Shown here: positions 1-64,000 of the stretch, piece after piece
How positions within the stretch are numbered: the first letter of the stretch is position 1
How the letters are laid out: every line of letters begins with the position of its first letter
IMG/VR virus record: IMGVR_UViG_3300046786_000293
Coordinates: 1-64,000 of that record
Direction: 5' to 3' (one strand)
From: a virus
Taxonomy: Duplodnaviria > Caudoviricetes
Length of the DNA: 64,000 bases
Translations under genes and position numbers: made by a program
Notes under the pieces: model-generated
The model's input: only the letters and a program-made list of their open reading frames with translations
Databases searched by the model: none
Told to the model about the DNA's origin: nothing

Positions 1-149
1 ACATATCCCAGTGCGCTTCCTATCACAAGCGGGGCAACCCATCCGTAACCATTGTGATGGCCATGACGATGATAATGAATCGGATTTGCTTGGCTTGGCA
101 TCACCGTCATCATTAATCCAGTGACCACTGCGGTTATTATCGTCTTCAT
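1..149 (-). CDS. Secreted or membrane small protein, partial (runs off window start)
   Basis: Manual translation from ATG at 149: MKTIITAVVTGLMMTVMPSQANPIHYHRHGHHNGYGWVAPLVIGSALGY..., with a signal-peptide-like N-terminus. Confidence 0.6.
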   Translation of the reverse strand, partial: MKTIITAVVTGLMMTVMPSQANPIHYHRHGHHNGYGWVAPLVIGSALGY

Positions 150-198
150 ACATTCTATCCTCCTAGTCTGTATAATATAATAACGCCACACTTGCAGA

Positions 199-477
199 TT
201 ACGTTGACAACTTCTCAATCTTTTTTACATTCATTACCTTAAATGATCTCCACTCGCTTTTGTCCAAACACCACACACTTAAGACTTCAGGATTGTATGC
301 TCTAGTCTTGTGATGCTCGGATAACTCCTTAGTAGGCAGTGCAGAATCACGCAAAGTACAAGGCATGGTTCTTTCTGATCCGTCCACTTTGGTAAATGTA
401 ATCACGTGATCTTCTTTAAGAATACCACGCAGATAATGATTACGTTCGTCTGCGGTCATTTGTTCAAATTCATTCAT
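199..477 (-). CDS. WYL-like SH3-fold protein (T4-like phage conserved, DUF2693/WYL_2 type)
   Basis: Motifs TFTKVDGSERTMPCTL and VWCLDKSEWRSF. Confidence 0.7.
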   Translation of the reverse strand: MNEFEQMTADERNHYLRGILKEDHVITFTKVDGSERTMPCTLRDSALPTKELSEHHKTRAYNPEVLSVWCLDKSEWRSFKVMNVKKIEKLST

Positions 478-650
478 TCTTTTGTCCTCAACATCTCAAA
501 CAATTCTTTCCCAAGTTTAGTTTTGAATTCTTCCTCAGTCATATGCACCAGGGTATCCATTGCCAGTTCCATTGGTAATCTTAATACGATTTCCATTTCT
601 GGGGCAAAGGTATCAGGATTCATTTTTATGTGTCTGCTGATTAATCTCAT
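474..650 (-). CDS. Hypothetical protein, 58 aa (not in ORF track)
   Basis: MRLISRHIKMNPDTFAPEMEIVLRLPMELAMDTLVHMTEEEFKTKLGKELFEMLRTKE; ATGA overlaps at both ends; GGAG RBS supplied by the upstream gene end. Confidence 0.7.
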   Translation of the reverse strand: MRLISRHIKMNPDTFAPEMEIVLRLPMELAMDTLVHMTEEEFKTKLGKELFEMLRTKE

Positions 651-880
651 TTTTCAACTCCGAAATGTTGTTTAATTTTTTTATGAAGGAATCCTTGATT
701 GTATCCGTACCCATCATGTCTAATTGTTTCAGATTGTAACACATCACAACATTCTTTCACAATCAACTCAGCGAACTTTTTGCAGAATGCAGAATTGGGT
801 TCAATTCGATATCGTTGATCCTCTGGATATTCTGCTGTATCAAACGCTTGGTCGGCAAGTTCTTTAATTCGTTCGTTCAT
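647..880 (-). CDS. MNERI-family hypervariable small protein, copy A
   Basis: MNERIKELA...KFAELIVKEC...KQHFGVEK. Confidence 0.85.
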   Translation of the reverse strand: MNERIKELADQAFDTAEYPEDQRYRIEPNSAFCKKFAELIVKECCDVLQSETIRHDGYGYNQGFLHKKIKQHFGVEK

Positions 881-1101
881 AGTTCAACTCCGAAATGTTT
901 CAACAAATCTTCTGGTTCAGGATGCCAAGCATTGTTAGCGTTATCATAACCTGAATTCTCATCCAGGAACTTAGCACATTCCCGAACAATCAACTCGGCG
1001 AACTTTTCCTGGTCCAGTGCTTTAATTTCGGTGTATCCGCCATCAGTGTATCCGACAACTTTTTGAGCCTGTTCAGCAAGTAGTTTAATTCGTTCGTTCA
1101 T
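877..1101 (-). CDS. MNERI-family hypervariable small protein, copy B
   Basis: MNERIKLLAEQA...KFAELIVREC...KHFGVEL. Confidence 0.85.
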   Translation of the reverse strand: MNERIKLLAEQAQKVVGYTDGGYTEIKALDQEKFAELIVRECAKFLDENSGYDNANNAWHPEPEDLLKHFGVEL

Positions 1102-1319
1102 TTTGTCTCCAGAAAATAATCCCAGTCCTTACCACCTAGCTTGGCCCAGTTTTCCCATTTGATCATTTCATCTTTGCACTGTTGCGGCATGCCTATACTA
1201 CCTACTACTGCACCGCACCCACAACGATAACTAATACCGCTAGAAGTATCAAAATATGCAGTCCCGCCACAGGGTAGGACCATCCCGTCCATTAGCTCGT
1301 TCATTTTGATCTCACACAA
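1098..1319 (-). CDS. Hypothetical protein (Cys-containing; start uncertain)
   Basis: ORF in the operon chain; overlaps its neighbours. Confidence 0.6.
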   Translation of the reverse strand: MCEIKMNELMDGMVLPCGGTAYFDTSSGISYRCGCGAVVGSIGMPQQCKDEMIKWENWAKLGGKDWDYFLETK

Positions 1320-1522
1320 CGATACCGATCAGGGTTGAGATTGAGTTGCCGGGCAGCTTCTTCGCACATTTCCAGCGCAGTCTTTCCACCAAGACGCCCG
1401 TGATCCAAGTGGAACTCGCCAATAGGTCGCCAGTCACGGTCACGATGCAGAATGTAATTGCCTGTACCTTGTCCTTGTATGGCAACTACAGTCCAAATCA
1501 CCAGAATGTAAGTGTATCCCAT
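1301..1522 (-). CDS. Hypothetical protein with hydrophobic N-terminus
   Basis: ORF in the operon chain. Confidence 0.65.
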   Translation of the reverse strand: MGYTYILVIWTVVAIQGQGTGNYILHRDRDWRPIGEFHLDHGRLGGKTALEMCEEAARQLNLNPDRYRCVRSK

Positions 1523-1755
1523 TATGATTTCAATGCCGCCATAGTTTGTTCACGTGCTCTACGTTCAAGGTCTGCTTCTTCTGCGGCGCGAATCTTGTAT
1601 GCCATCATGCCCATAAACTCCTGTACAGCTTCTTTACCTTCTTCGGTAAAGTGACTGTAGGACTCTCCTACAGTACTGTGGTAGTAATAACGGCGATCAC
1701 GGATAATCTCTTCGAGACTACCATAGATTAAATGTTTAAGTGCGCCTTTTTCCAT
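1522..1755 (-). CDS. Hypothetical protein (likely start MEKGALK at 1755)
   Basis: The ORF-track N-terminal extension overlaps ligase by about 200 nt; the ATG at 1755 abuts the ligase stop. Confidence 0.7.
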   Translation of the reverse strand: MEKGALKHLIYGSLEEIIRDRRYYYHSTVGESYSHFTEEGKEAVQEFMGMMAYKIRAAEEADLERRAREQTMAALKS

Positions 1756-1756
1756 A

Positions 1757-3082
1757 TTAAATTTTCTCACCAACTTCAAAGCCACGGAATCGGAGGAACC
1801 TCGGAAAACGTAGCGAATAACTACCATCTTGATTTTGTGTAATCGCATCTGCACGGACTTCCGCGATGGTGTTAAGAACTTTACTGCGACTAGCCCAATA
1901 ACCAATGCGCTGATCGTCACTAAATCCAGATCCAACGTTGACACGAATTGACTTTCCATCATCTACACCTTCACAAACGAATGCACCAAGACGCCCCACG
2001 TTCTTGCCTGTACCTTCTTCTACATCAACAACAGTAAGGCTAACTTCAATAAAAGGTTTCAACTTGAGCCAAGCTACACTACGCTTACACTCGTAGCCTG
2101 CATTGGGATCTTTAATCATAATGCCTTCGTAGCCTGCGGCAACAGCACGAGCATTGATAGCCTTGTACTGTTCTTGCCCTTGTGGGGTGTCCAAGTCAAC
2201 TAGTTCGTGACTGAGAATTTCTACGTTAGGCATGACATTTTCGTAGACTGCAAACCACTCAGCCAGCATTTCACTGCGACGACGTTGCGGCGTCACACTT
2301 GCACCTTTTTCAAATTCCTCCAGCGACAAAATGTCAAACAAGTTAAGCACAGCATCGTTGGCTTTGACGTTACTCTTGCGATGTACTTGCTTCATCAAGT
2401 CTTGAAAACTGGACGACATAATCTCGCCGTCAAAGACCATGGGCTCACTGAAGTGTCCACCAAGTTTGGTAACTGCTTGGAATTGTTCTTTGATGTGCGG
2501 AAAGTTTACAAGTTCTTTACCGTTACGGCTATACTGATCAACACGCCCATCTGGATAAACAACAGTGATAATCCGGACCCCATCGAGTTTAACTTCGATA
2601 AGTTTGCGTCCAGATACTTTCGATTCATGATTAGCACTATCGTGAGCAAGCTGACAAGAAAAAATTGGTACAACATATTCAGGCCATTCCTTTTCTACAA
2701 CCTTGTTAATAGTTTTTTCGCTGGCACCACAACGAAGATCCTTGATAAGGATGCGACGATACCAGCCATTCCATTCTGCCTTTGTGGCAGACTTCATCAT
2801 ATCGTTAACCATATCCCTAGCAGTATTGCCGGTGACTGCACGACTGACGAATCCAGTGATGACAAGAGTAAATGTTTCCCAAGGCAAGCCAGGACCGTCT
2901 GCGTCCTTCTTTTCGGGAATTTGCTTCAAGCCAAAAGTAATCATAGGGTCCAGTGCTAGTCTTGCACCTTCGAAGAATTCATTATTGCCCGCTCGCGCCT
3001 GTTCAAAGATAATCTGCTCTTTGTTAATACGGGAGGGATGATTTTCGAGATCGGCGATAACTCGATAGCAAGGATCTAACAT
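1757..3082 (-). CDS. lig: ATP-dependent DNA ligase
   Basis: KxDG motif I (EVKLDGVR), FDGE, EGIMIK, WLKLKP, OB-fold SLRFPRF; start MLDPCY downstream of a sigma70 promoter. Confidence 0.95.
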   Translation of the reverse strand: MLDPCYRVIADLENHPSRINKEQIIFEQARAGNNEFFEGARLALDPMITFGLKQIPEKKDADGPGLPWETFTLVITGFVSRAVTGNTARDMVNDMMKSATKAEWNGWYRRILIKDLRCGASEKTINKVVEKEWPEYVVPIFSCQLAHDSANHESKVSGRKLIEVKLDGVRIITVVYPDGRVDQYSRNGKELVNFPHIKEQFQAVTKLGGHFSEPMVFDGEIMSSSFQDLMKQVHRKSNVKANDAVLNLFDILSLEEFEKGASVTPQRRRSEMLAEWFAVYENVMPNVEILSHELVDLDTPQGQEQYKAINARAVAAGYEGIMIKDPNAGYECKRSVAWLKLKPFIEVSLTVVDVEEGTGKNVGRLGAFVCEGVDDGKSIRVNVGSGFSDDQRIGYWASRSKVLNTIAEVRADAITQNQDGSYSLRFPRFLRFRGFEVGEKI

Positions 3083-3109
3083 TTGAACTCCAACTGATAA
3101 TATAATGCT

Positions 3110-3138
3110 ATTATACAGTAATATTGAAAAACAGTCAA
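3110..3138 (-). promoter_or_regulatory. Sigma70-type promoter for ligase
   Basis: TTGACT-17 nt-TATAAT on the minus strand. Confidence 0.75.
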
Positions 3139-3143
3139 CCATT

Positions 3144-3168
3144 AAAAAACCCCTATCGGGGTTTTTTT
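3144..3168. terminator. Bidirectional rho-independent terminator
   Basis: AAAAAACCCC-TATC-GGGGTTTTTTT. Confidence 0.85.
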
Positions 3169-3649
3169 AAGTAACTACAACCTCGCCTCTAACGGTAACT
3201 ATTTGTGCATAAAATATCCATTGCCAACGAGCATACTCTTTAGGATTTAAAACAGACTCTACTGAACCGTCGGAAACTTTAATTAAGTTAATTCCGTCCA
3301 ATGTATATAGTCTGTTGTCGAATAAAATTGGGTATTTGGCTTGCATATTATTATATGCAGTCATGTCTGTCCAAATTCTGGTAGTTTGCTGGCCATGGCC
3401 GAGTTCGTCGTGATATTCAACATTAATAACATCCAGTAATCCGGGATTTTGTTGTTCTTGCCAATTGGCATCTATTTCGTCACATAAGTCAGAAATAATT
3501 GCGTCGACATCCGTTTGAGTCAAATTAGCAGTAGGATACAATGGATTTAGTAAATCGAGTGTAGTATTTGATGTAATGTACTCATTACGGCTAATGGCAT
3601 TACTATTTTGACAAACGGTTGTATTAACTTGGGTAACTGGCATATTCAT
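3167..3649 (-). CDS. Hypothetical protein
   Basis: 160-aa ORF with AAGGA RBS and upstream TAAATA. Confidence 0.7.
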   Translation of the reverse strand: MNMPVTQVNTTVCQNSNAISRNEYITSNTTLDLLNPLYPTANLTQTDVDAIISDLCDEIDANWQEQQNPGLLDVINVEYHDELGHGQQTTRIWTDMTAYNNMQAKYPILFDNRLYTLDGINLIKVSDGSVESVLNPKEYARWQWIFYAQIVTVRGEVVVT

Positions 3650-3672
3650 TCCTTTAATTAAACTTATTTATG

Positions 3673-4017
3673 TCAAATCAATGAAAGATGTTTGCATTTG
3701 CCCCTAAATTTAAACCCGCTACATGTACAAGTCAGCCCGTGTTCAGTCTGTTCGACAATATATTTGTCGCCTTTACTCCCCTTAACTTCCCACTGGGGAT
3801 TGTGGTTTTTTGATTCTTCGATTTCAAAATTAAAGGTATTTTTAATTTCTTTGAACATTCGACCGCGGCTGTCGATTTGTATTGGATTTTTAAACTTAAA
3901 CACGCTCTTGGAGCCAGCCCGGATAAACGCATACATTTTAGTCTTGCTGTCGTTAAGCAAATAAATCCCGTTTGGGGTATCTGTATGCCATTTAGTAGTT
4001 TCTTGATAAAACTTCAT
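3673..4017 (-). CDS. SWIM zinc-finger domain protein
   Basis: C-terminal CTCSGFKFRGKCKH (CxC...CxH); start MKFYQET after GGAG. Confidence 0.8.
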   Translation of the reverse strand: MKFYQETTKWHTDTPNGIYLLNDSKTKMYAFIRAGSKSVFKFKNPIQIDSRGRMFKEIKNTFNFEIEESKNHNPQWEVKGSKGDKYIVEQTEHGLTCTCSGFKFRGKCKHLSLI

Positions 4018-4124
4018 TTTTACTCCTGATGCAGTATTATAACACATTTGGGTAATTTTGAGCAAATAGTCAAAAAAATGTGGCTAAAAAGCCACATTCC
4101 CAAATGTAATACTTGAGTATTAAT

Positions 4125-4748
4125 TTATTTTGAGGTGCCTACAACTTCTATTTCAACTCGACGGTTTTTAGCACGACCTGCGGCTGTTTTATTGTCTGCT
4201 ATAGGTTGGCGTTCGCCTTTTGAATCTGTATAAACACGAGTCTTTTCAATTCCTCGGGTAACTAAGTAAGCCTTAACCGCCTCTGCTCTTCGACGGCCGA
4301 GGTTCATATTATATGAATCTGACCCTATCGAGTCGGTATGCCCAACAGCAATGATAACTTCAAGAATAAACTCTTTGTTGATTTTTCCGACTAGTCCGTC
4401 TAATACCAGACGACCTTCGGGTTTAAGTACACTCTTATCAAAGTCAAACAAAGTATCAGTGGCGTAAGTTAATTTAACAATCTTAGATGCTTGTGGTTGG
4501 GGAGCCGGTAACGTAGCTACCGGAGTTGGTGCAACTACCGGAGCAGTAAATGTAGCTTGGATGCGGGGAACAGGTTTAATTGCACAATCACAATCAGGAT
4601 GTGTAGTGGCAGGGGTCCAAGAACTATTACGCCAGCATTGTTCTGAAGAGTTTTTCCAAGGTGTATCTGTAGAATTGACCCAATTATTAGTTTGAGCACT
4701 CACTAGGCCTGCACTCACGGCAACAATTGTAGTAATAAGTTTTTTCAT
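4125..4748 (-). CDS. ompA: OmpA family outer-membrane/peptidoglycan-binding protein, Betaproteobacteria type
   Basis: Signal peptide; N-terminal W-K-N...CWR...WTP...CD; Pro/Ala linker; OmpA_C motifs LFDFDKS, VGHTDSIGSDSYNMNLGRRRAEAV, NRRVEI. Confidence 0.92.
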   Translation of the reverse strand: MKKLITTIVAVSAGLVSAQTNNWVNSTDTPWKNSSEQCWRNSSWTPATTHPDCDCAIKPVPRIQATFTAPVVAPTPVATLPAPQPQASKIVKLTYATDTLFDFDKSVLKPEGRLVLDGLVGKINKEFILEVIIAVGHTDSIGSDSYNMNLGRRRAEAVKAYLVTRGIEKTRVYTDSKGERQPIADNKTAAGRAKNRRVEIEVVGTSK

Positions 4749-4780
4749 AGTAAACTATTTATTTGTGTGTTTATTCTATC

Positions 4781-5365
4781 TTACTTTTTTATTCGTTGCG
4801 TTTGATAAACAATTCTGGGATCATTTGCACTACTAGCCCATAGTCCTTTGTCTATGCCCCACTGAATTAGTATAAAAAATATCAGTATAAAAGTAGCAAT
4901 AATTCCTACACCTATAGCAATGTCAGACTGAATTTCTTTTAATTCTTGTTTTTTCTTTTCGCGCATAGTTTTTTCGAATAGTTCTTTACTTTGTGCTAGT
5001 GCTTGTTCTTTTTCCAGTCTAAGGCGTTCTTTCACCATAGCATGATATATCTCACCATTGCCGGACCAGATTAGCAGAGTCTTAATTTCTGCTTCGTCCT
5101 CAATCATCTTTTTTTCTTTTATTGCAACATCTAATGCTCGAGCAGTTAGTTCATAGTAATCCTCTTGTCGGTTTTCCTTCAAGGATTCTCTTTTTTTCTC
5201 TTCAACTTGTCGGCTTTCTTGTTTAATTTGATGCTGGGCGTGAAAGAATTTTGTAAGATCTCCACTCACCTCGTAGATATCTTTGCCCAATTTAATGGCT
5301 TCTTTTACCGTTTTCACACTTGCTTGTGCCATGGCAAAAGCCGCACCAACTGTCAGCGGGTCCAT
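4781..5365 (-). CDS. Coiled-coil protein with C-terminal TM segment
   Basis: Start MDPLTVGAAF; charged helical middle; hydrophobic IAIGVGIIATFILIFFILIQW. Confidence 0.7.
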   Translation of the reverse strand: MDPLTVGAAFAMAQASVKTVKEAIKLGKDIYEVSGDLTKFFHAQHQIKQESRQVEEKKRESLKENRQEDYYELTARALDVAIKEKKMIEDEAEIKTLLIWSGNGEIYHAMVKERLRLEKEQALAQSKELFEKTMREKKKQELKEIQSDIAIGVGIIATFILIFFILIQWGIDKGLWASSANDPRIVYQTQRIKK

Positions 5366-5402
5366 ATTATTATTGTTGTCCTTCCCTGACAGAATATTTA
5401 TC

Positions 5403-5427
5403 AAAAAAAATGGACTCCTAAGAGTCC
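5403..5427 (-). terminator. Terminator at the end of the tmRNA coding piece
   Basis: GGACTC-TTAG-GAGTCC followed by A and T8 on the minus strand. Confidence 0.85.
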
Positions 5428-5651
5428 AATTTGGTTGTTTTGGTTACAAGGTAAGTCCTACCCCGGGTTTGGCACTATTAGGCCAATACAGCCTCGCGAC
5501 GAGCAGAAGCTAGCTTTACGCCTTTTCCGCTGAACTTGAAGCTACCATTTGTAGATGCTTTTGCATTTACTAGATTTATGCGATTAACGTTCGTCATCTA
5601 ACGTGCTGTCCACTCTGTTACTCTTTGCCCTGTCGAAACCATGGCAGGCCC
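5405..5651 (-). ncRNA. ssrA: Permuted tmRNA, coding piece (5' acceptor strand, D-loop, tag ORF)
   Basis: Starts GGGCCTGCCATGGTTTCGACAGGG (typical tmRNA 5' end); TAAAT|GCA resume context; tag ORF 5564-5478 ends in TAA. Confidence 0.88.
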
Positions 5652-5660
5652 ATCATAAAA

Positions 5661-5912
5661 TTACTTAATGTATTTGTTGATAACTTTAATTCCTGCGTAA
5701 GTTCCTAGCACAGTAAACATCATTTTGAATACTGTTGTCCAGTCAGTGGCATTACTTAAAGTTAGTTTAATAGGGCCTGCTTCGATGGAGTCTGTTGTTT
5801 TAGGATGATCTAAAAATTGAACATAATATAACAACAAATCCCAAGCATACTGGCTCAACAGATATATCGCAAACGATATAATAAAACCAGTAAACAAACC
5901 TCTACGATACAT
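5661..5912 (-). CDS. 83-aa two-TM protein inside the tmRNA intervening segment
   Basis: AGGAGA RBS directly after the tmRNA CCA; two hydrophobic segments; stop 9 nt before tmRNA G1. Confidence 0.8.
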   Translation of the reverse strand: MYRRGLFTGFIISFAIYLLSQYAWDLLLYYVQFLDHPKTTDSIEAGPIKLTLSNATDWTTVFKMMFTVLGTYAGIKVINKYIK

Positions 5913-5924
5913 TAAATCTCCTTA

Positions 5925-5990
5925 TGGTGGACCTGGCGGGAGTCGAACCCGCGTCCAGAACACTTTTCTCTTTGCTTCATACAGCAATAA
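5925..5990 (-). ncRNA. ssrA: Permuted tmRNA, acceptor piece (T-arm and CCA)
   Basis: ...GTTCTGGACGCGGGTTCGACTCCCGCCAGGTCCACCA; CAGGTCC pairs with GGGCCTG, giving a G3-U70 wobble. Confidence 0.9.
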
Positions 5991-5994
5991 CTAA

Positions 5995-6000
5995 TATTTA
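5995..6000 (-). promoter_or_regulatory. Putative T4-like late promoter TAAATA driving the tmRNA precursor
   Basis: TAAATA lies between a terminator and the acceptor piece; short motif, so position is the main support. Confidence 0.5.
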
Positions 6001-6005
6001 TCAGC

Positions 6006-6028
6006 AAAAAAGGCTCCGAAGAGCCTTT
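6006..6028 (-). terminator. Rho-independent terminator
   Basis: AGGCTC-TTCG-GAGCCT plus T-run on the minus strand. Confidence 0.85.
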
Positions 6029-6046
6029 GTAGCACACTTGCTGAAA

Positions 6047-6397
6047 TTACTCTGCAACAGCGTCAACGATGGCCTGAGCCTCGGACTTCTTAGAGCGAGC
6101 CTTAATAGCCTCGAGGCTGGGCTTTTCTGCCTTAGACGGCTTACTGACTTTGACAGTCTTAACTTCATTATACTTGGCATCTGCGGCATCGATTGCGGCA
6201 GTGTAACGAGCATCTGCATAGAGCTCAGTAGACTTGAGATAAGTAACCACTGCGGGCTTATCCATAGCCTCGGGCAGTTCGCGAAGCTCAATATCAGTAT
6301 GACCATTCTTGGCCAACACTTTAACACGAGTCATGTCATTGGCGAAACGAACTTTAGCTTCACCTTTGAGAACGGAAAGACCAGCAACTTTAAACAT
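6047..6397 (-). CDS. Conserved phage hypothetical protein with basic Ala/Lys-rich C-terminus
   Basis: 116-aa ORF with GGAG RBS, promoter upstream and terminator downstream. Confidence 0.8.
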   Translation of the reverse strand: MFKVAGLSVLKGEAKVRFANDMTRVKVLAKNGHTDIELRELPEAMDKPAVVTYLKSTELYADARYTAAIDAADAKYNEVKTVKVSKPSKAEKPSLEAIKARSKKSEAQAIVDAVAE

Positions 6398-6462
6398 AAA
6401 ATACTCCTAGAAAAAACAAGTTAGTTGAAAAACTGTTAACATCCATTTGCTAACATATTCAA

Positions 6463-6491
6463 ATTATAGTTGATTTTGGATTTGATGTCAA
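6463..6491 (-). promoter_or_regulatory. Sigma70 promoter
   Basis: TTGACA-17-TATAAT. Confidence 0.85.
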
Positions 6492-6544
6492 CCATTATTT
6501 GAATTCAGGTTTACCAAAATTAATTGGCAGATTCTTTTGAAAAT

Positions 6545-6817
6545 TTAGCCTTCGTAAATGGGACCAAACAGACCCAATTGGTCACAGACATCACCGGCCG
6601 CATCATCGAGACGGTCGGCAATGATTTCTTCTACCACAGTCATATCTTCGCCAACCATTGCTTCCTTGATGATTGTGAAAGCATCCTTCAATAGCAACTC
6701 GGCGAACTTGTAGATATCTACGCCATCTTCCAGGCCGTTTTCGGCATCACGGGCCAGACCGTATTTGTCTACAGTCATCCCGGCCTGTTCGGCCAGTTTT
6801 TCAATTCGTTTGTTCAC
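6545..6817 (-). CDS. MNERI-family protein, copy C (divergent C-terminus, GTG start)
   Basis: MNKRIEKLAEQAG...KFAELLLKD; lacks the HFGVE end. Confidence 0.8.
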   Translation of the reverse strand: MNKRIEKLAEQAGMTVDKYGLARDAENGLEDGVDIYKFAELLLKDAFTIIKEAMVGEDMTVVEEIIADRLDDAAGDVCDQLGLFGPIYEG

Positions 6818-6868
6818 GATTCAACTCCGAAATGTTGTTTGATTATTGGCACCGCATCGTCAACCAAA
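6814..6868 (-). pseudogene. Remnant 3' end of an MNERI-family gene fused to a -35 promoter fragment
   Basis: TTGGTTGACG followed by ...ATCAAACAACATTTCGGAGTTGAATCGTGA (IKQHFGVES*), with no start or middle part. Confidence 0.65.
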
Positions 6869-7042
6869 TTAGGCGTTCTTTTTAGGACGACCACGACCAC
6901 GTTTCGGGGCATCTGCAACCACGGCATTCTGATTGAGTTCAGCCAAACGGCCTGAATAAGCACCTTGCCCGGCTTTGTGGATCAATCCAGTTTGGGTAAA
7001 AGTAACAGTGCCGCCTTTAGAAGTAACAAAACCGTTTTTCAT
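6869..7042 (-). CDS. Small protein with C-terminal AT-hook
   Basis: MKNGFVTSKGG...KRGRGRPKKNA (GRP AT-hook core). Confidence 0.75.
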   Translation of the reverse strand: MKNGFVTSKGGTVTFTQTGLIHKAGQGAYSGRLAELNQNAVVADAPKRGRGRPKKNA

Positions 7043-7072
7043 TTCAATGTCCTTCTGTGTTGCAATATCAAT

Positions 7073-7105
7073 ATTATAGCAAAATTGGGAATTTTCGTCA
7101 ACCAA
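7073..7105 (-). promoter_or_regulatory. Repeated cassette early promoter
   Basis: TTGGTTGACG-AAAATTCCCAATTTTGC-TATAAT; 17-nt spacer; extended -10 TG. Confidence 0.9.
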
Positions 7106-7106
7106 T

Positions 7107-7364
7107 TTATTGGTCTTTCATCACGTAAGTGAACAGAATCCATTTGGCTTGATTCAGCATTTGGCGAATGTGTTCACGACTGTTTTCGTTTTGACCACTG
7201 AACGACAGCATTTCTTGTGCGTCGCTCATGAGGCTTGCGGCAACCATTGCAGGGCCTGAGAATTTGAAAGTGATGCTGGACTCGATGCTTTCACGAAGTT
7301 CGGCTTCGGAGCAACCATACATACGACGATCACGTTGTTGACTTTCGTTAAGGACTGCGGTCAT
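7107..7364 (-). CDS. Hypothetical protein (cassette gene)
   Basis: GGAG RBS; own promoter upstream. Confidence 0.8.
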   Translation of the reverse strand: MTAVLNESQQRDRRMYGCSEAELRESIESSITFKFSGPAMVAASLMSDAQEMLSFSGQNENSREHIRQMLNQAKWILFTYVMKDQ

Positions 7365-7394
7365 TTCAAACTCCTTTTGTGTTGCAATATCAAT

Positions 7395-7450
7395 ATTATA
7401 GCAAAATACCCAATTTCGAGCAACCGAAATTTTGTAATACTTTAGTACAC
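7395..7450 (-). promoter_or_regulatory. Repeated cassette promoter (TTGCTC variant) with partial upstream palindrome
   Basis: TTGCTC-17-TATAAT; GTAATAC half-site at 7434. Confidence 0.8.
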
Positions 7451-7642
7451 AAAACCTGCGGCTTCTTCTTTTGCAATCGCCAGATCCTTCAATTCAGCAA
7501 GAGCTTCTTCCTCAGTATCGAACCCGCAAGCATCATAGGAGCCATCGTACATCTTGACATAGTACGGACCGTTTCCGGGACTTGCTTCGGTGTCAATACC
7601 AACTTCGCCAACGCCTTCGATAACACGAGTAACTTGATCCAT
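7442..7642 (-). CDS. Small acidic hypothetical protein (cassette gene)
   Basis: Start MDQVTRV after GGAG. Confidence 0.8.
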   Translation of the reverse strand: MDQVTRVIEGVGEVGIDTEASPGNGPYYVKMYDGSYDACGFDTEEEALAELKDLAIAKEEAAGFVY

Positions 7643-7672
7643 TTTGTGCTCCTTCTTCCTTACTATGTCTAT

Positions 7673-7728
7673 ATTATAGCAAATTCGGGAATTTCGGTCA
7701 ACCAAAAAAAGTAATACTTTGGTATTAA
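7673..7728 (-). promoter_or_regulatory. Repeated cassette promoter with palindrome
   Basis: TTGACC-17-TATAAT; GTAATAC-TTTG-GTATTAA at 7711-7728. Confidence 0.9.
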
Positions 7729-7976
7729 CTATTAACAGTTTCGTAAGGACTGTAGATTTCCACAGCATCGGGGTTACTACGGACCCGGGTTACGTACTCA
7801 TTTTCCAGCAAAACACGGTCCCGGATAGCATTGTACACGCTAACGGGACTGTATAAAACCACAGTATGTTGAACTCCGCCGCCGTATTTGACACGGGACG
7901 ATTCAACGCGGCCCTTGACAGGAATAGATCCCATATAGTTGCCTTCGACGTGCATACCTTCCAAATTCCAGGACAT
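7725..7976 (-). CDS. Hypothetical protein (cassette gene)
   Basis: AGGAG RBS; own promoter. Confidence 0.8.
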   Translation of the reverse strand: MSWNLEGMHVEGNYMGSIPVKGRVESSRVKYGGGVQHTVVLYSPVSVYNAIRDRVLLENEYVTRVRSNPDAVEIYSPYETVNS

Positions 7977-8005
7977 ATGAACTCCTTGTTGCTTACAATA
8001 CCATA

Positions 8006-8038
8006 ATTATAGCAAAATAGGGAATTTCGAGCAACCAA
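8006..8038 (-). promoter_or_regulatory. Repeated cassette promoter (TTGCTC variant)
   Basis: TTGGTTGCTC-17-TATAAT. Confidence 0.85.
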
Positions 8039-8053
8039 AAAAGGTGTTGTTTT

Positions 8054-8413
8054 TTAGCTACAGATTTCGTTTGACAATCGTTGTGCTATGCTTTTTTGCT
8101 TACGCATATTGGCAGGCTGTCCAGTACCCAAATCGTCGTGTGTAAACATTCCGTACAATGTAATGACATTGCCATCCACTTTGTAGACTATGCTTAAATC
8201 TAAATTTAAATGAGCGTGTCGTATACCTGGTACAGCCTGTGTAAAAAATCCTGCACTTAAAAAAGGTTTATCACTTTTACCAAACTGCTGATTAGGATTA
8301 GTACGCTTTACTTCCATGAACTGGCGAAGCTTTTCTTTTAGTTGAGGATAAGGTTTGATCCTACTAAAGTAAGTTTCTTTATAAAGTTCACATCGACGAA
8401 ACGTTGTTTCCAT
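8054..8413 (-). CDS. YafQ/RelE-family mRNA interferase-like protein
   Basis: D-K-P...GIRHAHL..DLSIVYKV....TLY...THDDLG matches the YafQ pattern DHPL...GYRDAHVEPDWILIYKL...GTHAALFG. Confidence 0.72.
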   Translation of the reverse strand: METTFRRCELYKETYFSRIKPYPQLKEKLRQFMEVKRTNPNQQFGKSDKPFLSAGFFTQAVPGIRHAHLNLDLSIVYKVDGNVITLYGMFTHDDLGTGQPANMRKQKSIAQRLSNEICS

Positions 8414-8601
8414 TATTCCTGATCCCACGCATCCATTTCTGCCAGAAGTTCTTCATATGACATGGGTTTGGACCAGTTACAACTTTGTTCTTGTTGAACA
8501 ACACGCACGAGATCCTCTGTCTGGAAATTAGTGTCATTATTTTTGTCAATAGTTTCCGTTAGAGATTTTGTACTAGATACTTTAACTTCATTAATCTTCA
8601 T
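8413..8601 (-). CDS. Small acidic protein, candidate antitoxin
   Basis: 62 aa; TAATG overlap with the toxin start; acidic tail SYEELLAEMDAWDQE. Confidence 0.55.
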   Translation of the reverse strand: MKINEVKVSSTKSLTETIDKNNDTNFQTEDLVRVVQQEQSCNWSKPMSYEELLAEMDAWDQE

Positions 8602-8614
8602 ATAGATATTTACC

Positions 8615-9190
8615 TTACCACGGCAATTCACCACGCTTGCGTTTCAAATGAGTTTCAGTATTACAGTAAGGCCAAAGTGCAGGAATAACACGTTTTTCAA
8701 TACGTCCGATATCTGTACCGGAGAGATGATCCAAGTTCCAAACCATTACAGTTAGTTTATCTACATCAACTCGATGTCGAACTGGAAAGTCTAGTACACC
8801 AGGCGCAACTTTCTTGCGCCCAATACGTTGCCAGTGACTGGGAATTTCCGTAACACCTTCCACAATATATTTGCAAACTCCTGCCTTCCACCCTTCGGGA
8901 AACTGCCATTTGGGCTCTACTTTTTCCACAGGGGTACTGTAAAGTGTGGCAAGATCCACGTCTAGCTTGGGACGATGGGTGTGGTGGCGATTAATAACTG
9001 TATTAGTTGCCGCTTTACCAAAGTAAAAATTTACTTCAGGATAGATGAAGTAGAGACCGCGATGGTCTCCAACTTCTCCGCGATTAATGGCACCTTCAGT
9101 AGTTGCATAGGGCTCAACCCATGCAATACCCAAGTCTTCAAACACTTTACGAATTGTCGCTGTCTGATGTTGTGTTAACATTTTTACCAC
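8615..9190 (-). CDS. GIY-YIG-like nuclease
   Basis: GLYFIY...FYFGKA...NRH motif. Confidence 0.6.
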   Translation of the reverse strand: MVKMLTQHQTATIRKVFEDLGIAWVEPYATTEGAINRGEVGDHRGLYFIYPEVNFYFGKAATNTVINRHHTHRPKLDVDLATLYSTPVEKVEPKWQFPEGWKAGVCKYIVEGVTEIPSHWQRIGRKKVAPGVLDFPVRHRVDVDKLTVMVWNLDHLSGTDIGRIEKRVIPALWPYCNTETHLKRKRGELPW

Positions 9191-9623
9191 GCTTATAATC
9201 TTCGTTAAGAATAGTTTTATCGCTGTTACAGTCTAAGCAAAGGCTTTGAATGTTTTCTTTCGTATCATCGCCGCCATCTGCTTGACGAATCTTATGGTCC
9301 CCGATAATGCGATTACGACATAGTCTAAAAAACTTGTCGGGGTCAGATTCACGCAGACCCGGGTATCTCTTTTCGACCTCAACGCTTACATCTTTGCCAC
9401 AGTCAGCACATATCCATTCTCTATGAAATGTATGTGGCCTATCCATACGTCCGGGACCACCATACTCAATTTGGGCGAGTTGATGGTCACGGCAAAGTCG
9501 ATTCGATCCTGGACCTTGCATATTTGTCAAAGGCTTGTTGCATCCAGGAATGGAGCAAGTATGACCTAGCTCCTTCCTAATTTGAGCAAGACTTTTAGGC
9601 TTGTCAAATTTAAACAGTTTCAT
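9147..9623 (-). CDS. HNH endonuclease with zinc-binding Cys pairs
   Basis: DHKIRQADGGDDTKENIQSLCLDCNSDKT; CSIPGC and CADC. Confidence 0.85.
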   Translation of the reverse strand: MKLFKFDKPKSLAQIRKELGHTCSIPGCNKPLTNMQGPGSNRLCRDHQLAQIEYGGPGRMDRPHTFHREWICADCGKDVSVEVEKRYPGLRESDPDKFFRLCRNRIIGDHKIRQADGGDDTKENIQSLCLDCNSDKTILNEDYKRGKNVNTTSDSDNS

Positions 9624-10792
9624 TAGAACAAGTCTCCTGCGTCAGGAATAAACTCACTGCTAGTATTACTGGCCAATTTAGCAAAGCCTTTAACATCTTG
9701 CTTAATTTGTTCTGCAAGGAATGGGAAACCATGAATGGGCTCTTTGTTGCAACGAGGCGTACCATAAACAATATGTGCCGCATGCCAATTGCTATATGCT
9801 CGGCTAACTTTGGCCCAGAAGCGACTGCTAGGACTAAAGTCTGCACCCCATTTAGTCATTGCAAGACCTGCAACATCAAACACTTGTTGTTGCGTGAGCT
9901 TAAGTTTAGCAAGGCGGCAACGTTCGAAGAAGTAGGCCATCATAACCATTTCCTTCTCCTCAACTGCACGATGCTGAGCACCTACTGCAACCAAGTAGTC
10001 GCAAAGCCAAGCAAGGCTTTCAGTGTCCATCTTGTTAATTTCTTGCATACGACTAATTGCACCAGGCATATGGTCGTCACCAAACTTTTTGCTAGTTAGG
10101 AACAACCCGCGGCTTTCGACAATTTGTTGCTTTTGTTCTGCCAGCATCCACAAAGGATTTTGGCTACCATCAACCCGTACACCATAAATCATTTGCTCGA
10201 TCTTGTCAAACAAGTCCAGCATCTTTTTACCTTCTTCGCTGTTCAAGTCAATAAAGCAACCACGCATTTCGCTCTTTTGATGGCTAGCATAAACATTGAC
10301 AGGAATTTCGAAGTCTGTGGGATCTTCGGCAAACACCTGCGTACAGATAAGCCACAACAACACCAAGGTGTGTTGCCCGTCCCACGCTAGGTACTGCTCA
10401 ACATCGGGATCGGGTTGATATACATGAATGGGGATAACTTTTGTGGAAACAAACATGGTCAGCAAAGTCAACACCCAAGCAATATTGAGTTGACGTTGCA
10501 TAGTGTCGTCGATACAAACTTGACTCATTTTAACAGTCCAAGCCTTGGCCAACTGCTTCTTAAGGTCTTTGGTACCTTTGATGCTAGGATGGCGACGTCG
10601 GAATTCTGCAATAGCCGCACTTAGTGCGATATTAATGGCCTGTTGTTGAATCTTGGGAAGTGCATTGTATGTTTCGTCCCATCGTTGTTTAATGGTACGA
10701 ATTTGGCTTGCAGTTAGTGAAAAGCGGGCATTTTTCTGAGCCGCATAGGTTTGAGTCGTAGTTTGACTAGACCCGTTTTGAAAGTTCATCAT
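9623..10792 (-). CDS. ParB/Srx-like DGQH-motif protein
   Basis: IDDTMQRQL...IHVYQP...YLAWDGQHT. Confidence 0.65.
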   Translation of the reverse strand: MMNFQNGSSQTTTQTYAAQKNARFSLTASQIRTIKQRWDETYNALPKIQQQAINIALSAAIAEFRRRHPSIKGTKDLKKQLAKAWTVKMSQVCIDDTMQRQLNIAWVLTLLTMFVSTKVIPIHVYQPDPDVEQYLAWDGQHTLVLLWLICTQVFAEDPTDFEIPVNVYASHQKSEMRGCFIDLNSEEGKKMLDLFDKIEQMIYGVRVDGSQNPLWMLAEQKQQIVESRGLFLTSKKFGDDHMPGAISRMQEINKMDTESLAWLCDYLVAVGAQHRAVEEKEMVMMAYFFERCRLAKLKLTQQQVFDVAGLAMTKWGADFSPSSRFWAKVSRAYSNWHAAHIVYGTPRCNKEPIHGFPFLAEQIKQDVKGFAKLASNTSSEFIPDAGDLF

Positions 10793-10878
10793 TTTGGTTA
10801 CTCCAGTTTTGATTGAATATACACACAACGGCGTGTGTATGTTATTAATATAACATCAACTGGGTAACCTGTCAACCT

Positions 10879-11154
10879 TTATTTTACCAAATTTTGCATT
10901 TGGCGGCGTTGTTCTTCTGTTTGTCCCGGCAAGGGCTGAACTTGATTTTGTTTTGGCAAGGGCACTGGCTCAGCAACCCGTACAATTTGGTAGGGATTGT
11001 AAGGAACTTTAAGTTTATTCCAATAGTCTGGGGGAATAGGATTGGGCTCACAGCGTGGGCATTGAACCACATGGTCTCGATAATACGTATACTGAGGAGG
11101 TTTTGATGCACATCCTGCCAAAAGTAATACTAAAGTGTATAGGTAGATCTTCAT
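10879..11154 (-). CDS. Putative lipoprotein
   Basis: Lipobox LLAGC; Pro-rich; promoter TTGACT-17-TATAAT at 11189-11161. Confidence 0.75.
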   Translation of the reverse strand: MKIYLYTLVLLLAGCASKPPQYTYYRDHVVQCPRCEPNPIPPDYWNKLKVPYNPYQIVRVAEPVPLPKQNQVQPLPGQTEEQRRQMQNLVK

Positions 11155-11191
11155 ACCTATATTATACACTAGTTCGAAATAAAAGTCAAAT

Positions 11192-13039
11192 TTATTTTTT
11201 AAATCGGGCTTGCAGTATCTGCTTGAGTACTTGAACCGTGTAAGGATCGGTCGATGGAAGGATAGATTTTTGAACTAAAGCAAACCCAATATATCCGCTT
11301 CTGTTATTGTATAAACGTTGTACTCCTTTATCGGAGTATTCCATGACATCTTTAATTTGTGCCTCGTTCGTTGGGGACAAAGTTACAGTGATAAAGTTTT
11401 GTTCTGGTAATTGTTGTGCCTGTGCTTTTCTTTCGGGATTTTGCATAGTATTAACTATCAGTTGCTTGGCTTCTCCGCTGTTAGTTTGTGTGCTATGAAT
11501 TTGATATTGGTTCAATCCTAATTGCAGTGAATTAATTAGCGTACTAAGTTTTGACCTACCAGTGGTCATTATTTCGAGTTTGAACACTGGCAGACCTTTA
11601 GTTCTAAGATAGGTTGATAGATTTGACTCAGCAGGCGTCGTAGGTTGTGATATTTTTGCTAACTTAGTTTGATACTCTTTAGCGTAGGCATTGGGATCTG
11701 CGGCTATAATCATTGCACGAATAAAACGACCTACAGTATTTGCTATCTTGGCATAGTCTGCTAAGTAGTCTCCGCCTGCGTGTCTAAAGCTAATATATTT
11801 GCCATTGTTGCTGATACTGGCAGTATGCGAGCGTGTGGCATCATCGGCCATTCTTTGTAGGAAAACAAGTCTTGATTTTTGATCTTGGCTAGCTCTGCCG
11901 AGACTGTGTTGTAGTTGTTTTTCAGAACTAACAGCATATCTACTATCTAAACGATTAAACTGTTTTAGAACATATTGATCGCCCAAGAATACAGCCAACT
12001 TAAGTATATCTAATTTTTCTGGGATACTTATATTGATATGAATACCAGTACTGCTATTTGTATATAAGTTTAATTGTTGTGCCATGCCATAGAAATTCTT
12101 CAATGCCATCATAGCTTCACTGGCACCCAGAGGTGGGCTAACAATTTCCGCGGCGCCATCGTCATCGTTGTCAGGAGTTAAACTACCGTCAGGCTCTATG
12201 TACCAGTCTTTAAGATTTTTATCTTTTTCGTGATAGTCACTGAACACTCTAACAGGACGGCCAAATGCTCTCTTAACGGCAGGCCTTAATACTTTGGTTG
12301 CACCCTCATAGTCATATCCGTAGTCATAATCATCGTAGTCATAATCGGCATTATAGTCGTCTAGTTCTAATTGTTTATAAACTACAGTAGGATCATAATC
12401 AAATAAACGAGTAAACATACTATCGTTGTAATCCTTGCCTAAGTATTCAGTCAATACATGTCCCCATTCTAAGTAAGCGGCTGTATTGTATAATTGTTCT
12501 GCTAGATTTTGTAATGGCCTGGATCTTGTATTATATCTAGCATAATAACTTAGTTCGGACCCTAGACTTTTACCAAACTTTAGTATAGCAAAAGGATCGT
12601 TGTCACGAAAGTTTATTCTAGACCCTCGTTTGATTTTGGAAATTAATGTTTTTCTGATCTCTTCAGGAATCTGATCAAAAAGAGACCTAATAGCTTTGAT
12701 TTTTTTATCTAATAACGCATCACCGGCGGCTTCAATGGATTCGTAGTTTGTTTTAATTCCGGGCCTTAACTTGAATAATGCGTTGAAATTTTGCACACTA
12801 CTCAGGCCATCGAAATCTCTTTCAGTCCAAAAATCACTAGTTGAAAAAATCTCTTGTACTTTACGTTGATCTATTACTTTTCCGCCTTTGCCCATAGATG
12901 CAGCAGGTACTAGAACTTCAAACTCAAATCCAACTAATACGCCTTTTGTTTGCCCTTGCTCGGCCGCGGCAGCAAATGCGCCAGGATTCATGGCAACTTC
13001 GTCTATAGTGGATTCTGTAAAAAGATCGTATAACTTCAT
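11192..13039 (-). CDS. Putative amidoligase (COOH-NH2 ligase type 2) domain protein, copy 2
   Basis: GFEFEV, IEPDGSL, AEIVSPPL, TNSSTGIHINIS. Confidence 0.8.
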   Translation of the reverse strand: MKLYDLFTESTIDEVAMNPGAFAAAAEQGQTKGVLVGFEFEVLVPAASMGKGGKVIDQRKVQEIFSTSDFWTERDFDGLSSVQNFNALFKLRPGIKTNYESIEAAGDALLDKKIKAIRSLFDQIPEEIRKTLISKIKRGSRINFRDNDPFAILKFGKSLGSELSYYARYNTRSRPLQNLAEQLYNTAAYLEWGHVLTEYLGKDYNDSMFTRLFDYDPTVVYKQLELDDYNADYDYDDYDYGYDYEGATKVLRPAVKRAFGRPVRVFSDYHEKDKNLKDWYIEPDGSLTPDNDDDGAAEIVSPPLGASEAMMALKNFYGMAQQLNLYTNSSTGIHINISIPEKLDILKLAVFLGDQYVLKQFNRLDSRYAVSSEKQLQHSLGRASQDQKSRLVFLQRMADDATRSHTASISNNGKYISFRHAGGDYLADYAKIANTVGRFIRAMIIAADPNAYAKEYQTKLAKISQPTTPAESNLSTYLRTKGLPVFKLEIMTTGRSKLSTLINSLQLGLNQYQIHSTQTNSGEAKQLIVNTMQNPERKAQAQQLPEQNFITVTLSPTNEAQIKDVMEYSDKGVQRLYNNRSGYIGFALVQKSILPSTDPYTVQVLKQILQARFKK

Positions 13040-13047
13040 AGATGTAT

Positions 13048-13596
13048 TTATTGGTTTCTTATTCTATCAAAGAAGCTACGTGGCGGCGGTCCTTTAACTT
13101 CACCGTGTCTTCGATGTTGTCCGGCATAGTCATAGTAACGTCCTACAACATCAAAAGCTGGAGCAAAGAAAATAGCAGCAGGCATTAAACTAGATTGACG
13201 CAATAGGCCAACTCTTTTCTTACCCTCGGGTGCAGGTTCAATTCTTGATGTTTTATCGTTAACTGGTTGCAACCATGCATCGGGTCTGATACGAACTAAA
13301 AACACGTAGGGATTCTCAGTTGCATATGCGTTTTTGTTTTTTAGATAATATTTAAGTGGATAAAACCAAAGTGCTCGACGACCTTTGCCAGTACCAATGT
13401 AGTCAGGTTTAAAATTGGGATCATCTACATCAGGTGAACGAGCGAACGGCTGTTTGGCACTATAACCAAGGCGGTCTACCCCTGTAAAACGCACAAAGTA
13501 TTCATTAGGATTGCCGCCATGCTTTCTTACATCAGCAATGATTTGATCCCTGACGGAAGGAACTTTGGCTTCCTGGATAATGTCCGATGCTCGCAT
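13048..13596 (-). CDS. Hypothetical, probably virion-packaged protein
   Basis: Start MRASDIIQEA overlaps the upstream stop (TAATG); lies between two amidoligases. Confidence 0.8.
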   Translation of the reverse strand: MRASDIIQEAKVPSVRDQIIADVRKHGGNPNEYFVRFTGVDRLGYSAKQPFARSPDVDDPNFKPDYIGTGKGRRALWFYPLKYYLKNKNAYATENPYVFLVRIRPDAWLQPVNDKTSRIEPAPEGKKRVGLLRQSSLMPAAIFFAPAFDVVGRYYDYAGQHRRHGEVKGPPPRSFFDRIRNQ

Positions 13597-16253
13597 TAGG
13601 CTTCTCTCCACAAAGGCACAACTTCGAATCCTTCACCTGTCACGCCCATACCATTGTCTCTCAGCCATTGGGCAGCAATTCTGTTGGCATCACCTTGATT
13701 GTTGCCTATACCGTGAATCTGTGTAACTTCTCTGCCGTTAGGTAGTCTCACTGACCAGCCAACAAGTTCACGGCCAGTACCTAAAGGTCTTGGCGGTGTT
13801 CGTTGCGGTGCTATTTCTATATCTAAAGGCACTTCTGGGATTTGTTGTGCTGGATGTCTTAGACGAACATCGTAAAGGTTAGGATCTAATCCTAAGTCTC
13901 GCAGGATAGATTCAGCTTCTTGTTCGGCAGCAGCTTGGTTGGCTGCCCTAAATCCTGTGAGTTGGCTGCGATCGCTGATCTTGAAGATAATGTATTCTGT
14001 GCCACTGCTGGATTGTTGTTGTGCCGCACGTTGACGCTGTCGATCCAAGGTACTACCGGGAATTGGAGGTTGTCCGCGAGTCATTTGTGGATCGTAATGA
14101 ATATCCACATCGTCACCAGGATGCTCTTGTTGCCATTGTACTAACACATTGTTAGCATCGTCGGCACTGGCTGCGTTGAATCTAAACAACGGAACTGGGG
14201 GGTTTTCTCCTCGTCGAGCAAGAATAAAAGAACCTTCCGGATTAGTTTCTCGACTGCCTATTGCCGGGCCTTGTTGTCTAGCTGTTTGTGAAATCGCACG
14301 ATATCCATAGTTTTCAGTCTCGAGCGGTAGGCCATTGAGATCCAACCATTGACCGTATTTGCGAGCTGCGTCTTGATCAGTGTTGGCAATAAACACCATT
14401 TGTCTACGTCCTGTTCTGCGGTCTACAATTTCATAGTTTGCATCGCCTGTTTGGTCAGGCCACCCTAGACGATTTTCGTAGTCTGTTTGTGATGGAGTAT
14501 TAAAGTTGCCGCGCCCCACTGGTTGCGGTTCTCCTACTGTGGCTCTAACAGGACTATCATCATATGGTCGGATAGGTCTGATATCTACCGTACTAATATT
14601 TGCGGCTTGGGAATCAGTCAATCCCCATTCTCTTGCAGCCGCTAACTTAGCCTCGGCTTTGTTCTTAGCCACAACTTCCATACGCTGTCCATTGTAAGGA
14701 ACATTCCACCACCAGGATTGACCGCCTAGCGGATCCTTGGCAATCTTGCGTTCTAGCTGTGCTTGTCGAATAAAACTCTTAAGTGCAGTCTTGGGCAACT
14801 CTCCTGCGGCAAACTTAGCAAAATAACTTAGCGTATCTTCTTTGCTCTTAGGTTGTAGTAAGTTATATAATTTTTTAAGATACTCTTGACGATATTTTTC
14901 AGGATCTACAGCAGCATCCATGGCTACTACAAAGCGTAGTAGTGTGGGTTTGATCTTTGCAAAGTATGCATCATTTAACCAATCGCCTCCGGGACTACGA
15001 AATTCAATACGATTGTCTTTGGTATTGATACTGGTGTACTTGCTAGTAACGCCGCTGTGAATTGCTTTGCTGGCTAACTTATTAAGTCCATTCTTCATTG
15101 ACTGTAATAATGCACCGGCATCTTCGGGACGTTGTTGAACACGCTTTTTAACTTCGTCCATTGCACTCTTACAGTAAGTATTGCCAGCTCGTTCGAATTG
15201 ATCTAGTACATACTTGTCACCTAGCAACAATGCCAGTTTTACATAGTCTAGATTATTTAAATCGTAGCCCGGAACACTGACGTTAATATGTAATCCTGTA
15301 CTATCATTAGTGTAACAACCTTCGGCATCGGCCCACTTTTTGACTTGATCTAAGTCTTTGAACATTTCGTCTAATGCCAGTGGCGGGCTAACAAATTCTA
15401 ATCCTGCATCTGTGCTATCGTCAGGTTCTAAGCTGCCATCAGGCTCTACAATATAATAGTCTGAGCCTGTAGTTTGTCTACCTACGCTGCCGCTGTGATA
15501 TCCTGAACTACCTTTAACTCGTCTACCAATGGCGTTTTCAAAATTATCTGCTACATCGCTAATACTTTGTTCGCCACCTGTGTTCATACTGCGCCAGTGT
15601 GGCCATTCGACTATGTTGTCGTATCTATGCATGACATCTTGCATGGTCTCTAGACCTTCGCTTGAAAGCCACTCTGACTCTTGACCTCTATCGCCTACAT
15701 ATTCGCTTTGTGCTTCATCTCTGGCATCATCATACCAAGAAGATGAATTGGAATCTTCAATTACTCTTTCTGCGGCACTCTGATAGTCTTGCTTGGTAGG
15801 ATCGTTTTCCAGTACTTCTTCTGCTTCACCACCGTCTAGTTCAAGTATTTCCACAATGTCCCGGGCATTAGCATTGAGTCTTAGATACTCGTAAACTAAT
15901 TCGAATTGATTTTCCATCCAGTATTCATCAAAATGCTCTATGGCCCAATTGGCATAATCTTCGTGCATTGCAGTTTCTAGACGTTCTACTGCTCTGCGCC
16001 CATTATAATCTCCGTCGTAGAAAAAATTGTATGCATCTCGAATACTGTCTACGCTTTCATCTTCGTCAAAGTCAGGTTCTCTATCGCCCCCATCGTCATC
16101 GTCGTTTTCCACATTGGGCACGATCATTTCAAATTCCATACCTGCTCGGGCATCAATTTGACTGGCAATTTTTTCCAGATTGCTGGGACTCATGTTTATT
16201 TCAAACAGGTCTTCTTCGGATTCTATTAGTTTTTTAACTTCATTAAAGCGCAT
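13596..16253 (-). CDS. Putative amidoligase domain protein with C-terminal repeated modules, copy 1
   Basis: GMEFEM, VEPDGSL, GLEFVSPPL, TNDSTGLHINVS, RIEFRSPGG; start MRFNEV. Confidence 0.82.
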   Translation of the reverse strand: MRFNEVKKLIESEEDLFEINMSPSNLEKIASQIDARAGMEFEMIVPNVENDDDDGGDREPDFDEDESVDSIRDAYNFFYDGDYNGRRAVERLETAMHEDYANWAIEHFDEYWMENQFELVYEYLRLNANARDIVEILELDGGEAEEVLENDPTKQDYQSAAERVIEDSNSSSWYDDARDEAQSEYVGDRGQESEWLSSEGLETMQDVMHRYDNIVEWPHWRSMNTGGEQSISDVADNFENAIGRRVKGSSGYHSGSVGRQTTGSDYYIVEPDGSLEPDDSTDAGLEFVSPPLALDEMFKDLDQVKKWADAEGCYTNDSTGLHINVSVPGYDLNNLDYVKLALLLGDKYVLDQFERAGNTYCKSAMDEVKKRVQQRPEDAGALLQSMKNGLNKLASKAIHSGVTSKYTSINTKDNRIEFRSPGGDWLNDAYFAKIKPTLLRFVVAMDAAVDPEKYRQEYLKKLYNLLQPKSKEDTLSYFAKFAAGELPKTALKSFIRQAQLERKIAKDPLGGQSWWWNVPYNGQRMEVVAKNKAEAKLAAAREWGLTDSQAANISTVDIRPIRPYDDSPVRATVGEPQPVGRGNFNTPSQTDYENRLGWPDQTGDANYEIVDRRTGRRQMVFIANTDQDAARKYGQWLDLNGLPLETENYGYRAISQTARQQGPAIGSRETNPEGSFILARRGENPPVPLFRFNAASADDANNVLVQWQQEHPGDDVDIHYDPQMTRGQPPIPGSTLDRQRQRAAQQQSSSGTEYIIFKISDRSQLTGFRAANQAAAEQEAESILRDLGLDPNLYDVRLRHPAQQIPEVPLDIEIAPQRTPPRPLGTGRELVGWSVRLPNGREVTQIHGIGNNQGDANRIAAQWLRDNGMGVTGEGFEVVPLWREA

Positions 16254-16275
16254 AGTTATGTATTTAGCGCCCAAT

Positions 16276-16301
16276 AAAAAAGGACTACCGAAGCAGTCCT
16301 T
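16276..16301 (-). terminator. Rho-independent terminator
   Basis: AGGACT...AGTCCT hairpin with T-run on the minus strand. Confidence 0.75.
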
Positions 16302-16326
16302 GAAGTAAAAAGACTATGCCTCTGAA

Positions 16327-17145
16327 TTAGTCGTCTGACTTACCGCACTTAGCACGTTTAGCATTGGTTAACGCACCAAAATCTACACGCCATTCTTGTC
16401 CGGGATTCAGTTCACGAGCATTTGCTGGGAAACGATATTGGACGCCTGCTTGTTGTTGAATTTGCGCTACAGGCACACGAAACTTAGTTAAATCATTACC
16501 TAAGTTTTGATATGGTTTGACATGCGGGAACGCCCACCCCGCAATTTCATTAGTCGCTTGATTAATTACAATCTTATAATATCCGTGGGGGACAATGACA
16601 CCTTTACCGATATACTCATTTCCAGCGCCATAATATGCCCCAACGTATATAGTATACGGTTGATTGCGCTGTACGGTCCAACCTCTTACCGAAGTCTCCA
16701 ACAATTTCCAAATTCCCCTGTTTAAAGACCCGTGTTGAGGGTACATATTTGTCATTAAAAAACTTTCGTACTCTACAATTTGACTCCACGAAAGATCACC
16801 GTCGGGGGCTGCATGACCTTTGTCATAGCCTGTGCCTGCATAATCAGCAGGAGTAGCGCCTGTGCCGTTTAGACTAGCATCTGCCACAAAAGCATTTGTA
16901 CGTGGGAAACAACCTAGTGCATTTTGTGGTAATAAGGTATAGGCAACATAAACTGGAATTTTAACTGGCGCGTCATAAGCAACCAAGTAGGCCTCACGGC
17001 AAATAGGAGTGGCTGCTCTTTGTGTTTGTGCAAACCCCCAAGGACTATGTACTTGACAAGCCTGTGTGGGCAATGGGGCACGTTGATCCCAAGAATAACT
17101 GTTTAAAGAAAATAAGAATAAAACTGTCGATAGAAACTTTTTCAT
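16327..17145 (-). CDS. Secreted DNA/RNA non-specific endonuclease (NucA/EndA family)
   Basis: Signal peptide; YDKGH active site; NMYPQHGSLNRGIW. Confidence 0.9.
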   Translation of the reverse strand: MKKFLSTVLFLFSLNSYSWDQRAPLPTQACQVHSPWGFAQTQRAATPICREAYLVAYDAPVKIPVYVAYTLLPQNALGCFPRTNAFVADASLNGTGATPADYAGTGYDKGHAAPDGDLSWSQIVEYESFLMTNMYPQHGSLNRGIWKLLETSVRGWTVQRNQPYTIYVGAYYGAGNEYIGKGVIVPHGYYKIVINQATNEIAGWAFPHVKPYQNLGNDLTKFRVPVAQIQQQAGVQYRFPANARELNPGQEWRVDFGALTNAKRAKCGKSDD

Positions 17146-17174
17146 CGAACTACACCTTTATATACTAAGTTTAT

Positions 17175-18152
17175 TTAGTATAAATTGGTGTAATACAAGT
17201 CCAAGCACTTTTCAATATTTTCTTTTACAGTTTCTTCAAAGTTATGTTTTTTATTAATTCTAGATACAAGCTCGTAATACGAATCGTCACTGAAACAATA
17301 ATGACCGCCGACTAATGCTTTAAGATCCCGGGATCGGCTTTTTGTCCACTTAGACCACTTATTACTATCTATAATTTTTTGTTTGAAAACAGAACTATCC
17401 TCGGCATACATTGTGGCAAGATGTAATAACGTTCTAGTTTGAATAATTCCCAATTGCGGAGCAATATTAAGAGCATGAACTCCTGCGGTTTTCCTAAGTT
17501 GAATTTGTTCTGCTGTTAAATAATCTGCATTGTGTTCTTTTAATTTAACTCCTGCAGATTCTGCAAACTTTGCCAGTTCAGCAACAGCATTCCAATCGAA
17601 TGTTCCCGCTTGATGATCTTCATAGGTTAGACTACCCGTCTGTGCTACTACAAATTCTACATTAGAAAAATTCTTAACAAATTCTACGTCTTGTTTGAAT
17701 TTTTTAATACCAGCAGCCACTCCTACATTCTCTTCAGTGCCAAATTCAAATGCAATATCGGGATTTAGTTTGAGTGCATAGGTAAAAAGTTCGTCGGCTA
17801 CTTTGTACGGATCTTCGCAACGGCTGGTATCTATATGTATTAGATTAAACCCATTGGCAATATCTGTAGCAATAGTTTGTTTAGTTGCCGCTATTGCTTG
17901 TGCTAGCGTCAATGATTTTTCACTGTCTAAAAAGTATGGCCCGCAATGATCTCTACACAAACGTAGATGTGTACGAGAATAGTTTTCAAGTTGTTTAGCT
18001 AATTCTACTGTGGTCATTACATAACCACTGTCAGCATCAACTTGATTGCGACTGGCAATAATCATCAAAGGGCGTTCGTGCCGTACAGCATAGCCGGCCA
18101 TGATATCTACAATTAGTGGGCTCATGGGCCCGAATCCTAGTTTAAAGTCCAT
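17175..18152 (-). CDS. Tagatose-bisphosphate aldolase/epimerase-like protein (GatZ/KbaZ family)
   Basis: IIASRNQVD...GY, CRDHCGP, IHIDTS, FGTEE, KEHNADY, NIAPQLG. Confidence 0.7.
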   Translation of the reverse strand: MDFKLGFGPMSPLIVDIMAGYAVRHERPLMIIASRNQVDADSGYVMTTVELAKQLENYSRTHLRLCRDHCGPYFLDSEKSLTLAQAIAATKQTIATDIANGFNLIHIDTSRCEDPYKVADELFTYALKLNPDIAFEFGTEENVGVAAGIKKFKQDVEFVKNFSNVEFVVAQTGSLTYEDHQAGTFDWNAVAELAKFAESAGVKLKEHNADYLTAEQIQLRKTAGVHALNIAPQLGIIQTRTLLHLATMYAEDSSVFKQKIIDSNKWSKWTKSRSRDLKALVGGHYCFSDDSYYELVSRINKKHNFEETVKENIEKCLDLYYTNLY

Positions 18153-18609
18153 GACTTATATTCATTCTTTCTATAATATACATACAGGCATCCATTACTG
18201 CACCGTGACCGCCTGCGCTGGGAGTAACAAATTCGGCAGCAGTTCGTGCTTCAATTCTTGCCTGTTTGGGTGCGATACCAATTGCAGCCGCTTTAAGAAT
18301 TGGAGCATCGTAGTAACCATCACCCATATAGGCTATCTTGTCAAATCCCATGGCCTGTACATAGTTAAACCTATCTGCTTCTTTTACCAACCGCAGTTCA
18401 AATCCCATATGCGTTACAATTCGGCTATAGGAAATATCCCATCCCGACTTATCCGCAGTAATAAATTGTATTCTAATATGATTGCGTAGCATTTTGAGAC
18501 CATCATGGTCATAGTTACCAAATGCCTTAAAAGGTTTACCTTCGGTGCCCCAATAAATTACACCGTCGTTTAAGCATCCATCCACATCACAAATAAACTG
18601 TTCAATCAT
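18142..18609 (-). CDS. HAD phosphatase, KdsC-like
   Basis: DVDGCLNDG, ITAD, YMGDGYYD, GGHGAV. Confidence 0.85.
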   Translation of the reverse strand: MIEQFICDVDGCLNDGVIYWGTEGKPFKAFGNYDHDGLKMLRNHIRIQFITADKSGWDISYSRIVTHMGFELRLVKEADRFNYVQAMGFDKIAYMGDGYYDAPILKAAAIGIAPKQARIEARTAAEFVTPSAGGHGAVMDACMYIIERMNISHGL

Positions 18610-19742
18610 TTTAAGAACCTTGTATTAGGATTTATGTTAGTTAGAATGTCGTTTTTAATTTCTTGATCAAAAACACCAGTTCTAAGAATCACTATAGGGT
18701 TGTCAAACTCAGCTAGCATCTTAGGACTACGAACCATTAATTCTGTGCCATACAATCTTTTATTTTGTTTAGCTTCACTATTATCTAATATGCAGACTAA
18801 TTTAGAAGTATCTAATCCAAACACAATTAAGAATTGGCTGAATACATGAGCGCCGAATAGAAACACTCGACCGCTAGCATCTTTAATTTGATCGTTAATT
18901 TTAGCAATTAAATTTCTATGATACTCTAAGTAACTATTAATAAGAGTTCGATTCTCCTCATAGACTTCGGGAGGTTCTGTAATATTAATAGCTCTAGGTG
19001 TTTTTACTGCACTATAAAAAATACTATGATCATTCTTATAGTAATGTCTTTCTATTAGATTAAAACCATAACACTGCAACCACCATTCAATAAATTCTTC
19101 TGTACATAGATATGTATGTTCGAAATTAATTGTGTTGGTAAACTGTTGTTCGAGATGTCGACGTAGTGCTGGTACACTAAAACACATAAATGTACCAACT
19201 TTTAATTTACTAGCTGCTTGAAAGAATTCGTGCGGATTTAAAAAATGCTCTAATACATGACTATGAACTAACATGTTAAGATCATCGGGAATTTCTGTAT
19301 CCTTGGTATAAAACCCATTAATCATTCGAGCACGTAAATCTGGAACTGGTACAGGATTTGGTTCGATGATAGTCCACTCGTTGTCGGGCATTAATTGGTC
19401 GTAATACTTACTCAATTTGCCGTGTGCCCCTCCTATTTCAAATACTTTCTTAGGTTTGTACTTAAAGACAAATTCAGCAAAACTACGATGGTGTTCGTCC
19501 CAACTTACGCCCACGGTACCGGGATTGTGTGCAGACTGATATATAATTTCTAAAGGTAATACAGGATTTAATTGTATCATACCAGTACTACGACTAATAT
19601 AAAAACTCATATCACTGGTTAAGTCTTCGTTTATTGGTTGATCTACACAGCCCATAAACACTGGAAAATCTTTAAGAGTAAAAAGATGCGACAAGTCTTC
19701 TTGTTGACCGACAACATCGGCATTACGTTTGATTACAGTCAT
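18606..19742 (-). CDS. SAM-dependent methyltransferase, NDP-sugar C-methyltransferase-like
   Basis: FEIGGAHG, HSHVLEH, EHTY, C-terminal FLFGA...ILDNSEAKQNKRLYGT. Confidence 0.8.
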   Translation of the reverse strand: MTVIKRNADVVGQQEDLSHLFTLKDFPVFMGCVDQPINEDLTSDMSFYISRSTGMIQLNPVLPLEIIYQSAHNPGTVGVSWDEHHRSFAEFVFKYKPKKVFEIGGAHGKLSKYYDQLMPDNEWTIIEPNPVPVPDLRARMINGFYTKDTEIPDDLNMLVHSHVLEHFLNPHEFFQAASKLKVGTFMCFSVPALRRHLEQQFTNTINFEHTYLCTEEFIEWWLQCYGFNLIERHYYKNDHSIFYSAVKTPRAINITEPPEVYEENRTLINSYLEYHRNLIAKINDQIKDASGRVFLFGAHVFSQFLIVFGLDTSKLVCILDNSEAKQNKRLYGTELMVRSPKMLAEFDNPIVILRTGVFDQEIKNDILTNINPNTRFLK

Positions 19743-21277
19743 AGTACTTGGCTAAAATGTAATTGTGCTAATGCTACAAGAAATTTATCAAAAGGCGCTT
19801 CGTGTAAAGGACTCATGTTCAAGTAAATTAAAGGTACTAGTAATTTTACTTTACGCCAATCTAATCCTTTTTTATTCACAAAGCCTTGAAGTATATCTTC
19901 GTAGACTTGTGCATTTTCTACGCTAGGGATTTCTATTGTAGCATAGTCATTTCGATCAACGTAATCGTACTGATTGTCCTTAATGGATCTATAGTTCAGC
20001 CAAATACCGCCTAACATCTTGGCAAGGTCGTAGTATATGTCTCCGTATACACTACCTGCAAAATCTGTACGCCAATCTATTGCTGTGAACTTATCGGTTT
20101 TGGAGTTGTAGACCATGTTATCAAAATGTAAATCTCCGTGTATCCAACACCAATCTCTTTTCTTACATAACCAATCCCAGTCAATTCTATTAAGGTAGCT
20201 ATCAATAGTATCTACTTCTCTGCGGTTGACCACACAGCACTCACCCCAATCTGCATACTTGATACGAAACTGATTTACTCGTTCTAGGGTTTTATCTCGA
20301 TAAAACTTTTCACATAAAGGATAAGTGTTTTCATCAATCTCAGGATCAACCCAAATGTTTGTGTCACACCAATCTAGCATTTTACGAAATAGTTCAGGTG
20401 TAATTTGATTGTATAAAATATCCCCGTCGGTCCAGTCATGTACTAAGAAATGCCCTACGCCCTTCATATTAGTGGGCATACAATCAGGGTTGGCTCGTGC
20501 TCTACGTATTCTGCTAGTAACATGTTCTTCTTTAGAAAAATACTTTATAACTCTACCGTTGTCGTGATAGAAAATTTCATCGGGTTTTATAAAACTGTTT
20601 TCTTTTGTTTTACTGTTAATTGCTTGCCATTTTTCGTAGGTACCAAAATCTAACCATTCTCGAACAGTATGTGCTTTTAGATTCAAATTTGGAAAGCCTT
20701 GCGGAGTTTCTCGAGCTTTACGCTCTATTAGATTATCTAAGTATTGATCATCTTTACAATACATTAAGCCAATAAACGCATCTACAGCACGATCACTAGG
20801 CACTTTATTATGAATTAGATCTATAGTTTCACCGTCGCGGTCGATCCAGCAATAGTCCTTGGCGAGATAACTATCCACCGGATACACACCAATCCAATTA
20901 TGATCTAAGTTAGATGCATAATCAAAATCAAACAATGTATCGCAACTAATCCATAAAAATCCGTTTAGGATATGAGGAGCGCAATGTTGAATTGTAGTTG
21001 CAGGCCCAGTGTTACCTTCGCTGTAGTCGGGAACATCTACAAATACTACACATTTGTCATCGTGTACTGTGCTAACATAGTCTTTTACTTGTTGACCCAT
21101 GTGTCCACAGGCAATGACAAACTTAGTGGTCTCTTTAGGAAATTTATCAATAATATGACTAATAAGAGGTTTATCACCGTAAGGTACTAAAGATTTATTA
21201 ATCATTCGGCTAAAAGGTCCCATTCGACGACCATAGCCCGCCGCCAATATCAATACTGTTAAATTATTTGTGCTCAC
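19739..21277 (-). CDS. Nucleotidyltransferase fused to an aminoglycoside/choline kinase-like domain
   Basis: N-terminal LAAGYGRRM...NKSL; C-terminal IHGDLHFDN, IDWR, YDLAKM. Confidence 0.85.
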   Translation of the reverse strand: MSTNNLTVLILAAGYGRRMGPFSRMINKSLVPYGDKPLISHIIDKFPKETTKFVIACGHMGQQVKDYVSTVHDDKCVVFVDVPDYSEGNTGPATTIQHCAPHILNGFLWISCDTLFDFDYASNLDHNWIGVYPVDSYLAKDYCWIDRDGETIDLIHNKVPSDRAVDAFIGLMYCKDDQYLDNLIERKARETPQGFPNLNLKAHTVREWLDFGTYEKWQAINSKTKENSFIKPDEIFYHDNGRVIKYFSKEEHVTSRIRRARANPDCMPTNMKGVGHFLVHDWTDGDILYNQITPELFRKMLDWCDTNIWVDPEIDENTYPLCEKFYRDKTLERVNQFRIKYADWGECCVVNRREVDTIDSYLNRIDWDWLCKKRDWCWIHGDLHFDNMVYNSKTDKFTAIDWRTDFAGSVYGDIYYDLAKMLGGIWLNYRSIKDNQYDYVDRNDYATIEIPSVENAQVYEDILQGFVNKKGLDWRKVKLLVPLIYLNMSPLHEAPFDKFLVALAQLHFSQVL

Positions 21278-21731
21278 TATCTATTCTGCCGTGTTGTCTA
21301 TTCTTATCGTCTTGTAATCTAATAACATCGTCTAGCTCTGTAGTACTGGCTTCGATATATACTAGATCGCTAGTGGCAACCATTCTATGTATAGTGCCTG
21401 GTGGTGTGTGAAAGACTACACCCGGTTCTAGTTCCATAACGTTTAAGTTGTTTATAATGTTATCTATCTCAAACATGTTGTACTGCCCGGCGTTGTAACG
21501 CTCAACATTGAATAAGTCTTGACGGTACAGTAATTGTCCTGTGCCTTTTAGAATATAAATTGATTCCGACTTCTTTTCGTGTACTTGTAGGCTAGTACGC
21601 TGTCCTGCTAGTAACGTAAGTTCTTTTAATACAAACGGATACTGATCGCCGCCGGGTTGGATCCATTTTTCCTGTCCCCAAGGTTTGGAGACGGTTTTAA
21701 CTTGTTCGATTGTTTGAATTTCGATGGCCAT
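21264..21731 (-). CDS. Cupin protein (mannose-6-phosphate isomerase type II C-terminal-like)
   Basis: KPWG.E, RTSLQVHEKKSE, PPGTIHRM, EAST.ELDDVIRLQDD. Confidence 0.85.
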   Translation of the reverse strand: MAIEIQTIEQVKTVSKPWGQEKWIQPGGDQYPFVLKELTLLAGQRTSLQVHEKKSESIYILKGTGQLLYRQDLFNVERYNAGQYNMFEIDNIINNLNVMELEPGVVFHTPPGTIHRMVATSDLVYIEASTTELDDVIRLQDDKNRQHGRIDSEHK

Positions 21732-21754
21732 AATATAGTTGAAATACAGAATAT

Positions 21755-22345
21755 TTATCTGCGCTCAACTACGCTGTCTGCTAATCCATAGGCCACTGCT
21801 TCTTCGGCAGACATAAAACAATCGCGTTCCATATCAGCAGTGAGTTCGTCAAAAGTCTTGCCCGCCGAATTATGTTTAACATAAATTCCAGTTAGATTCT
21901 TTTTCATTGCTAGAATTTCTTCAACTTGGATTAACATGTCTGTTGCCTGGCCTCGAGCGCCGCCACTGGGTTGGTGAATCATATGCCTTGCATTAGGCAA
22001 TATATGCCGCTTACCAGCAGCACCTGCGGTAGCCAAAAGACTGCCCATAGAACAGGCTTGCCCGAGAACAATAGTAGATACATCGGGTTTGATAAATTGC
22101 ATTGTATCATAAATCGCCATGCCAGCGGTAACGACACCGCCAGGGCTATTAATGTAAAAGAGAATATCGGCATTTGGGTTTTCGCTTTCTAAAAATAACA
22201 TCTGGGCCACTACAAGACTAGCACTATGTTCATTGACATCTGTGTCTAGTAATACAATCCGATCTTTAAGCAACCGACTGTAAATGTCATAGGCACGTTC
22301 TCCGTTGGAGGTTTTTTCTAGTACTGTTGGTACAAAATTTGGCAT
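21755..22345 (-). CDS. clpP: ATP-dependent Clp protease proteolytic subunit
   Basis: [25 protein letters not shown] (catalytic Ser), MIHQP (His), MERD. Confidence 0.97.
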
Positions 22346-22346
22346 G

Positions 22347-23486
22347 TTAATCCTTTGTTAGTTCGTTAGTTAATTGTTTAAATATTCCAAGTTGTTTTCG
22401 AATCGAATCGTGACTTACTTTTCTGTGTGCTAATGTTTTTGTTAGAAAATCAACACACTTATCTCTTGCTTCAGGACTGTATATCGCCCGATGTATTCCT
22501 TCTATAAACTGTTCAATTTCTATTTTTTGTGTATTAGTTATTCTTGCTGTTATCATTTGTTGTCGTAACAAAGCTGTCAAATCGGCTTTTTCTGTTTCTG
22601 TAAGTATACCCCAGGACAAATGTTTAGGAGACGATAAGTCTTGAAAATGAGTTTTTAATTTAAACTTATTAAGGACTTCCAATGAATTAATTATTTGTTG
22701 TATGTTCAAAGGTTGTACTACATAAACAAATTTCATTTTAGCATTGGGTAATGTGTTTTTTAATGTTAATATATTTTCGCGTGTTGTTTCCCAGCGAGCA
22801 GGATAACGCATAAATTCATATGATTCATCAACCCCGTCTACACTAAATTCTAATTCTAATTTTTTAATTTTGGTTAATTTTTCTAATAGATTAGGAGTTA
22901 GTACCGTTGCATTTGTTACAATCCTACAAGTTAGATTCTTTTCTATAACTTTATCTAGTAGAGTTATATTATTCTTAAAAAGAAAAAATTCTCCGCCAAT
23001 AAAATCAATTTGCTCTAAGTTCACGAGTTCGTCCATTGCTTCTAATGCAAATTCTGTATTATCTACATAAGGGGCAGGTTTATCAATAAACTTTAATAAA
23101 GTTCTTTCTTGTCCAATTGATGAACTAGTCTCTGGACTACACATAAAGCAATTTAAATTGCAGGTATTACCAAACAAAACATCTAATAGTTTAATATCTA
23201 ATTTGTCAGAAAAGTATGGCTTTTTATTAAGGTGCATCCTTATGCTAGTTAACCCAAGTTTTTCTGATCCTATACAGGTTTTGCATCCTGGATTAGGGAC
23301 TGTTCCGTTACACAAGTTATTTCTGTGATCGGTCATTTCTTTACCGTGCAAAAATTCATCTAGTGTACTAATTTTACCAATTGGTCGATATACACACCCG
23401 GGTTTGTATACTATACCGTCACCCAGATCTTCGATTCGCATAGTGGCGAACGGTGCTGTACAAAAAATTTTATTTTCAGTGCTCAT
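22347..23486 (-). CDS. Radical SAM protein with N-terminal twitch/SPASM-like Cys cluster
   Basis: CNLNCFMC (CxxxCxxC); GGE; N-terminal CTAPF...GC...CKTC. Confidence 0.85.
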
Positions 23487-23506
23487 CTACTAATTATAGC
23501 AGACAG

Positions 23507-24004
23507 TTAGCACTTTGTAAAGTCTTGATATTTAAACCAGCGTTTTTGGCCGAAACTTTTTTTCAGTGTAAGACCATAATATTCAAATTGTTCACGCCAC
23601 TCATAAAAAGTGGGCCCATGACCCATACTATGTCTGTAAATGTCTTTACCTTTTTCGTTCATATAATACCAACGATTTACATCCCATTGGTATTGATGTA
23701 CCATTTCATGTGCTAGAGTGTTTAGAAACCACTGTGGGCAAAACCACTTGTCCATTAACTCTATTTTACACCAACTGCCATTTTGATGTTCGTAATCTAA
23801 CCAACTGCATAATCCCCATGCTTTTTTAATGATGCGTTGCTCGATTTCGGGTCGTCGTAAACAGTTGTTAAAAACATGTCTGTTTATGATATTATATGCG
23901 TAGTTAATATCTTGTATTTGGGGTCTAAAACTTTTACGGCGCTGATACGTAATACTAGGAAGAGATTGTTCCATAATGGAACGTATAGGATTTGGTCTGG
24001 CCAT
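23507..24004 (-). CDS. SprT-like zinc metalloprotease
   Basis: HEMVH and later HGPTF. Confidence 0.8.
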   Translation of the reverse strand: MARPNPIRSIMEQSLPSITYQRRKSFRPQIQDINYAYNIINRHVFNNCLRRPEIEQRIIKKAWGLCSWLDYEHQNGSWCKIELMDKWFCPQWFLNTLAHEMVHQYQWDVNRWYYMNEKGKDIYRHSMGHGPTFYEWREQFEYYGLTLKKSFGQKRWFKYQDFTKC

Positions 24005-24059
24005 AAAAATACCCCCAAGGTATTTAGCACCTTGGGGGTATCTTAATACTAACTGTAAA

Positions 24060-24830
24060 TTACTGGCCGCTAATAGTAACTTGTCCGATTACAGCGTTAG
24101 GTTTGCTCAGTGCTTCTGCCCTACGTTCTTTATATTCTTTGTTTTCGACATTGAGTAATTGAACTGGGCCACTGCTAGTATTAACTGTTTCTGTACCTGC
24201 TTTTACTGGTTCAACGTGACTTTCAGGTTTTGGTCCAACTTGCTGTTGTAGTCGCTGATCTGACTCAATAGCCTCTTGCCTACGTTGCTGACTATGCTGA
24301 TCCAAATCTTGGCGAGCACGTTGACTGCGAAGTTCGGACTCGCGCTTGAGTTGTTGAGCAGTTTTGGTTCTTTGCAAAGTATTATTTTCGTTCAAAGGGT
24401 AACGAACAAGAACATAAACCTTGTACCGACGACCATCAAATGTTGCTTGGCTATCCACACGTTGAGCACCGATCAAATCACCTTCGGCATTTTTCTGTAC
24501 AGTCACAGTAGTAGTTTCCAACATGTCATCGCCATTGTCAGTGCGATTGCTGAATACCTGACTGCGAACACGCCCTGAAAGCATTTCAGCAATCTTACGT
24601 TCGGCCTGTAACCGAGCCTTATCGTAGGCCATTTGCTCGTCCATACTAGATGCAGTACCTACACCAAATACCATTTCTGCAGTATCTTCGGGTAGTCTTA
24701 CAAACCAGTCTGGCGGATTTGCTGCCACTACCATGGATTGTTTAGGTAAAGCATAAGGATGCGGACGATCCTGTGCATGAGATGTTCCTAGCAAGGAAAG
24801 TAGTGCCAGGGCTACAAGTTGGTGTTTCAT
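24060..24830 (-). CDS. Exported protein, LPP20/LPTG-like
   Basis: Signal peptide; PPDWF, FGVGTA...AYDKA..A...IA. Confidence 0.6.
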   Translation of the reverse strand: MKHQLVALALLSLLGTSHAQDRPHPYALPKQSMVVAANPPDWFVRLPEDTAEMVFGVGTASSMDEQMAYDKARLQAERKIAEMLSGRVRSQVFSNRTDNGDDMLETTTVTVQKNAEGDLIGAQRVDSQATFDGRRYKVYVLVRYPLNENNTLQRTKTAQQLKRESELRSQRARQDLDQHSQQRRQEAIESDQRLQQQVGPKPESHVEPVKAGTETVNTSSGPVQLLNVENKEYKERRAEALSKPNAVIGQVTISGQ

Positions 24831-24870
24831 ATAAACTCCGTGGTTAAGATAACTTATTATATAATCAAAT

Positions 24871-25233
24871 TTAGAATTTGTCAATTACACGCCAAACGTT
24901 TGATTGAACTTCGCACATGATTCCTTGGAATTGAACTAAGTCCCTTTGTGCGGCATTTAGTTCAGCAAACCATCGACAACGAGTTTGTTGATAAAAAAAG
25001 TCATTTCGAATAATAGGATGCGGATTAACTTGATTAGACCGAATTACATCACCAATTCGTACTGGCCTGATTTCTCGCTGACTATCTTCTACACATCGTT
25101 CTCTTTGAATGGATCTGACAAGTGTGCCGTTTTTTTCAATAATACGCTCGTAGGTGCATTCGTGAATTTCTGGCAGGACTTGTGCTTGTGCCGAGAAAAA
25201 TACAATCAAGGGCAGTAAGTTCTTAATTGCCAT
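24871..25233 (-). CDS. Exported hypothetical protein
   Basis: Signal peptide; four Cys. Confidence 0.7.
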   Translation of the reverse strand: MAIKNLLPLIVFFSAQAQVLPEIHECTYERIIEKNGTLVRSIQRERCVEDSQREIRPVRIGDVIRSNQVNPHPIIRNDFFYQQTRCRWFAELNAAQRDLVQFQGIMCEVQSNVWRVIDKF

Positions 25234-25514
25234 ATTTTGCTTCTTGCCACAGCATTAAGTTGTCTAGCATCTGCTGTTAGTTGTTCAGGATTCACAGGAC
25301 GATTTCCGGCGATATTTTCTAGTACGGTTATCGTATATTCTTTTTGGTTACAGTCTAACCCAATTTGTCTAATTTGATCTACACTCATTCGAGTAAGTGC
25401 AGGATGACTATTAATTTGATAAACTGTAACCGCAGGATTGACTTGCACTGGCCCATTGCCGGACCCGCAGGCCATAGCAAGATTGCACAACCATGAAGCC
25501 AGTGTCTTTTCCAT
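25206..25514 (-). CDS. Hypothetical exported protein
   Basis: ORF in the operon chain. Confidence 0.65.
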   Translation of the reverse strand: MEKTLASWLCNLAMACGSGNGPVQVNPAVTVYQINSHPALTRMSVDQIRQIGLDCNQKEYTITVLENIAGNRPVNPEQLTADARQLNAVARSKIWQLRTYCP

Positions 25515-25672
25515 TATCGACTTTTATAACCCACCATAACTTCTTTTAGTGCTTGCCCTGCCGTTTTAGGGTCACACTGACTATGCTTTACCACATAGCG
25601 AATAGCCTGCTCGGTGGCCAATTGCAGATGAAAAACGGCTTCGTTAGCCGCGCTCAGGGTACGTTCGCTCAT
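25514..25672 (-). CDS. Hypothetical protein, 52 aa (not in ORF track)
   Basis: MSERTLSAANEAVFHLQLATEQAIRYVVKHSQCDPKTAGQALKEVMVGYKSR; AGGAG RBS; TAATG overlap. Confidence 0.7.
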   Translation of the reverse strand: MSERTLSAANEAVFHLQLATEQAIRYVVKHSQCDPKTAGQALKEVMVGYKSR

Positions 25673-25706
25673 AATAATCTCCTATGTTAAGCGAGGTTGA
25701 AAAAAA

Positions 25707-26141
25707 TTACCAGCTAGAATTGTAAAAAACACGAAGTCCCAAAATCAGTTCTGCTTTAGCATTACGGATAAATTTAAGATCTTCTTCTTGATAATAATCG
25801 TCTGCATCTTCGCCAAAGAAAAATCCAGACGTTGCTGGCAGATTGCCTGTTCGAACATCTTGTTCGAGTTGATCAAGATCCTCCCAGGTAAGTTCAAGTT
25901 CGATGCCGTTAAATGAAATGCCCCAAGGTGATTCACCTTTAGAGTGCAGTTTGTTTTCCCACAACTTTTCCATCCATCCTTGGAGATGCGGATGTTTGCG
26001 CCAGTAAGCAATCTCACGAGGTTTAGCTACTGTAGGCTTGTGCGGCTTCCACTCGCCGTCTACATACTCGCCTTCGGCTTCGTAGTATTCATTTTGTTGG
26101 CCTGCTTTTGCGGCAACATATGCGTATTGGTCAAGTCCCAT
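25707..26141 (-). CDS. Conserved phage hypothetical protein
   Basis: MGLDQY...EIAYWRKHPHLQGWM...GFFFG...YYNSSW-like end. Confidence 0.8.
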   Translation of the reverse strand: MGLDQYAYVAAKAGQQNEYYEAEGEYVDGEWKPHKPTVAKPREIAYWRKHPHLQGWMEKLWENKLHSKGESPWGISFNGIELELTWEDLDQLEQDVRTGNLPATSGFFFGEDADDYYQEEDLKFIRNAKAELILGLRVFYNSSW

Positions 26142-26199
26142 TTTCTTATACAGGAATTAGTTGAACATGTGTGTATTATACAATAATTCGGAATTAACG

Positions 26200-26976
26200 T
26201 CAATGCCAATTAATAGGATCTGTGTTTGTTGTTCCCAATTGAGGCGGTTGGTATTCGGCCTTCAAAGACTCCAAATCGCCTAGGTCAAAATCAACATGGA
26301 CTGCATGATCTCTAATTGCAATATGCGGAGGTATAAAATCATGCACCGATGACACAAATTTTACACCATTCGAATTAAAATATTCCATAATCATACAATG
26401 ATGATTGTGCCAGTTCTGAATTGCACCATTGCCCGAATGAATGTAATGATTGGCAGGTTTTCTGTGCCAATATCTATTTGCTATTATGTCATTTGTAAAA
26501 CTAGTCGAACGGTAATAGACATCATCTATTTCAGGAAACCCCATGGACGATGTCATTATACCTCCGCAGTTGCATACTTCATAGTCTTTCATAATGATCC
26601 AATCTTTTGTGTTGGGTCGCATATAAATGTCGGGGCGTGTTTCTACTACTTGATCGTAGACAAAATTATTTTTTAATTCGTTCTCGCGTTTTAAAATGTT
26701 TACCAGTTTTGCCAAATATGCTTGATTATAAAAGGTGGAAACTTTCTGCCCGATTTGAGGTATTACTATTTGCCCCACTAGATTTTGATTAAATCTGTCG
26801 AATGGTTCTTGCACATCGTCTCGAATTACAGGCTGTCCTCGAGTGTAATTCCATGTTGCAAAGAAATAGTCCACTCTGTCTGCTCGATCCTGAAACAGTT
26901 TAAACAAATATTTTGCAGAAGCTTGCCAAGTTCTGTACTCGCCGGCCACTAATACCGCAAGTGTTTTTATAGCCAT
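26200..26976 (-). CDS. Glycosyltransferase-like hypothetical protein
   Basis: AVLVAGEYRTW, DYFFATW, YDQVVETRPD pattern. Confidence 0.55.
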   Translation of the reverse strand: MAIKTLAVLVAGEYRTWQASAKYLFKLFQDRADRVDYFFATWNYTRGQPVIRDDVQEPFDRFNQNLVGQIVIPQIGQKVSTFYNQAYLAKLVNILKRENELKNNFVYDQVVETRPDIYMRPNTKDWIIMKDYEVCNCGGIMTSSMGFPEIDDVYYRSTSFTNDIIANRYWHRKPANHYIHSGNGAIQNWHNHHCMIMEYFNSNGVKFVSSVHDFIPPHIAIRDHAVHVDFDLGDLESLKAEYQPPQLGTTNTDPINWH

Positions 26977-27335
26977 TGAATATCAATCCGTTGTCGAGAC
27001 AGTGTGAGGTAGTCATTTACAGTTTTACTCATGTTGCCGAATATAGTATATACTGCTGGGCGACAATAAAAACAATCGAAGGTATTTTCTTTTGCTGAAA
27101 ACATAGTCTTGCTGTCTTGCGGAATGTACTTTTCCATCAAACAAAAGTCATCAAATTTTATATCACGAATTCGAGTGAACAGAACCCAATCAATCGCACA
27201 CCTACTACCAAATATAATCTGATCTAAGACCAGTGCAGAATGCAATATGTCCGACTGTTTAAAAATTTTGAACTGCTCAATAGGATTAACTATCGAGGCA
27301 ATATCGACATCTTGTTCTACTAAAAATACACGCAT
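26967..27335 (-). CDS. Hypothetical protein
   Basis: ORF in the chain; TRIRD motif resembles the neighbouring gene. Confidence 0.6.
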   Translation of the reverse strand: MRVFLVEQDVDIASIVNPIEQFKIFKQSDILHSALVLDQIIFGSRCAIDWVLFTRIRDIKFDDFCLMEKYIPQDSKTMFSAKENTFDCFYCRPAVYTIFGNMSKTVNDYLTLSRQRIDIQWL

Positions 27336-27340
27336 CGACT

Positions 27341-27574
27341 TTATTTATTGAGGCGGAATTTTCGCAGAAACTCATTGGCTTCTTCACAACCTTCAGCCAC
27401 AACATCTTCGGCAATAATGTCAAGTTCTTGCTCATGCAAATTAGAAATTTCACTGCGAATAAGTTGAATCATATACAACAGGTCTTCCATTTCGGCATTG
27501 TCCATGAACTCTTTTTGCTCACGAGCAGTAGCGTTAATAAACCAATCGAAGTTGTCTTTGTCGAAATCGTTCAT
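27341..27574 (-). CDS. Small acidic hypothetical protein
   Basis: GGAG RBS. Confidence 0.75.
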   Translation of the reverse strand: MNDFDKDNFDWFINATAREQKEFMDNAEMEDLLYMIQLIRSEISNLHEQELDIIAEDVVAEGCEEANEFLRKFRLNK

Positions 27575-27584
27575 TTTTAACTCC

Positions 27585-27887
27585 TTACTTTAGAGAAATT
27601 GCTTTGTAGCATTCGATATATACTTTATTTGCAAATTCTTTACTTGCACGAATCTGGTATTCAATAGTTCTATATTGAGGTTCTTCGTATGCCGATATGA
27701 TAATCGAAAGAACCACTCTATTACCATCAGCAATTGCAATAACCTGTGAGGCTGGAATTCCAGCCTGCCGAAGATCCATAATCTTATATGACAGTTCCTG
27801 CAAGTCATTGCATACTATTTTTTGTGCATTGGCACTTAACGATCCAGCCAGCACCAGCATCGCCAAAATACTTTTTATCTTATTCAT
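27585..27887 (-). CDS. Exported hypothetical protein
   Basis: Signal peptide; ATGA overlap with MNERI copy E. Confidence 0.75.
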   Translation of the reverse strand: MNKIKSILAMLVLAGSLSANAQKIVCNDLQELSYKIMDLRQAGIPASQVIAIADGNRVVLSIIISAYEEPQYRTIEYQIRASKEFANKVYIECYKAISLK

Positions 27888-28132
27888 TCTTCAACTCCGA
27901 AATGTTCTTCAATCGCTTGTTTATATTGTATACCCAAGGCACCCGGTGTTTGGCAATAGGTCTTATAAGCAACTACACCACATTCCCGAACAATCAACTC
28001 AGCGAACTTTTCGTCGTATACTTCATCAACAGGCCAAACTGGTTTTTCGGGCGGCGGAACCACAAGACCATCGTGAACAGCCATTGTATACTCCCAGGCT
28101 TGTTTTTTAAGTTCCTCAATTCGTTCGTTCAT
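27884..28132 (-). CDS. MNERI-family protein, copy E
   Basis: MNERIEELKKQA...KFAELIVREC...EHFGVEE. Confidence 0.85.
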   Translation of the reverse strand: MNERIEELKKQAWEYTMAVHDGLVVPPPEKPVWPVDEVYDEKFAELIVRECGVVAYKTYCQTPGALGIQYKQAIEEHFGVEE

Positions 28133-28380
28133 AGTTCAACTCCGAAATGTTGTTTAATCTTATCTACAATTTGTTGGCTTTGCTGTATTCTTGCTCTATT
28201 CCAATTGGCATCCTGTTCATTGAACACTTCCATATCCTCAACATACTTTTTCTGCCCATCTGCAATATTCATACATTCCCGAACAATCAACTCGGCGAAC
28301 TTGGCCTTGTCAAAATACCGGAAACCATCGTGCTCTTCGGTAGTTGCCTGTTCAGCAAGTTTTTTAATTCGTTCGTTCAT
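28129..28380 (-). CDS. MNERI-family protein, copy F
   Basis: MNERIKKLAEQA...KFAELIVREC...KQHFGVEL. Confidence 0.85.
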   Translation of the reverse strand: MNERIKKLAEQATTEEHDGFRYFDKAKFAELIVRECMNIADGQKKYVEDMEVFNEQDANWNRARIQQSQQIVDKIKQHFGVEL

Positions 28381-28381
28381 T

Positions 28382-28690
28382 TTACATGCTCCAATAGGTT
28401 TCCGAAGCCGGGTTGCAACACCACGGAGTGTCGGAGGCAATTTTTACATCTTTGCCAGTCATCAACGACTTCACAATTTTGTAAGTAGGTTCGTATTCCA
28501 TCTTGAACTGCGGAGTAGGATACAAGTGACGGAGTTCGCGCACTTCTCGTTCCATACCTGCTTCGTCGCGGCCTTGAAATTCGTAGGTGCCCACACAGCG
28601 CCAACCAATTTGGTTGCGGCTACCATACTTGGAAACACGAGTCAAACGCTTGTCTGCTTTGTAGATACGCAGGGTGTATTCTTGTTTCAT
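28382..28690 (-). CDS. Hypothetical protein (cassette gene)
   Basis: Start MKQEYT after GGAG; C-terminal PWCCNPASETYWSM. Confidence 0.8.
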   Translation of the reverse strand: MKQEYTLRIYKADKRLTRVSKYGSRNQIGWRCVGTYEFQGRDEAGMEREVRELRHLYPTPQFKMEYEPTYKIVKSLMTGKDVKIASDTPWCCNPASETYWSM

Positions 28691-28696
28691 TCGGCA

Positions 28697-28772
28697 CTCC
28701 TTTGTTGCAATACAAGTATTATAGCAAAAATGGGAATTTCGGTCAACCAAAAAAGTAATACTTAAGCATTAC
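28697..28772 (-). repeat. Cassette leader, promoter and palindrome; near-identical to 29048-29103
   Basis: TTGACC-17-TATAAT; shared ACTCCTTTGTTGCAATACAAGTATTATAGCAAAA; GTAATAC-TTAA-GCATTAC. Confidence 0.9.
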
Positions 28773-29041
28773 ACCAAGTCAACTTGCACTTGTTGGTAAC
28801 CAAAGCAAGAACGCACCAAGCCGGTGGGCACAGGCTTGCGAGTGGCTTCTGCCATACGACGGTCGTAGCTCAAACGAATCATTGCATCCCATACAGCGGC
28901 CCGAGCGTTGCCAGTGGCAAACTGCTCGCTCATTTGCTGGATAGTGATATACATACCAAATTCTTCGCCGCCTTCAGTCTGGAGAATAAAGCGGAATTTT
29001 TGACTGTTTTTAAAGCCTTCAACAAGTGTCTTAGTACGCAT
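28769..29041 (-). CDS. Hypothetical protein (cassette gene)
   Basis: Start MRTKTL after GGAG. Confidence 0.8.
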   Translation of the reverse strand: MRTKTLVEGFKNSQKFRFILQTEGGEEFGMYITIQQMSEQFATGNARAAVWDAMIRLSYDRRMAEATRKPVPTGLVRSCFGYQQVQVDLV

Positions 29042-29047
29042 CTGAAA

Positions 29048-29158
29048 CTCCTTTGTTGCAATACAAGTATTATAGCAAAATTGGGATTTTCGGTCAACCA
29101 AAAAGAAACCCGCCAAAATAGCGGGTTATTATTACAAAATGTAATACTTAGGTATTAC
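29048..29158 (-). repeat. Cassette leader, promoter, GC hairpin and perfect palindrome
   Basis: TTGACC-17-TATAAT; CCCGC..GCGGG hairpin at 29106-29127; GTAATAC-TTAG-GTATTAC at 29141-29158. Confidence 0.9.
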
Positions 29159-29397
29159 TTTTTAAAAGCAAACTTAGAAACGTCAAATTTGGTAGCTTCT
29201 TGTACCAACTTAGCTGTTTCTTGTGCCACAGAAGTAGCAGTATCAATACCGACTTTAGTAGCCTTTTTGGTATACTCGGCTTGAGCGTCGATAAAACTAT
29301 TCAATGCTTTGGCGATTGCTTCGTTTTGAACGAAAGTAGATACGAATTGCTTTTTGCTGTTTTGTACAGCGTCGATTGTTGCGTCTAGTGTAAACAT
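29155..29397 (-). CDS. Phasin-like amphipathic small protein
   Basis: Ala/Lys/Thr-rich helical sequence; AGGAGA RBS; phasin similarity is recalled, not verified. Confidence 0.5.
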   Translation of the reverse strand: MFTLDATIDAVQNSKKQFVSTFVQNEAIAKALNSFIDAQAEYTKKATKVGIDTATSVAQETAKLVQEATKFDVSKFAFKK

Positions 29398-29565
29398 AAT
29401 TTCTCCTTAAATAGACAAAATTTACTCGGGCGACCCACCTATTGGCATCACACAAAGTATTTAGTAATTATATGTGGCACTGCAACATAAATCAAGCATT
29501 TTTTCTAGTGAGTTGATACTAAAGTAAATACACTACATTCGATATAACTTGCAAGGAGATCAAGA

Positions 29566-29919
29566 ATGGAAATTTTATTAGTATTACTGGCAGTCATTAT
29601 TGGCTGGGTTCTTTGGAATCATAACCAAAGTCAAAAAGCCAAGGCGTCGGCCGCAGTTGCTGAGTCTGCAAAGGAAGAAGCACCTTATAAGGTTGAACCG
29701 CCCAAGGTTGAAGAAATCGCCGCGGCAGCTCAAATCAATAGTGTTGTTGGTGCTAGCGCCATCGCCGCAGTCGCAGTAGCAGAAAGCAAAGTAGAAGAAG
29801 CTAAACCAGCCAAGGCCAAAAAACCAGCGGCTATGAAAGCTAAGAAGCCAGCAGCCGCAAAAAAGCCGGTTACCAAAAAGGCACCGGCTAAGAAGCCTGT
29901 ATCTAAAAAGTCAGTTTAA
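29566..29919 (+). CDS. Membrane-anchored protein with histone-H1-like AKKP-rich tail
   Basis: N-terminal TM; repeats KPAKAKKPAAMKAKKPAAAKKP; AAGGAG RBS. Confidence 0.8.
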   Translation: MEILLVLLAVIIGWVLWNHNQSQKAKASAAVAESAKEEAPYKVEPPKVEEIAAAAQINSVVGASAIAAVAVAESKVEEAKPAKAKKPAAMKAKKPAAAKKPVTKKAPAKKPVSKKSV

Positions 29920-30956
29920 ACTAAACCTTTAAGTTGAGCATATTTGGCCAGTTCAAAGCTGGCCAAATTTTTGGCTTTACTTTCGCACATGATATCGTGT
30001 GTGCCCAAGAACTGTACAGCCCAATCATTGACTGCGGTGTTCCAATAGAAATCACTATGGGCTCGCAGTTTTTGCTTCTTGTGTCCGCTTTCCATTAGCG
30101 CATCATAGGCGGGACATCTGTCGCGGGCGTGATCCACAAGATAATCTTCGCGAGATACACTGTAATGTAGAGTAGGCCTGACACCGCGCCAACTATCAAC
30201 GACCCTTTTAACACGGTCGTCAGTAGGGCTAATATATTCGCCTTCTCGAACCCAATGGTGGTGAATGTCAAGCACCACAGGCACAAGATCACCAATGCTA
30301 AGACAATCATCCAATCCATAACTTATTTCCTCGTTTTCTATAGTGATACAATTACGTGCTTCATTCGATAGTCTCGTGTAAGCACTACGAATACCGTCAG
30401 GACCAAGACGACCACTGATGTGTACATTAATCTTAAAGTCCTGAAAACTCTTGCCATAACCCATGTAACGTGCCATGTCTACATGATACTCGAATTCTTC
30501 TATGCTACGATTTACAATGTCAGAGTTATCGCTAGCAAGCACAGTAAACTGGCCTGGATGCATACTGAGACGCACATTGTGGGTACGAGCAATTTCTCCA
30601 ATGCGAGCAAAATGACGTTCTGCGTAGGCCACCACATCTGGCTGACGCCAAAAGTAAGACCAATTAGGCTCAGTGTAAGCAGGAAGTATATCGCTTGACA
30701 AACGTACCATTCTAAGATGAGGATCAAGTTGACTAACCCTTTCGACTAGCATCCGGGTAGATTCGATGTTTTGACGCATCAAGTCCCATAGTTTTTCTTC
30801 AGCTACATGCTTACTTTGTCTATTTAGCCACGAAATGGTAGTAGTTCCGGTGTTGTACTTTTTGGCATCGTCTTTGGGACCGATGCCGTCAACTTGACCT
30901 GCGTGGTCAATCCACTTACAAGCGAAACCGATGCGGGGAGTAATAGTTGTAGTCAT
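29916..30956 (-). CDS. uvsE: UV DNA damage endonuclease (UvsE/UvdE)
   Basis: RIGFACK, RLSSD, RLSMHPGQF, IENEE, VLDIHHHW, RAHSD, MCESKAKN. Confidence 0.93.
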   Translation of the reverse strand: MTTTITPRIGFACKWIDHAGQVDGIGPKDDAKKYNTGTTTISWLNRQSKHVAEEKLWDLMRQNIESTRMLVERVSQLDPHLRMVRLSSDILPAYTEPNWSYFWRQPDVVAYAERHFARIGEIARTHNVRLSMHPGQFTVLASDNSDIVNRSIEEFEYHVDMARYMGYGKSFQDFKINVHISGRLGPDGIRSAYTRLSNEARNCITIENEEISYGLDDCLSIGDLVPVVLDIHHHWVREGEYISPTDDRVKRVVDSWRGVRPTLHYSVSREDYLVDHARDRCPAYDALMESGHKKQKLRAHSDFYWNTAVNDWAVQFLGTHDIMCESKAKNLASFELAKYAQLKGLV

Positions 30957-30987
30957 ACTGCAATTATAGCAGTATTTAATTTAATTG

Positions 30988-31431
30988 TCAACTATAAATC
31001 CATCCCAAATGCTCTAAACGATGTATCCACGTAAAAATGGGTGTTTCAAATTCTAATTCCCATTGTCCGTTCCATCCCAAATATGTAGATGATCGATGAA
31101 ATTTTGGTAAAGGTTTTGATTGTTCACTGGCCCACGGTTCTGGGTATTCTGGGTAGTATCTATTACTCCATTTAAACCTGTCTAAGGTCATTCCTTCGAA
31201 GGTAACAGATTCTATTTCTACAGCCATGTCGGGTGTTTCATTGGTTTTGTTTTCAAACTTAATATAAAAAATTATAGGCCCAGATTGCAAGTCAATATTA
31301 AAATCTAATGTAGTGTCGTGTTGTAATTCTAATAGATTAAATTCATCTAAGTGTTTGAAGCCATACGTTATAATTGGTCGAACTAAACCGTGAGGCTTTA
31401 ATTTAATACTGAATTCTGTATTATACTTCAT
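30988..31431 (-). CDS. Hypothetical protein
   Basis: 147-aa ORF; YLGWNG.W motif. Confidence 0.75.
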   Translation of the reverse strand: MKYNTEFSIKLKPHGLVRPIITYGFKHLDEFNLLELQHDTTLDFNIDLQSGPIIFYIKFENKTNETPDMAVEIESVTFEGMTLDRFKWSNRYYPEYPEPWASEQSKPLPKFHRSSTYLGWNGQWELEFETPIFTWIHRLEHLGWIYS

Positions 31432-32728
31432 ATCCTATAGATTGTAAAAATTCTGAATATTCAGGATAATAATCATATGCATTAAGATCAAAAGACTTAT
31501 CCCATTTTATCAACCAATTTGCTAGTTCTTTCCGTTGCGTCTCAATATCAATTGGTTCTGACTCTTTTAAGAGATGAATTATACTATTGCACTCTGCAAT
31601 TAATTGTATATCTAATCTGCTAGTATCCCTGCCGGTTGTTAATGTGCTAATAGATCTAGTAGACTGTTGTTGAATTATTGATTTTGTATTCTCATAATTA
31701 TCAATAAAACTTTTTCTAATAGATTCTGGCAGCACATTTATAGACAAATATGCAGGTCTTGCTAACGGTATTCCTTGCACAGCTAACTTCTGTTCCCATG
31801 CCCAAAGAATATATTCGTGATAATTGTTAACATTTAATAACTGCGGAACGCTACGTAATATTACTTTAAATGTTTCTGTTTGTTGAGCCGCTAATTTTTC
31901 TATATTTTCTTTGACAAGATCTGTTATAGATCCCATACCTTGTCTAATGTAATGATTGTTCTTGTGTAAAGATTCTATACTAATCTCAAGATCGAACGAT
32001 CTAAATTTTTTTAATTTGTCTATGAATTCTTGATCTAATATAGTTCCATTAGTTACAAAGCTGATACTAATACCAGTTCTGTTTGTATCAATTAAATAAT
32101 CCACTAATTGCTTGAATCTTTTACTAAGCATAGGCTCACCGCCCATTAGATGCAATCTATTAATATTCGAATTATCTACACTAATTAAAAAGTTATTCCA
32201 ACTTGTATCGTCATTGGTCCAATTTTTCCTACGTTCAAAAGGTAAGCCCCACGTAGTATACTTCGAGGCAATCTGACTACTGGCGTTAGGGTTGCACATT
32301 TTACAACTTAGATTACATTCATTACCTAAATCAACATGCCAGTCAATTGGTGGAGATTGATCTCTATCTGGTGCTTCAAATTTATCAATCCATGGACTTT
32401 GTATGTAACTTTTATCAAATGCCTGTTTTGTAAATATTACACTTTTAAAGTTTTCTTTAATGCGCCTACTTTCGTAGCCAATGGATTCTTCATAGTAACA
32501 TCTTTTACATATAGATAATTCTTTGTCTCCAGTGATATTATTTCTAATCTCTTTCATAGGCTTAGAATTATACCATTCAATTACTGTCATTTTTGACAGA
32601 TTATATTCGTCTTTAAGATCATCTCTGTAAGGTCTATGTTGCTCGCTACAACATGTTCCGAGACTTCCATCCCAATATATATGAGCATTAGTCCATGGGA
32701 CATTACAGAAAATTTTTGAATTAGACAT
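31421..32728 (-). CDS. Radical SAM protein with N-terminal twitch/SPASM-like domain
   Basis: CNLSCKMC; LMGGEP; N-terminal CNVPW...TCC...CKRC. Confidence 0.88.
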   Translation of the reverse strand: MSNSKIFCNVPWTNAHIYWDGSLGTCCSEQHRPYRDDLKDEYNLSKMTVIEWYNSKPMKEIRNNITGDKELSICKRCYYEESIGYESRRIKENFKSVIFTKQAFDKSYIQSPWIDKFEAPDRDQSPPIDWHVDLGNECNLSCKMCNPNASSQIASKYTTWGLPFERRKNWTNDDTSWNNFLISVDNSNINRLHLMGGEPMLSKRFKQLVDYLIDTNRTGISISFVTNGTILDQEFIDKLKKFRSFDLEISIESLHKNNHYIRQGMGSITDLVKENIEKLAAQQTETFKVILRSVPQLLNVNNYHEYILWAWEQKLAVQGIPLARPAYLSINVLPESIRKSFIDNYENTKSIIQQQSTRSISTLTTGRDTSRLDIQLIAECNSIIHLLKESEPIDIETQRKELANWLIKWDKSFDLNAYDYYPEYSEFLQSIGYEV

Positions 32729-32759
32729 GAATTAAGTAAAACAAAATATCGATATTAAA

Positions 32760-33482
32760 TTAAGAATCGAAATTAATACTAATTACGTGCTCGTAGTTTT
32801 TCTTAATAAGACTCTTGTACATTAAATTTTTATGCACTAAAAAGTTAGTAGCGCCAGCGTCCATACTAAATTTGGCTAGCTGTTTAAAAAATAAAGCACG
32901 ACGATTAAAGATTCCGCCGCAAGTGGATTCTAAACCGCTTAATTTATATACTGCGGTTTGCCAAAGTGTTTTATCACGTTGATCCCAGTCATGAATTTCG
33001 GTAAACGCTGTTAGATTATTGTTTGCTTTAATAATAGCAGGTTGACTATATTCACGATCTTTAAAGTCTTGATTTTTATAATCCTTAACTGTGGTTATAA
33101 TAGTACCGGTACTCGAATTACATAAATGTTCAATTGCTCTCTGTTGATCTTGTTCATTACCAAAGAATGTCAGATACTCGTCGAACGCAATTACACAGTC
33201 AAATTTCTTTGTTTCGCTAGCAGAATATTGTTTAACATTTATACCTTGTTGGTGTATCCAATCAATGACTGGTGGGTTAACTTCGTCTATATAAATTTCT
33301 TTAGCACTAATGCTTAAGATTGCAGGATTAAATCCGATGAACAATACCGAGTCAGCCGAGGTATTGTAATATTCAAAAATTCTGTCAACAATTTCTTGTT
33401 TACGATCAATAATGTCTTTTCTTTTATTATGCAGACAAAACGCATTGAAAATAATGTCATTGTAATTAGCAAATTGAGTCAT
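32760..33482 (-). CDS. Degenerate class I SAM methyltransferase-like protein
   Basis: SVLFIGF; KFDCVIAFDEYLTF; weak motif support. Confidence 0.45.
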   Translation of the reverse strand: MTQFANYNDIIFNAFCLHNKRKDIIDRKQEIVDRIFEYYNTSADSVLFIGFNPAILSISAKEIYIDEVNPPVIDWIHQQGINVKQYSASETKKFDCVIAFDEYLTFFGNEQDQQRAIEHLCNSSTGTIITTVKDYKNQDFKDREYSQPAIIKANNNLTAFTEIHDWDQRDKTLWQTAVYKLSGLESTCGGIFNRRALFFKQLAKFSMDAGATNFLVHKNLMYKSLIKKNYEHVISINFDS

Positions 33483-33505
33483 ATTATTGTTTTTATACCA
33501 ATAAC

Positions 33506-34525
33506 TTATTTATTGGATTCTCTATATAAGTCCAAGGTCACACAATGAAACCCGCCGCCTAATGTGCGACTATGTCTTAGTTCCAAGGGAATTACTTCTA
33601 TACCAAATTTATCTAATGTATCCATTAATTTTGTTTGATTACGGTCAACAATTACAGTTTTGGGATCAACACTAAGCATATTAAGTGCAATCCACTTACT
33701 AGCATAGGGATATTGATAAAACGACTGTGCAACTACATCGTCAACCCAAATCTTTTCCCAATCGTCGAATAGCTTAGGACAATTATCGGAGTTAACTCTA
33801 CTGGCATTTAGTACTACAAGTCCGTCACGCAATACAGTTATTGTACTATCTATGTGGGCATAGGCGTATAGGTTATCGATAACATGGACTCGATATTTTT
33901 CACCTAAGACATTTTGTAACCATCTAGCACCCAGTCTATTCCCACTGTTGCTAACAAGGTACAAAATATCATTGTTATGTCTAAGTATATTAGCAGCATC
34001 AAATATAGGTTCTCTATCGCTTAAGACAATGTTATTATCTTGTATATAATTTTCCTGTAATAGCAACCTAGGACGGGGGGCCGCAATCCAGCGTACATCG
34101 TCTTGGTAAGCACTTTGCTTAATTTTCCAATAAGCATTAGCTTCCATTTGACGAGCACGATAAGCCATGGGAGCTTCGATTACCAAATCATCTACTACTA
34201 ATAATACATCACGGGGACAATAATTATACATGCCATCGGTTTCCCATTCATGTGTACGTACAATGTGGCCATGATCTAAGTCTTTAGGTCTATATACATC
34301 AACGCCAAAACTTTTTAAAGTATTGGCAAGATTGTCTAGATCTTCATTTGCTTCATCGATTATATGTTGTGGGAATCTTCCTTTTGGGTGCGGAGTTTCT
34401 TTCCATCCAGTTATTTCCCAATTATATGCAAATATTTCATCATACTCGGGAAACCGTGCCCCAGTGGCATCCCCCACAATGCAGGTTTTTAACGTATCAT
34501 ATTCATTGCAACTTTTAATCTTCAT
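33506..34525 (-). CDS. Amidinotransferase (glycine/inosamine-phosphate amidinotransferase family)
   Basis: NEYDTLKTCIVG, YCPRD, FDAAN, HIDST, GGGFHCVT (Asp-His-Cys triad). Confidence 0.9.
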   Translation of the reverse strand: MKIKSCNEYDTLKTCIVGDATGARFPEYDEIFAYNWEITGWKETPHPKGRFPQHIIDEANEDLDNLANTLKSFGVDVYRPKDLDHGHIVRTHEWETDGMYNYCPRDVLLVVDDLVIEAPMAYRARQMEANAYWKIKQSAYQDDVRWIAAPRPRLLLQENYIQDNNIVLSDREPIFDAANILRHNNDILYLVSNSGNRLGARWLQNVLGEKYRVHVIDNLYAYAHIDSTITVLRDGLVVLNASRVNSDNCPKLFDDWEKIWVDDVVAQSFYQYPYASKWIALNMLSVDPKTVIVDRNQTKLMDTLDKFGIEVIPLELRHSRTLGGGFHCVTLDLYRESNK

Positions 34526-35043
34526 TTATGTCCTGTGATTTGCAATGTATATCTTGGCAAATTTCCAAGATTAGCAGCCATATGCGGAGTATTATATCTC
34601 CAAATTAAACAATCACCTGCTCGCCAATTAACAAAAGGTTCCCCGTTAAGTTCTGTATAATGTCCCGATTGCCAATCTTCTAAGAAAACTATGGCTCTAT
34701 AGATCCAATGCTCACTGCCCTGTAGTTTAAAAAGATCTATGTATTTTTTATACAAGTCAGAATGATTAGGCAGAACCGTGCCAGCATCCATACGATAGTA
34801 ACTAGTCCCAATATCTTGCCAACCTTTAGCCTCAAAAAAATCAATAAATCTTTTATTCCAACTTGGTTGCGGTTCTCGCATGTCACACATATATCCAGTA
34901 AAGGGACCGCTAAATCCTTGACTTACCCAGTTGCTTATACTGTCGGGATCATTGAAAGGTTCACGAGTATAATTCAATGATGTATACTCGTCGTCCCAAA
35001 ACTTTTGTATATGTATTTTATTACTGACGTCTAGTGTTTCCAT
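34522..35043 (-). CDS. 2OG-Fe(II) oxygenase/cupin-like hydroxylase
   Basis: HxD (NHSD)...PHMAAN...RYTLQITG. Confidence 0.75.
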   Translation of the reverse strand: METLDVSNKIHIQKFWDDEYTSLNYTREPFNDPDSISNWVSQGFSGPFTGYMCDMREPQPSWNKRFIDFFEAKGWQDIGTSYYRMDAGTVLPNHSDLYKKYIDLFKLQGSEHWIYRAIVFLEDWQSGHYTELNGEPFVNWRAGDCLIWRYNTPHMAANLGNLPRYTLQITGHK

Positions 35044-36259
35044 AATGGATTACTTGAATAGTAGGAGTAGATTCTAGCTTGCGCCATGGATCAACAATTA
35101 CACTTCCATGTGCGATAAGGCAATAAGGTTGTGTTTTATCTTGTTCTCCCGTATATTCATACGTAATCTGACGATCATGTGCCCACAAATAAACCGCTGG
35201 GCCATGAACTTCCTTAACAACTTCAGTTGGATCGTCTGCTAACGGATCTACATAAACTACACTACGTCCTGCCGATTTAACATAATAACCCACCAATGTA
35301 CTATAACTTCCTATACAATATGGAACATCAGGTTTGTATGCTTTACCGTGAATCACGATAGGCAAATTAAATTTATTTGCTTGCTCGACTAGGAACAATG
35401 CTAAATTCTTTGCTTGTATTTCTCTGGCGTGCATGACGGTATCAAACAAGTCATATCCGATATCGTATTCTTGAGCAAGCCAGCGTAGAGCAATGTTATC
35501 ACGTGGATGACAAGCACCAGCATCGCCCATACCTGCTGTCATGTACTTAGGTCCCATAATACGCATGGTACTGCGAGCAAGAGCATTAGTAACAACATCA
35601 ACATTGATGTTACCAATCTTAAGTGCAAAGTCTTGAATCATGTTTACTAGTCCAACTTTAGCACTAATGAATGTATTGTAAAAAATTTTAATTGCTTCAC
35701 ATTCGTCCCATGTACCAATTTCATAACGAGGATTGTTTTGCATAACTGTGTCATACAATGCACGAAGTTCTCCAGCTAATGCGTTAGGATTCCCGTCCTC
35801 GGTACCGATCATGATCATTTCAGGATTAACCATGTCCCATTTTACTGAACCCATGGCAATCAAGTAAGGGTTATACAAGAATTGATGTTTTGCATCCAAT
35901 CTTGGAAAGAAATGTTTGCGAGTGGTGCCAGGCAAAACTGTGCTAATTAATACAATCTTTTTGCTAGTTTTAGCATATTTGTTGATATTATCAATAGCAC
36001 TAAGAACAGCGTCGTGTCCGAAATCTTTAGGAGTCATATGACTACTAGGTACGCTGCCGTCGTAACCTTCTGCATGTGGGGTTGGTACTGCAATAAAAAT
36101 CCATTCTGCATTATCGACTAGTTCTTCGATACCACAAACTTTTACAGTGTTACTGGTTCTTGGGTAAATATCATATCCCCAGACTTCATGTTTTTCGGCC
36201 ATAACCTCAGCACAGTCTAACCCTAGTTTACCGATTCCAATAAATCCAATTTTACTCAT
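35021..36259 (-). CDS. ugd: UDP-glucose/GDP-mannose dehydrogenase family protein
   Basis: GIGKLG, IAVPTP, YNPYLIA, KIFYN, GACHPRD, GKAYKP. Confidence 0.9.
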   Translation of the reverse strand: MSKIGFIGIGKLGLDCAEVMAEKHEVWGYDIYPRTSNTVKVCGIEELVDNAEWIFIAVPTPHAEGYDGSVPSSHMTPKDFGHDAVLSAIDNINKYAKTSKKIVLISTVLPGTTRKHFFPRLDAKHQFLYNPYLIAMGSVKWDMVNPEMIMIGTEDGNPNALAGELRALYDTVMQNNPRYEIGTWDECEAIKIFYNTFISAKVGLVNMIQDFALKIGNINVDVVTNALARSTMRIMGPKYMTAGMGDAGACHPRDNIALRWLAQEYDIGYDLFDTVMHAREIQAKNLALFLVEQANKFNLPIVIHGKAYKPDVPYCIGSYSTLVGYYVKSAGRSVVYVDPLADDPTEVVKEVHGPAVYLWAHDRQITYEYTGEQDKTQPYCLIAHGSVIVDPWRKLESTPTIQVIHYGNTRRQ

Positions 36260-37449
36260 TGATGTTTTCCTTAGATAATTTCTATTACATATTATACGCA
36301 AATTTGTTAAAACCTGCAAACTTATACTCTTTATATTTCTATCCTTTTGGTAGCACTAGCAGTGAGAACATTTGCCAAGACTTTAGCAGTATTAGACCAA
36401 ATTGGGATAATAACATATTTCAGCACTGTTTGTATTACGATCAAGAACCATTGATAAAACAACATTTTGAAAAACTTAACTATCCCCAAAGATACCATTT
36501 GTTTTTTACAAACAAGTATTGTAAATTATTAGCCAATAGCGAACATTCACTTTTTAAGAAACAAATCTGCAAAGAAAACGGTTACATAGATTGGTACTAC
36601 TTTTTCCATGGATTTGCTGCACTTGATTGGTATAGAGATTTTCAGTATTTTCCGTCAGTCGAATATCAAATTACAAAGATATTTATATCACTAAATCGCC
36701 TGACAACAAAAGACAGAAGTTATAGACTTTTACTAGCAAGTCATTTAATAAATGAAAACTTATTAGAAAAAGGACATGTTAGTTTGAGTCTCGATGATGT
36801 GGGACTAGGAACATGGCAAGATGAATTAACTTACAAATATAGTAAATTGCCAGAGCATACTGTTCCGTTTGTAAAAGAGCAAATTAGTAAATTACCAGGG
36901 TCTTTAACTTTAGATCAAAAGAATCCGCAAGGAGATTTGAGTTCAAAGTTTGATCAACACAGTATAAGAATTAGTCAAGAAGCACTTTGGCATGTTGTTA
37001 CTGAAACTGTGTTTTATTATGATAAATTACATTTAACTGAAAAAATATTCAAACCAATAGTACATCGACGACCTTTTATTCTTGTGGCGGCGCCAGGCAA
37101 TTTAGCATATCTAAAAAGTTATGGATTTAAAACTTTTGATAGGTGGATCAACGAAAGTTACGACAACGAAAAAGATCCTGCTAAACGAATAGAGATGATT
37201 GTCTACGAACTTAAAAAACTTTGCCAACTCTCGATGCCAGAAATTAATTTAATGTACGAAGAAATGAAAGAAATACTAGAATACAATTTCAATCATTTCT
37301 ATGGCCAGTTTAAAACTCTTATAGCAAATGAATTAGTAGATAACTTCGATGGCTGTATAAGACAATGGAATAACGGACGAGTTGACGGCAGAACCGTGAA
37401 TATTAGTAATATAGACTTAGATAAAATTAAAAAATTATTGGGTCAATAA
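36259..37449 (+). CDS. Glycosyltransferase-like phage protein
   Basis: VVTETVF...HLTEKIFKPI...RPFILV...LKSYGFKTF..WI.ESYD pattern. Confidence 0.6.
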   Translation: MMFSLDNFYYILYANLLKPANLYSLYFYPFGSTSSENICQDFSSIRPNWDNNIFQHCLYYDQEPLIKQHFEKLNYPQRYHLFFTNKYCKLLANSEHSLFKKQICKENGYIDWYYFFHGFAALDWYRDFQYFPSVEYQITKIFISLNRLTTKDRSYRLLLASHLINENLLEKGHVSLSLDDVGLGTWQDELTYKYSKLPEHTVPFVKEQISKLPGSLTLDQKNPQGDLSSKFDQHSIRISQEALWHVVTETVFYYDKLHLTEKIFKPIVHRRPFILVAAPGNLAYLKSYGFKTFDRWINESYDNEKDPAKRIEMIVYELKKLCQLSMPEINLMYEEMKEILEYNFNHFYGQFKTLIANELVDNFDGCIRQWNNGRVDGRTVNISNIDLDKIKKLLGQ

Positions 37450-37494
37450 ATACATTATCAATGAATTTTAAGATTTAACTTTAAGGAAACTGAA

Positions 37495-38703
37495 ATGAAA
37501 AAACGCAACTATACTGTCGACGACGTTCGTCGGCTCCAAGGTAGTGTTCAGATCGAACATACATTAGCAAAGCGTGGCGCCGCAAAGCTTCGCACATTGC
37601 TAGCTACAGAACCTTATATAAACACCTTAGGTGCCTATAACGGTCAGATGGCGGTACAACATGCTAAAGCCGGATTAAAAGCAATTTACCTAAGCGGATG
37701 GCAAGTAGCTGGCGCAAATAACACAGCTAATCAAACATACCCCGATCAGTCATTATATCCAGTTGACTCAGTACCACGTGTGGTGAAAGGCATTAACAAT
37801 GCTTTCCGTCGTGCTGACCAAATCGAAACATTAGAAGGCAGTGTTACTACAGATTATTTTCTTCCTATTGTTGCTGATGCAGAAGCAGGATTCGGCGGTG
37901 CATTAAACGCATACGAATTAATGGCTGCAATGATTGAAGCAGGTGCTGCTGGTGTTCACTTTGAAGATCAACTAGCCAGTGAAAAGAAATGTGGTCATTT
38001 AGGTGGTAAGGTTCTCGTACCAACAAGTCAGATGATTCGTACACTTAACGCCGCACGTTTAGCCGCAGATGTTGCTGGTGTAGACACAGTTATCATGGCA
38101 CGTACAGACGCAGAAAGTGCCACATTAATCACTAGCGATCATGACCCACTAGATAAGGATTTTATTATTAATGAGCGTACTGAAGAAGGCTTTTATAAAT
38201 TTAAAAATGGTATCGATGCTTGTATTAGCAGAGGTCTTGCTTATGCCCCTTACGCTGATCTCTTATGGTTCGAAACTAGTACGCCTGATATCGCACAGGC
38301 TAAGAAGTTTGCTGATGCCATCCACGCTAAGTATCCTGACCAAATGCTTGCTTATAACTGTAGTCCTAGTTTTAATTGGCGCAAGTTTTTAAGCGAAGAT
38401 GAATGCGAAACATTTCAGCGTGAACTGGGTGAATTAGGTTACAAGTTCCAATTCATTACTCTTGCTGGTTTCCACTCTGTGAACCTTGCTACCTTTGAAT
38501 TAGCCGAAGCCTATAAGGATCGTGGTATGGCTGGCTATAGTGAAATGCAACAACGTGAGTTTGCTGCACAGGAGCGCGGATTTACTACCGTTAAACACCA
38601 ACGTGAAGTTGGCGTTAGCTACTTTGATGCAATTAGCACAGCAGTAGGTGCTACTTCTACTGTTGCTAATAAAACATCAACAGAAGCGGATCAATTTCAT
38701 TAA
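37495..38703 (+). CDS. aceA: Isocitrate lyase
   Basis: [28 protein letters not shown], catalytic [27 protein letters not shown]. Confidence 0.97.
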
Positions 38704-39404
38704 TGTCTGAATTAATATTCACTTTAATAGTAACACACATTACCATAGTGTGTGTTACATTATTTTTACATCGTGGGCAAGCGCATAAAGGAATAATCTT
38801 TCACCCAATACTAAGTCATTTTATGCGTTTTTGGTTATGGTTAACTACTGGTATGGTTACCAAGCAGTGGGTAGCTATACATCGCAAGCATCATCGATAC
38901 AGTGATGAGCCAGGAGATCCGCATAGTCCGCATGTTTTTGGTATATGGAACGTATTGTTTCGAGGAGCAGGTTTGTATCATGAAGCATCGAAAGATAAAG
39001 ATATGGTTAATACATATGGTGTTGGCACTCCTGATGATTGGGTGGAGCGCAACATATACACGCCTCACAGTAGACTTGGCATTGGCATTCTCCTTGTGCT
39101 CAACTGCTGGATTTGGGGTTGGGCTGGTGCCTTGATATGGCTAGTGCAAATGATTTGGATTCCATTTTGGGCGGCGGGTGTAATTAATGGCCTGGGCCAC
39201 TGGATAGGATATAGAAATGGAAGAACCCAAGATAAATCTAAAAATATTTCTCCAATTGGTATTATCATTGGTGGCGAGTGCCTTCACAATAACCACCATC
39301 TTGATCCTGCTAACCCGAAACTGAGCCGTCGTTGGTTTGAATTTGATATTGGTTGGATGTGGCTTAGTATATTTAGATTCTGCAGACTGGCTCGACTGCG
39401 TTAA
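38703..39404 (+). CDS. Acyl-CoA (delta-9-type) fatty-acid desaturase
   Basis: His boxes HRGQAH, HRKHH, HNNHH; FEFDIGW. Confidence 0.92.
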   Translation: MSELIFTLIVTHITIVCVTLFLHRGQAHKGIIFHPILSHFMRFWLWLTTGMVTKQWVAIHRKHHRYSDEPGDPHSPHVFGIWNVLFRGAGLYHEASKDKDMVNTYGVGTPDDWVERNIYTPHSRLGIGILLVLNCWIWGWAGALIWLVQMIWIPFWAAGVINGLGHWIGYRNGRTQDKSKNISPIGIIIGGECLHNNHHLDPANPKLSRRWFEFDIGWMWLSIFRFCRLARLR

Positions 39405-39604
39405 ACTTTACACATTGTAATATTAGAAATAATTTGTTTCCACTCATCTTCTTTGCCAGCAATAAACGAAGGGAAATAATATGTTTGTAACCATATATTC
39501 ATATAGTAATCGAACCAAATTCCCATTAACCCGTCTGTGTATTGAACAAACGGGTTAGTCATGAGAATGTTAGAATATTCTGCGATTAAAGAACGGTTAA
39601 ACAT
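39401..39604 (-). CDS. Hypothetical protein
   Basis: 67-aa ORF converging on the desaturase. Confidence 0.5.
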   Translation of the reverse strand: MFNRSLIAEYSNILMTNPFVQYTDGLMGIWFDYYMNIWLQTYYFPSFIAGKEDEWKQIISNITMCKV

Positions 39605-39619
39605 TACCTATTTACCGAT

Positions 39620-39775
39620 CTATTGTTCAATGTTTTTTGATAGTTTATTTGTTTCAATGGTTTTTGTTTCTATTCTTATTTCTACAGAAGTTGAATCGAC
39701 AGCTTTTTGAATCTTGCCAGCTGACCACCAACCAAATGAAGTAACAAACCCTATGATAAAATATGTTGTATACAT
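39620..39775 (-). CDS. Small membrane protein, 51 aa (not in ORF track)
   Basis: MYTTYFIIGFVTSFGWWSAGKIQKAVDSTSV...; TAATG overlap with the upstream gene. Confidence 0.6.
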   Translation of the reverse strand: MYTTYFIIGFVTSFGWWSAGKIQKAVDSTSVEIRIETKTIETNKLSKNIEQ

Positions 39776-40362
39776 TACTTGTTTGCTAAAGGATTATCGA
39801 TAGCTTTCTGAATTTTGTTGTCAACTTCTTTCTTTAATGTTTCTACTTCTCGAGAAATTTCTCTACGAGCATCGGCCATTTCTTTGCGGATTGCATTAAC
39901 TTCTGCACGAGCTTTGTCTAGGTCTTCTCGTACATCTTTACGTGCTTGACGCATTTCTTGTTCAGTTTCGCGCTGAGCTTGCTTGACACTACGCTCAACT
40001 TGTTCAGTTACAGTTTCGTTACGACGAATATCAGTCTTTAAGTCGTTCTTGATGTCGCGGGTGTAATCGCTAGTTTTTGTGCTAGTTTCCTCAATTACTG
40101 CTAGTCGCTTGTCGAATCCCGTCAAATCTGGTGCAGCATATTCGGCAATCTTTTTCTTCATACCTACGTAATCTTTATAAACCTCAAAAGCACCGTATAG
40201 TCCACCTAATGTACTACTTACAATAGTAAATGCTACCATTAGTTTTGCCGGTGTAAATTCATAACCGCCAATACTTATAACTGTATCTTTACTAGCGTAT
40301 TTTTTTGCCGCTGCTTCTAATTCGTCAACTTTTTTATTAACGTCTTTAATTTCTTCTCCCAT
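39775..40362 (-). CDS. TM-anchored coiled-coil protein
   Basis: Central TM segment; long heptad-like C-terminus; ends DNPLANK. Confidence 0.8.
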   Translation of the reverse strand: MGEEIKDVNKKVDELEAAAKKYASKDTVISIGGYEFTPAKLMVAFTIVSSTLGGLYGAFEVYKDYVGMKKKIAEYAAPDLTGFDKRLAVIEETSTKTSDYTRDIKNDLKTDIRRNETVTEQVERSVKQAQRETEQEMRQARKDVREDLDKARAEVNAIRKEMADARREISREVETLKKEVDNKIQKAIDNPLANK

Positions 40363-40374
40363 TACTAGCTCCTT

Positions 40375-42225
40375 TTATTTGTTTTTATATTGTTCGTCAA
40401 CCATTTCTTGATGCACTCTGTCACTAGCGCCGGTTAGACCTCTCAGCAATCTTACATTATCTACAGTTTTTTGACCGCGATATAATTCTTCGGGTTTGTA
40501 AAAGTTTACGTCCTTTAGTGTCATGGATGTATAAAGATCATATCCCGGTGGCATTTTTGCAATAGATGCAATAGAAACTGATCCGGCTGCATCGTTGTCT
40601 TGTACTTTACTGTTTACAGTAGATGTGTTTACACTAGATTGCATTTCATTTAAGTTATGCTTAGTGTTTACATATCCAGCTATAAAGTCTGTAGGCGAAC
40701 TCATGTCTATATTACGATTACTGTCAGACTCATTTAACTTTGGTGCTTCAGTCATCGGTGATGGTGATACAAAAATAGATGTTGTAAGCGGCGTAGAATT
40801 TATTGCTATATTAAGTCCTTGAGCAGGGTTTTCATTCTGTGCTATCGGAGCGGGCGGCAATAATTCATAACTACTCACAGTTGGTGTAACTACGTTTGAC
40901 CCAACATTTGTATTCACTGCAGGTGCAGGTTGTATTACCGGAGTATTAGTTTGTTGTGTATCTGTTGTAGTTGTTTGAGTGTTTGGTGGAAGCAAGACTG
41001 ATACTACAGGTTGCATTGCGCTGTTAGATCCAGCTTGTGGCGATGAAGCTGTAGTGTTTACGCCTGGTGATGGAGCACTATTAGCATTTGACGCACCGGG
41101 TAAACGTTCTGAGTTAATAGCAGAACTAGCTTGGCTTTGACTCAAAGCAATAGCTTGAGATTGCTCTACGGCTGTATTGGCAGCAGCATTGGCCAACGAT
41201 AAAGATTCACTAACTGATTTATCTTGTAATGCTTTTTCATTTGCTGCATTTTTTGCTATGACAGACAATGCATATGACGCCAATGAAGATTTGTCGTTAA
41301 GGTTAGTTCCCGCAGTAATACTAGCAGCAGATGCAGTTTCTGTCGTTTTATTGCTTTCTAATACCTTTGATAATATATCCGCAGATACTGCACTGGGTGG
41401 CGGGCCAGAAACTGTTGTAGTTTGTGTAACAGGTTGACTTTCTGTCACAGTTTGAGTTATTGCAATAGGTGAAGATGTAGATGACGTAGAAGATGTTGCA
41501 GGACCACTTAGCTTATTAAGGGCGTCTAAGAAGCCAGAACATGTAGGGCTATACAATGGATCTTTGATACAAGGATCAACGCTATATTTCAAGCTAAAAT
41601 TTACACCCTGAAGTTCAGGACCATATGGTCCAGCCCATCCATTGTTATCTTTACCTATGAATCCGTATTGAACTTGTCCTATTGATGTTGCTGACAATGG
41701 TGATGTGAATGTTTCTGAATAGTTAAAAGTTGTCCAGTCATATTTGTATGATAGATTATATGAATTGCCATATAATAAATTACTTGTACCTCTACCGCCT
41801 GTAGTATCCCAAAAACGAACCAATGCAGTCAATTGGTCAGTCATGCCGTTGTCCCACCCATTACCGTTTTTAGCAGTAAAACTAAAATTATATCCATTAA
41901 CTTGCAAGCCAGTGGAAGATGGCAAAATAGTAGATACATTTTGTTGTTGATAGATGTAAGTAGAACCGTAACTAAAGTTAATATTGTTACCGGGGCGAAT
42001 AATAGCATTAGGACCGCAATAGCCAGGGTCGCCCCATTGCCAGCAGGTTAAGCTACTCTGATAAACACCATTAACCCACGTGGATCCGCTACTGGTTGTT
42101 GTCTGTTGAACAATATTTCCAGTATTATATATTTGCCCTGGTACTAGTTCTTGACTATTAATTGAACCACTTGTTAACCAGGATGCCAATAAGAGCACCG
42201 AGGCCAACCTTCTGATAAGTGTCAT
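40375..42225 (-). CDS. Exported protein with N-terminal carbohydrate-binding-like beta domain and S/T/N/A/P-rich stalk
   Basis: Signal peptide; DNNGWAGPYGP; DPCIKDPLYSPTCSG; low-complexity middle. Confidence 0.7.
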   Translation of the reverse strand: MTLIRRLASVLLLASWLTSGSINSQELVPGQIYNTGNIVQQTTTSSGSTWVNGVYQSSLTCWQWGDPGYCGPNAIIRPGNNINFSYGSTYIYQQQNVSTILPSSTGLQVNGYNFSFTAKNGNGWDNGMTDQLTALVRFWDTTGGRGTSNLLYGNSYNLSYKYDWTTFNYSETFTSPLSATSIGQVQYGFIGKDNNGWAGPYGPELQGVNFSLKYSVDPCIKDPLYSPTCSGFLDALNKLSGPATSSTSSTSSPIAITQTVTESQPVTQTTTVSGPPPSAVSADILSKVLESNKTTETASAASITAGTNLNDKSSLASYALSVIAKNAANEKALQDKSVSESLSLANAAANTAVEQSQAIALSQSQASSAINSERLPGASNANSAPSPGVNTTASSPQAGSNSAMQPVVSVLLPPNTQTTTTDTQQTNTPVIQPAPAVNTNVGSNVVTPTVSSYELLPPAPIAQNENPAQGLNIAINSTPLTTSIFVSPSPMTEAPKLNESDSNRNIDMSSPTDFIAGYVNTKHNLNEMQSSVNTSTVNSKVQDNDAAGSVSIASIAKMPPGYDLYTSMTLKDVNFYKPEELYRGQKTVDNVRLLRGLTGASDRVHQEMVDEQYKNK

Positions 42226-43441
42226 CTTTCACTTCCTTTTCTGGTTCAGGTATCTTGCTTGGATTTGCTGCCCACGCAACTTTAGCTTGTTCTCCTATCT
42301 TACCTTCATACGGGCATGGTGTACCTGCTGCCATCATAGCATCCCATACACGCTTGTCTTGACACATTGTTGCAACCGCTGCCACTTTCATTCCCATATC
42401 AAATAGTGTCTTAGATAATTTTAATCGTTCACAATTTAAGTCACGTACTGTTCCGCCAGTCGAAACACCAAAAATTTGAGTTTGTACTGCACTAGAGGTA
42501 CCAGTTGTACATAAGTCTTGGTTTCCGCCACTCATCATCATTGGAGCGATAGCAGTCGGTGGTGGCTGAATAATCTTTTGTGTAATATTAGTGTCGTTTA
42601 TATTACGATTAGTCATGTCACCAGTTTGTACGTTTTGGTTAACATTGTTATTCGAATTTGTGCTGGTACTAGTTGAAGTGTTGTTATTGTTATTTGTGTT
42701 TGTACTTGTAGAAGTATTTGTATTGTTGTTTGTGTTGGTTGCAGTACTAGTATTAGTGTTCACATTGTTGCTAGTGCTTGTATTGGTATTATTGTTTGTA
42801 TTTGTACTTGTGCTGGTATTAGTATTGTTGTTTGTGTTGGTAGATGTGTTTGTATTATTGTTGGTGTTTGTAGCAGTACTTGTATTTGTATTGTTGTAAT
42901 TCATAGTACCATTGTTAATATTTGTATTGGTACTATTAATAGTATTGTTGTTTGTATTCGTACTAGTAGATGTGTTATTATTTGTATTGGTGTTGGTACT
43001 AGTAGAAGTATTAGTATTGTTGTTTGTGTTGGTTGCTGTAGAGGTATTTGTGTTGGTATTGTTGTAGTTTACTGTACCGCTATTGACGTTATTATACGTA
43101 ACCTCGCCGGATGCAACGTTATTGTTGGTGTAAGTCACAGAACCACTGTTTACATTATTATTGGTATAAGTTACAGAACCACTGTTTACGTTGTTATTAG
43201 TGTTCACGTTTGTGGATGTAACAGTGCTAGTTGCTGTGCTATTAGTAGTGGCTGTACTGGTATTTGTAGTATTAACTGTGCTAGTAGAATTAGATGTACT
43301 GTTAGTATCTACTAAACTGGCAGAACCGTAGCCGGCTGAAATAGAACTTTGATTAATCAGAGTTTGAGCATGTGTGCTTGCGGAAGCCATGAAAATGGCC
43401 AACATTACCGCAGTGAATTTTTTTATCATTTTTATCATCAC
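42158..43441 (-). CDS. Exported Asn/Thr-repeat protein with Cys-containing C-terminal domain
   Basis: Signal peptide; many TNTNNN/TSTSTN repeats; PPPTAIAP..DLC..CERLK..GTPCP. Confidence 0.85.
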   Translation of the reverse strand: MMIKMIKKFTAVMLAIFMASASTHAQTLINQSSISAGYGSASLVDTNSTSNSTSTVNTTNTSTATTNSTATSTVTSTNVNTNNNVNSGSVTYTNNNVNSGSVTYTNNNVASGEVTYNNVNSGTVNYNNTNTNTSTATNTNNNTNTSTSTNTNTNNNTSTSTNTNNNTINSTNTNINNGTMNYNNTNTSTATNTNNNTNTSTNTNNNTNTSTSTNTNNNTNTSTSNNVNTNTSTATNTNNNTNTSTSTNTNNNNNTSTSTSTNSNNNVNQNVQTGDMTNRNINDTNITQKIIQPPPTAIAPMMMSGGNQDLCTTGTSSAVQTQIFGVSTGGTVRDLNCERLKLSKTLFDMGMKVAAVATMCQDKRVWDAMMAAGTPCPYEGKIGEQAKVAWAANPSKIPEPEKEVKDDTYQKVGLGALIGILVNKWFN

Positions 43442-43711
43442 CTTAGTATAAAGACCACTAGGGCCCCATATACTTATACTAAATTGATAAAATAATTTTA
43501 TTGGGCTATAACCTATAGCTAAATACCAGACTTTTTATCTAACTTTTCTGGTCTTGTAGGTTTGGTGGATTCTTTGGTTTCTTTAAGCAGCCGTTCTGTT
43601 ACAGAACTCGTGCGATGATGTGGTAGGTGTTTAGGCGGTTCTTTGACTCGGGGTCTTCGTTTAAACCAACTCATATTGACTCCTTGTAACTATTTACAAA
43701 GAGTCCGAATA

Positions 43712-44020
43712 TTATTTTATTGTGCTATTAATTCTGTCTAAGATAATTTCGTAAAAACTATCTAATTCCCCGTTAAACTTTCCCATGAGACCTTGGGCAA
43801 TAACTACGCAATTATTGAAATTTCCTTGGTTATATTCTTTTATAAATTCTGCGTGTGTTCTTTTGCTACGTTCCAAGGTAGGCAATTCAGAAACTGGCAC
43901 TTCATTTACTACGCAAAATGCAGTTACTAGATTATCACCATTGCCGAATGTTTCTAGCTCTAGTACAGTATAGTTTGATCTAAGTTGATCTGCAACTTCA
44001 TGTCCCATAACAATGTGCAT
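43712..44020 (-). CDS. Conserved phage hypothetical protein
   Basis: YTVLELETF...GELDSFY. Confidence 0.75.
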   Translation of the reverse strand: MHIVMGHEVADQLRSNYTVLELETFGNGDNLVTAFCVVNEVPVSELPTLERSKRTHAEFIKEYNQGNFNNCVVIAQGLMGKFNGELDSFYEIILDRINSTIK

Positions 44021-44429
44021 CTACATCCTCCAATGCTTGTTCTATTTGCGCTAAATTAACTCCGTGTTCTAAGTATCCTTCTGTGACCATATTTAGATAG
44101 TATTCACTAGGATATCCAGCACCAGTATGATCTGTCATGAAATATATCATAGCCCGGATTTGGCGACCGTTGTATTGAACAGTAACTTCCTTTTTGCCAT
44201 AAAAATCTGGATAACCTTCTAGTAGATCCAGTGCATATTCGCATTCGGGTGTGATGTCCCATAAGACACAATCCATAGAACTGTCATGATTTATTACAGC
44301 ATCACAAAATTGTTTAAATGCTAATTTGTGACCTAAAAGTTTCACCGCTCCAAGACTACGGGCTTTGGGGCAGCGTCTGCCCATTTGTTTTTTATTTGTG
44401 TTCATGCCATAGGCAAGGTAATAACTCAT
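43998..44429 (-). CDS. Gamma-glutamylcyclotransferase (AIG2-like)
   Basis: YLAYGMN...QM..RCP; LDLLEGYP..Y; PSEYY. Confidence 0.85.
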   Translation of the reverse strand: MSYYLAYGMNTNKKQMGRRCPKARSLGAVKLLGHKLAFKQFCDAVINHDSSMDCVLWDITPECEYALDLLEGYPDFYGKKEVTVQYNGRQIRAMIYFMTDHTGAGYPSEYYLNMVTEGYLEHGVNLAQIEQALEDVDAHCYGT

Positions 44430-44956
44430 AATTCTGTTAAATTGTATCTACTAACTGCGTCTTGAATTGCTTCTGCTTGGCTTACGCAATCAGCCAATGC
44501 ATTGTGTAATAGTGATCCGGGGCGACGTGTATCACCTAATGCTTTTAGTAATGTGCGACTATCACGAATAGAATAATAAGGCCACGGAGCAGGTTTACCC
44601 AACTGTCTATATAGGTTTTCTAGAATAACAATATCAAACACCGGTCCTTGTGCCCAAATACGATTTGCTCCTAGTACAAATTTATTTAGAGACTTAGTGA
44701 AAGTTTCTAAATCAACTCTACCTTCTTCACCCAAAGCTTCTTCTCTAACTTCTTCACTTTGTGTGCCCCACCAAGCAACGGTGCCTTCATCGACTTTACG
44801 GCCTAATGTAATCTGTTCATCTACATTAATCCTAAAATATAGGCCTTGATCCATGTCAGTATCCCTATCAAAAGGATTAAATTTTATGGCACCTATAGTT
44901 AAAATCACACTATCCGGGCTTGTGGCTAGTGTTTCTAAGTCGAGCATTACGTCCAT
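44426..44956 (-). CDS. DEDDh 3'-5' exonuclease (Rv2179c-like)
   Basis: MLDLETL, WAQGPVFD, IRDSRT, HNALADC. Confidence 0.88.
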   Translation of the reverse strand: MDVMLDLETLATSPDSVILTIGAIKFNPFDRDTDMDQGLYFRINVDEQITLGRKVDEGTVAWWGTQSEEVREEALGEEGRVDLETFTKSLNKFVLGANRIWAQGPVFDIVILENLYRQLGKPAPWPYYSIRDSRTLLKALGDTRRPGSLLHNALADCVSQAEAIQDAVSRYNLTEL

Positions 44957-46083
44957 TATTTTCCTAAACAATAACTATCTGTAAAAATTCCAATAGTATC
45001 TTCAAAAAGTGTTCCGTTATGTTTCCACTTTGCGGGTAACAGTTTATCCAATTGATTCATACCATTTTGCCAATTCCTTACATGAGCGCTGTTTTCGTCT
45101 TTAAAGAAAAATTTATCCCAAGGTTGGACTACACTCCTGTCAGCTTTGGCTGGACTAAAGAACATTGGCAATGTTCTATTATATACGATATTGCCTATAA
45201 AGTCATGTTTTGTTCTACCAGTTAGATTATTCAAAATGCTAGGATTTATTCCACGCTCTTTAAGATAGCTTTTGATAACATGCCCTTGTTTTATTAACAT
45301 CAATCCTGTAGACTCTGCCCAGTAAAACGGCTCCACATACAAAGGATTCTGGCTTCCGGTTCCACGAAATGGAACTACCAAATTAATAAATTTATCCAAA
45401 AATTTTAGATAGAACTGTCCATTTCTGTAATCGACTATTGGCTTATCCACACCAATTAAATGGGCAACTGTTTTGCCCATGTCTGTAATTCTTCTAAATT
45501 CGGTATTCACTAAATCAAAATCTGCACGCCAAGCAATACCTGGAGTGAAGCTATTTAAAGGGTTACTGTCGAAGTTAAACCAGTCTGGATTATTTTTAAA
45601 ATAGTTTATTGTGTAATCGCATGTATCAACTACTGTAATTTTTAAATCAGGCAAGTACGTATTTTTAACATATTCTGCTAAAGGATATGATTGAAAAAAG
45701 ACTTCTGCATAGTTATTTTCAGGTCGGTTATTTGCAATAGACTTATCAACGACGCCAATAGGTCCCCTGATAAAAATTTCATCCAATTTAATATTGTTTC
45801 GAATGAATGTTTCAAGGATGTTAGTGCTGTCTGCACCCCCGCTAAAGTGCAAGACTAAGTAGTCATATCGGTTTCTAAGTTCCCAGGCCCGAGCTGAATA
45901 TAACTGATCTAAAGTTTGTGTTGGCTCGAGTTCCCAATTTAATTTTTTATAAATGTCGTCATATAAAACAAACTTCACCGGCTGTTGTTTACGTTCCGAT
46001 TCTAGTATAGCTTTTATTTTACTTAAATACTTCTCATGGCCTACTTCATAGTGACCGTAATAAGTCCCATCGTAAGATAACAT
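44956..46083 (-). CDS. PP-loop (N-type ATP pyrophosphatase) protein
   Basis: HFSGGADS motif. Confidence 0.7.
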   Translation of the reverse strand: MLSYDGTYYGHYEVGHEKYLSKIKAILESERKQQPVKFVLYDDIYKKLNWELEPTQTLDQLYSARAWELRNRYDYLVLHFSGGADSTNILETFIRNNIKLDEIFIRGPIGVVDKSIANNRPENNYAEVFFQSYPLAEYVKNTYLPDLKITVVDTCDYTINYFKNNPDWFNFDSNPLNSFTPGIAWRADFDLVNTEFRRITDMGKTVAHLIGVDKPIVDYRNGQFYLKFLDKFINLVVPFRGTGSQNPLYVEPFYWAESTGLMLIKQGHVIKSYLKERGINPSILNNLTGRTKHDFIGNIVYNRTLPMFFSPAKADRSVVQPWDKFFFKDENSAHVRNWQNGMNQLDKLLPAKWKHNGTLFEDTIGIFTDSYCLGK

Positions 46084-47012
46084 TAATTAGTAACTTTCTC
46101 AAGACCTAAGCGACGCCTCATATCTTCGAATCTATTGTATTGGAAATCTAAGAACTTTTGACTATCGGCAGGTGGTTTAATAATTTCATATTCTAATAGT
46201 TTAAGACTAGAAATCAGATTATTATCTTTAAACGCTGTTTGAGATAAGGAAAACACCCGAGTATCAACTTGATGTCCTTTGACTGCGGATATACCAAACC
46301 AGTAATAAAAATCGAAATCTTCAATGGTTTGTTTTATTATTGGCAACTGCGAAAACTCCTGATGTTTACCTTGACTTGCAATGGCAATAATTTTAATTTT
46401 ATTATCTCTATGAGAATTAGCTAACGTAGACAATGGATCTATTGCACAATCTATACTGCCGCCTATTAGGTTCGCCGTAACATCGCTTGCACCTTTAAAA
46501 GGAATTATTTCAGTCTGACTCAAGCCTAAATGTTTAACTATAAACCTGCCAGCAAACGCTGAGCCAGAATTGCTTACTCCACAATTTAATTTTCTCTTTT
46601 TAGATTGTTCTAAAAATTCATTCCATGATGTAATACCGCTCTGATTACTAACGGCTACTACTAATGGAGTTCTAGCCAACGGCACTACCATATCAAATTG
46701 AGAATAATCGTAGCCATTATTTGAATATAGGACTTTATTAAACAATACAGGACCCGTGGCTGCAATCATGAATGTATTAGAGTCTAACGGCTTATTTAGA
46801 ATATAGGCAACACCTATTTTACCGTCTGCTCCAGGTTTATTTACGATAACCGAGGGAACATTAGAGTTAATTAAGTATTTTTGAAAATTGCGAGCAAACG
46901 TATCTACTGCACCACCTGGAGGATACGGCACAACTAATTCAACTGGTTGAGTTGCATGAGCTATGCTAAAAAATATAAAAAACGCAAAAATAAATTTTGA
47001 TAAATGTTTCAC
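46083..47012 (-). CDS. Bug/TctC tripartite tricarboxylate transporter substrate-binding protein
   Basis: Signal peptide; VVPYPPGGAVD; VNKPGADG; IPFKG...L.GG.ID. Confidence 0.88.
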   Translation of the reverse strand: MKHLSKFIFAFFIFFSIAHATQPVELVVPYPPGGAVDTFARNFQKYLINSNVPSVIVNKPGADGKIGVAYILNKPLDSNTFMIAATGPVLFNKVLYSNNGYDYSQFDMVVPLARTPLVVAVSNQSGITSWNEFLEQSKKRKLNCGVSNSGSAFAGRFIVKHLGLSQTEIIPFKGASDVTANLIGGSIDCAIDPLSTLANSHRDNKIKIIAIASQGKHQEFSQLPIIKQTIEDFDFYYWFGISAVKGHQVDTRVFSLSQTAFKDNNLISSLKLLEYEIIKPPADSQKFLDFQYNRFEDMRRRLGLEKVTN

Positions 47013-47013
47013 T

Positions 47014-47325
47014 TTATTCTTCAGGTTCTAATTTAACTACAAGAGGATATCCGTTGTTACGTGCAAGTTGTGTAACTTCAAATCCCTTTTGTTCAGCCAT
47101 CTCGTGTGGTAAAGTAGCAACTACACCCGATCCATCTGTATGGATCTTAATGGTCATTTCTTCTGCGGCCATGCGATCATAATTGAATATAATGACCAAA
47201 GTTTCGGCAACAAACTCTTGTGTGGTAACTTCATCGTTGATGAAAATTACATTATATCTTAAAGGTTTTGGAATGTCGGTTCTGGGTTTAATTTTTGTAA
47301 CAACGTTTGGATCTGCTGTAGTCAT
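47014..47325 (-). CDS. clpS: ATP-dependent Clp protease adaptor
   Basis: YNVIFINDEVTTQEFV; IHTDGSGVV; A..K; YPL. Confidence 0.92.
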   Translation of the reverse strand: MTTADPNVVTKIKPRTDIPKPLRYNVIFINDEVTTQEFVAETLVIIFNYDRMAAEEMTIKIHTDGSGVVATLPHEMAEQKGFEVTQLARNNGYPLVVKLEPEE

Positions 47326-47371
47326 AATAATTGAAAGTTAGAAGGGGGAAGTTATCCCCCTGTTTATTATA

Positions 47372-47815
47372 TTACTTCTTGTAAGTAATAGCAATCTTCT
47401 TTGGCTTTTCTTCCTCGGGAATTACTAATTCCAAAGCGACTGCGAGAATACCGTTTTGAACGGTTGCTCCACGTACTTCTACGTTGTCTGCTAACGGGAA
47501 AGTGCGAGTAAAGTTTCGAGCACTGATGCCCTTGTGTAGATATTCTACTTTTGGCGCATCTTCTGCTTTGACTTTTTCACCTTTAACAGTTAGCAAGTTG
47601 TCCTTTAATTCTACATCGATTTCGTCTTCAGCAAAGCCAGCCACAGCTACTTCAATAATGAAATGTGTATCGTCCAATTGGGCGATATTGTGTGGGGGAT
47701 AGTTGTCTTTGCTATTAGCAAAAGTACGATTTAGTTCCTCAAACATACGGTCAAAGCCAATGGCATGACGATGTAGTGCAGGTAAATCAAAGGTACGAAG
47801 TGTGAATTGTGTCAT
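47372..47815 (-). CDS. ibpA: Small heat-shock protein (IbpA/Hsp20)
   Basis: IGFDRMF, YPPHNI, AVAGF, YLHKGISARNF, NGIL. Confidence 0.95.
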   Translation of the reverse strand: MTQFTLRTFDLPALHRHAIGFDRMFEELNRTFANSKDNYPPHNIAQLDDTHFIIEVAVAGFAEDEIDVELKDNLLTVKGEKVKAEDAPKVEYLHKGISARNFTRTFPLADNVEVRGATVQNGILAVALELVIPEEEKPKKIAITYKK

Positions 47816-47898
47816 TTTATTTCTCCTTATAAAGCAAGTTATGACATTTAAATGTAGACCCCACCCGGGCATCTACACAAATATTTATTATATAGAAA

Positions 47899-48108
47899 TC
47901 AATCTTGTTTGTCAATTGAGTTGGGCGTAGACATTGGTTCAACGAAATACCATCGTCTTTGGCTTTCAAAAGTTAACGCAAAAAAATTGTAAGTTTCTGC
48001 AGATTCTAAGATAACCCTAAGAGTATATTTTACAATTTTTATTTTGTACGGGAGTTGGTACTTATTACTCCAGTCAAACAGTTGCTTTTTTATTTCGTAA
48101 GCCGCATG
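47899..48108 (-). CDS. Hypothetical protein (start uncertain)
   Basis: ORF downstream of rpsU. Confidence 0.5.
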   Translation of the reverse strand, partial: HAAYEIKKQLFDWSNKYQLPYKIKIVKYTLRVILESAETYNFFALTFESQRRWYFVEPMSTPNSIDKQD

Positions 48109-48158
48109 TTGTGCTCCTAATCCTCCGGCACCTGTGGGCAATACGAACTCGATGTACA

Positions 48159-48371
48159 TTAGTACAACTTCTTGGGCAACGCCTGATCTGCTAGTCGCTT
48201 ACGCCAACGATTTCGTGCCGCAGAGGCTGCTTTTTTACGTGTTGTGGTGGGTTTTTCGTAAAATTCTTTGTCACGAAGATTCTGAAGTAAGCCGCTTTCG
48301 GCAACTTTTTTCTTGAATTTACGTAGAGCACGATCTACGTTGTCATCTTTAACAAATATTTTACAAGCCAT
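48159..48371 (-). CDS. rpsU: Ribosomal protein bS21
   Basis: V...NVDRALRKFKKKV...G.L...R.KEFYEKPT..RK. Confidence 0.92.
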   Translation of the reverse strand: MACKIFVKDDNVDRALRKFKKKVAESGLLQNLRDKEFYEKPTTTRKKAASAARNRWRKRLADQALPKKLY

Positions 48372-48374
48372 ACT

Positions 48375-49085
48375 TTATTTACGCCTAAACGTGTCAATTC
48401 GGCCGATCCAGTCCTTAAGATCACGTTGGCGATCTGGATGACTGTAATCGTCGGGATTTGTGGGATCTTGTCCGTCTGCGGCGTAACTACGCTCTTGGAA
48501 TGTAGAATCGTTGTTATTGCCTGTTACATCTGCACGGTCATGGTATACTTCTACCGCAATATTTTTCATTGCGGCCGCAGGTACTGTTACATTGTAGATC
48601 CACCAATCACTATGTGCTACAGGACTAATACACCCAAATAATTCAATCCAGCCGCTTGGAATAATTGGGAATAAAGCAAAGGGGTGATTCATACTTACGC
48701 AAGGCATACGCAGTAGACCGAAGTATCCGTCTTGTTCTACGATCTTATCGTCCCAGCCTTCGGTGAGCATGAGTGCATCATCGTTCCAGAACATTAGCCA
48801 ATCTCCCGTAGCTTGTTCGCCCAAGAAATTAACATAACGATTTAGTTTCATGTAACCAAATCGTTCGGTTTCAAAAATCTTACTAGTGGCATCACATTGT
48901 CCGATGTAGTCTGCCCAAGTGTTGGCAAAGAAATCTCTGCTTTCGTCGTCGTCGTTATCGTAGGCAATTAGAACTTCAATACGGCTAGTATCCGATGCTG
49001 TAGCCAAAAGACTATTAAGACTTTTGACTAGCATTTCGGTACGTTTGCGAGTGGGTAAAAGAATACTGATTTTAGGTTTTGTCAT
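48375..49085 (-). CDS. Glycosyltransferase family 2
   Basis: ISILLPTRKR; EVLIAYDNDD; WNDD. Confidence 0.85.
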   Translation of the reverse strand: MTKPKISILLPTRKRTEMLVKSLNSLLATASDTSRIEVLIAYDNDDDESRDFFANTWADYIGQCDATSKIFETERFGYMKLNRYVNFLGEQATGDWLMFWNDDALMLTEGWDDKIVEQDGYFGLLRMPCVSMNHPFALFPIIPSGWIELFGCISPVAHSDWWIYNVTVPAAAMKNIAVEVYHDRADVTGNNNDSTFQERSYAADGQDPTNPDDYSHPDRQRDLKDWIGRIDTFRRK

Positions 49086-50679
49086 TTGTAATTTGCTTGA
49101 GTTTTTCTGCTACTAGTTCTTGTTCACTAGCACTTAATTGATCCAGGTCATATTCACCTGACTGCAATTTTTCTATTAAGAATTGTATATATTGTTCGTC
49201 GTAACTGTATGTGTCGGTCTTGGATTTATCTACTTGAATCCATTTTGTTCCGTTATACTTGTACAAACGATTTGGTAGATAATCTACACGTAGGTACATT
49301 TCTCCTTTGTTTGCATTATCTGGGAACGATATACCAAAACTGCTTTTTGCAGGAGTTGCACCTACATTGTCTGCTACCAATTGTGATTTTCTGATATTCG
49401 CAGTTTCGGGAGGAGGTGGAGGGGGAGGTGCTTTATAGGCACGGCGTGCTTCAAGCGGTCCTTCGGTTACCCGTTCTTCTACGTAGTCTCCGGGACGCTC
49501 AGGACTAGATACTTCTGCCACGGGCTCTACTACAGGCTTTTTACGTCTTGGTGCTCTAGGTTTTTTAACTTCAACTGGTTCAGTCTCAGCTTGAGCTACC
49601 AACGGTCCTACGCTGACCCAACCTTCGGGCTTTTTCCAAAAGTCTTTGCTGTTTTTCAAATAAGAAAGTTCTCTGACTGTGTTATTTTCAACAACAGGCT
49701 CCGTATGTTTGTTCACCTCGTCAGGTGTGTGTTCCTCTCTCTTATCGAACATCCATCCAGGCGGATGCGGATCAACGCTTTCGATTTCAGCAAGTTCTTC
49801 AGCAGTAGGTTTTTCTCCCACATCTGCTACCCACGGATCCGGTGCCTTATCAAATGTGTCTAAAAGTTCGTCTGTACGTTCTTGCCAATTTGTTTCGGTG
49901 TCATTGACTGCAATCTCTTTGTCATCCCGGGCCCAACGTAAACTTTGCTGTGCGGCAAGAATTAATACAAGAGCCAAGGGATCAAATACTGCAACGATAA
50001 GAATGATAACCCAACGTACTGCACTTTCTAACAAGTTTGCATCTGGATTATCACCATAGATCATCGCGGCGATATACTTAATAGGGCCGACTTCTGCTTC
50101 GACCTTTCGTACTTCGGCGGCAATAGGCGCACGGGCATCGTTAAGTTCTTGGATAGACTTCTGCGACTGAAGTATTTCATTTTGAAGTCTAGCACGTTCT
50201 TTCTGCTGGGAGCGACGCAGAGCCACAGCCTTGTCGGCACCTTTTTCATCTGTTGAGCGGCCCAATACTTGGTCCACTCCTTCATCCATTTGTTTAAGTG
50301 CCTTACGGTTTGCTTCAATATTTTCTTTTTCGGTTTTGATCTTTTCATCATATATTGCAATCTTACTGGTAACGTTTCCACTTACTAGACTTTGGTCACT
50401 GTGTGCTTTACTTAGGAATCCAAAGATACCCATGGATGTTAGCACCATTAAAAATGCTACTGCGGGCACAAGATACATCTTGTAAGTCCACCTGGCACGA
50501 CTCCAATTTATTTTTAGCCATACTGCGGCTGTGACTTTGCCAACTTCTAATGCCGCACCCATAATGATAATAGGAATAACTGCGGCGGAGAAAATGGCAG
50601 TAAGGCCGACGATACTATAGTATGCGGCCACTGCACTGATTATTAATGCAACAAATAAAGTAAAAAATCCAAATATCAT
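49072..50679 (-). CDS. Multi-TM coiled-coil protein with acidic/Pro-rich tail
   Basis: N-terminal TM helices, coiled coil, VFDPLA TM segment; upstream TAAATA. Confidence 0.8.
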   Translation of the reverse strand: MIFGFFTLFVALIISAVAAYYSIVGLTAIFSAAVIPIIIMGAALEVGKVTAAVWLKINWSRARWTYKMYLVPAVAFLMVLTSMGIFGFLSKAHSDQSLVSGNVTSKIAIYDEKIKTEKENIEANRKALKQMDEGVDQVLGRSTDEKGADKAVALRRSQQKERARLQNEILQSQKSIQELNDARAPIAAEVRKVEAEVGPIKYIAAMIYGDNPDANLLESAVRWVIILIVAVFDPLALVLILAAQQSLRWARDDKEIAVNDTETNWQERTDELLDTFDKAPDPWVADVGEKPTAEELAEIESVDPHPPGWMFDKREEHTPDEVNKHTEPVVENNTVRELSYLKNSKDFWKKPEGWVSVGPLVAQAETEPVEVKKPRAPRRKKPVVEPVAEVSSPERPGDYVEERVTEGPLEARRAYKAPPPPPPPETANIRKSQLVADNVGATPAKSSFGISFPDNANKGEMYLRVDYLPNRLYKYNGTKWIQVDKSKTDTYSYDEQYIQFLIEKLQSGEYDLDQLSASEQELVAEKLKQITNDKT

Positions 50680-50707
50680 AAGTTAGTATTTATCGGCTAT
50701 TCTCCTG

Positions 50708-51061
50708 CTAGCGTATCTTAATTTTATCTACCTTGACTCTATCACTGTACAATTGTCGACCACGTTCACGAATTAGGTCAGCCATATATTGCGGATCTTC
50801 ATCAAATTGTCGACGAAGGTCTTGGGCTGTAATTGTGTCGTCAGTGTCAACAGCGTAAATTTCGTAATGACGCTGAGTGTTAAACCTAGCCCTAAGTACA
50901 AGCATATTCAAAATACTATTAACCGTGTTAGGGCGACCTTTGTTCGAGTTTTCCGATGTGTCTTTGAGTGCGGCCCACATATTTTCCTTGTCAATATCCG
51001 AAATATTAACAACGGCTTCGAGACCTTCACAATCCCAACTAAGAACATAAGTGTGCGTCAT
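50708..51061 (-). CDS. Conserved phage hypothetical protein
   Basis: SWDCEGLE...LRARFN.QRHYEIY. Confidence 0.75.
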   Translation of the reverse strand: MTHTYVLSWDCEGLEAVVNISDIDKENMWAALKDTSENSNKGRPNTVNSILNMLVLRARFNTQRHYEIYAVDTDDTITAQDLRRQFDEDPQYMADLIRERGRQLYSDRVKVDKIKIR

Positions 51062-51303
51062 TGTAGTAGTGCTCTGCCAACACCCATAAGATAAATTACT
51101 AGCAGTCCTGCATTCACTACTATAAGCGCATTGTCACGAATTCGCAAGGCCCAGATCAACCAAATAAGTGTGCCCACGTTCATAACGTAGATGTTAAGTG
51201 GATCTACAGCAAGGCTGGTCAGCACTGCACCAATTAGGATTAGTATAGTAGCAGACCATTTCAAAATGCTGTCTACTTGTCGATACGTTAAAGTTTTAAC
51301 CAT
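51058..51303 (-). CDS. Small three-TM membrane protein
   Basis: Hydrophobic ORF; likely start MVKTL. Confidence 0.7.
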   Translation of the reverse strand: MVKTLTYRQVDSILKWSATILILIGAVLTSLAVDPLNIYVMNVGTLIWLIWALRIRDNALIVVNAGLLVIYLMGVGRALLQ

Positions 51304-51304
51304 A

Positions 51305-51568
51305 TTATTTCCTTGATAAAATATCCCAATCCAATCCATGCCATGGTCGGAAACCTATTTCGCCCAGCCAAGTTTTTTGCTTGACAATCTCTGCCCACTC
51401 GCCTTCACTGTCTTGATAGACTACACGGCAAGAGCCAAATATATTCCGACACTCTTCAAAAACCAAGTCGGCATCGTTTGTGACACTGCGTCCGCCAAGG
51501 TCAAGGTCTCGGATAAACACAATGTCGCCTTCTTTTCTAACGAATTCCCAGCGGCTTCTTGACATCAT
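51305..51568 (-). CDS. Hypothetical protein
   Basis: SVTNDA...VVYQDSEGEW. Confidence 0.75.
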   Translation of the reverse strand: MMSRSRWEFVRKEGDIVFIRDLDLGGRSVTNDADLVFEECRNIFGSCRVVYQDSEGEWAEIVKQKTWLGEIGFRPWHGLDWDILSRK

Positions 51569-51801
51569 TCAACTCCGAAATGTTCTTTAATCCTGTCTTT
51601 AATAACTTGGGAAATATTGCCATTGATACCATCTTCACGACTATACCAAACCTGCTCCATACATTCTTCTACAATCAACTCGGCGAACTTTTTCATTTCT
51701 TCTTCACAGGTTTGATTATGGTATTCCAAATACCAGATATCTTTGTAATCTTCATAAAAAAATCCTGCTTGTATAGCAAGTTCTTTAATTCGTTCGTTCA
51801 T
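51565..51801 (-). CDS. MNERI-family protein, copy G
   Basis: MNERIKELAIQA...KFAELIVEEC...KEHFGVE. Confidence 0.85.
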   Translation of the reverse strand: MNERIKELAIQAGFFYEDYKDIWYLEYHNQTCEEEMKKFAELIVEECMEQVWYSREDGINGNISQVIKDRIKEHFGVE

Positions 51802-51802
51802 T

Positions 51803-51886
51803 TTAAAATCCATCTTTGACGATGACGGCCAGGCCCATGATAATGATAGGCAAGAGTACGATAATCAAATTGGTGATTGCAGTCAT
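51803..51886 (-). CDS. 27-aa hydrophobic peptide (not in ORF track)
   Basis: MTAITNLIIVLLPIIIMGLAVIVKDGF; GGAGA RBS. Confidence 0.6.
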   Translation of the reverse strand: MTAITNLIIVLLPIIIMGLAVIVKDGF

Positions 51887-52119
51887 TTAGTTTCTCCGTA
51901 AGCCAGTGCAAACATCATAAACTTTTTTTCGTCTTTGATAATACCATGATTCCAATAATTTTGACGGTTCTTGGTAAGCCCAATGCCAAATTCATTAAGT
52001 GCAATTTTTTGCATCAATCCTTGGTATCCACGAGCATTCGGGTAGCGTACCCAAGCCAACTGATATGAGACATTAAGAATGTTATTTCTAATAGAGGTGC
52101 TAACCCTGTTCATCGCCAT
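51883..52119 (-). CDS. Hypothetical protein
   Basis: ORF in the chain with overlaps. Confidence 0.65.
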   Translation of the reverse strand: MAMNRVSTSIRNNILNVSYQLAWVRYPNARGYQGLMQKIALNEFGIGLTKNRQNYWNHGIIKDEKKFMMFALAYGETK

Positions 52120-52397
52120 TCGCTCCCACGGTTAATTTCTTCCTCTGTGAATTGTCCACCCATACGATCCGGATTCTCTTTCCAGGAATCGTATGAGGCC
52201 TTTTCCATGCACTTCTCCACATCGGCCAGGATAGCACGGAGTTCATCGATGTTGATCTTCAGGAGTTCTTGCACGGAATGGAGAGCAATGTCTTCTCTAC
52301 AGTCGGCGATGCACCGGGCGGCACGAACCTCGGCAAGATACTTTTCCTTGCCGGCAATGGTATTTTTTAAGTTATCGCGGACGGTTTGGATGTTCAT
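52110..52397 (-). CDS. Hypothetical protein
   Basis: ATGA overlap with MNERI copy H; ends SWKENPDRMGGQF. Confidence 0.75.
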   Translation of the reverse strand: MNIQTVRDNLKNTIAGKEKYLAEVRAARCIADCREDIALHSVQELLKINIDELRAILADVEKCMEKASYDSWKENPDRMGGQFTEEEINRGSEWR

Positions 52398-52627
52398 TCT
52401 TCAACTCCGAAATGTTTCTTAATCGTAGCCGCATATTGATGAGGTCCTGGATTTACATAGGCCATTGCTAAACATCTATCAGCACATTCTTTCACAATCA
52501 ACTCAGCGAACTTTTGTTGCTGTTCCAACCAACCTTCACAATACACACGGCCAAAGTATTCGGGATCGGTGCTGTTGAAAAAGTCTATACCAGCCTGTTC
52601 AGCCAGTTTTTTAATTCGTTCGTTCAT
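52394..52627 (-). CDS. MNERI-family protein, copy H
   Basis: MNERIKKLAEQAG...KFAELIVKEC...KKHFGVEE. Confidence 0.85.
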   Translation of the reverse strand: MNERIKKLAEQAGIDFFNSTDPEYFGRVYCEGWLEQQQKFAELIVKECADRCLAMAYVNPGPHQYAATIKKHFGVEE

Positions 52628-52628
52628 A

Positions 52629-52793
52629 TCAATCCCTATCATAGCATCGTTTGTGGCTGATCAAGTCGCTATGAGTTTGGACCACAGCATTGTGAATACC
52701 AATCTTGGTTGAGCGATACAGGCTCTTGCTCAGGTGAATAACAAATAGCAAGGGCAGGAGCAGGTAGCCTGCATAGTATTCAACGGTCTTCAT
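52629..52793 (-). CDS. Small membrane protein
   Basis: Start MKTVEYY after AAGGAG. Confidence 0.65.
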   Translation of the reverse strand: MKTVEYYAGYLLLPLLFVIHLSKSLYRSTKIGIHNAVVQTHSDLISHKRCYDRD

Positions 52794-52803
52794 GTTAGGC
52801 TCC

Positions 52804-53034
52804 TTAGAGTGCAAACTGTTTGCCGAACTTCTTGGTGAAGTCAGTCTTTGAAATGCTTTCGATTGACACTTTGATCTCGTCAAAAATCTCAATGGTCCGG
52901 GCCACATCAAACACATCCAAAGAACCAAAGTCCCAGAAGCGATCCATATACATACCGTCCATGTCAATCATAACCATGATTGCACGATGATAACCGGTTT
53001 TGTAATCAACTACGCGGTACAGTGTGTGTTTCAT
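52804..53034 (-). CDS. Hypothetical protein (cassette gene)
   Basis: Start MKHTLY after AGGAG; own promoter. Confidence 0.75.
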   Translation of the reverse strand: MKHTLYRVVDYKTGYHRAIMVMIDMDGMYMDRFWDFGSLDVFDVARTIEIFDEIKVSIESISKTDFTKKFGKQFAL

Positions 53035-53064
53035 GATCAACTCCTTTTTGCTTTCTATGTATGT

Positions 53065-53116
53065 ATTATAGCAAAATTGGTAATTTCGAGCAACCAAAAA
53101 ATGTAATACTTAATAC
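53065..53116 (-). promoter_or_regulatory. Repeated cassette promoter (TTGCTC variant) with GTAATAC half-site
   Basis: TTGGTTGCTC-17-TATAAT. Confidence 0.85.
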
Positions 53117-53424
53117 TGATTCAATTGGGGTTGCAGTTCTGCAATGGTGCTACGCTCAAAAGCGTGGGCATCTTTGCGGCCACGTACAACGGCCAAAACA
53201 TCCAGTTCAAATGCATCAGCACCGTGTTCGCGGATGCTGGCACACAGGGCCCAATCCTTGTTTTCCGTCAGCGCACGACGAACGTGCTTTTGCCAACGAA
53301 CTTTAAGGGCTTTCTTGAGTTGCTGGCCGCAAACAGTAATACCTACGTAGTACTCCATAGTGTTGGTGTTCACTAACATATAGACAGCGTGTTTACGGTC
53401 GTTACGGGCTTTGCGTTTCATCAT
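53110..53424 (-). CDS. GIY-YIG domain protein
   Basis: AVYMLVN...YYVGIT...RWQKH...E. Confidence 0.8.
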   Translation of the reverse strand: MMKRKARNDRKHAVYMLVNTNTMEYYVGITVCGQQLKKALKVRWQKHVRRALTENKDWALCASIREHGADAFELDVLAVVRGRKDAHAFERSTIAELQPQLNQY

Positions 53425-53430
53425 ACAAGT

Positions 53431-53463
53431 ATTATAGCAAAAAACACATTTTCGAGCAACCAA
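53431..53463 (-). promoter_or_regulatory. Repeated cassette promoter (TTGCTC variant), only 6 nt above the ATG
   Basis: TTGGTTGCTC-17-TATAAT. Confidence 0.85.
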
Positions 53464-53489
53464 AATTAGTACTAGAAAAGTACTACTTT

Positions 53490-53624
53490 TTACACAGTTT
53501 CTGCTTCAAAAATCTGTTGCGTAATAACAACACCCCCATACAACGATTGATAAAGTTCTGCTACAGACTTGACAAAAAATTGCATGATTCGTCCATCTTT
53601 TGTAAGGAGTGTGTATTGCATCAT
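53490..53624 (-). CDS. 44-aa hypothetical protein (not in ORF track)
   Basis: MMQYTLLTKDGRIMQFFVKSVAELYQSLYGGVVITQQIFEAETV. Confidence 0.65.
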   Translation of the reverse strand: MMQYTLLTKDGRIMQFFVKSVAELYQSLYGGVVITQQIFEAETV

Positions 53625-53657
53625 GTCTTAATTATAGCATCGTTTTGGTATAAAAGC

Positions 53658-53681
53658 AAAAACCCTCCATTGCGGAGGGTT
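53658..53681 (-). terminator. Rho-independent terminator
   Basis: CCCTCC-GCAAT-GGAGGG followed by T5 on the minus strand. Confidence 0.8.
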
Positions 53682-53688
53682 ATGTAAG

Positions 53689-53877
53689 TTAGCAACGACT
53701 GACTTCGCCTACGTAGTAATCCTCAGAATCGCTATAGTCGCAAACGGCTTTTGCCCGGGCTTTTGCTTCTACTTCATTATCGTAGTACTCAACCCAAATA
53801 ATGCGCTGACCATAGCCCCTTTCACGTTCCACGAGCTGAACTTTCCAGAGACCTTCTTTGATGTTGACCTTTGCCAT
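53689..53877 (-). CDS. Hypothetical protein (cassette gene)
   Basis: AGGAG RBS; promoter TTGACC-17-TATTAT at 53931-53903. Confidence 0.75.
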   Translation of the reverse strand: MAKVNIKEGLWKVQLVERERGYGQRIIWVEYYDNEVEAKARAKAVCDYSDSEDYYVGEVSRC

Positions 53878-53934
53878 TTAGGACTCCTTTCTTTAGGCTT
53901 TTATAATAACATAAAGTGGAGTTTTGGTCAACCG

Positions 53935-54168
53935 TTATCGAATGCGTACTTTGGTTTTAACTTTCTTAAACTCAATATTCATGTAATGACGAACTAACTT
54001 GTCGTTAATACTGTTTGGTAAGTCCAAAAACGGTTCTTCTAGTACAAACTGAAATTTGCAGTTAGCCCATGTTCCTGTTTTCAAATAGTTTTGATATTCA
54101 CGCCTATGTTCAACGTTGGTGGCATCAAAAATAGCATAAGGTCGTGACAGTAAGAATGACTTTAGCAT
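53935..54168 (-). CDS. Hypothetical protein
   Basis: ORF in the chain. Confidence 0.75.
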   Translation of the reverse strand: MLKSFLLSRPYAIFDATNVEHRREYQNYLKTGTWANCKFQFVLEEPFLDLPNSINDKLVRHYMNIEFKKVKTKVRIR

Positions 54169-54170
54169 GG

Positions 54171-54389
54171 TTAATGTAGGGTGTGTGATTGAAAATTGGC
54201 TATATCGAAAATTTGCATTACCTTTTTTACATTGTCTGGCATTTCTACCATTTCAAACTCTTCAGGTAACAATACAGTTTTAAGAGTGCCATCTTGATTA
54301 ACGATAAAAACAAAATCGTGTTCTCCAATGCAATCAAAGAATTCATCTTCTGTAACTTCTTCTAGTTGGCTATTAAAAGGTTGTGGCAT
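54171..54389 (-). CDS. Small acidic hypothetical protein
   Basis: ORF in the chain. Confidence 0.7.
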   Translation of the reverse strand: MPQPFNSQLEEVTEDEFFDCIGEHDFVFIVNQDGTLKTVLLPEEFEMVEMPDNVKKVMQIFDIANFQSHTLH

Positions 54390-55038
54390 GATATTGTTGC
54401 TCCAGTTTTTTATAATACCGGTTAGTTAGTCGTACAAATTTTTCAACTACCGGATCTCGCTTGTTAAAAAACTTGGTATAAGTTTTATACAAACGAAGAT
54501 TTTCTAATTTTGGTTTTTTTGTTTTTATCGGAGTGAACGTTTCTATAGCCAATTCTGCGGCCGCAGTAAATGCATATGCATCTATTTCGTCAGAATCGCC
54601 GTAGTATTCCTGTGCTTCTTTAATAGTAATCACTTTGTGATTGCTTTTGTAGGCTCTGCACCAATTAAAATTTCTACGTCTAAATTGTTGTAGATGTACA
54701 AATTCATGTCCCAACAGTCCAGCAAGGTCAATGCACAATTCCGACCAATGATTTCTGGACAGATCTGCTTCGTCGAAATAGTAAAAACTTTTGCCTTTAG
54801 GCATGGCAATTTCAACTTCGATTGGTTGCATTCCTTCCTCGTCCATTTCAGGCATGTACGCTCCCGAAACATTGAATCTGTTTGTAGTCACACTCAAAGT
54901 CTTATTGCCAATAATTTTAACTTCTTCGAATGGCACAGCTCGTCGAATTTGTTTTAGTAAGTATGCAGAATTAACTATACGACCTTCTAGTCTATCGTAG
55001 ACGTCGTACAGGCTTTTTACCAATTGAAAAAAGTTCAT
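54373..55038 (-). CDS. Zincin-like (HExxH) protein
   Basis: GHEFVH...Q; DEIDAYA. Confidence 0.65.
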   Translation of the reverse strand: MNFFQLVKSLYDVYDRLEGRIVNSAYLLKQIRRAVPFEEVKIIGNKTLSVTTNRFNVSGAYMPEMDEEGMQPIEVEIAMPKGKSFYYFDEADLSRNHWSELCIDLAGLLGHEFVHLQQFRRRNFNWCRAYKSNHKVITIKEAQEYYGDSDEIDAYAFTAAAELAIETFTPIKTKKPKLENLRLYKTYTKFFNKRDPVVEKFVRLTNRYYKKLEQQYHATTF

Positions 55039-55039
55039 T

Positions 55040-55363
55040 TTATTTAAAAAGAATAAATGCCATCACAATAGCTTGGGCCATAAAACCTACACCAATTGTA
55101 ATGATGTTGAGCACATCTTTTAGCAGTATAGCACGAGCAAACAATAAAATCAAGCCCGCCCAAATAAACAGTACAATGTCAACGCTGGGCAGTCTGTCGT
55201 TTAGTCCTGCTAGCAGGGCCAGCATACTGGGAATGGTAGCACAATGTAGCACGATTGCGGCCATCCAACCCAATGTGTCTGCGGTGAGTTTTTTCAAATG
55301 ATCCAAGAAAAATTTACGGATCAAAACCCAAAGTCCCAAAAGGCTAAAACTTTTAATTCCCAC
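55040..55363 (-). CDS. Small multi-TM membrane protein
   Basis: Three hydrophobic helices. Confidence 0.75.
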   Translation of the reverse strand: MGIKSFSLLGLWVLIRKFFLDHLKKLTADTLGWMAAIVLHCATIPSMLALLAGLNDRLPSVDIVLFIWAGLILLFARAILLKDVLNIITIGVGFMAQAIVMAFILFK

Positions 55364-55365
55364 AA

Positions 55366-55941
55366 TTATTCCTTATAAAAAATATGTTGACCAATTTGTG
55401 CAATCTTTTCTTTCTTCCACCCAGGGCGTACATAGGTAGCATGATAGTAAAGTGCATTATTTAAACTAGGTAGTCTAAATTTTTCAAAGTAAACCTTCTT
55501 GGCTACTTCTTCGCTTTCTGCATAATGTTTTGGATATATAGGTTTGATCTTGTGATTACTTTCACATACCCACGAAAATTGGCAAATCATTTTTTCGTAA
55601 ATAACATTTTTTTGGTAAACAACCGCACAAACATCCTTACCAAAGCGCCCCGACTCTACGCGGTTTAGTGTGACTTGGGCAACAGCAACTTTGCCTTCAA
55701 AAGGCTCGTTAGCGGCTTCCCAATAGATATTTTTAGACAAACATTCTAATTGTCTGAATTGTTCGTTAATTGACACTTGGGTTGCATCAGTTTGAGCAAT
55801 ACGTGCTCTTAGACTGTCTAGTTTAGATTTGGTTACTGTAACTAATACTGTTGCAACAATTAATAATCCTATTATAAGTAAAGAGTTGCGTGTAACCGAA
55901 ATCACTCTGTCATAGTAACGATTTGATATAGCAGATGCCAT
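55366..55941 (-). CDS. Cell wall hydrolase, SleB/Hydrolase_2 family
   Basis: IYWEAANEPFEGKVAVAQVTLNR; CQFSW; YYHATYVRPGW; IGQHIFY. Confidence 0.92.
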   Translation of the reverse strand: MASAISNRYYDRVISVTRNSLLIIGLLIVATVLVTVTKSKLDSLRARIAQTDATQVSINEQFRQLECLSKNIYWEAANEPFEGKVAVAQVTLNRVESGRFGKDVCAVVYQKNVIYEKMICQFSWVCESNHKIKPIYPKHYAESEEVAKKVYFEKFRLPSLNNALYYHATYVRPGWKKEKIAQIGQHIFYKE

Positions 55942-56067
55942 ATGTCTTCTCCTTTCTTCAAGAGTGTAGTTTTATATACCAACAAAAAATCGGTAATAAA
56001 TGCTAGTTTAACGTGTTAACTGGTACTATTATACCAGGTTTTTTGATTATTTTCAAGTTTTTTGGTG

Positions 56068-57894
56068 TCAAAGGACGCCCAAAACTCGCACATTGACATT
56101 GGATAGTATGACTGCATTTTTAGCTTGTTCCAAAATTACTTTAGCCAAATCACCAGCATCGTTATTTTGAACCATGCCGTAGAGTGTTAAATCTGTCCCT
56201 AGATTTTCTCTGTCAGCACCAAAACCTGGCAGGCTACTCACAAAACTAAAAAATATGCTGTTGTCACCGTAATCGCTGATTTGTAAATTTGCCTTCATCC
56301 AATTTTGATATTCTAAACTTGTTTGACTGCATACAATATCATAATTGTCGTTGATTTGTTTAACAATGGATCTAATTCCATTGTCTGGATCAGCTACAAT
56401 ATTGGCTAATATATTGTAGTACTCTGTTTGGTATTGTTCGCTTTTAACTTGATAATAATCGGGCCCCGGTGCCTGAATGGTAAAAGTATTACCTTCTTCA
56501 TCGGTGCTGTATACACCAGGCGGCACCGGTGTATAACTGTTTGCAGCAGCAGCCTCTGCACTATCTGCAGGAATTTTTGCATCGTAACGACTAATCGTAG
56601 ATAACGTAGTAGAAATTTGGGAACCGTAATCTGTTGCTGCCAAGGCTGCTAGTCCTTCGTTCACTAATTGTATGTAATCAGTTAAGTAACCTGATGCCAT
56701 ACCTACTACATTAACTATGCTGATGGGCTGATTGTTTGCACTAATAGGCAAATAAGATCTTAGACTATCAATGATGTCCGGTCTCAGCATACTAGTCTGT
56801 GTGGCAATGTTGTCAACACTAGGTGGTACAGTATACTGTAAATTAGATAAGAAATTATAAATTTGTGTGCCAGTTGTAAATGTACTAATAGGTCCTCGTT
56901 TGTAAAGAACTGTGCCTATGTTAGCCATACTTGTATACGTACTGTCATTTGCAATGCCACTAGATTTTTCTATACTTACATAGTCCAATGCACTAGCGAT
57001 GTTAGGTATAGAACTGTTTATTACATATTGTATAGTATCTAGATCTGACGTACTAGTAATGTTTGCTAATGTTTCACTAATAACTGCTGTGTAATTATTA
57101 CTTGCAATATTTTGTAGAGTAACACCGTTCTGTAACAATGTCGTGCTGAGATTATTAATGGTCCCCAATCCAGCTTCTATTAGTGTTTGTGCTACGGCAT
57201 TAGGTGTCCCAAAGTTACCATTAACAATGGATTGAACCATTGTGCCTTGATTTTTTAATGCAAGTTTTACAGCATTACTCTTGGCCAGTACATCAAACCC
57301 TGTAGTTATTAACTGTGCAGTGTCGTGGGCACCATGATACGCAAGATTAGTATTTTGAGCATTGTTAAGACTAGAGATATAGCCGTTTGATGTTACAACC
57401 CAGCCTAATGCTTGATTGAATGCATTGATGAAATATTTAGAATTAAATGTATTACTGCCAGTTAGTCTGGTCATCTGTATGTCCATGTAATACAATAAAT
57501 TACCAGGCGTAGCAGAATACTTTGTTGGCATGACGCCTGTAATTGCAGGTATTGCACTGTTGGCGCCAAATATACATTGTCTAGGATCTTTTGTATACTG
57601 CCTAAAATATCCAGTCAGGTAAGGCCTGATTACTACGTTAGTAGCTTCTCCCGTGGCAGGATCAGTGGCTACAACAACGTAATTAAGACTCCCATTATTA
57701 AGTTGCATAGCAACCATATTACCTTGACTACTAAGACTTCCCGAATAGACACCGCTATACCCAGCGGCTTCTAAGTCTGCTGCGGAATAGGGTATTAATT
57801 GATTTGTGTCTATAAATGCGCCTGAGTTAAACTCTGCAGGAACTGCACCGATAGCAGAGCCAAATCCGATATAAGGTCCGTAATATGCTGGCAT
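56068..57894 (-). CDS. Probable virion structural (baseplate/tail-region) protein
   Basis: Large S/T/N/A-rich ORF downstream of PAAR; assignment from context only. Confidence 0.5.
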   Translation of the reverse strand: MPAYYGPYIGFGSAIGAVPAEFNSGAFIDTNQLIPYSAADLEAAGYSGVYSGSLSSQGNMVAMQLNNGSLNYVVVATDPATGEATNVVIRPYLTGYFRQYTKDPRQCIFGANSAIPAITGVMPTKYSATPGNLLYYMDIQMTRLTGSNTFNSKYFINAFNQALGWVVTSNGYISSLNNAQNTNLAYHGAHDTAQLITTGFDVLAKSNAVKLALKNQGTMVQSIVNGNFGTPNAVAQTLIEAGLGTINNLSTTLLQNGVTLQNIASNNYTAVISETLANITSTSDLDTIQYVINSSIPNIASALDYVSIEKSSGIANDSTYTSMANIGTVLYKRGPISTFTTGTQIYNFLSNLQYTVPPSVDNIATQTSMLRPDIIDSLRSYLPISANNQPISIVNVVGMASGYLTDYIQLVNEGLAALAATDYGSQISTTLSTISRYDAKIPADSAEAAAANSYTPVPPGVYSTDEEGNTFTIQAPGPDYYQVKSEQYQTEYYNILANIVADPDNGIRSIVKQINDNYDIVCSQTSLEYQNWMKANLQISDYGDNSIFFSFVSSLPGFGADRENLGTDLTLYGMVQNNDAGDLAKVILEQAKNAVILSNVNVRVLGVL

Positions 57895-58472
57895 TAGTAA
57901 AATCCTGTTTCTCCAGTACCGCTTGCCGCACTACCATTGGGTTGTGCTTCCCCGTAGTATTGCCAAGTTCGTATGGCAACATTAGCTAAATTTTCAATTG
58001 CAACTTTTTCATATCTATCAACTTCATTGGGTCCGCAGTCTTGTGCTCGTCTAACAATATGAATCATTTCACCTATCACTATATACGAAGTACCAGCAAG
58101 TCCCGGAGCAAATGGGGGCTGTATTCTTTGTCCGGTTTTGGGATCAATGGTGGCAGGAGTTAACAGTTTACTAGATGCAAATGTGTTCATAGCCGCAATA
58201 AAATTTGGATTTACTCCGAACGGAGGTGTAGTGCCCTTAACTAACTGGTCTGCTAACGCCAACTGATAAGAAGTTAAACTTGCAGGGGGAAGATTAGGAG
58301 TGGTTCCTTGAAACGGAACTGGGGTTATAGGACCAAATTGTATAGGTTTATCTGCTTTAAACTGATCACTTGCAGAAATAACCCCAGTAGTTGTAAAAGT
58401 TAGCGGCCCATTATTCACCGGAGTGTCGGATTTAAATTGATCGAATACTGCCATTTTATAATGCCTTGGCAA
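57894..58472 (-). CDS. Hypothetical protein of the PAAR cluster
   Basis: Overlaps PAAR and the downstream gene. Confidence 0.6.
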   Translation of the reverse strand: MPRHYKMAVFDQFKSDTPVNNGPLTFTTTGVISASDQFKADKPIQFGPITPVPFQGTTPNLPPASLTSYQLALADQLVKGTTPPFGVNPNFIAAMNTFASSKLLTPATIDPKTGQRIQPPFAPGLAGTSYIVIGEMIHIVRRAQDCGPNEVDRYEKVAIENLANVAIRTWQYYGEAQPNGSAASGTGETGFY

Positions 58473-58791
58473 CTAAGCCTGTAAACATACCAAATCCGCT
58501 TCCGGAAATAATAACATCAAAACTAGCACTACTCACTTTATGCCCGCATAGGCCTATACTACCTTTAACAATAGGTGGAAGACCATTTACATAAACACCC
58601 TCGGGTATAGAAAATGTTGGCCCAAAGCAATGAGTAGGAGGGCAACCTTTGACGCCACAACAAGGATGAGAAGTGTATACACACCCTTCTAATGCTACCG
58701 GGCGGCCGTTAACAAAAACATCAGGACTAAACGGTGCGGTTAACACACCGCCGGGTCCTAATATATCACCTACTCTTGCTATACCTGGCAT
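58456..58791 (-). CDS. PAAR-domain baseplate spike tip protein (T4 gp5.4-like)
   Basis: IARVGD, DVFVNGRPVA, Cys/His metal ligands, VYVNG, CGH. Confidence 0.88.
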   Translation of the reverse strand: MPGIARVGDILGPGGVLTAPFSPDVFVNGRPVALEGCVYTSHPCCGVKGCPPTHCFGPTFSIPEGVYVNGLPPIVKGSIGLCGHKVSSASFDVIISGSGFGMFTGLVAKAL

Positions 58792-58800
58792 TAACAATCC

Positions 58801-59112
58801 TTATACTACGATAGGACCTTTGCTTACAGTTTGAATACCAGTGGTAGTCTGAATGTAGTGGTCCTCGAGCTGTTTGATAACAGGTGCATGTAACATTACA
58901 TGTTCCTTTTTAATCTCTATATCCTTATTTATATCCGCAGAAAACAGGCTTTGCATCAACGCCAATCCTTGCGGGCTAGGCACTACAGTACACGGACGAC
59001 TTACAGTCCAACCAGTGAGATGAGATTCTACAATTTTAGCAACGATCTCGTCACCATTGACCATTTTAAAACAAGCGATTTCGCCTGCTTCATATCCTTT
59101 ATTCATTAACAC
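58801..59112 (-). CDS. Conserved phage hypothetical protein (Sm-like beta fold suspected)
   Basis: FKMVNGDEIVAK...Y...TTGI. Confidence 0.7.
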   Translation of the reverse strand: MLMNKGYEAGEIACFKMVNGDEIVAKIVESHLTGWTVSRPCTVVPSPQGLALMQSLFSADINKDIEIKKEHVMLHAPVIKQLEDHYIQTTTGIQTVSKGPIVV

Positions 59113-59353
59113 TTAGTTTTTCCTTTAGTTGATCTTCAGTTAATTTTGACAGGCCTTGAAATCCGCCTTGTACAAATAGTTTGCCATCTTTGTAAATTTG
59201 TGGAACAGTTCTATGTCCTTCATTTACAATGAATGTGCGAGCATCTGGTTGCTCTTCGATATTGATTTCTTCAAATGCAATATTTTTTAATTTTAATAAA
59301 TTTTTTGCCTGTACACAGAATGGGCAATTGTTTTTTGAATATACTGTTAACAT
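59099..59353 (-). CDS. grx: Glutaredoxin
   Basis: CPFC; TVPQI; GGF. Confidence 0.93.
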   Translation of the reverse strand: MLTVYSKNNCPFCVQAKNLLKLKNIAFEEINIEEQPDARTFIVNEGHRTVPQIYKDGKLFVQGGFQGLSKLTEDQLKEKLSVNE

Positions 59354-59370
59354 TTTATTCCCCTAACGTA

Positions 59371-60474
59371 TTATATAGCCGGCAATTCGTCGTAGTCTAA
59401 AGAATCACTCATTACACCGATTACATAATTAGTTGACTCATTTTCTTGTAGTGCTGTTTGTTTTTTACTTGTATCGCTATGCTTATTAAACCAAGGAATA
59501 GGTGTTGTCTTGGGTGCAGTAGCCCAATACTTAATACCAATATCTTTAAGCGCACCAACTGCTGTATAGTCTACAAAGTCTTTAAGAATATTTGCATTAA
59601 GACCAATAACAGGACCTTTCTTGAACAAATAGTCAGCCCATGCTTTTTCTTCGGCAATAACATCACGGTAAATTTGCATAACTTCTTCATGACACTCTTG
59701 TGCCACTCGAGCAAAGCGTGGATCTTCTTTGACTACTTGATTGATTAAGAAAGCAGTCCACCCTTTGTGTAGTAGTTCGTCTTGTAAGATAAGACTAATA
59801 ATGTTGCCGTTACCAATGAAGATTTTGTTCTCAACCATTGCCAGACTTGTAGCAAAGCTAACCATAAAGCGGAAGGCTTCCAAGGCATAACTTGCGTGTA
59901 GAGCCAAATAGATTGCTTTGATGTGTGCTTCTTCGCCTGCCATGTTAGGATCAATTTCTTTATAGCAATTGATCTTGTGTAGGTTGTCATAATGCTTGCC
60001 TACACTACTTGCCATATCAACAATCTCTTTGGTGTCATGAATTGTATTAAACACTTCTTTAGGCACGTTGTAGATGTTGCGAATAATATGACTGTAACTG
60101 CGACTATGAATGTTTGTCTCAAAGAATGTCCAGTTGTAGACCAGGGCTTCTAGTTCTGGCAAACTTACCACTGGTGTAAAAATTTGGCTTGGGCCTCGAC
60201 CTTGCAAACTGTCCAACGCTGTTTGACGTAGTAAGTTTGAAGTAAAAATATGTTTAACCGCATCCGACGCTTCTTTAAAGTCGCCTGCATCTTTTGTTAA
60301 ACTGATTTCTTCAGGTACCCAAAAGAATCCGCGAGCAGTCTTTTCAAAGTCTGCAATTTTATTATATTTTACTTCTTCAAAACGCTGGATAGTAACCGGA
60401 CCTGCAGGATCCAGAAACATTTTACGTGATAAGTAATCTGTTTTAGTGGTTAAGTTATATTGTTCTTTACTCAT
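59371..60474 (-). CDS. nrdB: Ribonucleotide reductase class Ia beta subunit
   Basis: FFWVPEEI, LDSLQGR, ETNIHSRSY, LEAFRF, DELLH, QENESTNY. Confidence 0.97.
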   Translation of the reverse strand: MSKEQYNLTTKTDYLSRKMFLDPAGPVTIQRFEEVKYNKIADFEKTARGFFWVPEEISLTKDAGDFKEASDAVKHIFTSNLLRQTALDSLQGRGPSQIFTPVVSLPELEALVYNWTFFETNIHSRSYSHIIRNIYNVPKEVFNTIHDTKEIVDMASSVGKHYDNLHKINCYKEIDPNMAGEEAHIKAIYLALHASYALEAFRFMVSFATSLAMVENKIFIGNGNIISLILQDELLHKGWTAFLINQVVKEDPRFARVAQECHEEVMQIYRDVIAEEKAWADYLFKKGPVIGLNANILKDFVDYTAVGALKDIGIKYWATAPKTTPIPWFNKHSDTSKKQTALQENESTNYVIGVMSDSLDYDELPAI

Positions 60475-60475
60475 A

Positions 60476-61075
60476 TTATTTCATTTGTATAGGTTTAACT
60501 GGTTTATCAAACGGATCGGGAGCGGCTACAGGATGTCTACCACATGCTCTCTTATTCCCTTGTCCTGCTTCTGTTAAAAACTCTGTGCCTTTGGCAATTT
60601 GACCGATAGGACAGCTACACGTAGCAGTCACAGTTCCATTTGTAGGATCTTTGTCGTATTTACACATCATACCCCAACAATTAGTAGATCCTTCTGCCAA
60701 AGCACCCGGGCAACTTTGAATTTGTGCTTTTGTTGCACTGGGGGGTCGTCTTGCAAAACCGTTTGCTTCTTGCGGGTAGTGAAATCCTTCTACCAATCGA
60801 GGTGCGAATAAACTCCATACTTGTGTGCTAGGATCATCCACGCTACAACTGCCTTTCATAACACCTGCACTTAGATCAGCAATACTAGGCCCTTCGAGTA
60901 CAGGACATTTACACACTACCTCAGGATAAGTAACACCGTTATTGGTAGTAATAGTTTTACCAGTCTTAGTACAAGTACTTGCGGCACATAGTGCAAATTT
61001 ACCTTGACAAATTGTTAATTCGCCGGCAAAAACAGATGAAGATAAGAACGCTAATAATAAAAATATTTTTTTCAT
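60476..61075 (-). CDS. Exported 12-Cys protein
   Basis: Signal peptide; 12 cysteines; lies between nrdA and nrdB. Confidence 0.8.
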   Translation of the reverse strand: MKKIFLLLAFLSSSVFAGELTICQGKFALCAASTCTKTGKTITTNNGVTYPEVVCKCPVLEGPSIADLSAGVMKGSCSVDDPSTQVWSLFAPRLVEGFHYPQEANGFARRPPSATKAQIQSCPGALAEGSTNCWGMMCKYDKDPTNGTVTATCSCPIGQIAKGTEFLTEAGQGNKRACGRHPVAAPDPFDKPVKPIQMK

Positions 61076-61083
61076 GTTATTCC

Positions 61084-63429
61084 TTAAAGTTTACACGATT
61101 CACAATCTTCAACATCATCATAGTCGTCAATGATAGGTGTTTTGATTGTATCCCACATCTTTTGTTCTTCAGTTCTGTTGTCTTGTGATTTGGAACCTTG
61201 CTTGTTGATTAGACTATAATAGAAAGTCTTAATACCCCACATCTGTGCCTGCATTAAATTCTTGGCAATCAATGTAGTGGGTACTTTACGACCTTCAAAA
61301 TGTGCAGGATTGTAGAAAGTATTTGTAGATATACTTTGATCAATGTAGGCCTGTAACACTGCGGCCGTTTTTAGATAACCAACGCAATCAGTTTGATCCC
61401 ACATTAATTGATATTTGTTCTTTAACTTTTGATATTCGGGCACAACTTGAGTAAAACTTCCTGCCTTACTTTCTTTTGTGCTGATTAAACTCATTGGCAT
61501 TTCTATACCGTTGGTGCTGTTAATTACTACGCTCGAGCTTTCAACTGGTGCAACTGCCATAAGGGTAGCGTTGCGAACACCATGCGTTTGCATTTTGACT
61601 CGTAGACCTTCCCAGTCCAGTTCTGGAGCAAAGGATGTGAGTTCATCCACTCCTTTAGATCTGCGTTCCCAAGGAAACACACCTCTACCATACCATGTAC
61701 GGTCACTATCCTTACAGCGACCGCGTTCGGCGGCAAGTTCCACAGTCGCTTCAGTAAGATAGTACGCTTGATGTTCCATCCAGGATTTAACTTCTGCCAA
61801 AGCGTCTGAATTGCCGTATTGGAGTCCACGTTTGGCATGCCAGTAAGCAAGGTTTGTAACACCGATACCCAAGGGTTGAATTTCATCGTTGGATAGTTTG
61901 CTTTGGATCGAAAGGAAGTCTTGGTAGTCAAGGATATTACATAAGGATCTCTGAAGAATGCGACAAGCACGGCGCATATCCTCAGGATTGCGGAACGCTC
62001 CCCAATTAATGGAGCCCAGTGTACAAAGTGCGATGCGACCTTGATCGTCGTCCAGGCGTTTGAAAGGTTTTGTGGGAAGTAGAATTTCACAGCAAAGGTT
62101 ACTCTGGTAGATAGTGTGATACTCAGGATCAAATGGTCCTTGATTCATCACGTTGTCAATAAACACTAGATAAATGCGACCAGTGTCTGTTCGCTCCTTA
62201 AGTATTCCAGATTTGAATACTTCCTCGGCACTCATTACTTTCTTGCGTAGGTCAGTGCGTTTTTCACACTTAACATATAGTTCTTCGAACAACGCTGTAT
62301 TAGAGTAGAAGGCTTCGTATAGGTCTGGTACTTCATTAGGGTCAAAGAAGGTAATATTCTCTTTATTCCTGAAGCGTCTCCAAAAGAATGCAGAAAGCAC
62401 AACACCGTAATCCATGTGTCGTACTCGGGTTTCGTCTGTACCTTGATTGTTCTTGAGCACAATGAGATCATCGAATTGATGATGCCATATGGGATAGAAA
62501 ACCGTAGCACTAGCATTGCGAATACCTCCTTGTGAACAACTACGCAAGTCACCAAACCACTTCTTCAAAAATGGAATCATACCAGTATGCATGATCTCGC
62601 CGCCTCGAATGGGTGATCCCAAAGGACGTAGACGTCCGATCTCTAAGCCAATGCCAGCACGTTTACTGGCATACTTGGCCATCATTTCGCCGCTAGCGAA
62701 TATACTATCCAAATCATCATCACTCCTAATAAGAACGCAACTAGAAAATTGTTTCGTCGGAGTGCCAAGGCCAGCAAGGACAGGAGTAGCAAGAGTAAAA
62801 AGACCATCACTAGCAGCATTATAATATTCCTTAATGTAACGCATACGAGCCGAATTAGGCTCTTCATTGTGGAAAACAGTAGCAGCCGCAATCATATAAC
62901 GTATCTGCGGCGTTTCATAAATTTCTTTAGTAGCACGATTGCGAACTAGATACTTTTCAATAAGTTGTTCAATTGCGGCATAACTGTAGTGCTCGTCTTT
63001 GGTATGATCGAGCAAGTCATTCATTCGATTCCAATCTTCTTGGCTATACCATTCAAGTAATTCCGGAGTATATAAACCAACAGCTACATTCTTTTTTACA
63101 ATATCATAAATGTGTGGAACATCATATGATCCGTAAACGTCTTTTCGCAACATTGATAGACGTTGTTTACCTGCTACATATTGATAATTAATATTACCAA
63201 CATCGGGATTAGATTCTACGTCAATGAGATCGACACAGGCTCTTAGTGTAATTTCGTCGATTTCTTTTGTAGTGATACCATCATAGAAATGTGGTTGCGC
63301 TTTAATTTCAATCATCGATTGACTAACATCTGCAATGCCACCGCATATTTTTGTTATTTGCGCTTGCCACTTCTCGATTGTCAACGGTTCTTTTTTTCCG
63401 GATCTTTTTGTAACTTGAATTATTGTCAT
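61084..63429 (-). CDS. nrdA: Ribonucleotide reductase class Ia alpha subunit with ATP-cone
   Basis: VTKRSG ATP-cone; QFSSCVL; QSNLCCEI; YY; C-terminal CESCKL. Confidence 0.97.
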   Translation of the reverse strand: MTIIQVTKRSGKKEPLTIEKWQAQITKICGGIADVSQSMIEIKAQPHFYDGITTKEIDEITLRACVDLIDVESNPDVGNINYQYVAGKQRLSMLRKDVYGSYDVPHIYDIVKKNVAVGLYTPELLEWYSQEDWNRMNDLLDHTKDEHYSYAAIEQLIEKYLVRNRATKEIYETPQIRYMIAAATVFHNEEPNSARMRYIKEYYNAASDGLFTLATPVLAGLGTPTKQFSSCVLIRSDDDLDSIFASGEMMAKYASKRAGIGLEIGRLRPLGSPIRGGEIMHTGMIPFLKKWFGDLRSCSQGGIRNASATVFYPIWHHQFDDLIVLKNNQGTDETRVRHMDYGVVLSAFFWRRFRNKENITFFDPNEVPDLYEAFYSNTALFEELYVKCEKRTDLRKKVMSAEEVFKSGILKERTDTGRIYLVFIDNVMNQGPFDPEYHTIYQSNLCCEILLPTKPFKRLDDDQGRIALCTLGSINWGAFRNPEDMRRACRILQRSLCNILDYQDFLSIQSKLSNDEIQPLGIGVTNLAYWHAKRGLQYGNSDALAEVKSWMEHQAYYLTEATVELAAERGRCKDSDRTWYGRGVFPWERRSKGVDELTSFAPELDWEGLRVKMQTHGVRNATLMAVAPVESSSVVINSTNGIEMPMSLISTKESKAGSFTQVVPEYQKLKNKYQLMWDQTDCVGYLKTAAVLQAYIDQSISTNTFYNPAHFEGRKVPTTLIAKNLMQAQMWGIKTFYYSLINKQGSKSQDNRTEEQKMWDTIKTPIIDDYDDVEDCESCKL

Positions 63430-63442
63430 TGATATTATTCTC

Positions 63443-63889
63443 TTATTGTAATTTGTCAAGACCTAGATCTTGAACAGTCAGGGTCTTTATTAACTTTAAA
63501 TTTTTGGAAACGTGTGCTTTATTTACAACCTCATCATGAACCAAATTAAGAACATATTTTCCTTTGTCAACAAATACTAAATTATACTGTTCCTTGGTCG
63601 AAGGTTCATTATATACTCTTATTTCAACATCCGGTTGATGGCTACTAAGATATAAAGTATACACTATTCCCAATGCTTTTGCAAGATCACAATAATAGTT
63701 TTCGTATATCAATTCCCATGGCCCGGGCCATTCTTCGATATGATCTGTAGTTAAGTAATGTGCCACGTATGGAGCATAACTCCAAAGATGTGTTGTTTCT
63801 TTAAGTGCTTGCTCAAGTTCTTGTTCGCTGATTTTTTTTCGAAAGTCATGCCAAAAGCGAAGGCGTTCGCTCGGTAGGTGATTCCACAT
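63443..63889 (-). CDS. Conserved phage hypothetical protein
   Basis: WPGPWELIYENYYC; upstream TAAATA. Confidence 0.75.
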   Translation of the reverse strand: MWNHLPSERLRFWHDFRKKISEQELEQALKETTHLWSYAPYVAHYLTTDHIEEWPGPWELIYENYYCDLAKALGIVYTLYLSSHQPDVEIRVYNEPSTKEQYNLVFVDKGKYVLNLVHDEVVNKAHVSKNLKLIKTLTVQDLGLDKLQ

Positions 63890-63909
63890 AAGATATTTAA
63901 AAATACTGA

Positions 63910-64000
63910 TTAAAAAGTTAAAGTGCTAAAATTATATTTAATATTAGCATTGGCACCTGTATTAGTTGCGACATACCCTATTTGTGTAAAGGTTGCACTA
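63910..64000 (-). CDS. C-terminal fragment of an upstream gene (partial)
   Basis: Open frame ...SATFTQIGYVATNTGANANIKYNFSTLTF* entering from the window end. Confidence 0.5.
   Translation of the reverse strand, partial: SATFTQIGYVATNTGANANIKYNFSTLTF

Follow-up and report, generated by a model that had tools for sequence, protein, structure and literature searches.

The intervening sequence of a two-piece phage tmRNA gene carries a small gene under purifying selection and appears to be an exchangeable slot for others

Two-piece tmRNAs of the betaproteobacterial type (RF01850 / RF04321) are also encoded by phages (PMC11915505; PMC9004378), and they were found to be common in aquatic phages in a study that made no mention of their intervening sequences (IVSs) (PMC9004378). 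The 2025 tmRNA database, in which phages are represented by 79 sequences only, recorded one tRNA-Ala gene and one repeat element as odd contents of an IVS, and no protein gene (PMC11915505). Our full-text searches of the accessible literature also returned no description of protein ORFs in tmRNA IVSs. The gene described here lies in a window of 64 kb, the whole stretch of DNA that was analyzed, which is the first part of a 338,510-base (338.5 kb) record of a freshwater jumbo phage that is 97% complete according to CheckV. It resembles the known permuted tmRNA genes in the acceptor-IVS-coding order, the T arm, the CCA end, the G1 with the G3:U pair, and the tag reading frame. In the genes as described, however, the IVS is treated as a discarded spacer, whereas here it holds a selected gene led by a Shine-Dalgarno (SD) sequence, and the arrangement recurs with many cargoes.

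The IVS of the 23S rRNA of Coxiella burnetii is likewise a stem-closed spacer in the precursor of a stable RNA, which is excised during maturation and contains an ORF; that spacer is reported to be cut by RNase III, and its S23p ORF to be decaying and seemingly untranslated in vivo (PMC4990558). The ORFs described here, by contrast, have strong SDs and are under purifying selection, and their tRNA-like flanks are presumably processed by RNase P and 3' trimming. Group I introns with homing-endonuclease genes have also been described in tmRNA genes, where they are self-splicing and occupy the T-loop of genes of the standard order (PMC11915505). The likeness to the present gene lies in a protein gene within a tmRNA gene that is removed at the RNA level. 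Such an intron was considered here and rejected: no Rfam intron family was matched in positions 4500-7000 of the window, the insert follows the CCA and not the T-loop, and no nuclease domain was found. Messengers that are co-transcribed with tRNAs and cut out by tRNA-processing enzymes are known from mitochondrial tRNA punctuation and from the bacterial tRNA-tufB operon. In both situations the messenger is delimited by tRNA-like structures whose processing would set its ends, but the delimiters here are the halves of one tRNA-like domain, which pair with each other across the messenger.

ARAGORN identified one permuted tmRNA at 5387-6021 on the minus strand. The Rfam model tmRNA_permuted (RF04321) matched 5537-5986 on the same strand with 104.9 bits, twice the cut-off of 47, and in this alignment the two halves of the tRNA-like domain are separated by a long insert, the IVS, which falls between model positions 86 and 87. 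The features of the unit are as follows.

5993..6003, minus strand: candidate promoter box TGATAAATATT, immediately 5' of the acceptor piece (sequence)
5925..5990, minus strand: tmRNA acceptor piece (RF04321 alignment, ARAGORN, sequence)
5952-5936, minus strand: T arm GCGGG/TTCGACT/CCCGC (sequence)
5935-5929, minus strand: acceptor 3' strand CAGGTCC (sequence)
5928, minus strand: discriminator A (sequence)
5927-5925, minus strand: CCA end (sequence)
5652..5924, minus strand: IVS of 273 nt (RF04321 insert, bounded by CCA and G1)
5917..5922, minus strand: SD sequence AGGAGA, IVS +3 to +8, beginning 2 nt after CCA (sequence)
5661..5912, minus strand: ORF83, 83 aa, 252 nt including the stop (ATG at 5912, TAA at 5663-5661)
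5432..5651, minus strand: tmRNA coding piece (ARAGORN tag, Rfam alignments, sequence)
5651-5645, minus strand: G1, opening the acceptor 5' strand GGGCCTG (pairs with CAGGTCC and contains the G3:U)
5564-5481, minus strand: tag reading frame of 28 codons ending in AVLA (ARAGORN)
5480-5475, minus strand: two tag stops (sequence)
5403..5428, minus strand: intrinsic terminator of the tmRNA unit (terminator scan: stem 5428-5411, then a T run)

The TAA of ORF83 is followed by 9 nt (ttttatgat) and then by G1 at 5651. A first-pass annotation of the same DNA had described an 83-aa ORF over 252 of the 273 IVS nucleotides, with its SD 2 nt after the CCA and its stop 9 nt before G1, and this description was correct to the base. 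The covariance score, the acceptor-before-coding order, the G1-G7 pairing with G3:U and the tag frame place the gene among the permuted two-piece tmRNAs. The tag frame has a resume codon and a hydrophobic tail and is unusually long. The acceptor stem was found with compensatory changes in a relative, being GGGCCTG/CAGGTCC in the window and GGGCTAG/CTAGTCC in L001, with the G3:U kept in both. No SmpB gene was found in the phage, so trans-translation here would need the SmpB of the host. Judged by these sequence features, the phage tmRNA is a working-looking two-piece (circularly permuted) tmRNA. The tag region of the window (5475-5564, minus strand; 28 codons and the two stops) is rich in Lys and Arg up to its AVLA end, and the tags of the relatives L001, L010, L018 and L035 are of a 12-codon ANDD...LAA type. 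About 0.65 kb downstream of the tmRNA unit, a 207-aa secreted protein (4125-4748, minus strand) carries a C-terminal OmpA-family peptidoglycan-binding domain (E = 2.6e-20).

Homologues of ORF83 form 34 clusters of 55-93% identity, the contigs that carry them are as long as 360 kb, and the C-terminal half of the family is near-invariant. Substitutions were analyzed in 18 distinct nucleotide copies from the fetched loci. The window copy differed from the others (17 comparisons) with pN of 0.04-0.34 and pS of 0.44-0.78, the means over all pairs of copies were 0.24 for pN and 0.69 for pS, and dN/dS was 0.05-0.2. In the invariant C-terminal half, pN was 0.01-0.15 and pS remained at 0.5-0.96, and the conservation is therefore at the level of the protein and not of an RNA element. 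The nearest copy to that of the window, L016 at an nrd locus, shares 93% amino acid identity with it, with a dS of about 0.9 and a dN/dS of 0.05. Pairs of copies in the IVS context gave dN/dS of 0.08 (L024), 0.10 (L030) and 0.16 (L001) with dS near 1, so ORF83 is also selected as a protein inside the tmRNA IVS. The homologues and the substitution pattern show that ORF83 is a real gene, under purifying selection, for a small membrane protein. The first-pass annotation had proposed that the IVS is itself a protein-coding gene and that dN/dS across related loci would be a check on it; the values of 0.05-0.2 overall and 0.08-0.16 among the IVS copies, together with the same acceptor-ORF-coding layout and junctions in four further distinct relatives, bore the proposal out.

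The predicted protein has a hydrophobic helix at its N-terminus and another at its C-terminus, and a conserved β hairpin (DSIEAGPIK-TLSN) lies between them. In the AlphaFold2 model (mean pLDDT 75), these correspond to a helix at residues 2-35, a hairpin at 41-52 and a helix at 58-81, in agreement with the two hydrophobic helices noticed at first reading. A profile search of 1.84 billion representatives returned 68 clusters related to ORF83 and no named domain for the family. In the longer relatives (118-249 aa among those read), the hairpin and the last helix form a C-terminal module, which sits after an N-terminal hydrophobic helix and a variable linker. A 773-aa match in the same search was rejected as spurious, since it fell on CHB_HEX_C repeats. 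Pfam matched no family in the window ORF, and the 35 family members yielded nothing beyond sub-threshold matches to unrelated families, none of them to the 23S rRNA IVS protein S23p (PF05635), an identity that was considered for ORF83 and rejected on this ground. The PHROGs and PADLOC searches gave no match, the best ESM Atlas score was 0.84 and below the meaningful level, the best hit of Foldseek with the model against the AFDB clusters and BFVD had an E value of about 1, and tblastn against cultured phages found nothing. The neighbors of ORF83 across phages are nrd, isc or tmRNA genes and not lysis genes. The two hydrophobic helices are compatible with, but not specific to, a holin or a superinfection-exclusion membrane protein, and a holin-like or exclusion role, which had been suggested at first reading, gained no support from the Pfam, PHROGs, PADLOC and Foldseek searches.

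The window phage carries one copy of ORF83 in its 338,510 bases. Among the fetched relatives, the commonest home of the gene was the nrdA|nrdB junction, where its start and stop codons overlap those of the neighbors. The homes found, and the nrd genes of the window itself, are listed below.

nrdA|nrdB junction: L002, L004, L005, L007, L012, L013, L016 and L026-28; L014 shows the nrdB side only
iscU|iscA junction: one lineage, L032-34 (L032:2613-3569)
tmRNA IVS, besides the window: four further distinct relatives, L001 (= L003 = L121), L024, L030/L031 and the divergent L064
ending 1-30 nt before the acceptor piece of a tmRNA with a short IVS: four lineages, L010, L035, L029 and L025
another context: one copy, L009
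61084-63459, minus strand: nrdA of the window (context region 59371..63459)
59371-60474, minus strand: nrdB of the window (context)

The IVS-borne copies in the window and the four relatives have identical junctions, CCA-TA-AGGnnA-TTTn-ATG at the start and TAA-nnTTATGAT-GGGC at the end. The protein tree of ORF83 was too weak to count moves or to tell their direction; in AU tests, the IVS copies as one clade gave p = 0.046, which is borderline, and the nrd copies gave p = 0.17, which is not significant. The cultured Stenotrophomonas phage Marzo carries its tmRNA gene about 530 nt upstream of nrdA, so that the two main homes of ORF83 adjoin in at least some related phages, and a short-range relocation between tmRNA and nrd is plausible. 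On this distribution, ORF83 is a roaming accessory gene that is not specific to tmRNA, a conserved membrane protein gene of jumbo phages that appears to move among a few well-expressed operon junctions (nrdA|nrdB, iscU|iscA and tmRNA). The first-pass interpretation, which saw the protein as possibly co-timed with ribosome rescue, needs amending in that the gene is not tied to tmRNA and in relatives most often resides at nrdA|nrdB. As it also thrives there and at iscU|iscA, its presence in the IVS may be neutral hitch-hiking. In L118, an IscU/NifU_N gene (128 aa, E = 3e-55) was observed inside the tmRNA IVS (405 nt); together with ORF83 between iscU and iscA elsewhere, this suggests that the loci for Fe-S assembly, ribonucleotide reductase (RNR) and tmRNA exchange the same small cargo. 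The upstream-type copy of L010 (2960-3222) starts with MYKRG and shows an in-frame TGA and a frame change before it rejoins the conserved frame, which points either to decay of the copy or to a fault in the assembly. The nrdA|nrdB junction of the window itself holds an unrelated 199-aa Cys-rich ORF (60476-61075, minus strand) with a signal-peptide-like N-terminus and no PHROG match.

The IVS was found to accommodate other genes as well. In G004, a 331-kb relative that keeps ORF83 at nrd, the tmRNA IVS holds an unrelated 101-aa ORF between the same junctions as in the window, with CCA-TAAGGAGATT before the ORF and TTTTATGAT-GGGCC after it. A pattern scan of viral contigs with the query GTCCACCATAAGGNNATT gave 94 matches, 89 of which were permuted tmRNA genes with 66 distinct IVSs, and CCA-TAAGGnnATT was conserved in these 89 viral loci. 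The 66 IVSs were 26-494 nt long, and ORFs of 19-152 aa filled 80-97% of them, starting 4-6 nt after the SD, or about 15 nt after it in one cargo group. Either the TGA within the conserved TTATGA-T served as the stop, leaving 1 nt before G1, or the ORF stopped 9-14 nt earlier. In a few loci no in-frame stop precedes G1, and the ORF continues into the coding piece: L073, L080, L100 and L110, with TTATGTT before G1, and the L112, L137, L054, L101, L134 family. Cleavage by RNase P would turn such an IVS into a messenger without a stop, on which tmRNA naturally acts. The cargo formed about 35 peptide clusters of 19-152 aa, a few of which are probably spurious short frames. Hydrophobic peptides of 19-27 aa were the commonest, and the others were peptides of 35-47 aa with one hydrophobic helix, soluble proteins of 55-152 aa, and one NifU_N/IscU.

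An unbiased scan of viral contigs, keyed on the T arm and CCA only, yielded 77 distinct permuted-tmRNA IVSs. An SD-led ORF that covered at least 75% of the IVS and ended inside it was present in 17 of the 77, compared with 2.3 expected (maximum 7) after shuffling of the interiors, and about 5 more ORFs read through G1. All 9 IVSs of 121 nt or more were filled by an ORF. An SD-like tetramer tracked the presence of an ORF (22/40 vs 2/37, p = 1.6e-6). In five cargo families besides ORF83, most of the variation fell on third codon positions and pN/pS was 0.16-0.24, and in the 24-codon peptides the variable sites numbered 13, 4 and 20 at the first, second and third positions. Non-coding IVSs made up about 70% of the phage permuted tmRNAs sampled. 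The comparison of IVSs across relatives that had been proposed at first reading gave a divided answer: other ORFs do occupy the IVSs of other phages, but many related IVSs are short and non-coding. ARAGORN missed most of the long-IVS loci on which it was run, and therefore Rfam and our own pairing rule were used instead. The scan of genome contigs with the T-arm/CCA pattern returned mostly tRNAs and standard tmRNAs from many phyla and was uninformative on hosts. From the sequences compared, the IVS of this phage tmRNA group behaves as a slot in which many small genes, unrelated to each other, can be exchanged. The IVS proteins of 101-152 aa (L038, L043, L119, L048, L091, L114, L059, L084) fall into several clusters that all start with MRI(K/Q/N/T)(E/D)(L/I), and several of them are preceded by TTGAATAAATACTAG, which may point to a family of cassettes that share one 5' end.

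The two ends of the IVS pair with each other. A stem of about 14 bp in a fixed register is formed by the first ~12 nt of the IVS, together with the CA of the CCA, and the last ~16 nt, as supported by the minimum free energy (MFE) fold, a duplex test and covariation:

5913..5926, minus strand: 5' strand of the closing stem, CA of CCA plus IVS +1 to +12
5654..5667, minus strand: 3' strand of the closing stem, IVS -3 to -16, including the TAA stop and the conserved TTATGAT

Pairing was seen at 13 of the 14 positions in 81-99% of 141 distinct IVSs, and at the outermost one (k=12) in 67%; several positions showed 4-6 pair types, and shuffled partners paired in 42-63%. The duplex energy had z < -2 against shuffles in 91-97% of the IVSs in the two viral-contig scans and was -9 to -19 kcal/mol across the family. 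The MFE fold of the window precursor had a z of -3.66, with the SD, the AUG and the first codons paired. In the window, the stem extends over the AUG to ~5905 and, on the opposite side, to ~5673, into the last codons K-Y-I-K, whose Tyr codon is common to all five IVS-type copies and the upstream-type L025 and L029, the nrd-type copies having Val or Leu. Where the IVS bears an ORF, the SD supplies the 5' strand of the stem, opposite a 3' strand made up of the pyrimidine-rich stop region. The non-coding IVSs of Marzo (AGAGCACTCTT / AAGAGTGCT) and G005 carry the stem too, so the stem is the general feature and the ORF is an add-on. Pairing of the SD and the AUG could mean that translation is weak in the IVS context. 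A ribosome at the start or the stop site has a footprint that reaches into the closing and acceptor stems, so a single molecule should not be translated and folded into the tRNA-like form at the same time.

A TAAATA box was present 70-85 nt upstream of the CCA in 59 of 147 related loci. In L024, L030, L037 and L152, canonical TTGACA-17-TATAAT promoters lie directly upstream of the acceptor piece, where the window has TGATAAATATT, probably a phage promoter box similar to the late promoters of T4. This 11-mer occurs twice on the minus strand, each time behind a terminator-like hairpin: at 5993-6003 it precedes the tmRNA gene, and at 5392-5402 the next gene (4781-5404). A promoter scan of the locus found no sigma-70-like site between the acceptor piece and ORF83. 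The sequence TCAACA-17-TATGAT at 5680-5652 was considered as a separate promoter of the coding piece and rejected, since its -10 element ends 1 nt before G1, so that the start would cut the acceptor stem, and since TTATGAT belongs to the closing stem, as its covarying 3' strand. In RNA-library contigs from three lake metatranscriptomes, ORF83 of an L024-like relative was joined to the start of the coding piece, and one such contig (X15) also spanned the acceptor piece, although these contigs are possibly carried-over DNA. Apparent skips of 258-292 nt in the same analysis were rejected as processing products, because their ~30-nt flanks come from the most conserved parts of tmRNA and also occur in DNA runs; they represent other short-IVS tmRNA genes.

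We consider it probable that the stem-closed IVS loop serves as a gene slot and that its cargo, here ORF83, is translated from the nascent precursor before the tmRNA matures. We infer the following course from the arrangement of the locus. The promoter box, the acceptor piece, the IVS, the coding piece and the terminator would form one transcription unit that gives a single precursor. Ribosomes would bind the nascent precursor while transcription has yet to reach the 3' strand of the closing stem, or else during breathing of the stem, and the formation of the closing and acceptor stems would shut off initiation. RNase P would then cut the tRNA-like fold at G1, the 3' end would be trimmed to the CCA, and the outcome would be two tmRNA pieces and a discarded IVS.

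It is less likely, but still a reading with some claim, that the excised IVS is the messenger, with RNase P and 3' processing freeing a 273-nt monocistronic RNA with a 12-nt leader that is then translated. ORF83 nearly fills the IVS, leaving 2 nt between the CCA and its SD and 9 nt between its stop and G1, and an RNA closed by a stem would have protected ends. In such an RNA, however, the closing stem (a duplex of -9 to -19 kcal/mol across the family) keeps the SD and the AUG paired, which makes a freely translated released mRNA, the first of the two options of the first-pass annotation, less likely than translation of the nascent precursor; moreover, the ORF-bearing 23S IVS of Coxiella is reported to be rapidly degraded and seemingly untranslated (PMC4990558). 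We regard as possible but improbable that translation of the IVS mainly regulates the folding or maturation of tmRNA in the manner of a leader peptide, the peptide itself being secondary; control of maturation was the second option of the first-pass annotation. In its favor, the ribosome footprints at the start and the stop must overlap the closing and acceptor stems, and the stop ends 1 nt before G1 in most family members; but the IVS peptides are under purifying selection, ORF83 is retained outside tmRNA genes, and about 70% of the related tmRNAs mature without an ORF. An untranslated relic or chance frame, conserved through recent transfer out of the nrd locus, would fit the closeness of the window copy to the nrd-context L016 (93% amino acid identity) but hardly the dS already reached between them (~0.9, with dN/dS 0.05), the dN/dS of 0.08-0.16 among the IVS copies, or the retention of the SD and of the junction geometry by five distinct lineages that have the ORF in the IVS. 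Equally implausible is a tmRNA gene killed by the insertion and left as two decaying remnants, for which the odd 28-codon tag ending in AVLA and the lack of a phage SmpB could be cited, against an Rfam score twice the cut-off, acceptor stems with compensatory changes and a kept G3:U, intact tag frames in relatives (ANDD..LAA-type in L001 and L010, for example), a terminator of its own, and the same layout at 89 loci.

Beyond translation from the nascent precursor, it is possible, as a tentative extension, that the IVS is a purpose-built, kinetically gated device, in which the SD is open only during transcription, each precursor gives a small fixed burst of protein, and closure hands the RNA to RNase P. 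Such a device would tie the synthesis of the cargo, often a membrane-active small protein, to the production of tmRNA. As many IVS stops lie 1 nt before the RNase P site or are absent, a ribosome on a cleaved IVS would then be a substrate of trans-translation, and the mature tmRNA could tag the product of its own spacer.

The spacers of stable-RNA precursors are treated as waste, whereas the spacer of this ribosome-rescue RNA appears, from its sequence, to double as a messenger. The slot is not a one-off, since it recurs with exchangeable cargo across many aquatic phages, and the small phage proteins it holds, many of them membrane-targeted, form a class that has stayed hidden from gene callers and tmRNA finders alike. 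It suggests a way for phages to dose small, possibly toxic, proteins, and it offers a clean natural system in which translation competes with RNA folding and processing on one molecule. A handy laboratory chassis for IVS cargo would be phage Marzo (L361, MZ326868.1 70994-71368), whose permuted tmRNA gene, with a stem-closed non-coding IVS of 66 nt, lies in a tRNA cluster.

What the first reader, a model, noticed from the sequence alone, without database searches (positions are those of the whole stretch)
6400..8050. Array of one-gene cassettes, each bounded by a stop-containing palindrome and a near-identical promoter
Seen: promoters TTGGTTG(ACC/ACG/CTC)GAAA-N-TTTGCTATAAT with 17-nt spacers at 7073, 7395, 7673 and 8006 (also 28718, 29069, 53065, 53431), each driving one short unrelated ORF. 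Upstream of several sits GTAATAC-N4-GTATTAC (perfect at 29141; variants at 4106, 7434, 7711, 28755, 53103), and the preceding gene's TAA usually lies inside it. Known: T4-type phages shuffle genes by recombination between repeated early-promoter stem-loop (PeSL) units. Inference: this is an analogous but distinct unit. The palindrome may be a terminator, a repressor operator or a recombination site.
Basis: partly seen in the sequence, partly recalled or inferred. Interest (0 to 1): 0.68.

Follow-up and report, generated by a model that had tools for sequence, protein, structure and literature searches.

The report
Shuffled phage genes with swappable operators
A giant freshwater phage keeps small genes in units bounded by repeated promoters that recombine, as T4-type phages do, but each unit ends in a probable protein-binding site (one type also found at its likely host's outer-membrane gene promoters), so adding or losing a gene probably changes how the next gene is controlled.

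Summary
The array is real. The genome is a 338-kb T4-like (Gp23) jumbo phage, probably infecting the Limnohabitans family. Repeated sigma70 promoter-leader units (~60 bp) bound small genes, and content varies among 56 relatives. Six indels have both ends in promoter units (0.3 expected). This is PeSL-type shuffling, a known mechanism.

The palindrome X (GTAATAC-N4-GTATTAC) is probably not the PeSL terminator: weak hairpin, often no U-tract, arms that vary without compensation, and true terminators can lie between it and the -35. It sits 0-1, 8-12, ~21, ~32, ~43 or ~54 bp from the -35, one helix face, and resembles ribbon-helix-helix operators (CopA-SO; sites before RHH antitoxin genes in Limnohabitans).

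A second palindrome Y (TGTNGY-N6-RCAACA, 8045-8062) fills the same slot and is conserved at betaproteobacterial ompA/gyrA and porin promoters, so it is probably a host regulator's site.

Both lie outside the crossover zone and travel with the upstream gene, so an indel swaps the next gene's operator. Neither binding protein was identified; activation versus repression is open. Only one full X lies in 6400-8050. The scan noted X's phasing before in other genomes.

The parts
8045..8062 (-). Palindrome Y (TGTAGC-N6-ACAACA), 10 bp upstream of the -35; contains the TAA stop of the upstream RelE/YafQ-like gene (8054-8413)
   Evidence: same motif at host ompA/porin promoters
7977..8034 (-). Promoter-leader unit 1: -35 TTGCTC 8034-8029, 17-bp spacer, extended -10 TGCTATAAT ending 8006, leader with AGGAG
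7725..7976 (-). Cassette ORF, 83 aa, no Pfam/PHROG family; its TAA is in the left arm of X
7711..7728 (.). Palindrome X (one mismatch), 9 bp upstream of the -35
7643..7701 (-). Promoter-leader unit 2 (-35 TTGACC 7701-7696, -10 ends 7673)
7442..7642 (-). Cassette ORF, 66 aa, acidic, no family; TAA in the spacer of the degenerate X
7434..7451 (.). Degenerate X (promoter-proximal box intact), 10 bp upstream of the -35
7365..7423 (-). Promoter-leader unit 3 (-35 TTGCTC, -10 ends 7395); shares a 30-bp exact stretch with unit 4
7107..7364 (-). Cassette ORF, 85 aa, widespread at this locus in relatives (family F7), preceded by X, Y or neither in different phages
7043..7101 (-). Promoter-leader unit 4 (-35 TTGACG, -10 ends 7073); no palindrome upstream
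6869..7042 (-). Cassette ORF, 57 aa, weak AT-hook at the C-terminus (E 0.027)
6545..6817 (-). Second ORF of the same cassette, 90 aa; by inspection a member of an expanded phage family (MNERIKELA...KFAELIV)
6463..6491 (-). Consensus sigma70 promoter (12/12) of the conserved anchor gene; right boundary of the variable region
6047..6397 (-). Conserved 116-aa anchor gene with Lys/Ala-rich tail, present in all 7 genomes compared; no fold match
4065..4123 (-). X (4106-4123, 40 bp from the -35) plus Y (4079-4096, 13 bp from the -35) before a related promoter; follows phage ompA
28691..28772 (-). Second array: X 28755-28772 (8 bp from the -35) and promoter-leader unit
29042..29158 (-). Second array: perfect X 29141-29158 (43 bp from the -35), then a GC-rich terminator hairpin (~29105-29126), then the promoter-leader unit; shares 34 exact bp with the 28746 unit
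53035..53120 (-). Third array: X half-site (9 bp from the -35) and promoter-leader unit
53425..53532 (-). Third array: degenerate X 53469-53486 (9 bp), Y 53515-53532 (55 bp) and promoter before a GIY-YIG gene (53110-53424)

Best explanation
A hyperplastic region of a T4-like jumbo phage. SHOWN: small genes sit between near-identical ~60-bp units (-35, spacer, extended -10, leader, Shine-Dalgarno); genes are gained and lost among relatives with both indel ends inside these units; the palindromes lie just outside the shared unit, at the 3' end of the upstream gene, and move with it. INFERRED: the exchanges are homologous crossovers by the phage's UvsX/UvsY system (PeSL mini-circle type excision and integration). 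INFERRED: X and Y are double-stranded DNA binding sites for dimeric or tetrameric regulators that sit on one helix face relative to RNA polymerase and tune these host-sigma70 early promoters. X (two GTANTAC boxes 11 bp apart) is most likely read by a ribbon-helix-helix protein; Y is most likely read by a host regulator that also acts at betaproteobacterial ompA/gyrA and porin promoters. Consequence: inserting or deleting a cassette replaces the operator in front of the next gene. For direction I lean slightly to shut-off or damping for X (promoters are near-consensus; the known GTANTAC binder is a repressor) and to activation for Y (the site lies upstream of genes for abundant host outer-membrane proteins); both leanings are weak.
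For: Variable content between fixed flanks in 56 loci. Six of 77 non-redundant insertions have both ends in promoter units against 0.33 expected, with overlap from about -3 to +55 of the -35; base-level alignment of L127/L131 shows crossovers downstream of X. UvsX, UvsY, SSB present. X-to--35 distances: in 58 dereplicated metagenome sites 0-1 (8), 8-12 (43), 21 (4), none at 2-7 or 13-20; longer classes at 29-35, 40-45, 52-54, Rayleigh R 0.72 at period 11; GC hairpins show no such peaks. X hairpin -0.7 to -5.9 kcal/mol for window copies against -12 to -14 for true terminators; only 20 of 43 sites at 8-12 have a U-tract and the 0 class has none. Centre bases of the arms are mostly non-complementary when they vary (A/C 13, A/G 8, G/G 4, against G/C 4); spacer occurs equally as TTGA and TCAA. 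CopA-SO, an RHH protein, binds GTANTAC-N3-GTANTAC (PMC8706911); N4 versions precede CopG-type RHH genes in the Limnohabitans genus. Y: 27 of 81 Burkholderiales genomes against 2 for two controls, next to porin, OmpA, FadL, pilin genes, 37-39 bp before the predicted -35 in seven; in 25 of 30 ompA promoters of the Limnohabitans family. X and Y largely exclude each other (9 both, 21 expected).
Against: No binding protein found: no RHH_1 or CopG_antitoxin hit in five phage genomes, none with an HMM of the host RHH proteins in seven, and no DNA-binding candidate tracks X presence. X begins at the stop codon or tRNA end of the upstream gene, as a 3'-end RNA signal would. Sites are not fully independent (shared descent), and part of the X set was fetched by the perfect pattern. 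Y's period is about 12 bp, not 10.5, and weak beyond 12 bp (R 0.43). X promoters do not have weaker -35 boxes (p 0.56). Host is inferred from OmpA similarity only. No binding or transcription data.
Confidence: 0.62

Rival explanations
1. X (and Y) are weak intrinsic terminators or RNA 3'-end hairpins, the plain stem-loop of a PeSL; the 8-12 bp spacing is just a U-tract doubling as an UP element.
For: They start at the upstream stop codon or tRNA end and travel with the upstream gene; the same gene ends in X, Y or a GC hairpin in different phages; 20 of 43 X sites at 8-12 bp have a U-tract; A/T flanks can extend the stem to -8.7 kcal/mol.
Against: Over half lack a U-tract yet keep the spacing; the 0-bp class has none; separate strong terminators lie between X and the -35 (window 29105-29126; L032, L049, L061, L104, L106); arm changes are mostly non-compensatory; fixed 18-bp length; Y's interior is unpaired and Y is conserved upstream of host promoters.
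Confidence: 0.15
2. X and Y are protein-bound insulators or roadblocks that stop read-through between cassettes rather than touching RNA polymerase at the next promoter.
For: Position at gene ends and interchangeability with terminators; triple-box arrays (genome 271560-271588, 103263-103291) would give a strong block.
Against: A roadblock would not need phasing to the downstream -35, nor be needed upstream of an existing terminator; Y is tied to promoters in host genomes.
Confidence: 0.12
3. X is a site-specific recombination site (integron-attC-like cassette boundary).
For: Cassette-like layout; conserved palindrome at many boundaries.
Against: Crossovers map downstream of X inside the promoter unit; promoter-to-promoter indels occur with no X (L490/G009); genomes G002, G008, G009 have the arrays without X; no tyrosine or serine recombinase found in five genomes.
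Confidence: 0.04
4. The palindromes are DNA-shape or polymerase-subunit elements (UP-like sites read by the alpha subunit) or hitch-hiking relics with no dedicated binder.
For: AT-rich, upstream of the -35, phased; no binder found in the phage.
Against: Invariant G/C arm positions across divergent phages; X is lineage-specific while the promoters are shared; matching operators sit before RHH genes in bacteria.
Confidence: 0.07

Closest known systems
PeSL (promoter-early stem-loop) cassettes of T4-type phages RB49/phi1, T4/PST, KVP40/nt-1 (Arbiol 2010, PMC2839356; Comeau 2014, PMC4122927)
   Same: T4-like phage; repeated sigma70-like promoter plus Shine-Dalgarno units between small genes in hyperplastic regions; indels bounded by the units; crossovers between -10 and SD were also reported there.
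   Different: The PeSL upstream element is a stable, variable G/C stem-loop with measured terminator activity. Here the slot holds one of two fixed-sequence 18-bp AT-rich palindromes phased to the -35, a GC terminator, both, or nothing; the palindrome is outside the crossover zone.
CopA-SO ribbon-helix-helix antitoxin operator, GTANTAC-N3-GTANTAC (PMC8706911)
   Same: Identical 7-bp self-palindromic box in tandem.
   Different: Spacer 4 not 3; here dozens of phage promoters rather than one or two TA operons; site is upstream of the -35 at helical multiples; no cognate RHH gene found in the phage.
Phage phi29 protein p4 switch (PMC3100819)
   Same: Inverted-repeat sites upstream of host-sigma promoters through which one factor activates or represses phage promoters.
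   Different: p4 is phage-encoded, has four sites at one locus and an unrelated sequence; no homology tested or implied.
Promoters of jumbo phage PA5oct (PMC7318152)
   Same: Related capsid (67%); 32 TTGAC/TATAATA promoters read by host RNA polymerase.
   Different: X not enriched in PA5oct, CBB, Vibrio 2.275.O or Phosso; no upstream palindrome found in the passages read.
PpsR/CrtJ site TGT-N12-ACA and Pseudomonas HexR site TGTTGT-N-ACAACA (recalled from memory, not tested)
   Same: Y fits TGT-N12-ACA in length and ends.
   Different: Y's host targets are ompA/gyrA, porins, FadL and pilin, not photosynthesis or sugar genes; no paper naming Y was found.

Membership tests
PeSL cassettes | Host is a T4-type phage | tested here: met
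   Gp23 E 5.6e-99; 65-70% identity to capsids of PA5oct, CBB, GAP32; UvsX/UvsY/SSB
PeSL cassettes | Repeated near-consensus sigma70 promoter with AT-rich upstream region, SD and ATG | tested here: met
   29 such promoters genome-wide, nearly all before small genes
PeSL cassettes | Located in hyperplastic regions with gene content differing between relatives | tested here: met
PeSL cassettes | Indels bounded by the repeated units | tested here: met
   6 of 77 events against 0.33 expected; alignment
PeSL cassettes | Stable stem-loop upstream of the promoter that acts as a terminator | tested here: not met
   None in 6400-8050 by scan; X folds at -0.7 to -5.9 kcal/mol. Met at other units of the genome (29105-29126 and similar); activity itself not testable
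PeSL cassettes | Excised mini-circles during infection | not testable with these tools
   needs inverse PCR or junction reads
RHH (CopG/CopA-type) operator | Tandem short palindromic boxes about one helical turn apart | tested here: met
   GTANTAC boxes 11 bp apart, sometimes three; same geometry before RHH genes in L677, L692, L695, L630
RHH (CopG/CopA-type) operator | A cognate RHH protein encoded nearby or in the genome | tested here: inconclusive
   No hit with PF01402, PF12441 or a custom HMM; short divergent RHH proteins are easily missed and the binder could be host-encoded
RHH (CopG/CopA-type) operator | Sequence-specific binding | not testable with these tools
   needs EMSA or footprinting
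Site-specific recombination cassette (integron-like) | Dedicated recombinase | tested here: inconclusive
   PF00589 and PF00239 not found in five genomes at E 0.1; other families not searched
Site-specific recombination cassette (integron-like) | Crossover inside the palindromic site | tested here: not met
   crossovers lie between the -35 and the SD; events occur without X
Intrinsic terminator | GC-rich stable hairpin followed by a U-tract, with compensatory variation | tested here: not met

The most novel reading that the evidence does not exclude
These phages run a combinatorial regulatory shuffle: each mobile gene carries at its tail an operator for the next gene, drawn from two systems, an RHH-type site and a site copied from an undescribed betaproteobacterial regulator of ompA/gyrA and porin promoters, so the phage plugs its early accessory genes into a host envelope regulon and rewires them with every insertion or deletion.
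Probability: 0.35. Interest if true: 0.8.

Novelty: new variant of a known kind. Interest (0 to 1): 0.62.

Why it matters
PeSL shuffling was thought to move transcriptionally insulated genes. If the tail element is an operator for the next promoter, shuffling also changes regulation, which gives accessory genes a way to sample expression programmes. Y points to a conserved regulator of outer-membrane genes across Betaproteobacteria that I could not find described, and gives an 18-bp bait to purify it from cultured strains; its presence in phage promoters also supports a host assignment for an abundant uncultured freshwater phage group. The shuffling itself is ordinary.

Tried and rejected
Rfam: only the permuted tmRNA, nothing at the array. 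BLASTN/tblastn of the locus and anchor against cultured phages: no match; X not enriched in four cultured relatives. X as a broad host regulon: 78 perfect hits in 596 Gb of genomes, about chance by my estimate; not above control in 151 family genomes, 161 order genomes or four single genomes; the genus search used too strict a spacer and is uninformative; single perfect sites before a type I secretion operon in two MAGs remain unexplained. Binder search: presence/absence over 7 genomes gave no DNA-binding candidate; the AbrB/MazE-like gene (genome 330589-330780, PF04014) is acidic, present in X-less genomes and not found in X-bearing G006; the anchor protein's model matched nothing (best Z 3.8); a conserved 95-aa protein hit only unnamed clusters. 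Triple boxes in G002/G003 proved to be coding sequence. Activator test by -35 quality: no difference for X, weak for Y (p 0.04). AT-rich Y pattern found nothing in the Limnohabitans family until the spacer constraint was dropped. Literature: no paper found for X in phages or for Y; HexR, RegA and PpsR as Y binders were considered from memory and could not be confirmed.

Full report
Context. The window is the first 64 kb of a 338,510-bp virus record, 39% GC, 97% complete. It encodes a Gp23 capsid 65-70% identical to those of PA5oct, CBB and GAP32, and UvsX, UvsY and a single-strand binding protein: a T4-like jumbo phage. Its OmpA gene (4125-4748) is about 60% identical to ompA of the Limnohabitans family, the best match in an order-wide sample, which suggests but does not prove the host.

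Observation. The eight promoters are where stated, on the minus strand, with none expected by chance; a weight matrix finds 29 in the genome, clustered before small genes. The palindrome X is real (6 against 0.4; genome-wide 13 sites against 1 in the control, 8 of them within 80 nt upstream of a scored promoter). The title overstates: within 6400-8050 there is one full X (7711), one half-site (7434), two promoters with none, and at 8045-8062 a different palindrome, Y. One cassette holds two genes. The upstream stop is inside X in five of seven window copies. None of the cassette proteins has a family, apart from a weak AT-hook.

Shuffling. Fifty-six relatives of the flanking 116-aa gene show different small genes, separated by the same promoters, upstream of it. 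L127 and L131 (about 85% identical) differ by two single-gene indels whose ends lie in promoter units; X stays with the upstream gene. Across 151 loci and genomes, 6 of 77 non-redundant insertions have both ends in promoter units, against 0.33 expected, with the duplicated stretch running from about 3 nt before the -35 to the Shine-Dalgarno. Neighbouring units share up to 30-34 exact bases. This matches PeSL behaviour as published (PMC2839356; PMC4122927). No tyrosine or serine recombinase was found, and such indels also occur where X is absent, so homologous recombination is the inferred route.

X is probably a DNA site, not the terminator. Window copies fold at -0.7 to -5.9 kcal/mol, against -12 to -14 for GC hairpins that often lie between X and the -35. 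In 58 dereplicated metagenome sites fetched with a free 0-30 gap, distances to the -35 were 0-1 (8), 8-12 (43), 21 (4), 24, 28, 30, with none at 2-7 or 13-20; fewer than half of the 8-12 class have a U-tract. In an 80-90-nt window further classes appear at 29-35, 40-45 and 52-54 (R 0.72 at period 11), whereas GC hairpins are spread out. The central base of each arm varies independently, mostly breaking the pair, and the spacer occurs in both orientations. X is therefore two self-palindromic GTANTAC boxes 11 bp apart, sometimes three. The RHH antitoxin CopA-SO binds GTANTAC-N3-GTANTAC (PMC8706911), and N4 versions lie 22-33 bp before CopG-type RHH genes in the Limnohabitans genus and one other genome. 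X is confined to some phage lineages (G000, G001, G006; absent from G002, G008, G009, which have the same promoters) and is not a broad host regulon. The binder was not found.

Y. TGTNGY-N6-RCAACA occupies the same slot (peak 8-12 bp; 69 of 359 promoters; both X and Y in 9, 21 expected). Unlike X, it is enriched in betaproteobacterial chromosomes (27 of 81 genomes, controls 2 and 2), next to porin, OmpA, FadL and pilin genes, 37-39 bp before the predicted -35 in seven cases, and it is conserved in the gyrA-ompA intergenic region of 25 of 30 genomes of the Limnohabitans family, at 24, 33-37 or 45-49 bp from the inferred ompA -35 and, by inspection, 12-13 bp from a -10-like hexamer facing gyrA. 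Host and phage spacings share a period near 12 bp, weak in the phage beyond the first class. I found no paper naming this site.

Mechanism. Shown: repeated promoter units, promoter-bounded indels, palindromes linked to the upstream gene, phasing, and operator switches across indels (the F7 gene has Y before it in L127 and X in L131). Inferred: protein binding, the RHH nature of the X binder, the host origin of the Y binder, and any effect on transcription. The sign is open: X promoters have normal -35 boxes.

Verdict. The shuffling is a new instance of a known system. The replacement of the terminator stem-loop by two interchangeable, phased, probable operators, one shared with host envelope-gene promoters, makes it a new variant. 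Earlier unchecked notes of this scan saw X and its phasing in two other genomes; I reproduced this independently. Interest 0.62.

Noticed in passing
window 5537-5986 (-): Permuted (two-piece) tmRNA gene (Rfam RF04321, 104.9 bits) whose intervening segment holds an 83-codon ORF (5661-5912), a probable membrane protein.
   Followed up: partly
window 4125-4748 (-): Phage-encoded OmpA, 60% identical to Limnohabitans-family ompA; lies near the tmRNA gene, as ompA and a tmRNA-like match do in the host genome G011 (C44:5204-7452), though in different order.
   Followed up: partly
window 8054-8601 (-): Gene pair directly upstream of the array: 62-aa acidic ORF overlapping a 119-aa RelE/YafQ-like ORF (weak hits, E 0.006-0.02); looks like a toxin-antitoxin-type pair.
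   Followed up: partly
L644-L673 (gyrA-ompA intergenic) and L606-L617: Motif Y is a conserved, apparently undescribed site at betaproteobacterial ompA/gyrA, porin, FadL and pilin promoters; worth a study of its own.
   Followed up: partly
L573:2288-2305, L546:7285-7302: Perfect X upstream of a type I secretion operon (TolC-family, ABC, membrane-fusion genes) in a Limnohabitans MAG and a Burkholderiales MAG.
   Followed up: partly
L643:1479-1529: Four GTANTAC-like boxes at 11-bp period upstream of a gene that looks like a class II cyclic-nucleotide phosphodiesterase in a betaproteobacterial genome.
   Followed up: no
window 6440-6500 (-): The anchor gene's promoter and leader (TGTTAGC...GCTAACA hairpin-like) are strongly conserved across relatives; possible autoregulatory element.
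   Followed up: no
window 199-477 (-); genome 330589-330780; genome 298353-298619: Conserved small genes with possible regulatory roles: stand-alone WYL_2 domain, acidic AbrB/MazE-like protein, and a PHROG 'transcriptional regulator' (DsbA-like by my recollection).
   Followed up: partly
window 647-1101, 6545-6817, 27884-28380, 51565-52642: An expanded family of small helical proteins (MNERIKELA...KFAELIV...HFGVE) with at least eight copies in the genome.
   Followed up: no
genome 115213-115230, 121073-121090: X-like sites directly after the CCA ends of apparent tRNA genes, followed by promoters.
   Followed up: no
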